64,000 nucleotides of DNA from Eledone cirrhosa (lineage: Eukaryota), in contig OZ024756.1 in the NCBI GenBank assembly GCA_964016885.1, forward strand, positions 35,030,001 through 35,094,000. The letters are read 5' to 3'. Made by a program: the position numbers and the translations under genes. Below are positions 1 through 64,000 of the stretch, in pieces. How positions within the stretch are numbered: position 1 is the stretch's first letter; the number at the start of each line of letters is the position of its first letter. Under the pieces are notes generated by a model, which worked only from the letters and a program-made list of their open reading frames with translations, had not been told where the DNA came from and did not search any database.

Positions 1-139
1 TATACTTTCGACCGTTTTTTAAGCCAATATCGTGTTATTATTGGCCATTTCTGTGATTCAACTACACTATGTGTGTGTTGTAAAGGAGAGGAAGACAGGC
101 AAAGAAAGCTTAGCTGAGAGTATCCTTACTACAACTCGG

Positions 140-1560
140 TCGCACTCTCTCTTCCCTCCCTCTCTCTCTATTACACACGCGCGCTCTCTCTATTACACAC
201 ACACGCTCTCTCTTCCTTCCCTCTCTCTATTACACACACACGCTCTCTCTTCCTTCCCTCTCTCTATTACACACACACGCTCTCTCTTCCTTCCCTCTCT
301 ATATTACACATACACACACTCTCTCTATTACACACACAGTTTCTCGCTCTCTGCCTTTGATTTACCAACCCACTCCTCCTTCACTCTTCTCTCTCTTTTT
401 CTGTCATCCTCTAAATCACTCTCTCTTTTTGTCAATAACTATTCACCAAACTACTCTCTCTCTCTCTCTATTTCTCTATTTCTGCCATTCACTAAACCAC
501 TCTTTTTCTTTTCTCATTCTGTCTCTCTCTCTCTCTCTCGTTCACCAAACCATCCTCGTTCTTACTTTTTTCTTTCCTCCGCTCTTCATTATCTATCCCC
601 CTCTCTGTGTCATTCACCAAACCACTCTCGTTCTTACTCTCTGTCATTCGCCAAACCACTCTCGTTCTTTCTCTCTTTCTCTGTATTGCTCTCTCTCTCT
701 CTCTCTCTCTCTCTCATTCATTAAACCACTCGTTCTCTTTCTCTTCCTTTGTTTAAACTCTCATTCATCAAACAACTCACTTCCTTCGCACTATTTTCCT
801 ATCTCTCTCTCTCTCTCACTCCTTCTATTTTATTTTCCTCATTCCCTCTTTCTAACTCTATTTTATTTATACCCCTTCGTTTAATGTTTTATATTCACGA
901 TTCTCACTCATTTAATTCTATCTTACTCTCATTTTCTCTTCCCTATTTCACTTACCCTCTTTACTTCCCTCACCCACTCTGACTCATTTCCTTACGCTTT
1001 CCCTCTCTCCACCTTTTTACTCAAATTCTCTCCTTCCGTTTTCTTTTTCTCTTTCCTCTTTCTCTCTAACACTTTTATTCTGTCTCTTCCTGTAACCCTC
1101 CCACTTACATCGTTTCTCCTCTCCCTCCCATTATCCCCCTTGCTCTCCTCCTCCATTCTCTCCATATTTTCCTCGCTCTCCCCCCTGTTTCACTCTCTCT
1201 CTCTCTCTCCATCATATCCACCCTCAATCTAACTGTTCCACATCCCTTCTTGCTCCTACAAACTGCACTTTCACGCTGTCTGCTGCTATATTTCATCTGG
1301 CCATCTTTTGATTTCTCCAAACACATTCTTTCAAACAACGTTCCCTCTCTTTCCTTCTCTCTCCTTATCGACCACTCATTTTCCCTATTCCCTCACACAC
1401 TGTTTCTCAGGCTTTCTCCTTCTTTCACTATTCCCCCTCAATCTCACTCGATCTATCTCTCTATCAGTCCTCAAAAACTCTCTTTCTCTATCTATCTACC
1501 AATCATTAATACGTACGCACTCATACACACACCCTCCCTCTATCTATCTATCATCTTCGT
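140..1560. repeat. CT-rich low-complexity/polypyrimidine region
   Basis: (CT)n, (CA)n and short degenerate repeats. Confidence 0.85.
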
Positions 1561-2747
1561 CCGTTATACTGAGAGAAAGTTTCAAGTCTTGGTCGTTAGT
1601 AAGTCTTCAATTCCTCGACATACGACCTTTCTGCTTTCTTGCTTCCATCTTTGACTTGTGACTCGTTCTACTGATGCAGTTGTTTAGTCCTAGTTCGTCT
1701 CTGGTCTCAAAGACATGATTAAAGATGTTCCAGTATTTGGCCATCCCGTCTTTTATTAAGACAATCATCATTACCATTTTACGTTCGCTTTTCCATGCTT
1801 GCATGGGTTGGGCGGGTCTTTTCCAGTACAGCTCCCCTCCACACTTTTTTTCTTTTTTTTTTTTTTTGCCATCCCCTCTAAGGGGTTCAGCAATTTGAGA
1901 TCAGCTCTCATCATTTCTACCCATGATGATTTGATTAATGAAGGTGCATGGCTTATTGGTTAGCGTTCAACTTACGATTATAAGATCGTGAGTTCGATTC
2001 CTCGAACGGGCGGCGTGTTATGTCCTTGAGCAAGACGCTTTATTTCATGCTGCTCCAAGCCACACAGCTGGCAAAAACGAGTTGTTACACATACACATTG
2101 TGTCACACTGAATCTCCCTGAGAATTACATTAAGGATGCACGTGTCTGTGGAATACTCGGTATTTTCACGATCAGGCAATGCCGTTGATGGAATCAACTG
2201 GAGCACTCGTCGTGATTTGATAAAAATTTGACTCTTATTTCTGACTGGCCAAAGACCAACTAAAGGTTCCTCTTCTGTATCTCTTCATAGTTGAATGAAA
2301 GAGATTAGAAATGGTTTAAACGGTGGAGAGTCAACATAGAAACCTTGTTCTGGTTCTGGTAGTATCTCTTTGCTTGTTCTTTGTCTTTCTTTAGCCTTCA
2401 TCTAGATAGATATAGATATAGATATAGATATAGATATATATGTGGGGTGGGGGGATTGAGGAAAAGAAAAAGAGAGACGGAAAGGAATGAATTTGTCATG
2501 GATAGATGGAGCCTGTCTTTGAGATGTTGATAAGATGGCCGGTTGAGAGGTTGGTAACTTGTGTGTGGGTAGACACAGTGTGTGAGTCTGTGTATGTATA
2601 TATATATATGTGTGTGTGTGTATGTATGTGTGTATATATATATATATATATTTAAAGGTTAAACAAGGTTCAATGAATAAATCAAAGAATGAGTTTTACA
2701 ATAGATTGGAAGCACTCAACAATAATGGTTTGTCATGCATCATCTTG

Positions 2748-2810
2748 TTTTATCTGATGAGGACGTACTGTTGAAGATAGCTCAGTACCTCTGAAATATG
2801 TATAGTAAAA
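2748..2810 (+). ncRNA. Minimal type-I hammerhead ribozyme motif in a (TA)n-inserted element
   Basis: TTTTAT-CTGATGA-gg.acGTACTG..CAGTACctct-GAAA-TATGTA-TA-GTAAAA; stem I 6 bp; predicted cleavage after AUA (2804). Confidence 0.65.
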
Positions 2811-3304
2811 TATACTTAATCACACGAATGTCTATTTTTGTTAATATTTTGAATTAATATATATAAATATATATATACATATATGAATAGTGTATGTTTG
2901 TTAAATATGGTTGTCTAAAGCCACATTGTAAACATACATAAATATGTGTGTGTGTGTGTATGTATATATAGTACTTTGGGAGAGTCATGCTGCCAATAAA
3001 AACACATGCATCAGCTAAGTTTTACTTCATCTTTTAGTATCAATCAAGTATCTAGGGTGGTTGATTGTCAAAGTCGTGAGAGCGTCAGACACCTGCTTAT
3101 TTTTTGTTCTGGGTTCAAATCCTACCATATTCACCTTTGCTTCTCATCCAACTAGAGTTGATAAAATAAAGTACCAGTAAGTACTGGGGTCGATATAATC
3201 TACTTACCCTTTCCCCTCCAAATTGCGGGCCTTATGCCTAAATTAAAAACCATTATTAGGTAACTAATCGATTCCTTGATTGGTTTAGAAATAAATATAT
3301 ATTT

Positions 3305-4006
3305 ACAGTGTACCACCAATATTCGCGGTCCTGGTTATTCGCGGGATTTTCCTTAGAAGCTAACTAATAATTGTTCGTGGAAACCACCGCATATTTGCGG
3401 AATCGTAAATACCTTCGGCAATTTTTTTAATGGGTTTTTTCGTGGCAATATATATATATATTTTTAAAGCTAAATTATTTTTAACGCTAAATTGTTAATA
3501 ACAATATACCGTATTTGCCGGTCTATTGCACACCCCTTCGCATTAGACGTTCCCTCGGATGATTGGCAGTATCAGTAGAGGGTCGGACGCCATGCTTTGA
3601 CGCATAGAGTTACGGTCCTTGCCATTCTGAGTTCAAATCCCGCCGAGGTTAACTTTGCCTTTCATCCTTTCGGGGTCGATAAAATAAAGTACCAGTAATA
3701 CACTGGCATAATTGCTGGCCTTGTGCCAAAAGTAGAAACAATTATATTTTACGTTATATTTTGAGAGAAAGTTTCAAGTCTTGGTCATTAGTAAGTCTTC
3801 AATTCCTCGTCATACGACCTTTCTGCTTTCTTGCTTCCATCTTTGGCTTGTGGTTCGTTCTACTGATGCAGTTGTTTAGTCCCAGTTAGTTTCTGATCTC
3901 GAAGATTAAAGATGTTCCTGTTTATAGGCATTTTTATGGACCACATCCGATATTCGCGGTTTTTCACCGTTCTAGGAACGTAACCCCCGCGAATACCGGG
4001 GGGCTA

Positions 4007-4009
<3 letters not shown>
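3305..4009. mobile_element. Tigger/pogo-like non-autonomous element with a nested SINE (3558-3745)
   Basis: Ends TA-CAGTGTACCACCAATATTCGCGG and CCGCGAATACCGGGGGGCTACTG-TA; internal ATTCGCGG repeats. Confidence 0.55.
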
Positions 4010-4065
<56 letters not shown>

Positions 4066-4673
4066 CAGTAGATGAGTAACACTAATACTTAATATAATGA
4101 CAACCTTGCATATTAAACCTGCCATCTTAAAGCATGACATATGGGATGGTCTATATCCTATATAAAGACAAGTTTGACACCTTACACAAATGTACGGGTT
4201 TTTTTAAAATGTAATTTTCATTGTCTTCTGAGCAAATCGAATCCATAGTCGAGCTGCATGTAAACGAACAGAGTTGGTCGTTTGCGAAACGCGAGTTATG
4301 CGTGATTATGAATAAAATTATGTAGAATTGAAATTTCGATATATATATATATATATAGTTCGGACCTAACTGTCGAAACAGCCGGAGCTCTGCCGTCGGG
4401 GTCCTGACTCTTTTCCTATTACCCACTCTACTACCCTAAGTATCGAGAACTCTGGTGCGTTATGGTCCACCTGATATCTTACCACACCTTCTTTGTTATT
4501 TATAAATATATATATATATATCCGTATGTGGAGTACTCAATAGCGAAGTAGAATTTTTATATTTATTTATATATTAAGGCTAAATGGTGAGTCTTGTTAC
4601 TCTGGAGTTTCGCCTGTTTATCACAGGGTCGAAATTCCGGAGTAACAAGACTCATTTTTTAGACTTAATATAA

Positions 4674-4749
<76 letters not shown>

Positions 4750-4919
4750 CGAAGGAATTGTGGTAAGGTACCAGATGGACCATAACGCACCAGAGTACTC
4801 AATACTTAGTGTAGTAGAGTCGGAAATAGGAAAAAGTATGACCCCGACGGCAGAGCTCAAGCCGTTTCGACAGCTATTTCTGTACAGAAATAGCCGTCAT
4901 ACTTTTTCCTATATATATA

Positions 4920-5230
4920 TATATATAAGAATTAAAATACTAGAGTGTGTTGGAGTTAAACACCCTCTTCATATTATAGAAATATAGAAATGACAGTAAA
5001 GGTATAGCTCAATGTAATTAAACAGAGCCGAAGAATTAAGAAAATAAACCAAAGAAGCCTTCAATACATCAAAAGTCTTTATAATAAAGACTTTTGATGT
5101 ATTGAAGGCTTCTTTGGTTTATTTTCTTAATTCTTCGGCTCTGTTTAATTACATTGAGCTATACCTTTACTGTCATTTCTATAATATGAAGAGGGTGTTT
5201 AACTCCAACACACTCTAGTATTTTAATTCT

Positions 5231-5240
<10 letters not shown>
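4920..5240. repeat. Long near-perfect palindrome (~155-bp arms) flanked by (TA)n
   Basis: ...AGCCTTCAATACATCAAAAGTCTTT|ataat|AAAGACTTTTGATGTATTGAAGGCT...; the inner ~30 nt of the arm match the sequence 3' of the hammerhead at 21141-21175. Confidence 0.9.
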
Positions 5241-5314
<74 letters not shown>

Positions 5315-6884
5315 GGAATGAATGTTATGTATGAAGAGTGATAGAGATTAGTATGTGAGAACAGAAGAATGAAGAGTATCAATGAATAAACCGCAATAAA
5401 CAAACAGGAGAGAAGAAGGCACAGTTGAAGGCCGTACGTACATAACTTGTAACTTACTACGTAGTGAGGTTATGAATGAATTAATAAAGTTTGAGGTGAT
5501 AACACGCCACCACACCAGCACACACACACACCACCTAACTACGGGTGCTAATTGCTTATCTTAACACACACAGTCTATGTACTCATTCTGAAAACTGTAC
5601 TGTTCTGTGTCAGAGAGATATGGCTATGTAATGGTGGTGGTGAGGCAAATAATTATGATGTATGTGTCAGCATGGAGGAACTTGTTCAATTTACACTGAA
5701 CAAAAGATCCAGTCTCAGAGGATTTTTTTGCTAAGAAATATTTTTGGCCCAAAATACTAAACTATCCTTGAGTTCTTGTGAGGAATATGGGTGATAAATA
5801 GTAGAACCCTGCCTCCTCACCTCTGCTTCCCGGTGTGTCTCTATCATTAAACCACCTCCACTGACCTAATCTACATACCGTTACCCCACCTCTACATCTT
5901 AGGGGTGTATGGGAGTGAAGGGGGTGCTGGAAGAATATTGTGGACAAACCCCTGTTGTGTATAATGTGTGTGTGTCTGTCTGTATGTGTCTGTGTCTGTC
6001 TGTATGTATGTATCTGTCTGTCTGTCTGTCTGTGTGTGTCTGTATGTATGTGTGTGTCTGTGTGTCTGTCTGTATGTGTGTCTGTTTGTATGTGTGTCTC
6101 TGTGTGTGTAGAATTGAAACTGGAAAGTAGTCATGTCTTATACAGCACCCAGGTAGAAAGGAAGAGCTGTTCCCCACATACATCATCATCATCGTCATCG
6201 TTTAACGTCTATCTTCCACGCTAGCCATGTATACATTTTTTTTTCTGTGTCAATGCATAGGGAGATACAGAGTGGGTATAGAGATAGGTAAAGTCCTGAC
6301 CATGGAGCCAAGTGGTTTCAGCTTGTACCCTTAAGAAGGCTTGCTGAACACGCAAGCCGAAACTGCTTGGTGCCATGGTCAGGACTTTACCTCCAAGCAT
6401 GAAAAACTAATCAATGCATGCATGGAAAATTGAAGTTAAACAGTGATGATAGTGATGATGCCCTTGCAGTTTCTACCTACCAAATTCCAATGACACGGCA
6501 TTGGTCAATCGGCAGCTATAGAAATCACTTGCCTAAGGTACCACACAGCAGGATTGAACCCGGCATCACATGGTTATGATCCTTAACCACCCAGTCATCT
6601 TTTGCGAAAGTCTTTAACTATTTTATAACAGGAAATGTGTGTTTGAGCTCTGTTGAAAACACTCACTTTGTCATGGGATCAAATTCGCCCCCATTACCCT
6701 TTAGATACACCCTACATATCTCTACATTATTGAAAGGGTTAACAGGAAATGTGCATGTGTGTAAACCCTCAGACATGTGACTGTTGGTTCAGTTGACTGA
6801 TGGCCCCCACTTAGAAAACAATCCCACATCTCTACAGGATTGTCTCTTCTGCTTACTGTTGGCAAACCATCCTAAAATTGTGTG

Positions 6885-6938
<54 letters not shown>

Positions 6939-7194
6939 ACAGGATGTCACACTCATACATATACACACACACACTCACACTCACATGCACATCCACATTC
7001 TCTCTCTCTCTCTTTCACACAGAGAGGGGTGGGTGGGCTGTCACCCTATTTTACTCTGGTGTAAAATGTTAAGATGGTGGCAGTGGTAGTGGTGGTGGTA
7101 ATGACAATAAAGTTAAGAGAAGGGAGGGGGCGAGAATTTAAGCAAAAACAAAAAACCTCCACATAATTGTTGCTGATGTAATGACAGAACCTCA

Positions 7195-7757
7195 AGTGGT
7201 GGTGGTGGTGACAGTAGAGGTGGCTGTGGTGATGGTAGTGGTTGTGGTGGTAGTGGTGGTGGTGGTAGTGGTGGTGGTGGTAGTGGTGGTGGTGGTAGTT
7301 ATGGCTGTGGTGATGGTGGTGGTGGTGACAGTAGAGTGGTTGTGGTGATGGTGGTGGTTGTGGTGATGGTGGTGGTGGTGGTTGTGGTGGTAGTGGTGGT
7401 AGTTATGGCTGAGGTGGTGATGGTGGTGAAAGTGGTGTTGATGGTGACGGTGGTGGTGGTGGTGGTTGTGGTGTTTATGGTGGTTGAGGTGATGGTGGTG
7501 GTGGTGGTTGTGGTGATGGTGAGGTTGTAGTAATGGTGGCGGTCGTTGTGTTTGTGGTGACAGTGGTGGTGGTGTTTATGGTGGCTTTTGTGATAGTGGT
7601 GGTTGTGGTGGTTGTAGTGGTGGTGGTGGTGACAGTGGCAGTGATGTTTATGGTGGCTCTGGTGATGGTGGTGGTTGTGGTGTTTGTGATGGTGGTGGTG
7701 GTGGTGGTGGTGGTTGTGGTGATGGTTGTGATGATGGTGATGGTGGTGGTGGTGGAG
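7195..7757. repeat. (GGT)n/(GAT) degenerate trinucleotide tract
   Basis: Direct inspection; gives poly-Val/His/Thr pseudo-ORFs. Confidence 0.9.
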
Positions 7758-7934
7758 GTAGCGCTGGGAGGAGGCAGCTAGTGGAATCAGGTCAACTTGG
7801 ATTGTTTCTTCAGTGGCATCCACACTCCCCCTCCTCCTCTTTATCATCAGCATCATAAGTGGCAACAGTCATTGCAGAATTTAACATACACACACACACA
7901 CATATATATATACATGTACTTATATATATGCATA

Positions 7935-7970
<36 letters not shown>

Positions 7971-7992
7971 CATAATCTATAATATATATATA

Positions 7993-8194
7993 TAACAAAG
8001 GAAGTGTGGTAAGGAACCAGATGGACCATAACGCACCAGAGTACTCAACACTTAGGGTAGTAGAGTGGGAAATAGGAAAAAGTATGACCCCGACGGCAGA
8101 GCTCAAGCCGTTTCGACGGCTATTTCTGGGCTATGTCCAGAAATAGCCGTCGAAATGGCTTGAGCTCTGCCGTCGGGGTCATACTTTTTCCTAT
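7993..8194. mobile_element. (TA)n-inserted ~200-bp element with a 58-bp-arm hairpin (8072-8194); related copies at 4358-4500 (opposite strand) and 4746-4912
   Basis: Three copies share GGACCATAACGCACCAGAGTACTCAA...GTATGACCCCGACGGCAGAGCTC; carries the GAAA-CGGC..GCCG-TC half of a hammerhead. Confidence 0.7.
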
Positions 8195-8292
8195 ATATAT
8201 ATATATGTATATATGTATATGTATGTATATATATCTAACCCATGCTAGCTTGGAAAATGGACGTTAAACGAAGATGATGATGATGATGATGA

Positions 8293-8331
<39 letters not shown>

Positions 8332-10232
8332 AACTATACAAACCGACATCCAGCCATGGCTGTATGTTTAAGGAGTTCACTTCACAACCACTTGTAAGAT
8401 TCAGTTCCACTTGTGTGGAAACTTGGACAATGAGTTAACCATGCCCTGTGAGTGAAATGTATATGCCTGTATCTGTGTATGTGTGTGTGTGTGTGTAGAG
8501 GCAGTGGATTGACAGAGTTGATAGAACGTCGGATAGAATGTTTTATGATATTTGTTCCAGCTGCCTGCTCTCTGTCCAGCCGAGGTTCACTTTGCCTTTC
8601 TTCTTTTCGAGGTTGAAAAAAAAGTACCTGTCCAGTACTGAGGTCGATTCTTCCTCTATCTCTCTTTCTCATATCCCCTCTTTCACTTTCTTTCTCTAAA
8701 GAAATCTGCTGTATTATGGTCTGGAGAGGGATGGGCTCTGGCAGGAGTGACAGGACCATACATCTGTGTGTTTGTGTGATGTGTTTGTTTATTTTTATGT
8801 TTGAATCAATAAAATATGAATCAGACGTGAAAATGAAAATGAAAATGAAAATGAAAAAAAAAATGTATATGTAAAGAGGTGAATACGATTGACCAAATCC
8901 TTTTAAGGTGGTGCCTCTTAATGTAATGAAATAATTAATAACTTTAGTAAATCCCTCAGAATTTTTCATTTTGAGTCTACTAGGGTAATATACTTAATTG
9001 AAATACAGTCATAAAAGGATTAAGTGGTGTTTAGTTTAGGGATTGGTATCGCTCTCAATGCCAAAATTTGGTATTTGTCCTTCCAAGACGTTCCATATCT
9101 GTGTGTATTTACAAATATTGAAAAATGTGTAATTTTTGTACTAATGTATTTTATACCTAGCAAAGGGAGACTACTATCCCATTACAGTGAACCATACTTC
9201 ACTGTGGTACCAACATACAACTAGGATGACTGGACTGTCAACTATTATGGTACACACCATCACATTATAGCGAATCATACCATAATGTATTACTTATATA
9301 CAGCTAGGTGGACTGGACTGTTGATTATTACCATGTCCAGACACATTATAAGCTGGTAGACTTAATCTGTCACCTGGTCGCTGGGTACCTTTAACAGTGT
9401 CCACTAGGGTGGTAGATTTAATCTATCACCTGGTTTAACACCATCACCATATAGCTTTAGGATGATCAATCCTTCTGAGTGGAATTTAGTAGGCGCAAAC
9501 AGCAGAAGCCCATCATGTGTGTATGTACACACACACATATATATGTGTGTGTGTGTGATTTGTTTTGACAAAAAGAGATCGATAAAATATGCAACAAACA
9601 CACTTGGAAGAAAAATAAGTATTAGGTCCGATATGATCGACTAAATTTCTTCATGGCTGCAGCTTAATGACGGAACGCTGCAAAATAATCATTTCTACTT
9701 TAGGCCAGTAATGTTTAGGGTGGAAGGGAAATCGCTTCTGCTACATAGATGGTATTTTATTTCATCGACTCCTGAAATGAGGAAAAGCAAAGTTGACCTT
9801 GATGGGATTTGAATTCAGAACCACTAAAATAAAATAATAATGATACGGACTATGCTTGGGAATTTTTCTCGGAGAGAGAAAACTTTTATTTAACGTTAGA
9901 AGTCATATTTTGCAAAATACGACAGGAGAGTGGTTTATAGTGTTTAGTCTTACCTGACTTACCTCCCTTTACAGTTCTGGCAGCCAACAAACCAGCCTTA
10001 ATGAGACGACGAGGAAAGTATCTAAACCAGCTAGAAATAGCAATCTACAACATACCATCTTGAAAAATGGACTTATGGGATAATGCAGTCCAGTGTATAC
10101 TATGCCCATATAATGATTGTAGATTGAACACCTTTGATCATAGATCTGTTTAGTCAGGGCTGACCTAGGCTAATCAAGAATTTTGAAGGACAATCACTGA
10201 TAGACCATAAGACACATGACATTTGTACGAAT

Positions 10233-10441
10233 AGGCTATGTAGCCGGTAAACCCCAAAGAGACGCAACACGCATCGCTATAGCGTTTCACCAGCTCCTTC
10301 CTTCTGTTGTCTGTATGTGTTTACGTGTAGATGTGTATGTATGTAACTAAAGAGTAATGTATGTTACGAATGAACGACAGTGGAAAAAGTTCTAATTGTC
10401 TTAACTCGGGGTGTCTGACACTTTTACCGGCTACATAGCCT
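10233..10441. mobile_element. MITE with perfect 19-bp terminal inverted repeats
   Basis: AGGCTATGTAGCCGGTAAA ... TTTACCGGCTACATAGCCT. Confidence 0.65.
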
Positions 10442-13400
10442 CTTCCACATTTATACCTAAAGACTACGTGATAATTTTTAGAATATTATATACAACTTAA
10501 AACCGATTATTCTCTTTGATAAAGGGTGCACATTAATCTGTAAAAAAAAAAAAAAAATATATATATATATAATTGCTTGTTGACAAGTTTTGTTTTCAAC
10601 CAATCACCACCAGCGTGATGAAATAATTGGCAGTAACCGTAACAATGTGTGTGTGTGTGTATATATATATATAGTGTAGGTGATTCAGTGAATTACTGAT
10701 GTTGGTACCAAAGCAAACACTCTATGCACAGGCAGTGTATATAACTCCTATGGGTGACCTTGAGCCAATCCTCTGCGAAACGCGCGTAACAGTTCGATAC
10801 ACAATAAATATATACATGTAAATGAAACTTCCTTGTTTACATGTTTATGCCCCTCCCCCCGTTATTAGTGACTGCTTGTGATTTCCAAAGCACTAATGGA
10901 GACACAGCCTCATCGGTGGCACAATGGCAGTGGCCAGCAAATCTTACTCTTTTTACGTATGACAGATATGCATGAGAGGCCGGCATACGTTTCTCTCAAA
11001 GGCAGATGTCACCAGCTTATGTTCTAAATGCGTCGAAGCAGGCGAGTGTAGGTGCTACATGGCGCTTTTGTTGTTTGGATGAAAGCGTCCATGTTTCAGT
11101 TCGATATAGCAAGATTGTACCTTATAGACTTTATGCAAATCAGCCTGATGGTATTATCAACCAGTTATCGAAATATATTTTCTTTAACTCTTAAGCATTT
11201 ACATTACTCTATATATACTACTGTATTTTCACACTAAACACTTTACAACACATAATATGAAATCTATGAGATGATATATACCATTCAATGGTATTGTTGT
11301 TTCCACACCAGCTAAAGTGTAAAAGATGTAGACCGAGATATAACTCTAAACACCACAAATCTTTTCCTCAGTTGCTCTGCTGATTGATTGATGAAATGAT
11401 TGAAGCAAAGAAAGAAAAAAAGATCCTTCCTCCACCCACCAAAAAATGACACCCAAAAGATTTATTTATTTATATTTTTATTTTTATCATTTTTGTTTTC
11501 TTTAACTTTGATGAATGTTTTCCAGATATCTAATCATTGTCTAATAATAATGGTTTCTGATTTAGGCACAAGGCCAGCAATTGAGGGGGAGGGGAAGTCG
11601 ATTAAATCGACTCCAGTGATGTGAACTCAGAATGTAAAGGGCCGTGACTCTCTGCAACAAAGCAGGATGTCCGACGCTCTACCAATTCTGCCAAACTGTC
11701 AATAAAAGAACAATAAAATAAAAAGAATGTTTGGAAAATTGACTAAAAAGACTATTTCAAGAAAACCTGGGAATTTCACAGTTCAATTTTTTAATATAGT
11801 TATTTTTGTCATTTTTTAAAAATTGTTATTATTATGTGTATATATATATATGTTTTATTGGTTGCGATTGGCTTTGTAGAGTGTGTGTATCAGGGTGTGA
11901 CAAAGAGAGTGTATGTTGACATGATATAACTGTTTGAATATTGTAATATTTGAACAGGTTATGTTGGAGGTAAGAGAGTGTGACAAAGAGATATTCGTCG
12001 TCATTTAATGATATATATACACACACACACACACATATATATATATATGGAGAGAGAGAGAGAGAGAGCGATCGTCGTCGTCATTTTACGTCTGCCAAAC
12101 TATGGGTTGGATAGAATGTCACAGTCAGAGACTAGACAGCTCTAAGAACTGTCATGTATGTATATACGTATATACAGACACACATATATGTTGGTGTAGA
12201 GGTGGTGGTGGTGTTTAAGACAGAAATGTTTGGTCCCATATTTCCAAGAGAAAATGAAAATATATATTTATATGTGCGTGTATGTATGTATGTGTATATA
12301 TATAGCACAGACAAATAAGCAAACACATACGATGTGAGAGAGACATGAAGAGAGTGAAATGATGTTGGAATGTCAGTAATATAAGAAAAAGAAGGAAATA
12401 AACCGAGGAATGACAAGATTCCTCTTAGATTTCTGCTTCTTTTCTCTTTGATCTGATTTGTGAAGAATTGTTTCATATATGCTACAAAAAAATAACATTG
12501 AATATAAATAATAATTGTTTCTAAATTTGGAACAAGGCCAGCAATTTGAAGGGAAGAAGAAAGTCAATTAAATTGACTCCCGTGCATTACTGGTACTTTA
12601 TTTTATCAACCCTGTAAGGATGAAAGGCAAATCTAACCGTGGCATTATTTGAACTCAGAATGTAAAGGGAAAGGGTCAGAAAAATATTGCTATGCATTTC
12701 TCTGATATAATAGTAGTAATAATAATAATGATAATAATTTCCAACATATACACAAGACCACAAAATGTTTTTAGAGAGACCAGTATGTTTGGTTATACTA
12801 CTTTACTCTTGTAGTATATGACTGGTATTTTATTATATAAACCCTATAGAATGATGAGTTAACTTCAGTAGTATTTGAGCTTAGGATGTAAAAAAGATGG
12901 GATTAATACATTTGATACAAAACCTGCCTGAAACTGCCCTTAATTCTACAACATAAAATTATTTTGTAGCTTGTTTTAAAGTATTCATGTTTATCTAAAA
13001 ACCTTCCATCATAATTTTATATAAGAACCTTTACAGTTTCATAAACTCAGTTGACAGTCACATATCTAAGAGTTGGTCATCCCATTTAATACCAAACCAC
13101 ATGAAATCACCCCTGGCTTTACAATAAAAAACTGTTTGTTTTAAATTGTTAATATTTATTTAAAAACTTTCCACCATAATTTTATGTAAGAATCTTTAAA
13201 TTCCAGACACCAATTTGAGAAAGTTAGTTATATTACTAAATCCCTCAAAATTTTTGATTATTTTCAAAATTATTTGTAAATTATTAGCAGTGTCTTTTCA
13301 TTAGAAATAAGGTAACATAGAGGTTAAAGTGTTTATATTTATATAAAACCCTTTTATCATAATTTTATGTAAGAATTTTTATGTTTCAAATCTCAGCTTA

Positions 13401-14930
13401 AAATTGAGAGAGTTAGTTATATTACGTCCCTTCAGATTCTTGATTATTAAAAAAAATTATTTGAAAACCCCTGGCAGTATCTTTCATTTGAAATATGGTA
13501 ACAAAAGGGTTAAATATCATAAGACACTTTGGTCTAATGCTCTACCAATTCTGGCCCAATTCACCATCCTAGTAAATAGCATTATTTTAATAGCAATAAT
13601 GATAATAATAATAATTGTTTCTACTTTTCGCACAAGGCCAGCAATTTCCCCAGTGCATTACTGGTACTTTATTTTTATCGACCCTGTAAGGATAAAAGGC
13701 AAAGTTAACCTCGGTGGCGTTTGAACTCAGAATGTAAAGAGCCGAAACTCTATGCTGCAAAGCATAGCGTCTGACCCTCTACCAATACTGCCAATCCTCC
13801 GCCTTATAATGGTATAAAAATAATACAAATAAAAAAGAATAAAAGTTAGAAAGTGCAGAAAAGTGATATAAGATTTATTCACCATCATTAGCCATTAACA
13901 TCGTTATTATTATTGTTATTATTGTCATCATCATAATAATAATAGTTGTTGGTGTAGAGGTGGTGGTGGTGGCGGTGGTGTTGTTTAAGACAGAAATGTT
14001 CGGTCCCATATTTCCAAGAGAAAATGAAAAAACGACTAATAATAATAATAATAATAATAATAGTAGTAATAATGATAATAATAATAATTTGTCTACTTTT
14101 GGCACAAGGCCAGCAATTACCCCAGTGCATTACTGGTGCTTTATTTTATCGACCTCATAAGGATGAAAGGCAAAGTTAACCCCGGCGGGATTTGAACCCA
14201 AAACGCAAAGGGCCATAACTCTATGCCACAAAGCACGGTGTCTGACGCTCTACCGATTCTGCCAATCCAACGCCTTTCCTAATGATAATAATAATAAACA
14301 CTGCTACATCCTTTGCCAATCAGTGATCTGACAATGCAATAGAACTTTATTGATTGCATTAACTGACTGATTAAGACACCACCACCACCACCAATGCTGT
14401 ATACCCTACCATCAGCTGCACACACACACACACACCTGATGCATGCAAGCACACGCAAATACATATATACAGAGACAGACACACACACATACATACAGAC
14501 ACACACACACACAGGCATACATACACACATACATAAACACACTATGGAAACTAAAAAACATCAAAGTAACCAGATTTTCTATCTTCTGTAGCAATAAAAT
14601 CATCTGAATCATTGAATGTATATATGTACGTGTGTGTGTGTGTATATATTTATTTATTATATATATATATGTATATATACACATAAACACACACAAGTAT
14701 GTGAAGGTATGTCTATATATTTTGTGTACATACATGCTTTAAATACATATATATATATATATGTATAGTGTGTGTGTGTACATATATATATATATTGATA
14801 GATAGATATGTATATATGTGTCTGTGTTTGTTTGTATAAGAGAGATAGATATATAGATAGATAGGGATAGATAGAGATTTAAGTGACCCCAACCCCAACT
14901 CCCACCCCAAAAGCAGGCAGCTGATCTTCT

Positions 14931-15017
14931 TTACACAATTTCATATTTGTCAACGTAGAATACGACTTCGGAAGAATATTTGACAGGTTCATCATCCGTG
15001 GTGATCACTTCGGAGAT
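14931..15017 (-). CDS. ARCN1: ARCN1 exon 12, terminal ([28 protein letters not shown])
   Basis: ctccag acceptor; TAA at 14931-14933; matches the delta-COP C-terminus (...VDKYEIL). Confidence 0.93.
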   Translation of the reverse strand: MSEVITTDDEPVKYSSEVVFYVDKYEIV

Positions 15018-18000
15018 CTGGAGAAAGGAAGGAAGAAAGAAAAAATTAACCGGAAGGTAGATATATAAAATCTGGTTTGTGCTTCGTCAAGGTACGCAAC
15101 TCTGTATATGTCTGAATCAAGGCACGTAACTTTGTTTATCTCAATAAAACTGATTGGTCAGTAGTATGAATAGTTTAGTTTTAATAGACCATGTTCTATA
15201 CTGAAACCTCTGTAGCTATGGTCTATACTCAGACCTCAGTAGCTATGGTCTATACTCAGACCTCAGTAGCTATAGTCTATACTCAGACCTCAGTAGCTAT
15301 AGTCTATACTCAGACCTCAGTAGCTATAGTCTATATTCAGACCTCAGTAGCTATAGTCTATACTCAGACCTCAGTAGCTATAGTCTATACTCAGACCTCA
15401 GTAGCTATAGTCTATACTCAGACCTCAGTAGCTATAGTCTATACTCAGACCTCAGTAGCTATAGTCTATACTCAGATCTCAGTAGCTATAGTCTATACTC
15501 AGACCTCAGTAGCTATAGTCTATACTCAGACCTCAGTAGCTATAGTCTATATTCAGACTTCAGTAGCTATAGTCTATACTCAGACCTCAGTAGCTATAGT
15601 CTATACTCAGACCTCAGTAGCTATAGTCTATATTCAGACCTCAGTAGCTATAGTCTATACTCAGACCTCAGTAGCTATAGTCTATACTCAGACCTCAGTA
15701 GCTATAGTCTATACTCAGACCTCTATTGTTCTGGTCTATACTCAGACCATTATTGTGCGGTGGATTGGCAGTATCGGTAGAAGGTCGGACGCCATGCTTT
15801 CCAGCATAGTTACGTCCCTTTACGATCTGAGTGCAAATCCCGCCGAGGTTGACTTTGCCTTTCATCCTTACGGGGTCGATAAAATAAAGTACCAGTAATG
15901 CACTGGGTATTTGCTGGCCTTGTGCCTAAGGTAGAAACAATTATTGCTTGCACAATAGTCTATATTATAAACAATGATTCTATGGTCTATAGAAGGAGGC
16001 ACATGGCTTAGTGGTTAGAGCCTTGCAATCGAAAGGTTGAGTTCAATTCTCAGACCGGGTGATGTGTTGTTTCCTTGAGCAAGACACTTTATTTCACATT
16101 GCTCCAGTTTACTCAGCTGTAGAAATGAGATGATAGGGACTGGGGTCCCTATCATTCCACTGCAAAGTGATCGTGTAGGTGCCACGGAAAAAAAGCACCC
16201 AGCACTCACTGTAAATAAGGTTGGTGTTAGGAAGGGCATCCAGCTGTAGAAATCAAGCCAGAATCAGTTCCCATCCCACCCTTGCAAGCAGAGAAAAGCG
16301 GACGTAAAATGATGATGATGACGATACTCCCCCCACTTACATTCTCTAGTCTATACACAGAACCCTCAAACTTCCAGTCCCTAGCCCCTAGTCTATAAAG
16401 AAACTCCTCCCTTCAGGTTCGAGGCCCTCCAAACCCCTTGTCTATACAGTGCCCCATCTCCCTTCAGTTTCCAGTCCTTAACCCATTTTCCATACATAGC
16501 CTCGTCCCTCTTATCCCAGAGAAAGATCACATCAGTAATTATATGATTACCTGAATGTCACAGTATGATTTTGTGGAGACAAAAGACACTTTGACAGGAA
16601 AGAAGTCCTCAGGGTGTCCACCGATGCTAAATTCTAGACTTCCAGATTTGTTGCTGGCATCAATGAGGGGCAGGTTCCATAGCAACTGATTATTGCTGCG
16701 CTCATATGTATAACTACCGTCACAGTCACCGACGATGGGAGAGCCAACACCAGACCTATAGCAACAACAACAATAACATGTAGCAAAGACAACAGCATGT
16801 AGGTATAGCAATGGACATGTCACAATGATACAGTGAAATTCAATTATAACGAAATTCATGGGGGATAAAAAAAATTCGTTGTAACGAAAAATTCTTTATA
16901 ACGAGATTGACAGAAACAATCCTAGGGGACTGAAAGAATTCATTATACTGAAAAATTTGATATAACGGAATTTTACCTGTAACATCTATGTGTAGCAATG
17001 ACAACATTTTTCAGAGACAAAAAAAGTTTGGCAAAGGGAACCACAACATGTAGCAGCAATAATGAACCAGCTTCAGTACTCAGTAGAAGAGAAGTAGGTG
17101 TAAAAGCCAAACTCGCTATCTTCAATTCAGTGTATGTGGCTACTAAGTTCATGTGAGTAATAACCAAAAGAATATGATCACAAATACAAGTGGCCTCAGG
17201 AGGTCTTAAGAATAACATTACTCAATAGCATGCACAGCTAGGAGATCATGGAGTTACTCCAGGTAGATCCGCTACTTCTCGGTATCGAGAGATCATAGTT
17301 CCAGTTCTAGAGACATGTAAGCAGAATGTCTAAGAAAAGAATCACTGGACAGATTTTATGGGCAAAGCCAACCAGCAGGAGACTGAGACAGACCACGAGT
17401 AAGATGGTTGGATAACATCCATCAGCTTAGTTGGAGATGGTTGCTTCTGATAGAACCGTCTGGAAGGTATGTCTGAGGACTCAGCTCCCATGACCCTTTC
17501 AGGATTAAGTGAGGACGAAGAAGCAAATTAAAACAGAAATATTATGTGGTATGGTATAGGTAGACTATACTTACGGCAATGGTATACTGATAACAACATC
17601 ATTTAGTTCTAAGTTTTGCTGTTCAAGTTCATATTCTATATTGACATCACAGCCAGATCCAGTTTCTGAGGGCCAGCAATTTACTGAAATAGTGGAAGTC
17701 GATATGATTGAATAATTGTATAGTGTTTAACTGTAAAAAAGGCTGTGAAATATGTGAAGTTTATGTGGTCTAAAAGTGTGAAATATGCACTGACAATGGT
17801 AGAGCTACAATACTATGAGGCATGTCTAATGGTAGAACTACAATCCAATGAGATATGTCGACATTAGTGACAATGGTAGAATTACAATACAATGAGACAT
17901 GTCTAATGGTATGTATATATATACATATATGTATAGAATGTTTACATACTTGACAAAGGAATGAAAGCTTCGTCTTGTGTCTGGAAACGCCATTTTAAGA

Positions 18001-21000
18001 CTCCAATGTCTTGGTGTAAGGGAAACGGTTTGTCAGCATTCTTTAAACCAATGTAGGATGAGGTACTGAAGAGCTTCTTATCAATGTTGGGATGGGTCTG
18101 TGTGAGAGAAAGAGAGAGTGAGTGAGTGTGAATGAGAAAGAGAGAGGGTGAGAAAGAGAGAAAGATATTTTAGTGAGGTGTTTTGGTATCAAAAGGATTA
18201 ATGCAAGGTGTTACCTGGAGTTGAATTCCTTTGGTATCATTATTCAAAATGGCAACCTTGATTTTGCCAAAACTCTCATCTGCAACCTTTAACTTCACTA
18301 AACCAAGAATTTCCAAATTCTGTAAGCCACCATCACGGCCAGCTTGTACAACTATTTTCTCTTCTATTCGCAAATGGACACTAAAAAAAAAATAGAGATT
18401 TAACACATTAAAGTGGTTGGCATATACATTCACTCTCATCAATGTTAACATATGGTGGTTATGTTAGTGGTGATAGTGTTGGTGTTGTTGATGGTATTGG
18501 TGGTGTTAGTGGTTATGGTATTGTTGGTCGTAATGTTGTTGTTGGTGGTGTTACTAGAGTCTTGTACTTACCTTTCTTGGTTAACAGCAGGTGTAGAGAC
18601 TTTGTTTATAGTTGATGAGGAATGGTTGGTTGTGCTGACATCTGAAAATAATTATAACATAAACAAATTTTGTTACCAGATTTCTAATGAAAAAACTGGA
18701 TTTTCAAATAATTTTGAAAATATTCAAAAATTCAAAGAGATTTCATAATTTAACTTCCTCCTTATTAAGTTGGTGTTTGAAACAAAGGTTTGTACATAAA
18801 ATTATGATGGAAGGTTTTTAGATAAATATAAACATACCAAAATGAATAGTTTTGGAGAGAGTGAGAGAGAGAAAGAAAGAGAAGTGTAAAGAGAGTGAGA
18901 GAGAAAGAAGGAGAAGTGGAATGAAAGTGAGAGAAGGTAGGTGTAAAAGGAACAACTTACTCTCGCCTTCTGATTTGAGTTGATCAACAAAAGAATCAAC
19001 ATCTTTAGTCTTGCTGCCAAGTTTCATTGCTTTACTTGGACCCAATGGTTTACTGTGGACAGAAGAGAGAGAGAGAGAGAGAGAAGTTAACCTGAGATAG
19101 ACACTGATAACTTTTCATACATCTTTACAATGTATAATTGACAAATCCACTTCCAATACACAAAACTACTTACAACAAAGCCAGTTACCCTGCTAAAGTA
19201 ATATCTTAAACACATCACCTAACCATCTTATTCCCCTTTTCTTTACAGCAGGGGTTCTCAAACTTTTTGCTTGAGTACTGACTAGGACTGTGTAGACCCA
19301 TCCAGTCCTTGTTAGCAGAGAAAATGGACATTAAATGACGAAGGTGATGATGACACATGGCCAATGAGATGTTTACCTGGGAGCATTGTATGAAGATTTA
19401 ACGGGGTCATTCATTGTGGTATCAATAATGGGAACTTCAATACGACCCCCGGTATTGCTGCTACCAAATCCTCCACCAAAACCTGGTGACCTCATGTTAC
19501 TACCACCACCTTTCGTCTTCATGCGGCGTAACTCTTCAGCCTTCTTCATCATTGTGTCACGAGCTTCTTTCTCTTGAGTCTGAAACAGAACAACAGAAGA
19601 GAGAACAGGTTAGTCGCAGCGATGGGAATGTACAGGGTGTCCCCCAAAAATGTATACACACTTTGATTACCTGTACAGACATTATTTATTAGCATGCTGT
19701 TGAAGTGTCTATACATTTTTTGGGGACACCCTGTATATCGTGAGTATGTGAGGATGTTTTTTATAGTTTGATGTCAATGATGTGTGACATTTGCTCCTCA
19801 CCTGTCTAACAGCCATGAAGACTCGTTCTTCGTGTGAATCCATCTCAGTGAAAGTTCGGATCTGTGCAATGTTGACATTCTCACGGTAACCAAGAGCAAC
19901 TATTTCATCAAAGGCAAATATCAGTGAGAAGGATTGCTCAATAATCTCACTCTCGTCCATATTACGGCAATATTCAGGGATCTGAAGCGGAAGAAGAAGC
20001 GACATCAATGGACATTAAAAAACCCACATGTGCACAGTGGTGGTATTAAACTAGGATTTGAAATCAGAACAAATACTGCAAGGCATTTCGTCTTACACTC
20101 TAACGACAAGTACAATTAAGTAGAACACAATTCAGAGCCAGTTTCATTTGAATTAACAACCCATTGTTAGATATTTTCTATTAAATCATTACAAGATGTT
20201 AAGAGTTTAACAACCTTACAGATGTAACAATTAGAAAAATTGACTGCACCACATTGAAAATTCAAGTCTTCATACTAATACTGCAAATTTTTACAACAGT
20301 CTGTCCACTAGTAAAGATACTATAAACATTTGAATAAACAAATTCATTTTTAGATATTTTCAGCTAAATTACAGGATGGTAAGAATTAAGGGTTATGTAT
20401 TTAGCATTTAAACTGGCCAGAACTTTCTCACCTCTTTCTGTACAAACCAGCTGTAACTGGCCATTCACACCTACATTAAGGTATTGTTCTCAAAATAAAT
20501 AACATCAAAATCTCATAGATTCGATATCATGTGAGATAATTATGTAAGGTAAAGCCTTTACTGTGAAAATACAATAGTAAATATAGAGTAATGTAAATGC
20601 TTAAGGGTTAAGGATACTTACCAACTTAGCAAAGAGGCGAAGAGTCTCCAAGTCTTCGAGGATGTTACTGGCTTTTGTAGTGATAAGTAACATGTATAGT
20701 TTCTCAAGAGGTTGGTACACATATCTCACACTCTCTGTCTCCACAAAGGTGTGTTGTTTACCACTGCTCATTAGTTTGGGGAAGGCAGCCAGAAGACCTT
20801 CTATTCGGGCCCTCGTCATCTCGACAAACTGCCGGGAAATTATGGCTGAAAGTAGACAAACATACATACATATATATTCATGTGTGTATGTGTACATACA
20901 TATATACACAGATCCCCTCCACCACTATTTTAGAGCAATGCTGAAAATCATTTCTTCTATACAAATAATTCATATACTCTATAATGTGTTGTATAACATT

Positions 21001-21011
21001 CCTCAAACATA

Positions 21012-21061
<50 letters not shown>

Positions 21062-21187
21062 CGGCTTGTATCTGCCAATATTACTTCTTGTTGTTTTAAT
21101 TGCCCTGATGAGTCCTTAATAGGACGAAACATTGTCAGCTAATAAAGACTTTTGATGTATTGAAGGCTTCTTTGTTTTACTCTATTA

Positions 21188-21220
<33 letters not shown>

Positions 21221-24200
21221 TTGTTAACCTTTGGTTTCACAAACACACAAGTTTAAAACACAGTCTATCAATTTGATGCTTCACATATTTATATACACAC
21301 ACTCACACATTCATACATATAATATATATTTATAACATTAAATGCTGTCAGTTATACATCCATACATATATGTGAGTGTGTTTGCATGCATATATTATGC
21401 ACACACACACACATATATATATATAATGGAGGCACATGGCTTAGTGGTTAGAGCATTGGCCTTGCAATCGAAAGGTTGTGAGTTCAATTCTCAGACTGGG
21501 TGATGTGTTGTTTCCTTGAGCAAGACACTTTATTTCACATTGCTCCAGTTTACTCAGCTGTAGAAATGAGATGATAGGGACTGGGATCCATATCATTCCA
21601 CTGCAAAGTGGTTGTGGAGGTGCCACGGCAAAAAAGCACCCAGCACTCACTGTAAATGAGGTTGGTGTTAGGAAGGGCATCCAGCTGTAGAAATCAAGCC
21701 AGAATCAGTTCCCGTCCCACCCTTGCAAGCAGGGAAAAGCGGACGTAAAATGAAATGATGAAAATGAAATATATATATATTATACACGTTTTCATAGCAA
21801 CCAATGGTTTCCAATCCAGTATGTGGCTTACACTGTGCAACTGCACTTCCAGATGCATGATTTTCCTTTGAGCAACTATAATTCAACGATAGCTGACATT
21901 ATTTATAACATCATCATCGTTTAACATCTATCTTCCACGCTAGCATGGGTTACACGGGAATTGTCCCACTTGAGGTAAGATTGGTCGGGTGATCCTGTCT
22001 CACTCATATAGGACTATCTGGCAGGTTTTCTACGGCTGGATACCCTTCCTAACACCAATCACATTTACAGTGTGGACTGAGACCTTTTTTACTGTTAGCT
22101 ACACGACCACATTACAGCGTGGACTGTGTATTCTTTTTTTTTTTTTTTGTTGTGACACCTACACAACCTCATTAGTTTTGACTGGATGTTGTGGTACCAA
22201 CATAACTTAATAGAGAAAGGGTGGTGTTAGTGGAAGGACATCTAGAGGACACACTAGTCTGCACTTCTCTTCATACCTCTCCATTAACAAAATCCAGCCC
22301 TCGTCAGCTAAATATCTCATGCACCTAGTTGATGTCAAACTTGCTTGTCCTCTCCCTCCAAACCCTCAGGAAAATGAAATGACTTACCTTTGCCACTCTT
22401 GTTACAAACAGCTGCTGCTAAGAGAACCTGGTGGAGAGAAAGAAAGAAATGAAGTCTGAGTTAAGGTTTTACTGTAACAAGGAACAACATTGGTGTGATT
22501 TGAGAAAGAAATTTGGCTACTGTTTCAAGCATGTTAAGTGACTAGATAGAAAGTCTGCCAAGTGGGTGTATTATGGAGATATAGGCCATCTGTTAGTCAG
22601 AAGAGCAGAGACTATTATAGTAGTGTTAGGAAGGAGATGAGAGGACAGATATATATATATATACAGTGGAACCTTGGTTCACAAATTTAATTCATTCCTG
22701 AAGGCTGTTTGTCACTCAAAAAGTTAGTAAACCAAAACTGTTTTTCCCATATGAAATACAGTGAGAGAAAGACAGATATCACCATAGTAACTAATTACAC
22801 AGCAAGTGACACTTACTCACTGATACTCCCAGCTTGTCACCAACCGCTATTGCCGGCTTGTGTGTTTGTTACTCGAGACACTGTTCATCACCTGAGATGT
22901 TTTATGTTTGGAAAAATTGTTCGTGAACCGATTTGTTCATGATGAGAAGTGTTCATGAACTGAGGTTCCACAGTATATTTTTAAGGTGTCAAATTGTCAG
23001 AGAGTAGCACAAAATGCCTTGCAGTATTTGTTTTATAGAGAGAGAGAGGGTATGAGATGACATAAATGATGTTGTGGTGTTAATCTATTGCTACATGTTA
23101 CACCACTACATGGCCAAGTGGTTAGGGCATTAGACTCATGATCATAAGGTCATGGGTTCGATTCCTGGACTAGTTGGCATGTTGTGCCCTTCAGCAAGAT
23201 CTTCTATTTCACATTGCTCCAGTTCACTCAGCTAAAAAATAAATGAGTCCCAGCAGCAACAACAACACTGGCATCTGATTCAGGGGGAAGTCCTTTCCAG
23301 ACAGAACTGAGCCCCTATCATTAAAACACCTGAGAACCTGCCTATGAAATACAACTTTGTAGGAAGCCATCTAAACCTAGACAGGTGTGAGCTGTAACAA
23401 CAACCAGCACCACCCTGGTGACTACTACACCACCACCACCCCTAACCAGCTAACCACTACACAACTAAACCTAAAACATTGTCCTCTATTCTTCATTATT
23501 GATTGATTTTTTCCCCCTCTCCTCCTCCTTTCCCCAATACAATCTGTGTTCATTCCCCCTTCACCTGCTCCCCCACATCAATAAATCTGTATAGTTCTTT
23601 CTCTCCCTCCTCCTCTTATCAATAAATCTGTGTAGTTCTCCTTTCTCTCCCTCCTCCCCTCAATACAAGCTGTATAGTCCTCCTCCTCCTCCCGTCGATA
23701 CAAGCAGTATAGTTTCCAAGTAAACTACTACAACCTATAGGGAGGGAAGAAGAGGAAAAGAAGGAATGATTTAATCCACATAATCTTTCCTTTATTCGAA
23801 TATTCTAACTACTACTACTACAACTACCACCATCACTACTACTACTACTACTACCACCACCACCACTGCTGCTACTACACCACCACCATCACTACTACTA
23901 CCACCACCACCATCACTACTACTACCACCACTACCACCACCACCACCGGTCAGATGTTTTTTTACCACTACAACACCCATCATCACCATTTAAACCCATT
24001 TGTTATATTTCTAATGAAAGATACTGTTCATAATTTTAGAATAATTTTGGAAATATTCAAGAATTTGGAAGAATTTAGTTAATATAACTAATTTCTTCAT
24101 TATTAAGCAGATGTTTGTAATATAACTTAACAAAGGTTCTTACAAAGAATTATGATGGAAAACTTTTAAATAAATACGACAACTTTAGAATAAAGTTTTG

Positions 24201-24473
24201 TGTCCTAGAATTTTTTTTACTGAATGCTTTATGCTTTATATTTAGAATATCACACCAACAAAAGAAAAACAAAAAGGGGGACTAGGCAACTTCTACACCA
24301 TTGTTTAGTCAGTATATATATATATAATTATATATACACACACACACACACACTCTGCCAAAGAAAAATGTATACAGAATTCAGGAAAAGAAAAACTTGT
24401 ACAAATACCTCAGTAAATATAAACACTTCTTTCGATGTTTGATCAAATTATGATAACAATGTGTAGTACTGTA

Positions 24474-24530
<57 letters not shown>

Positions 24531-24997
24531 CATACATACACACAGACAAAACCACCTCTGGTTTCATGCAACAAAACCACTCATTTTAAAGGGTTCCTAC
24601 TTAAATTAAACTCTTCCACCATCATTTTATATAAGAGCTATATGTTAAGTTACTATCTTATAATTAGTAATTTTAGACAAATCCTTCAAAATTCTTCATT
24701 AATTAATTGAAATAGAGTGTATTTCATTAGAAATATGTTCATGAAATGTTTACTATTAACCACTGACTACTGTCAAAAACTGACCTGCAAGTAGTGATCC
24801 ATGGCTATAATAAACACTCACTGTTAAGACCATAACATCAAGCATGTTGGTAGCACAACAGGTTGTGACATGTGTTATTACTACCTTCACCCCCCACCCA
24901 TCCCAACTAGTCATACAACTTTGGTCTATTTATGGCACACTTGCACAGCTGTTCTTGATGTTGTACTTGTTGCTGTTGTCTCTCTCTCTATATATAT

Positions 24998-25034
<37 letters not shown>

Positions 25035-25056
25035 TGTGTGTGTGTGTCTCTCTCTC

Positions 25057-25092
<36 letters not shown>

Positions 25093-26617
25093 ATAGGACT
25101 GCTATTGTTAACATTGCCATGTTCTCTCTTAATAGGGAGTACAGCTGTTGTTGTGCATGAGTATATATATAGAGAGAGGGGTGGGGGTGAGAGCATACAC
25201 ATATACACACACCTAACGCACTTTACTTATGAAACATTGATCTCACAATAATGCCCGACAATAAAATTGGCTTCTTCAATCCCTTACTTATGAAACAGTT
25301 GTCACTTTATCTACTATATTAATGGTCACTATAGATATTATTATAGTGGTCAATTTTAGATTGTATAACTGTACAGTAACAATGGTCAGTTTAGACATAA
25401 CAATGACTCCCAAACATTTCACTGCTAAGGATCCCATTTATTTAACCTGTTCCTTGCCATATTTCTAATGAAAGACACTGCCTTGAAAATAATCAAGGGT
25501 TTAAAGGGATTTAGTAATATAATTAGGTTTCTCATTATTAAGCTGGTGTTTGGAACATAACTTAACAAAGGTTCTTATGTAAAATTATGATGGAAGGTTT
25601 GTAGAAAAGTATAAACATTTTAATCCTTTTGTTACCGTATTTGTCACCAACCGCTAAGAATTTGTGGAGATATATTTAGTAAAACAACTTTCTCATTATT
25701 AAGCTGTTTGGAATATAGCATAACAAAGGTTCTTATAATTATGATGGAAGATTTTTAGATAAATATTAACACTTTAAAATAAACTACTTTATATTGTAGA
25801 AACAGAAGAGTTAACTAACTTTTTACCCAGGCTCCAAGGTTTTGAAAGGTTTGTCTTCAGAACTCAGACTCAACTTAGTGGATCCTCAGGGTTCAACAGA
25901 GACAGACCCCTTGTTAAGAACCAAGAACCACTAAGCTATACCATTACTGTAAGAGGACCATAAGGGTAGCATAATTGATTTAAGGTGGTGGATAACAAGC
26001 TGAAGTTCTGAGAACTAATATTCCATCACAAGTGTAGTGTCTTCCTAACAAAGACACATCATTCCATGACTAAGTCCTCCTAACTAAATAAGTACAATTT
26101 CCAGAGGTTGAGATGGGACTGTCTGTCTTTCCATTGTCTTTTGAATTCATATTCTACAGACTAAGTCATGCAGGCTTTTGTTGAAACTATCCTATAATAG
26201 ACATCACACCGCCCAGCCTGTCTTCCTCTATTCTACCTTCTTACCTTTTCTACACCTCAGTGTCGTTCTTCTTTACCTGCACTTTGGACTACAATCTTTA
26301 TTATTCTCTTCTGTTTTACTGTTTCTCTCCTTTCTATTTTTTTCTCCCTTAACTCACTGTTCTCTTCCTTCTTTGACAGTTGACACACTTGGGATGCTTT
26401 TTCTTCTATATTTGTGTATTTCACTTAAAAGCATAACTTGTTTCTACCTGTTTTGTTATTTGTTATGTCCCAATGTGCACTGGAACGAATGGTATAAACC
26501 TTAATGGACCGAAACTGTAGTGATTTCCAGAAGTTAGTTGAGGAGATGGGACTGTCCATATTTCCATTGTTTTTTCTATTGTCTTTGTCCTGTGTGCTCC
26601 TAATTTTGAATATATAT

Positions 26618-26650
<33 letters not shown>

Positions 26651-29600
26651 CATATATATAAATATTTACATATATATTTATTGTGAGCTTGTAATGCTGG
26701 CCTCAGATCCCCCCCATGGGAACTACTTTGGGGTATCTTTCTACCTTGATTCATGATGTGAAGATGAACTTTTCAGTGGTGTCCCTAACAACCAATCTGA
26801 CTGTGTTTGAAGTGTGTTGATGAGAATGTAGAAACAGAGATGGAACAGCATACCTGTTGGTTATAGTGAGTTGGTAAATGAATCTATCTTGAGAGAAAAC
26901 AGAGTTGATCTGAGTCCACAGCCTCCATATATCTCTTCAGATGATGGATATATACCTGGAAAGTTCCTCTCCACAGCACAAACCTGGCTAAGTCCCTTTG
27001 TAGAAGACCAGTAGTCCCACATGCATTCGAGTCTTCCTTCTCCATGCCACTAATGTTGTGCAAAGGAAAGACAAGTGCCATTACAGCTTGACACCATTGC
27101 CATTACAACTCATATATATACTGTATATGATGTTGTCCAATGGAAAGGCAACAGTCAATAGAGCTTGGCACCAGTGTTGTCACAACTCGTATATATACAC
27201 ACTATATATTCTGTATATATGGTGTTGTCTAAGGAAGAGGCAAGGACTGATATAACTTGGCACCAGTACTGTCACAACTCACACACCTGTATATGGTTCA
27301 AAGGAAAAGCAAAGGTTGACACTGGTGTCGAAGTAATTTTAGTGTCATTGCAGCAACCTGTGTCATCGTAGTGATCTCAATGTCATCACAGTGACCTCAA
27401 TGATGTCAGTTACCTTAGTGTTGTATTGGTAACTTTAATGCCGTCACAGTGACCTGGGATTTTAAAATTGAAAGAAGTGAAGGAAGTAGGATGGAGATAT
27501 GAAATGAAATTCATCGCTCACACCAATGCAGGTTTAGTTGGCTTCATGCAAGGTTACGTCTTCTGGAGGATTCTCTGGTGTTTTAACAATAGGGGTTGAA
27601 ATCCTATCATGAAAAGATGCCTCATACCTATGCAAGTTTAGCTGGCCTCCAACAAAGTTTTATCTCATAGGTTTCTCAGGTGGTTTTATGATAGGGGCCC
27701 CCAGTCCTATCATGAAAATCATTGTGAAGTAAAGTATCTTTCTCAAGAACACAACATACTACACAGTCCAAGAATGAAACTTATGACCTTATGATTGTGA
27801 GTCCAACACCCTAATCACTAAGCCATGTTCCCGATGAGAATAACCCATGACTGAGGAATGAAGTCTTAGACATGTTAGTCAAAGTAAATATTCTGTTTCT
27901 CAAGGTTACTAATAAAATACACCATACAGTGAAGCACTTCCATCAGAGATTGAAACTAGGTCAGTGTAACAAGATACACCAAGACCTACCAAACTAACAA
28001 AGGAGTCTATGTGGTTGCTCCATACACTAGAAATGGCAATTAAATCTCTTTGAATCCCACTATATCATTCATAAAAATGGGCACATTGGATATCGTACCA
28101 GTTACAATATGTTTGAAAAACAGATGAGATAGTTATGGTAAGAATGTCATTAATTATAAGGTTGATCTGAGGCTAAACAACAGCAATGACAAAAAGCTGA
28201 AACAGATATCACAAGGCATCTCATCCAATGCTGGAATTATGGAGGTTGCTGTTTAGTTTGAATTGTTATAAGTTGACAGTTAGTGACAGGAGGGAGTTCC
28301 AGGGGTTGTTGTCATGGCACACAAATCTTTGATCAACAAATTATTTATTTATTAAACTTTGGTTTAACATCTTAAATCATCAACTGACAAGCTGTTGCCT
28401 TAAAGCTACATGAAAACTTGAAGTGACAAGTGATCGCTTGAGTACTTGGATCAACAGGTTACTGGTTCAAAGTATGGATCAACAAGTTATTGACTTGAAA
28501 CTTGGATCAATAAGCTACTGCCTCAAAACTTGGATCAAGACAATGTTATCTCAAAACCTGGAGCAACAAGCTACTGTGTTGAAATTTGGATCAAGAAATC
28601 TTGGATCAACAGGTAATTGTCTCAAAGATTGAATAAAAATAGTCTCAAAGCTTGGATATATTCAGGAGATGTGGTGTGGAAGACTGATAATTATGCATTT
28701 TCTAGTTAGAGCATTGGCCTTGCAATCGAAAGGTTGTGAGTTCAATTCTCGGACTGGGTGATGTGTTGTTTCCTTGAGCAAGACACTTTATTTCACATTG
28801 CTCCAGTTCACTCAGCTGTAGAAATGAGATGATAGGGACTGGGGTCCCTATCATTCCACTGCAAAGTGGTCATGGAGGTGCCACAGCAAAAAAGCACCCA
28901 GCACTCACTGTAAATGAGGTTGGTGTTAGGAAGGGCATCCAGCTGTAGAAATCAAGCCAGAATCAGTTCCCGTATGAGCAAGACAAGGTCAGCCGACCAG
29001 ACACTGCCCACAACAGGATAACCCGTCTAACCCATGCTAGCATGGAAGAACGGACGTAAAACGGTGATGATGATGATGAATATAAGTATAAACTCTCAAT
29101 ATCAAAATTAGAATAAAAAAAGAAGTGAAGTGGCAGAAACAGTATAGTGCTTGAAAATATCTTCCTGTATTTAGTTCCACATCTTTATATTCACAGATCA
29201 AACACCATCAATGTTGACTTTGCCTTTCATTTGTCAGAATTTGATAATAAAATAAATAAAAAAGATACCAGTCATATGTTAGAATCAATTCATTTGATTG
29301 GATTTATAACCAATGAGAGAAATCAATATGAAAATTAGAACCAAAGACAATGGATATTTGTGAACAATTTCTCTTAATGCCAATTAATCAACAATATCTT
29401 TCTGTTTTTTAATAAATGACAAACATTAGATTCTGAATTTTAACCCTTTTAATATCAAACTGCCCCTAGTTACACAATAAAAAAAACTCTTTATCATCAT
29501 CATCCTCGTTTAATGTCCACTTTCCACACTAGCATGGGTTAGACAGGTTCTCCCATTAGAGGCAAACTGAGTCAGGTGACTATGTATTGCTCATATAGAA

Positions 29601-31464
29601 CTATTTCTGGCTAGGTTTCTACGGCTGGATGCCCTTCCCCACACCAACCACATTGACAGTGTGCTGGGTGCTTTTTGTTGTGACACCAACACGATCACCT
29701 TTCACTGTGAGCTGGGTGCTTTTTGTCATGACTCCCACACAATCACCTTACAGTGTATGCTGGGTGCTTTTAGACATGACTCCTACACAACCACTTTACA
29801 GTGTTTATATATATTTAAAACCTTTTCATCATAATTTTATGTAAGAACCTTTGTTAAGTTACATTCAAAACACCAAATAGATGATGAGAATGTTAATTAT
29901 ATTACTAAATCCCTCCAAATTCTTAATTATTTGTAATCATAGACAGTGTCTTTCTTTGGAAATGTGGTAAGGAAAGGGTTGCGGAAGTGGGTTCAGCCCC
30001 AGTTAACTCGTGATTTACAAGAATTATGAGGACAACTGTGAAGCTTGAACTCCTCTGCATGTTAATGGCGTCTACAGTCACTATTACACTGAATATTTCC
30101 CACGGGTATATCAACTATGTGTTACCATAATAATAATGGTTTCTAATATAAGTACAAACATAGAAATTTGGGTGGGGAGGAGAAAGTCGATTATATCAAC
30201 TCCAGTAAGTGACTGGTACATTATTTTGTCAAACCCAGAAGGATGAAAGGCAAAGATAACCTTAGCAGGACTTGAACTCAGAATATAAAATGTGACAACT
30301 AAATGCTGCAAAACGTTGACCGACGCTCTACCGATACTGACAAACCACCGCCCTTAATAATTTCTAATCTAGGCACATGGCCTGTAATTTGTGAGGAGGA
30401 TAAAGTCGATTAAATTGATCCCAGTACTTGACTAATACTTTATTTTATTGACCCGGAAGGAATAGAGGCAAAGTTGACCTCAGCAAGATTTGAACTCAAA
30501 ACAGAAAAGGGATGTAATTAAATGCTACAAAGCCTTTCGTCCGATACTCTAACGATTCTGCCAATCCACCGCAATAATAATAACAACAATAATTATTTCT
30601 ACCTAAGGCACATGGCCAGCAATTGGAGGGGGAGGGGAAAGTCGATTAAATCGATCCCAGTGCTTACTGGCACTTTATTTTATCGACCCCGTAAGAATGA
30701 AAAGTAAAGTTTGTCTCGGCGAAATTTGAACTTAGAATGTATAAACTAGGAACAAAGCCGCAAAACATACTGTCCGACGCTCTAACGACTCTGCCAATTC
30801 GCAATAACAATAATAATCTTTTCTTGGAGGTGATGGGTTAGTCGATTACATCGACACTAATACTTGACTGGTATATATATATATATATATATTAGTGAAA
30901 CAGCGATATAGTGGTATTCGAGTTTTGCCTATTGTGGTTAAACATCCGATATATAAATATGTATGTGTGTGTATAGATAGATATAAACAGATATATGTGG
31001 ACAGAAAGATCAAACACGTAGACATTTACATACAGAAGAATAGAACGATAAATAGTTAGGCACAAGACAAATAGATAAATAGACACTCAGGTAGACATTA
31101 AAAAAGAGACACTTAGATAAAGCTGATGTAGGCGATTTCGGGAAATGGTTGAGAGAGGTGTGGGCAGGAAAAACACACATTTCGAATATAATAAAAACTA
31201 TCAACTGACATCGAATTCAGAATATATATGCCTTTCGATCGAGTCAATCTAAAATTGGAAAATGCCTGGATCATCTCCGGGAAGATTTGGTGAGATTACT
31301 ATTGAGAAATAACTATAATAAGTTTCTATAAATATTGTTGCAACACCGAGTGACAAGGGAGTGAAATAGATGAGATATATTACTAAGAGGAACTCTATGA
31401 ACTTTAGGTTTAAATGACAATTTCAGAACAAGAAAGACATTGATAGAGTTATTGTACTTACCAT
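14931..31464 (-). CDS. ARCN1: Coatomer subunit delta (delta-COP/archain), 12 coding exons, ~508 aa
   Basis: Exons in transcription order: 31462-31464 (ATG), 22388-22427, 20622-20845, 19802-19981, 19377-19579, 18961-19052, 18572-18641, 18215-18380, 17950-18097, 17575-17683, 16551-16755, 14931-15017. All introns GT-AG with consistent phases; total 1527 nt. Translation [39 protein letters not shown]...FYVDKYEIV* matches metazoan delta-COP end to end. Confidence 0.97.
15193..15749. repeat. 27-bp minisatellite (~20 copies) in the last ARCN1 intron
   Basis: Unit TATACTCAGACCTCAGTAGCTATAGTC. Confidence 0.95.
15757..15945 (+). mobile_element. tRNA-derived SINE family B (>15 copies, e.g. 3058-3257, 3558-3745, 13612-13806, 14085-14275, 33667-33853, 36722-36895, 44371-44550, 49392-49905)
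   Basis: GGATTGGCAGTATCGGTAGA...GAGTTCAAATCC...TTTGCCTTTCATCCTTACGGGGTCGATAAAATAAAGTACCAG (resembles a Deu/Nin-type central domain, recalled not searched)...GTAGAAACAATTATT. Confidence 0.8.
16551..16755 (-). CDS. ARCN1: ARCN1 exon 11 ([13 protein letters not shown]...KSYCDIQ)
   Basis: Part of ORF 16539..16859; ctatag acceptor, gtaatc donor. Confidence 0.95.
16831..16979. mobile_element. Tigger/pogo-like MITE
   Basis: TA-CAGTGAAATTCAATTATAACG ... TATAACGGAATTTTACCTG-TA with internal TAACGA repeats. Confidence 0.6.
17255..17523 (+). mobile_element. RTE-type LINE 3' fragment; related copies 32215-32420 (+), 32600-32932 (+), 46830-47050 (-)
   Basis: [33 protein letters not shown] resembles the RTE ORF C-terminus; four mutually similar copies. 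Confidence 0.65.
17575..17683 (-). CDS. ARCN1: ARCN1 exon 10 ([20 protein letters not shown]...ISIPLP)
   Basis: Manual translation; ttcag acceptor, gtaagt donor. Confidence 0.95.
17950..18097 (-). CDS. ARCN1: ARCN1 exon 9 ([10 protein letters not shown]...GVLKWRFQ...FIPLS)
   Basis: Manual translation; cacag acceptor, gtatgt donor. Confidence 0.95.
18215..18380 (-). CDS. ARCN1: ARCN1 exon 8 (mu-homology domain start, VHLRIEEK...GIQLQ)
   Basis: Part of ORF 18170..18451; tttag acceptor, gtaaca donor. Confidence 0.95.
18572..18641 (-). CDS. ARCN1: ARCN1 exon 7 (linker, [22 protein letters not shown])
   Basis: ttcag acceptor, gtaagt donor; phases match both neighbouring exons. Confidence 0.88.
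18961..19052 (-). CDS. ARCN1: ARCN1 exon 6 ([30 protein letters not shown])
   Basis: Part of ORF 18818..19045; cacag acceptor, gtaagt donor. Confidence 0.94.
19377..19579 (-). CDS. ARCN1: ARCN1 exon 5 ([17 protein letters not shown]...GFGGGFGSS...)
   Basis: Manual translation; ttcag acceptor, gtaaac donor. Confidence 0.93.
19633..19733. mobile_element. Tc1/mariner-type MITE (~100 bp); second copy at 36352-36451
   Basis: TIR CAGGGTGTCCCCCAAAAATGTATACACACTT, TA target duplication. Confidence 0.8.
19802..19981 (-). CDS. ARCN1: ARCN1 exon 4 (IPEYCR...FMAVRQ)
   Basis: Part of ORF 19709..20008; cttcag acceptor, gtgagg donor. Confidence 0.96.
20622..20845 (-). CDS. ARCN1: ARCN1 exon 3 (longin domain, [10 protein letters not shown]...LRLFAKL)
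   Basis: Part of ORF 20601..20909; ttcag acceptor, gtaagt donor. Confidence 0.96.
21099..21143 (+). ncRNA. Minimal type-I hammerhead ribozyme motif (ARCN1 intron 2, antisense)
   Basis: CTGATGA-GTCC ttaata GGAC-GAAA-C att G-TC; perfect core and stem II, GUC triplet, degenerate stem I. Confidence 0.7.
21428..21760 (+). mobile_element. tRNA-derived SINE family A; copies at 15994-16325, 28703-29078, 38600-38840 (-), degenerate at 1940-2215 and 23110-23250
   Basis: A box TGGCTTAGTGG, B box GAGTTCAATTC, CORE-like TTCCTTGAGCAAGACACTT, GTTAGGAAGGGCATCCAGCTGTAGAAA block, GGACGTAAAATGATGATG tail. Confidence 0.8.
22388..22427 (-). CDS. ARCN1: ARCN1 exon 2 ([13 protein letters not shown])
   Basis: ctccaccag|GTT...AAA G|gtaagt. 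Confidence 0.93.
22664..22973. mobile_element. Tigger/pogo-like MITE
   Basis: TA-CAGTGGAACCTTGGTTCAC ... GTTCATGAACTGAGGTTCCACAG-TA. Confidence 0.7.
30130..30871 (-). mobile_element. Tandem array of 3 full and 1 partial family-B SINEs
   Basis: Consecutive same-orientation copies at ~30130-30355, 30360-30572, 30590-30802, 30820-30871. Confidence 0.75.
31462..31464 (-). CDS. ARCN1: ARCN1 exon 1 coding part (ATG only)
   Basis: Minus strand reads AACAACAATG|gtaagtac: good Kozak context and a perfect donor. It joins in phase 0 to exon 2 (VLLAAAVC), which has no ATG of its own. Confidence 0.8.
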
Positions 31465-31559
31465 TGTTGTTTATAAGGAGAAAACAATGACAACACAGAG
31501 CCAGACAATTACAGTATTTCAGTGTCTTGGCTCGGAATCTCAAGACATACAGTGCTAGT

Positions 31560-31577
31560 ATGGCGGAAGCCACGTCA
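31560..31577 (-). promoter_or_regulatory. ARCN1 proximal promoter/5'UTR motifs: YY1/ETS-like ATGGCGGAAG abutting TGACGTGG (UPRE/CREB3-XBP1-type site)
   Basis: Plus strand ATGGCGGAAGCCACGTCA, ~100 nt upstream of the ARCN1 ATG. Confidence 0.5.
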
Positions 31578-34052
31578 ATGAAATACGTACGAAGCTACAG
31601 CGAACAAACTGACATATTTTTATAACTACGTTAATTTTTGAATTTTTTATAAAACTGATGTTTTATTTATAAGATTTAAATATAAATTATACATTTGTCT
31701 TTAATGTAAGTGATGTATTTCATTTTCTTCTGGTTACGAAAATCTCAACTGAGTCAGCATTTGTTTTCCATGTTTTTTGTTTCTTTTTTGTTCTCTCTCC
31801 TATTGCCAAGAGGAGATAAATCTTGGGAAATGTCAACGTCGACAAAATTATCGTGTCAAGGTCTGAGTCAAGTATCTTTATTTGGTTGAACGGAAATAAA
31901 GTCACAAGAAAAATGTAATATATATATTTTTATGTTAGAAAAACAAAACCTTCTTCTTTAATACAATACACACCTGTGTAGACTGTAAAATTAAATTATA
32001 ATAAAGAATGTGCAATTTTTACTTCGGCTTTGTACTTGTCAGGCAAATGACTAGATTTGAGACGGTGTGTGGAAGCTGAAGTAATTACAGTGTGAAGAGA
32101 TAATTGAAGACTAACAACGGGAGACAAGCTTGTAGAGGAAGAGAGAATGGGCCGTTGCTGTGGGTTTCATTTAATCCTTACCATATTTCTAATTAAAAGC
32201 ACTATCGCTGGATAGATTTTAAGGGCGAAACCAACAGGAGACATAGGGGTAGACACAAAGCAAGATTGTTGGATAACATCTATGAGCTAGGCTTGTCACG
32301 CTTGGGGATCCAGCCGGATCAGTTGGAGACAGTTGCTTCTGACAGGACTCGCTGGAAGGAGTGTTTGAGGACTCTGCCCTTACAACCCTCTCAAGAATAA
32401 GTGAGTGAAGAAAAAGAAGACCTATCGTTTTCAAATAATTTCAAAAATAATCAAGAATTTGGTTGGATTTATTTAGTCATATAACTAACTGTCTCTTTAT
32501 TAAGTTGGTGTTTGAAACATGAAGGTTCTTATATAAAATTATAGGGGAGATTTTTGCCAATTGTTAAGATTTGCTCCATTCTGGACCCTCTCTGGAGTCT
32601 CAGGATAATGTGCATAGCTTGAAGATCAGGGAGTCGCTTCAGGTAGAACCGCTACTTCTCCGAATTGAGAGATCACAGCTCCAATACTATGGGGGCCTGT
32701 GGTTACAATGTCTCAGGAAAGAATTGCTGGATAAATTTTATGGGTAAAACCATGTGGCAGGAGACCCAGAGGTAGACCACAAACAAGGTAGTTGGATAAG
32801 ATTGGTTGGTCTTGCTTGGGGGATCCAGCCAGATCAATTGGAGACAGTTGCTTCTCAAAGGACCCACTAGAAGATGTACTTGAAAGTTCCGTCCCTACGA
32901 CTCTCTCAGGAATAAGTGGACAAAGTAGAAGGTTTTTGGATCAATATACACACTTTAAAACAGTTTTATGGTGTAGTTTATATGAATTGTATATTCCTTA
33001 ATATAAACAAAAAAGCATCCAGTGTAAGCCCACTAACTTCGTCATCCTCGCTACATTCATCCATCATCATCATTACTGTTTAGCATCCATGTTTCCATGT
33101 TTGCATGGATTAGACAGGTTGTCCACATCGGGAGACAAATCTGGCCAGAATTAGCCATGCTGTACTTGGTATGATAGGACTGTAAATTTGGGCGGGGATT
33201 TTGATAAATCTCCTGGGTGGGGGCAGCACTTCCCTGTTCACCCTGACCTTTCTTTCCAAATGGAATTTGAAAAAGGAAGGTGGCAGTGCAATCTTCACGA
33301 TGGAGTTGACTGATATCTGGCTCTATCTTGCACAAGATAACAGCTATTCAACAAAACTCCATAAGTCAGCACTGCCTGGACACTGGAGAAGTGTGTGCAA
33401 AATGGACAGGTCCACCTGACAGCACTTCTGTGCCTGTAGAGTTTGTCTTCAACTTGTAGTGCCCCCCCCCCCCCCCCCGAGTATCACTGCCAGGCTATGA
33501 ATTTTTGGAAATTATCCTTAGGCCCTAGATTGAAAGTCCTCCAGAAAAGAATGACTAGTTCGTTCTCTTCCCGGAATTTCCCCAAGAGTCATAGCACTTT
33601 TCTTGCCAAGTGTTCTTTATAAGTTGTTGTGACGAGTTTAGCTGCTATTATTAAATATCAATCAGGTCGGTGGATTGGCAGTATCGGTAGAGAGTCGGAC
33701 GCCATGCTTTCCAGCATAGTTACGTCCCTTTACGATCTGAGTTCAAATCCCGCCGAAGTTGACTTTGCCTTTCATCCTTACGGGTCGATAAAATAAAGTA
33801 CCAGTAATGCACTGGGTATTTGCTGGCCTTGTGCCTCACGTAGAAACAATTATTAAATATCAACCAAGATATAAAAAAACTTCGATATGTGATAACATAA
33901 TATGCACATAAATTGTAGCGCATATCCAAATAGATGTGTGTTTAGGTAGTTTGGGGAGGAAAATATAAAACATCAGTAATGCACTGGGTCGATTTAATCG
34001 ACTTTCCTCTCCCCCAAAATTGTTGGCCTTGTGCCTATAGTAGAAACCATTA

Positions 34053-34085
<33 letters not shown>

Positions 34086-34579
34086 GGGGGGAGGGGGCAT
34101 TACAAGGACAAGTTATATAGAGTGAGTGGTGGTGGTGGTGGCGGTGTGTTACATAGAAATAGGAAGGTTGGAAAAAGTAATAAAAATATATATAATAATT
34201 CCAAATATAGGCTTAAGACCCTAAATTGCGAAAGAAAATGTTCCAGTCGATTGAATTGCCTCTACTTCATGGCTGGTATTGAATTTTATCGACCCATGGT
34301 GGTTGAAAAGACAAAGTCGGCCGCGGCGAGATTCGAACTCAGAATATAAAGGAACGCCACTAAATATCACAAATGATTTTTGTCCACCATTCTACCGATT
34401 CCCCCACATAATACCCTTCATTTAAAAAAAAAATGTAATAATTATTACGACGACGACGGATCAGGTGCTGTTGTTGTTTCTGACACTAGTTTGTTTATAT
34501 TCCGCCTGCTTTTAAAAGAACTGATGGTTTACAAGTTGGACGGAATATTTAACGAATGCCTCAAACCGTTCAACTGTTA

Positions 34580-34594
34580 CACGTCATGAGCAAG

Positions 34595-34604
<10 letters not shown>
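34580..34604 (+). promoter_or_regulatory. TBC1D23 start region: CACGTCA (CRE/CREB3-like) plus YY1 consensus CAAGATGGCGG overlapping the ATG and ETS CGGAAG
   Basis: CACGTCATGAGCAAGATGGCGGAAG. Confidence 0.5.
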
Positions 34605-56266
<21,662 letters not shown>

Positions 56267-56404
56267 ATGATGTATATATATGTATATATATGTGTGTGTA
56301 TATATATATATATATTTACACACACACATACATGCACATACGTATACAGACAGAATTCCTTCTTCTCTATTCTTATAAACATACATATATATATCTACAT
56401 ATAT

Positions 56405-56835
56405 GTGTGTGTGTATATTTATATATGTATATATATATTTATATATGTATATATATATTTATATATGTATATATATATTTATATATGTATATATATATTT
56501 ATATATGTATATATATATTTATATATGTATATATATATTTATATATGTATATATATATTTATATATGTATATATATATGTATATATATATTTATATATGT
56601 ATTTATATATGTATATATATATTTATATATGTATATATATATTTATATATGTATTTATATATGTATATATATATGTATATATGTATTTATATATGTATAT
56701 ATATATGTATATATATATTTATATATGTATATATATATGTATATATATATTTATATATGTATATATATATGTATATATATATTTATATATGGATATATAT
56801 ATATATGTATATATATATACATGTGTATATATATA
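56405..56835. repeat. TA-rich compound micro/minisatellite just 3' of the TBC1D23 stop
   Basis: Unit ~ATATATATTTATATATGTAT. Confidence 0.9.
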
Positions 56836-57421
56836 TAGATATATTTGTGGGTGTACATGAATATATATATATGTATACAATGTAATCTGTACATATGTAA
56901 TACATAGATATATATATCATTATTGCATATTATATATGTATATACTATTTGTGCGTGTATATGTCTGTATGAACATATATATGTATGATATATGTGTAAT
57001 ATATATATATAATGTAATCTGTACATATGTAATACATAGTATATATATACATATATAATATGCAATAATGATATATATATATATATATATATTAGTACAA
57101 TTCAATAGGTGAAATTTACATTGTTACTTCAATTTTCATCACATAAAATTGCATGTTATAAGATTAACAATTCACAAACTCATCAGGCCAGTATTATCAC
57201 CTAATTTTAAACCACCATAATGCCTTTTCGAATATATAACTTTCTTTGAAATAAATATCTTTATTCAAAATCATAGTATTATGAGTTTGAATTAGGTGAC
57301 AGCATTGGCCTGACAAACTTAATAATTGTGAGTTACCTGGTATTATGCAATTCATAAGGTAAAACATGAAGTATTCATCTTACAGTCACCTACTGCACTG
57401 TACATGTGCACACACACACAC

Positions 57422-57461
<40 letters not shown>

Positions 57462-57767
57462 AGATGTATATGTTTGTAGTATATAGAATTTGTATATCTT
57501 ATGTATATATGTAGGATATAAAATATATATATATATATATGCTTGTATATGTTTATATATATATATATATGTATATATATATGTGTGTGTGTGTATATGT
57601 CTATATTTTTAGTGTATAAAATATATAGTATGTAATATATATGTAGTAAATATACATATATATATATATACACGTGTATGTGTATATGTATGAATTTATA
57701 TACACATGCATGTGTATATGTATATTTATATATATATATATATATATACACACCCACACATACATAC

Positions 57768-57800
<33 letters not shown>

Positions 57801-60800
57801 CCCAGTTATGGAAGCAGTTAATAAGTCGATTCATCTGGCCAAATTTTATCTGACCATCACTGGACAGACAGAACTTTGGACATTAACTGAATGGGAACCT
57901 TAACTAATGTATAAGGTCCATAACCTTTCACCGTTGCTCTTAACCTATGTTTGAGGTCTGTGATTTAGGGTATCTTAAAACCTTGACCCCCTGATCCAGA
58001 CATATGTATCTGGTCTGTGATTTAGGGATCATAAACTGTGACCCTTATTATTGACTAATGTATCAGGTCTATGATTTAGAAATCATATACACCTTGGCCC
58101 TATGTACAAAGTCCATGATTTTGAGATCATAAATTCTGGCCCCTACTATTGACCAATGTATAGGCACATGATTTTGGGATCCTCTGCTCCAGACCTATTT
58201 ATAAGGTCCATGATATCTGGGTCCTTTCAGAGATGTCTCATCTAAAGTCTCTTCTTCCCTGTATCCTTCTCTATTTATTTGACGCCCTCCCCCAACTTGA
58301 AAGACCCCCTTAAGGGAGATATTTTTAGTCTTATTATTAATATTATTATAAATGAACTCCATATTGACCTCGCTGTTCACTGAGGTTACAGAAAACATTC
58401 AAATTTCTATGAATAAATTTTGAAAAAAAAAAGAGGCATTTTTTTTTTTTTTTTTTTTCAATCACTGTAAAATTTATGGTTGTTGTCTTTATGGATAAAC
58501 TCTGTTAGGGATTATATATATATAATCTCTAAAGCATCTGATATATGATATATGTTTATATCTGAAAACCAGTGGTAATGCAGAGATAAGTCAAACTGTT
58601 TATATAAATACTCTCAACTTCCCTATGTGTTGATTGCACTTTTTTTTCATTTTATTATATCATTGTCTCTTTCTTGTATCTGAGTAATTTTTTCCTTGTT
58701 TGCAATTTTCTCATCCATGATAACGCCTCTGGTAACTGGCAAGGTCAATTTTTATAAAGAAAAATTGTCCACACAGGTGGACTTATATATATACATTTAC
58801 ATACACGTATTTATATAGATATGTTTATTATTTATATATATATCATTGTTTAACATAGACCAAGTCAGTACTGAAGTGGGGTTACTGACCTCTCAGACAG
58901 GCTGAGGGGTCTGTATCCCGCTTATGTATGCTCATATCAAGTGCAGAGGAGTAGTTGCCATGTACTGAAGGATCCTTCTAATCCCTTGTTTGGCAAGCTT
59001 TCTATGGCTGGATGTCCTTTCTAACACCAACCACTTTACAGTGTGTACTGAGTGCTTTTATTGTGTAGATCACCAGCACTAGAGAGGCTGTAATGTCCTT
59101 GACACAACTAAAGGGTCCTCCCAACCCTATATGCCTATTTTCTAAACAAAATAATAATAATAGTAGTACTAGCCACACTGTAAAGCAGTAGTGTTAGTGC
59201 CACAAAAATAGCACCCAGTCTATCCTATCAAAACTCAGTATATGCCATGAAGTGGTTGGTATTAGGAAAGTCATCCAGCTGTAGAAACCATGCCAAAATG
59301 GAACATCTGAGCAAAACAGTCATCTTGACTTTCCTGTCTAGCTTCAGCATGATAATCCATTACATCCATGCAAGCGTGGAAAAATAGACGTAAAACATTG
59401 ATGATAAAGAATTATAATTATTAAAAAAATCAATAAAGATTGTTGGAGAAAAATTTATTTACAAATATACATTCTTTTATCACAGTATACACATGAGAAA
59501 TGACCAGCAGTGATTTTGCTTGATACACTTTTTTATATTTATTTAGTAATTATTATTAACATCATATGAGAGAGAGAGAACTAGATATTGACATATCTAG
59601 TTACTGTTGTTGGGAGAGAAGCTTCTTTTAAATATTATTTTCAAACTTTTTACAATAATAATGGTTTCTAAGGGCAGCATTTTGACATGGGGAAGTTGAT
59701 TAACTTTTTAGCATTTACATTACTCTCTATATATATTTTTGTGGTAAAGGCTTTACCTCACTTAATATCGAATCTATGAGATTTTCCTATTATTTATTTT
59801 GAGAATACCTTAACATCGATATAAACAGCCGGTTTGAACAGAAAGAGGTGAGAGAATTCTGGCCAAAGATGGCCGGTTGAAATGCTAAAGGGTTAAACCA
59901 AACCCAGCGCTTATCTGTTACTTTACTTTATTGACCCTGGAAGGATGAAAGTTGACTTGGCCTCAGAACATCAAGAATCAAGACTAAATAATGTGAGGCA
60001 TTTTATCTGAAACTTATCTTGCTCTTTACAAGTATAGTAACAAAAGGTTTAATAATTAAAAAAAAAAATCAAATGATAATAATTCATAGATTTATAAAAT
60101 CTTAACCCTTTTAGCACTGCCTAACTGATATATTGAATTTGATAATGTAGCTAAAAAAGAAAATACTACATGGGCAATACATGAGTATAACAATGTAAAA
60201 TTTTGGACAATTAATTCATAGCATTCTTTTTTTTTTTTGCTATATAAGTTAAAAAGACCATAGTGCCAAAAGGGTTAATAAAAAATCTCTGGAACTGAAA
60301 TTTATTTATGAATTTTTTAATCATTATTGCAAGTTAATATATATCTGAGGTGAGGGGAAGGACGAATTGCTAAGTCACTCTTAAAAGTTTGTTAATAACT
60401 CCACCTATTTCACCACCATCATCACAACTGTATCATAAAGTTAAAGTCTGTCCCAAACCTGGCTGCTCATCAGGCCAGGACATATCCCAGTTTCATTGGT
60501 GTTAAGTGATTTAGAGTACAAGACTCTCCTAAAATGGATGCTAGGTCCATCGCAGAATTAAGTTCCAACTCAGCTGAGCAAACTGTGTCTTGCTCAAGAA
60601 CACAACATGCTGCCCACTCTCGGAATCAAACCCAGGACCTGACAATGAGGAGTGTTACACACCAACCACTAGGCTATGTACCTTGAGTCATTTACTAATA
60701 AAAAACCTCCATCACACACTATTTACCTCATCAGATTTAGCTACATCAGCAGTTGATTAAATACACAATTCATCTTCATGGGTCAAATGTTTACATGTAT

Positions 60801-62231
60801 GTGATGATGATTACTTTAATGACCACTTTCCTTGCTGGCATGGGTTGGACAGTTATTACAATCTGAGTCAGTTCTTATTTAGAGTTACTGCTGTACTTCT
60901 AAATTGGAGGACCATGTCTTGCTCTTGCATTCCAATGTTGGCATGATTTTCTATGGCTAGATGTCTTACCTAACCCCTTAAGCAACAATTTTAGGATCAT
61001 GAGCCCAAACACCTGAATCACTAGTGATTACAAGGTTTGGGTTTAGGAAGAGCATCCAACCTTAGAAACTTTGCTGAAACATTGAATGTTTAAGCTAGAC
61101 ATGATTCTCTGACTAATCTAGTCACTGACTGTGACAATCTGTCCAACCCATGCCAACATAGAAAGTGATGATGATATATACATATGTGTAGGTGTACATG
61201 TATGTGTGTATATATATATATATAGTTTAACTATTAATAACAAATTTTGATCAGTTAATTAATAAAACTGAATGGGAAATACAACCAGTGCATGTGTTTT
61301 TAACTAGCAGTATGGCCCTTCCAATGTACAGCAATATATACATGAAGATTTTAAGATAAACTTAAAATAGATATAACTACCATTTTCGAATTAGAAGATT
61401 TTTACTGGGAAAAGAATTGTGAAGTGTAAATTGTAAATACTGTCATTATTTTCACTGCAAAGTCTTCTGATTCAAAAAAAGTAGTTAAGTTTACCTTTAA
61501 ATCTTCAAAGATATGCTGTGTTTTAGCATTAACATTTATTATGATATACATATATATATAAACACACATAATAAGAAGCATTTTAAAGCCATTTTCCTTG
61601 TTCAAACAGAGGTCAGCCTTACAGGTGCCGCCATGACAGGCCTCTCAACTTTGCCCTAATGTCTGCCCCACACCTCACCATGATAGAGTTCCATATATTA
61701 TAATATGTGTGTATTTGTGTATGCACAATGATTTTATATGATATAAAAATCTTGATATATATATATAAGTTTAATGAGATGAAATTTTACACAAATGTTT
61801 ATATTGATTATCAACCAGTTACACACGTTTCACAGACTAGTTATTGTTGTTGTCTTCTGACACAACAGACCTAATAAAAAAAATTGACCAATCCTTGGGC
61901 AATACACACATGCACAAACAAACGCAGACACACCCACGCAAAATGCTTGCGTGTATATATATTTCATAGGAAGTTGGATGCCCTTCAGATGTAATTCATT
62001 TTTAACTGAAACACCATGTCTGATGAGTAGATCAATACTGGAGTTGGGTTGAAAACATCCATATATACCTTGAGCCAATCAACTGTGAAACGTGTGACTG
62101 GTCAAAAATCAATAAAAATATTTATGTGAAATTTCATCGTGTTAAACTTGATAGATATACTCTGCTTCAGCATAGAGTGCTAATACTGGTACCACCTCCA
62201 GTAATCCATAAAATTACTGAATAATCGAAAC

Positions 62232-62262
<31 letters not shown>

Positions 62263-62450
62263 AAATATATGCATATATACATAAATGGCGATGCCCCAGC
62301 ATGGCCTCAGTCAGTCGGCTGGAATACATAATTCAGGGAGAGATAGATAGATAGATAGAGAGGGAGATAGAGAGAGAAAGAGATAGATCTCAATTGTCAA
62401 TAATTTTAAAAGTATACTTCATCCCAATCAGTAAAAAAAGATATTCATAG

Positions 62451-62521
62451 TTAAGAACATTCTGTGCGGGTTGTCATCATATTTCCAATCCTCTGAGTTA
62501 CTGTTCTACATCTTTGGCCAC
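62451..62521 (-). CDS. DNAJB9: DNAJB9 terminal exon (GGQRCRTVTQRIGNMMTTRTECS*)
   Basis: Matches the characteristic DNAJB9 C-terminus (CRTVTQRRGNMVTTYTDCS); ttcag acceptor; in phase with the previous exon. Confidence 0.9.
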
Positions 62522-63340
62522 CTGAAACAAATTTAAGGAGAACGTATTGAGTAAAGTGTGGGTGATGTGGAGTGAAGTGTGGGTGGTGTGGAGTGAGTGA
62601 AGTGTGATTGTGATACTGTGTGAAGTGAGGTGTGGAGCAAACTATAGGCAGTACTGAGTGAAAATGAGGGTGGGAGTGAGTTAAGTGCACCCAGTACACT
62701 CTGTAAAGTAGTTGGTGTGAGGAATGGCAACCATCCAAAGAAACAATGCCAAAAAAGGAACATATTTAAGGGAGATCTATCTAAGAGGACAGTATCTCTG
62801 ATAAAATAAATAGTAACCTGGTCTGCAATGACCTGTTCAACCTATGGAAAATTAGATGTAAAATGGTGGTGATAATGATAACTGTGGTAGTGATGTGTCA
62901 TTTTCAGGTTTACTAAATTCAAACTTTGTTTTTTTGGGGTTAGTTTATATGTTGAGTCCAATCTTGGTGGTAGTACTGGTGCCACAATGCAAAGCACCCA
63001 GTCTACTCTGCAAGGTGGTAGTGCTGGTACCACAATGAAAAGTACCCTGTCTACTCTGCAAGGTGGTCATGCTGGTACCACAACAAAAAAGCACCCAGTC
63101 CAGCCTATTAGGTGGTAGTGGTGGCTCCATGATAAAAGCTTGCAGTACACCTTTCAATGAGGCTAGCAGTAGGAAGGGCTTCCAGATGTAGAAATTAAGC
63201 CCTAAAACACATCCGTATGAGCAGGATGTGGTCAGTTAACCTGGCTAGTCTCGAAATAACACCCCGTCAAACCCATGCAAGCATGGAAAATAGACACATT
63301 AAATGGTGATGATAATGACGATGAAAATTGTTCCACTCAC

Positions 63341-63709
63341 CTGCTGAATGTGATGAACTAAAAAAGCTGTTCATATTTTCACTGTATTTAGCGTGAGGCT
63401 GTTCAAATATCTCTTCAAACTGATCAAAACTAAAAAAGTCATCGTTGTCTTCACCATCGCCAAACAGGTCATCGAATTTAAAAAAAGAATCATCGTCGTT
63501 GATTTTTATGTACTGCCCCCCGCCCCCCCTGCCCTGGGAGTTCTGATTGCTGCGATGACTCGATGAAAAGAAATTATCAAATGTTGAACCAAATAGATCT
63601 TCAAAATTGAAAGTATGTGCTGAGTTAGAGAAGTCATCCTGACTATCTCCAGTGTCACCAAATCTGTCATAGCGTTCCTTTTTCTCTTTGTTAGACAATA
63701 TCTCATATG
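63341..63709 (-). CDS. DNAJB9: DnaJ homolog subfamily B member 9 (ERdj4/MDG1), penultimate exon: end of J-domain plus G/F-rich region; upstream exons lie beyond the window
   Basis: AYEILSNKEKKERYDRFG (end of J-domain) followed by an F/D-rich region; tttaaag acceptor, G|gtgagt donor. Confidence 0.9.
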
Positions 63710-64000
63710 CTTTAAAAGGAAAAGAAAACAAAAAATTAGAGATAAATGTAAAAAAAAAAAAAAAACAAGAAAAAATATCAAGTGTGTATATGTGTATGTA
63801 TGTGCTTGTCTCTGTATGACACTTTAAAGTGTCTGCGTGAATATGTGTGAGTGTATGTGTGTGAGTGTATATGTGTGAGTGTATATGTGTTTATCTCTGT
63901 ATGACACAGATTAAAGCCCATATGCATATGTATAAGTATGCATATGTATGAGTGTGTATGTGTTTGTGCTTGTCTCTGTATGACACTATTTAAAGCATGT

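Follow-up and report, generated by a model that had tools for sequence, protein, structure and literature searches.

Palindromic stubs of hammerhead-bearing Penelope-like element ends in Eledone cirrhosa: probable products of priming from both target strands

Introduction

How does one stretch of the Eledone cirrhosa genome come to hold several short hairpins whose arms each carry one half of a hammerhead ribozyme? The stretch analyzed, referred to here as the window, is 64,000 nucleotides long (contig OZ024756.1, positions 35,030,001 to 35,094,000) and belongs to a genome of 3.0 Gb that is rich in (TA)n. A preliminary description of the window took the hairpins to be unrelated to one another and proposed a common cause for them, in which cDNA synthesis from the 3' end of an element reaches stem II of the hammerhead, folds back on that hairpin and primes itself, leaving a palindrome and deleting the catalytic half.

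Palindromes in the window

The four hairpins on which the preliminary description was built are real. Each is a long inverted repeat, with arms of 43 nt that are 86% identical at 4570-4672, of 40 nt (88%) at 6286-6392, of 58 nt (98%) at 8072-8194 and of 26 nt (96%) at 39606-39673. Once simple repeats are removed, the window contains eight hairpins with arms of at least 25 nt, as compared to none in each of eight dinucleotide shuffles. The GAAA-stem III-UH half of a hammerhead is found on each arm of all four hairpins, as had been described. The families were named by their window loci, such that A is the family of 8072, C of 4570, D of 6286 and E of 39606; family B was defined by an intact hammerhead at 21099-21143 together with a palindrome at 4926-5232. 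The copies in the window are listed below, with element ends that are approximate and may be in error by a few bases.

4360..4499, plus strand: single family A-like stub, diverged, with the GAAA half and tail
4522..4672, no strand: family C palindromic stub, tail on the left (antisense) arm
4747..4910, no strand: second family A palindromic stub, right arm internally deleted
4926..5232, no strand: family B near-perfect palindrome, tail on both arms
6250..6392, no strand: family D palindromic stub, partial tail on the left arm
7993..8194, no strand: family A palindromic stub flanked by (TA)n runs, tail on the left arm
21060..21189, plus strand: family B stub whose type I hammerhead is complete and matches Rfam Hammerhead_1
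39516..39673, no strand: family E palindromic stub, tail on the left arm

The arms of these stubs stop at different points relative to the hammerhead. In the family C stub, the left arm runs through stem II into the core and the right arm begins at GAAA (4631), and this is the sole junction among the four noted hairpins that fits stem II. The left arm of the family E stub extends into the CUGAUGA core and its right arm begins about 3 nt 5' of GAAA, so that the turn lies at or near stem II and the case is borderline. The left arm of the family A stub at 7993..8194 reaches 15 nt 5' of GAAA and is followed by 5 nt of templated filler, and the right arm reaches 17 nt 5' of GAAA, which is 1 nt short of a predicted transcription start in loop II. 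The center of this hairpin had been read as stem-II-like, but it consists of two copies of the 3' strand and part of loop II, and the true 5' strand is missing. In the family D stub, the left arm ends about 5 nt 5' of GAAA. The right arm, from 6326, runs through an entire type I hammerhead, the U3-A8 variant core of which has decayed. Of the four hairpins described as having a stem-II-like center, 4570 fits, 39606 is borderline and the other two turn elsewhere. The preliminary description had CUGAUGA missing or damaged; many E and C arms keep it. The cleavage triplet at 39606 had been given as GUC; with a stem III of CAG/CTG the triplet is the GUA that follows that stem, as only this register allows stem I to pair. 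In the family B palindrome, each arm begins some 5 nt 3' of the predicted cleavage site. The family B hammerhead at 21099-21143 matches Rfam Hammerhead_1 with 31 bits (E 0.0011), short of the gathering score of 34.

Identity of the element

The hairpins are head-to-head pairs of the hammerhead-bearing ends (pLTRs) of Penelope-like elements (PLEs). The proposal that they are reverse-transcription products of hammerhead-bearing retroelements is thereby upheld, but they are not unrelated, given that all of them are PLE pLTR ends and that a tail motif is common to A, C, D and E.

Families A and B could be linked to ORFs that have Hydra-clade motifs. Two A copies lie 3,096 nt apart with an RT ORF between them at one locus (L242), a 913-aa B ORF lies between direct and inverted B copies at another (L387), and direct and inverted B copies are likewise present at L386. 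The motifs QFD, YRDD and YIG occur in the 913-aa ORF and, for family A, in pieces of ORF at L242, L243 and L213. Searches of Pfam and of PDB sequences with the ORF returned nothing relevant. Its neighbors in the ESM Atlas at 0.95-0.98 carry HTH_animal, GIY-YIG and RVT_1, and among 17 homologues of the ORF one has GIY-YIG above the cut-off and one has a weak RVT_1. In A and B, a single ORF combines RT with a C-terminal GIY-YIG endonuclease, pLTR repeats in direct or inverted orientation surround the ORF (L242 for A; L386 and L387 for B), and there is an optional one-sided tail, all of which characterize EN+ PLEs. The A and B translations also carry DKT, a CxCX5C linker and a late CxxC/CxH, with RWR in place of RWK, and the target is (TA)n.

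The sections of PMC8557442 available for comparison describe a Hydra clade of C-terminal EN+ PLEs with the same set of features, namely RW[RK], DKT, the CxCX5C linker, late CxxC and CxH, a C-terminal GIY-YIG-like region, a (TA)n target and a hammerhead in the pLTR. Family B differs from that clade in its 913-aa ORF, which contains a long insert, and in an element length of about 5 kb; the placement is made by motifs rather than by a tree. An initial label of Neptune-like was dropped in favor of Hydra after the comparison of motifs with that paper. Families C, D and E are placed with A as probable members of the same group by the common tail motif and by layout, the link to an ORF having been made for A and B only.

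Exact motif matches across the genome number 39,239 for E, 10,438 for A, 494 for B, 287 for D and 71 for C. Families C and D are old, and hence are undercounted by exact motifs. The exact motif of the D copy in the window matched only itself; other D copies come from a similarity search and from a second motif. Copies thus number in the tens of thousands; the arms of the inverted stubs are about 60-130 nt long and lack an ORF, and the tail is about 70-100 nt.

Hammerhead motifs

Long copies of the families carry the catalytic 5' half that the palindromes lack, as the preliminary description had expected of full-length members. Its expectation of CTGANGA holds for B, C and E, which have a CUGAUGA core, but not for A and D, where the core is a U3-A8 variant, found as UUGANAA in 29 of 30 long A copies. 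No match to CTGANGA was found directly ahead of the centers of A palindromes, because the real A core is this variant and lies 50 nt further 5'. Stem I pairs in all families, each with its own sequence. With a core of CUGANGA or its U3-A8 covariant, GAAA, UH and stems I-III, the motifs are type I hammerheads by sequence, and they are predicted to self-cleave.

None of six family loci reached the Rfam gathering score. Free folds recovered stems I and III and part of stem II for A, and the full motif for none of B-E. Minimal hammerheads are thought to work as dimers, and low Rfam scores and incomplete free folds are therefore to be expected. The motifs resemble the PLE hammerheads described in the accessible portion of PMC4209133, which are of type I with a short palindromic loop III and an extra base after position 9, include the U3-A8 core variant, and occur in opposite-strand pairs 100-700 bp apart.

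The 5' ends of the arms

Breakpoints were mapped from motif matches 3' of GAAA, and the reach of each arm 5' of GAAA was scored. The sample for A consisted of 82 arms in 65 insertions from the first 29 Mb of contig C1. For E, 59 insertions were used after removal of two segmental duplicates and one satellite locus, and for C, 27 insertions after removal of one tandem duplicate and two reference loci. The sample for B was 39, with some extra regions picked as short pairs. All samples are the first matches on contigs C1-C4 and are non-random. Matches from similarity searches are biased to the junction of the query and were excluded from breakpoint counts, with some entering only the pooled exact-match tally.

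The arms of family A mostly stop at a common point, called here the wall. Of 65 insertions, 42 have their furthest reach at 10-20 nt 5' of GAAA and nine stop short of 10 nt; seven score 21-22, where the scorer continues through microhomology, and seven extend beyond 31. Genome-wide, the 18-mer that begins at the wall occurs 12,053 times and the 18-mer that begins 7 nt further 5' occurs 2,978 times. For family E, 28 of 59 insertions end at 17-27 nt, that is, from 8 nt below to 2 nt above a predicted start, two stop within the 11 nt that follow, and the long copies number 22. For family C, 12 of 27 end at 25-32 nt 5' of GAAA and none beyond; the other 15 miss the predicted start by over 8 nt, many of them stopping in loop II, with a second cluster at 9-13 nt 5' of GAAA. 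Plain, non-inverted copies of A, C and E end at the same wall as the inverted copies, and copies that continue into the ORF (L405, L412, L415 and L426) have 5' ends at or near the A wall. No wall was seen at the hammerhead in B, for which 22 head-to-head pairs span 178-5,879 nt and the short arms are scattered. Family D is too decayed for breakpoint mapping.

The wall in A, C and E is an initiator-like A located 30-31 nt below a TATA-like box, and we take the wall base to be the A of an initiator-like word. TATWWAW occupies -33..-28 in 5 of 6 distinct long contexts of A, in 8 of 10 of E and in 12 of 25 of C, although TATA-like words are frequent in AT-rich DNA. For A copies joined directly to (TA)n, with joins via TA microhomology excluded, the base before the wall is G in 82, C in 18, T (templated) in 25 and A in 18 cases genome-wide, and 78 G remain when tandem copies are collapsed. 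At a control position five bases inside the wall the counts are six A and one G (Fisher p 0.0004), and the background base that follows TATAT is A in 87% and G in 5.6%. For E, the base is G in 64, templated C in 22 and A in 14 of the 100 of 121 matches listed, but this excess is partly confounded, given that a join through the stem I repeat likewise places a G there. Both marks of run-off at a cap, a fixed 5' end and an untemplated G, are found in A; in E the G count is confounded, and B has no wall.

An extra G marks the mRNA cap at full-length L1 junctions, according to the available text of PMC11702581, and the G found here is similar. The wall looks like a capped transcription start, with the G as a probable copy of the cap. 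The predicted start is the A 18 nt 5' of GAAA in A, and lies 25 nt 5' of GAAA in E and 33 nt in C; in C and E this position is the 5' edge of stem I. For A, the TATA-like box appears to coincide with the 5' strand of stem II, which would place the start within loop II, a feature absent from the hammerhead description in the accessible portion of PMC4209133. A leader RNA that starts inside loop II would never hold the catalytic half and would carry only half a ribozyme.

One primer or two

Inverted insertions have exactly one tail in 40 of 44 cases for A, 23 of 26 for E, 10 of 14 for C and 7 of 7 for B. In 41 of 64 informative cases across the four families, the tail is on the less far-reaching arm (A 18/33, E 13/17, C 6/8 and B 4/6), although later deletions at palindrome centers could blur which arm went further. 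In E, the two arms agree in variant type in 8 of 8 pairs (chance value 0.17). They also agree in all 33 pairs of a scan with the A motif; six of these belong to a related family, and most share a single type. The matching of types indicates that a single template served for both arms. The junctions differ from copy to copy, with microhomology or filler and, in many, overlaps of 1-7 nt.

In vitro, the PLE protein PAc cleaves both target strands and extends them, and it starts reverse transcription at two internal sites that bound the tail, with uncut RNA as template, as described in the available sections of PMC11167929; the model proposed here has the same three features. Tail polarity, same-type arms and the PAc reaction together favor two cDNAs, one for each target strand. 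We therefore put at about 0.68 the probability that the stubs are back-to-back PLE ends, made when both ends of one DNA cut copied the same RNA to its capped start and were then joined. A single cut in a (TA)n run would allow both target strands to prime reverse transcription on the same RNA, and both cDNAs would run off the predicted capped start. The two cDNA ends would then be joined by host end repair, with small overlaps or filler, and the two arm ends would correspond to the two internal start sites of reverse transcription. For family A, the leader would start in loop II, such that only the GAAA half is copied. The run-off model accounts for A, C and E but not for B.

Alternatively, a single cDNA could run off the cap and fold back on microhomology near its own 3' end, and the trimmed hairpin could be integrated by the endonuclease in such a way that the tail is retained on either arm. 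This is unlikely, although self-priming at the cap would account equally well for the wall, for the extra G and for arms of identical type, and is in keeping with the 1-7 nt overlaps. Self-priming, on an antisense template, was offered for PLE head-to-head junctions in 2013 (PMC3846280, as far as its accessible text goes), and the tail has been attributed to resolution by the endonuclease (PMC8557442, in the sections available). However, a target-primed fold-back would begin with the far arm and produce the other by copying it, so the near arm could never be the only one with a tail, yet this is the arrangement in the 41 cases above. Self-priming would thus need a hypothetical extrachromosomal step. 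It also fits poorly with some insertions (L258 and L272) in which both arms are at the wall and filler lies between them, and with the extension of both target strands in vitro reported in the available part of PMC11167929.

Other explanations

The wall could instead be a 3' splice junction, or a site where reverse transcription stalls at the edge of folded or protein-bound RNA, both of which we regard as improbable. An AG is present at the wall in A, C and E, in A and E the wall and the inner arm end are separated by about 60 nt, and an intron of D. virilis Penelope extends up to the 5' end of helix I (PMC4209133, in its accessible portion). However, the AG is retained in the arms, and the splice-junction reading was rejected because the sequence past the wall contains no constant upstream exon. 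A stall explains neither the G at a single position nor the TATA-like word at -30/-31 in three families.

The original proposal, that cDNA reaches stem II, folds back and self-primes with loss of the catalytic half, is largely refuted as a general cause and is now very unlikely. By an automated rule that asks for a far arm stopping at the 5' strand of stem II and a near arm stopping at its 3' strand, one of 91 inverted insertions fits (A 0/44, E 1/26, C 0/14, B 0/7), and A arms reach the 5' strand of stem II in only 3 of 44. The E junction at L352 and, by eye, two C junctions (L132 and 4570 in the window) do fit, with 39606 borderline, and C breakpoints cluster in loop II; a minority of junctions, those at 4570, L132 and L352, use stem II as microhomology. 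Breakpoints do cluster, as was anticipated, but mostly at the predicted transcription start rather than at stem II. Non-inverted copies share the wall, and fold-back predicts neither the extra G nor the pairing of TATA and initiator. Many E and C arms retain CUGAUGA, and in A the catalytic half would be absent from the leader to begin with rather than deleted by fold-back.

Finally, that the hairpins are self-spreading palindromic non-autonomous (MITE-like) elements derived from a few palindromic masters is scarcely credible, and they are not ordinary MITEs, as originally held: 11 of the 21 head-to-head A pairs among the matches listed span 95-98 nt and one junction recurs, but junctions vary copy by copy, the recurrent one lies either way round with respect to the tail (L038 as against L043 and L045), the arms are PLE ends that terminate at tail sites instead of terminal inverted repeats, and centers differ per copy where a MITE or DNA transposon would have a constant interior.

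Relation to known systems

L1 twin priming inverts two different parts of the RNA, whereas both arms of the stubs copy the same part. Insertions of EN+ PLEs with an inverted, 5'-truncated pLTR and a one-sided tail are known (PMC3846280, PMC8557442 and PMC2377424, in the sections available). Like the stubs, they are head-to-head with a tail at one end and a palindromic inverted junction, and they have TATA- and initiator-like words in the pLTR and AT-rich targets. The stubs differ from these descriptions in their short, ORF-less arms, in their tens of thousands of copies and in a mapped end with an extra G, and their tail of about 70-100 nt compares with 30-40 nt in the known insertions. Inverted truncated pLTRs, tails, junction palindromes, the self-priming hypothesis and opposite-strand hammerheads are thus already in print. 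In the available portions of PMC11167929 and PMC11702581, PLE palindromes are not connected with priming on two strands and run-off at the cap. For PLEs, the literature searched contained no account of such run-off from both target strands, although subscription papers, Repbase or supplements may hold one.

Implications

In their available sections, PMC3846280, PMC8557442 and PMC11167929 leave open the origin of inverted pLTRs and the role of PLE hammerheads. Tens of thousands of stubs provide base-level records of the likely start of the RNA and of the start of reverse transcription. They favor two-ended priming on the sense strand over self-priming on the antisense strand, and they agree with uncut RNA as the main template.

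A broader and doubtful extension is that PLEs write their inverted ends in general by two-ended target-primed reverse transcription, with the stubs as failed "strong-stop" products, and that the promoter of family A is inside the ribozyme. The capped A leader, with its GAAA half only, could then not cut itself. Rather, the 5' half in the downstream pLTR would complete the hammerhead of the leader, clasp both ends of the RNA and guide the jump of the reverse transcriptase from the cap to the 3' pLTR. Were this so, the hammerhead fold would serve to pair ends for strand transfer no less than to cut RNA.

The stubs further supply the genome with a large number of short, near-perfect hairpins. Octopus genomes have been described as having an unusual wealth of potential double-stranded RNA and of hyper-editing (PMC5625713, in the text available). 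Another hammerhead-bearing family was found beside one of the loci analyzed (L058).

Copies beginning near the predicted ribozyme cleavage site

A few copies of family B, one of the hammerhead-bearing families of Penelope-like element (PLE) ends, may record RNA that had been cut by the ribozyme. The cases are few, namely one palindrome in the window and locus L295, which likewise starts immediately 3' of the predicted family B cleavage site.

4926-5232, family B palindrome, each arm beginning on the 3' side of the predicted cleavage site, about 5 nt away from it

The tail, usually a one-sided extension in inverted insertions, is present on both arms of this palindrome.

In short copies of family A (L249, L259 and L312), a 7-nt direct repeat flanks GAAA-stem III on either side, and deletions are therefore recurrent. 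Such repeat-mediated deletions resemble truncation close to the cleavage site.

Family B coding capacity

An uninterrupted reading frame in one family B copy suggests recent activity.

L387:2665-5403 (-), family B ORF, 913 aa

The ORF includes a long Asn/Ser/Pro-rich insert, placed between the RT thumb and the linker.

Further inverted arms and other hammerhead repeats

36642 (+) and 37135 (-), two more family E arms, tail to tail within 36590-37140
39675-40044, TA-flanked inverted pair, arms of 151 nt, 96%

An inverted tail piece lies beside the former, at 36593. The latter directly adjoins the family E palindromic stub (39516-39673) and contains a CTGATGA core at 39829 on the minus strand.

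Genome searches also returned a sixth abundant family (L092-L120; 1,745 first-look candidates), which carries an intact-looking CUGAAGA hammerhead and ends in (TA)n. The turning point of its inverted pairs lies on the 5' side of the ribozyme, roughly 100 nt or more away. At L125 and L126, a unit of about 48 nt, containing CUGAUGA, stem II and GAAA of a family C-like hammerhead, is arrayed in tandem.
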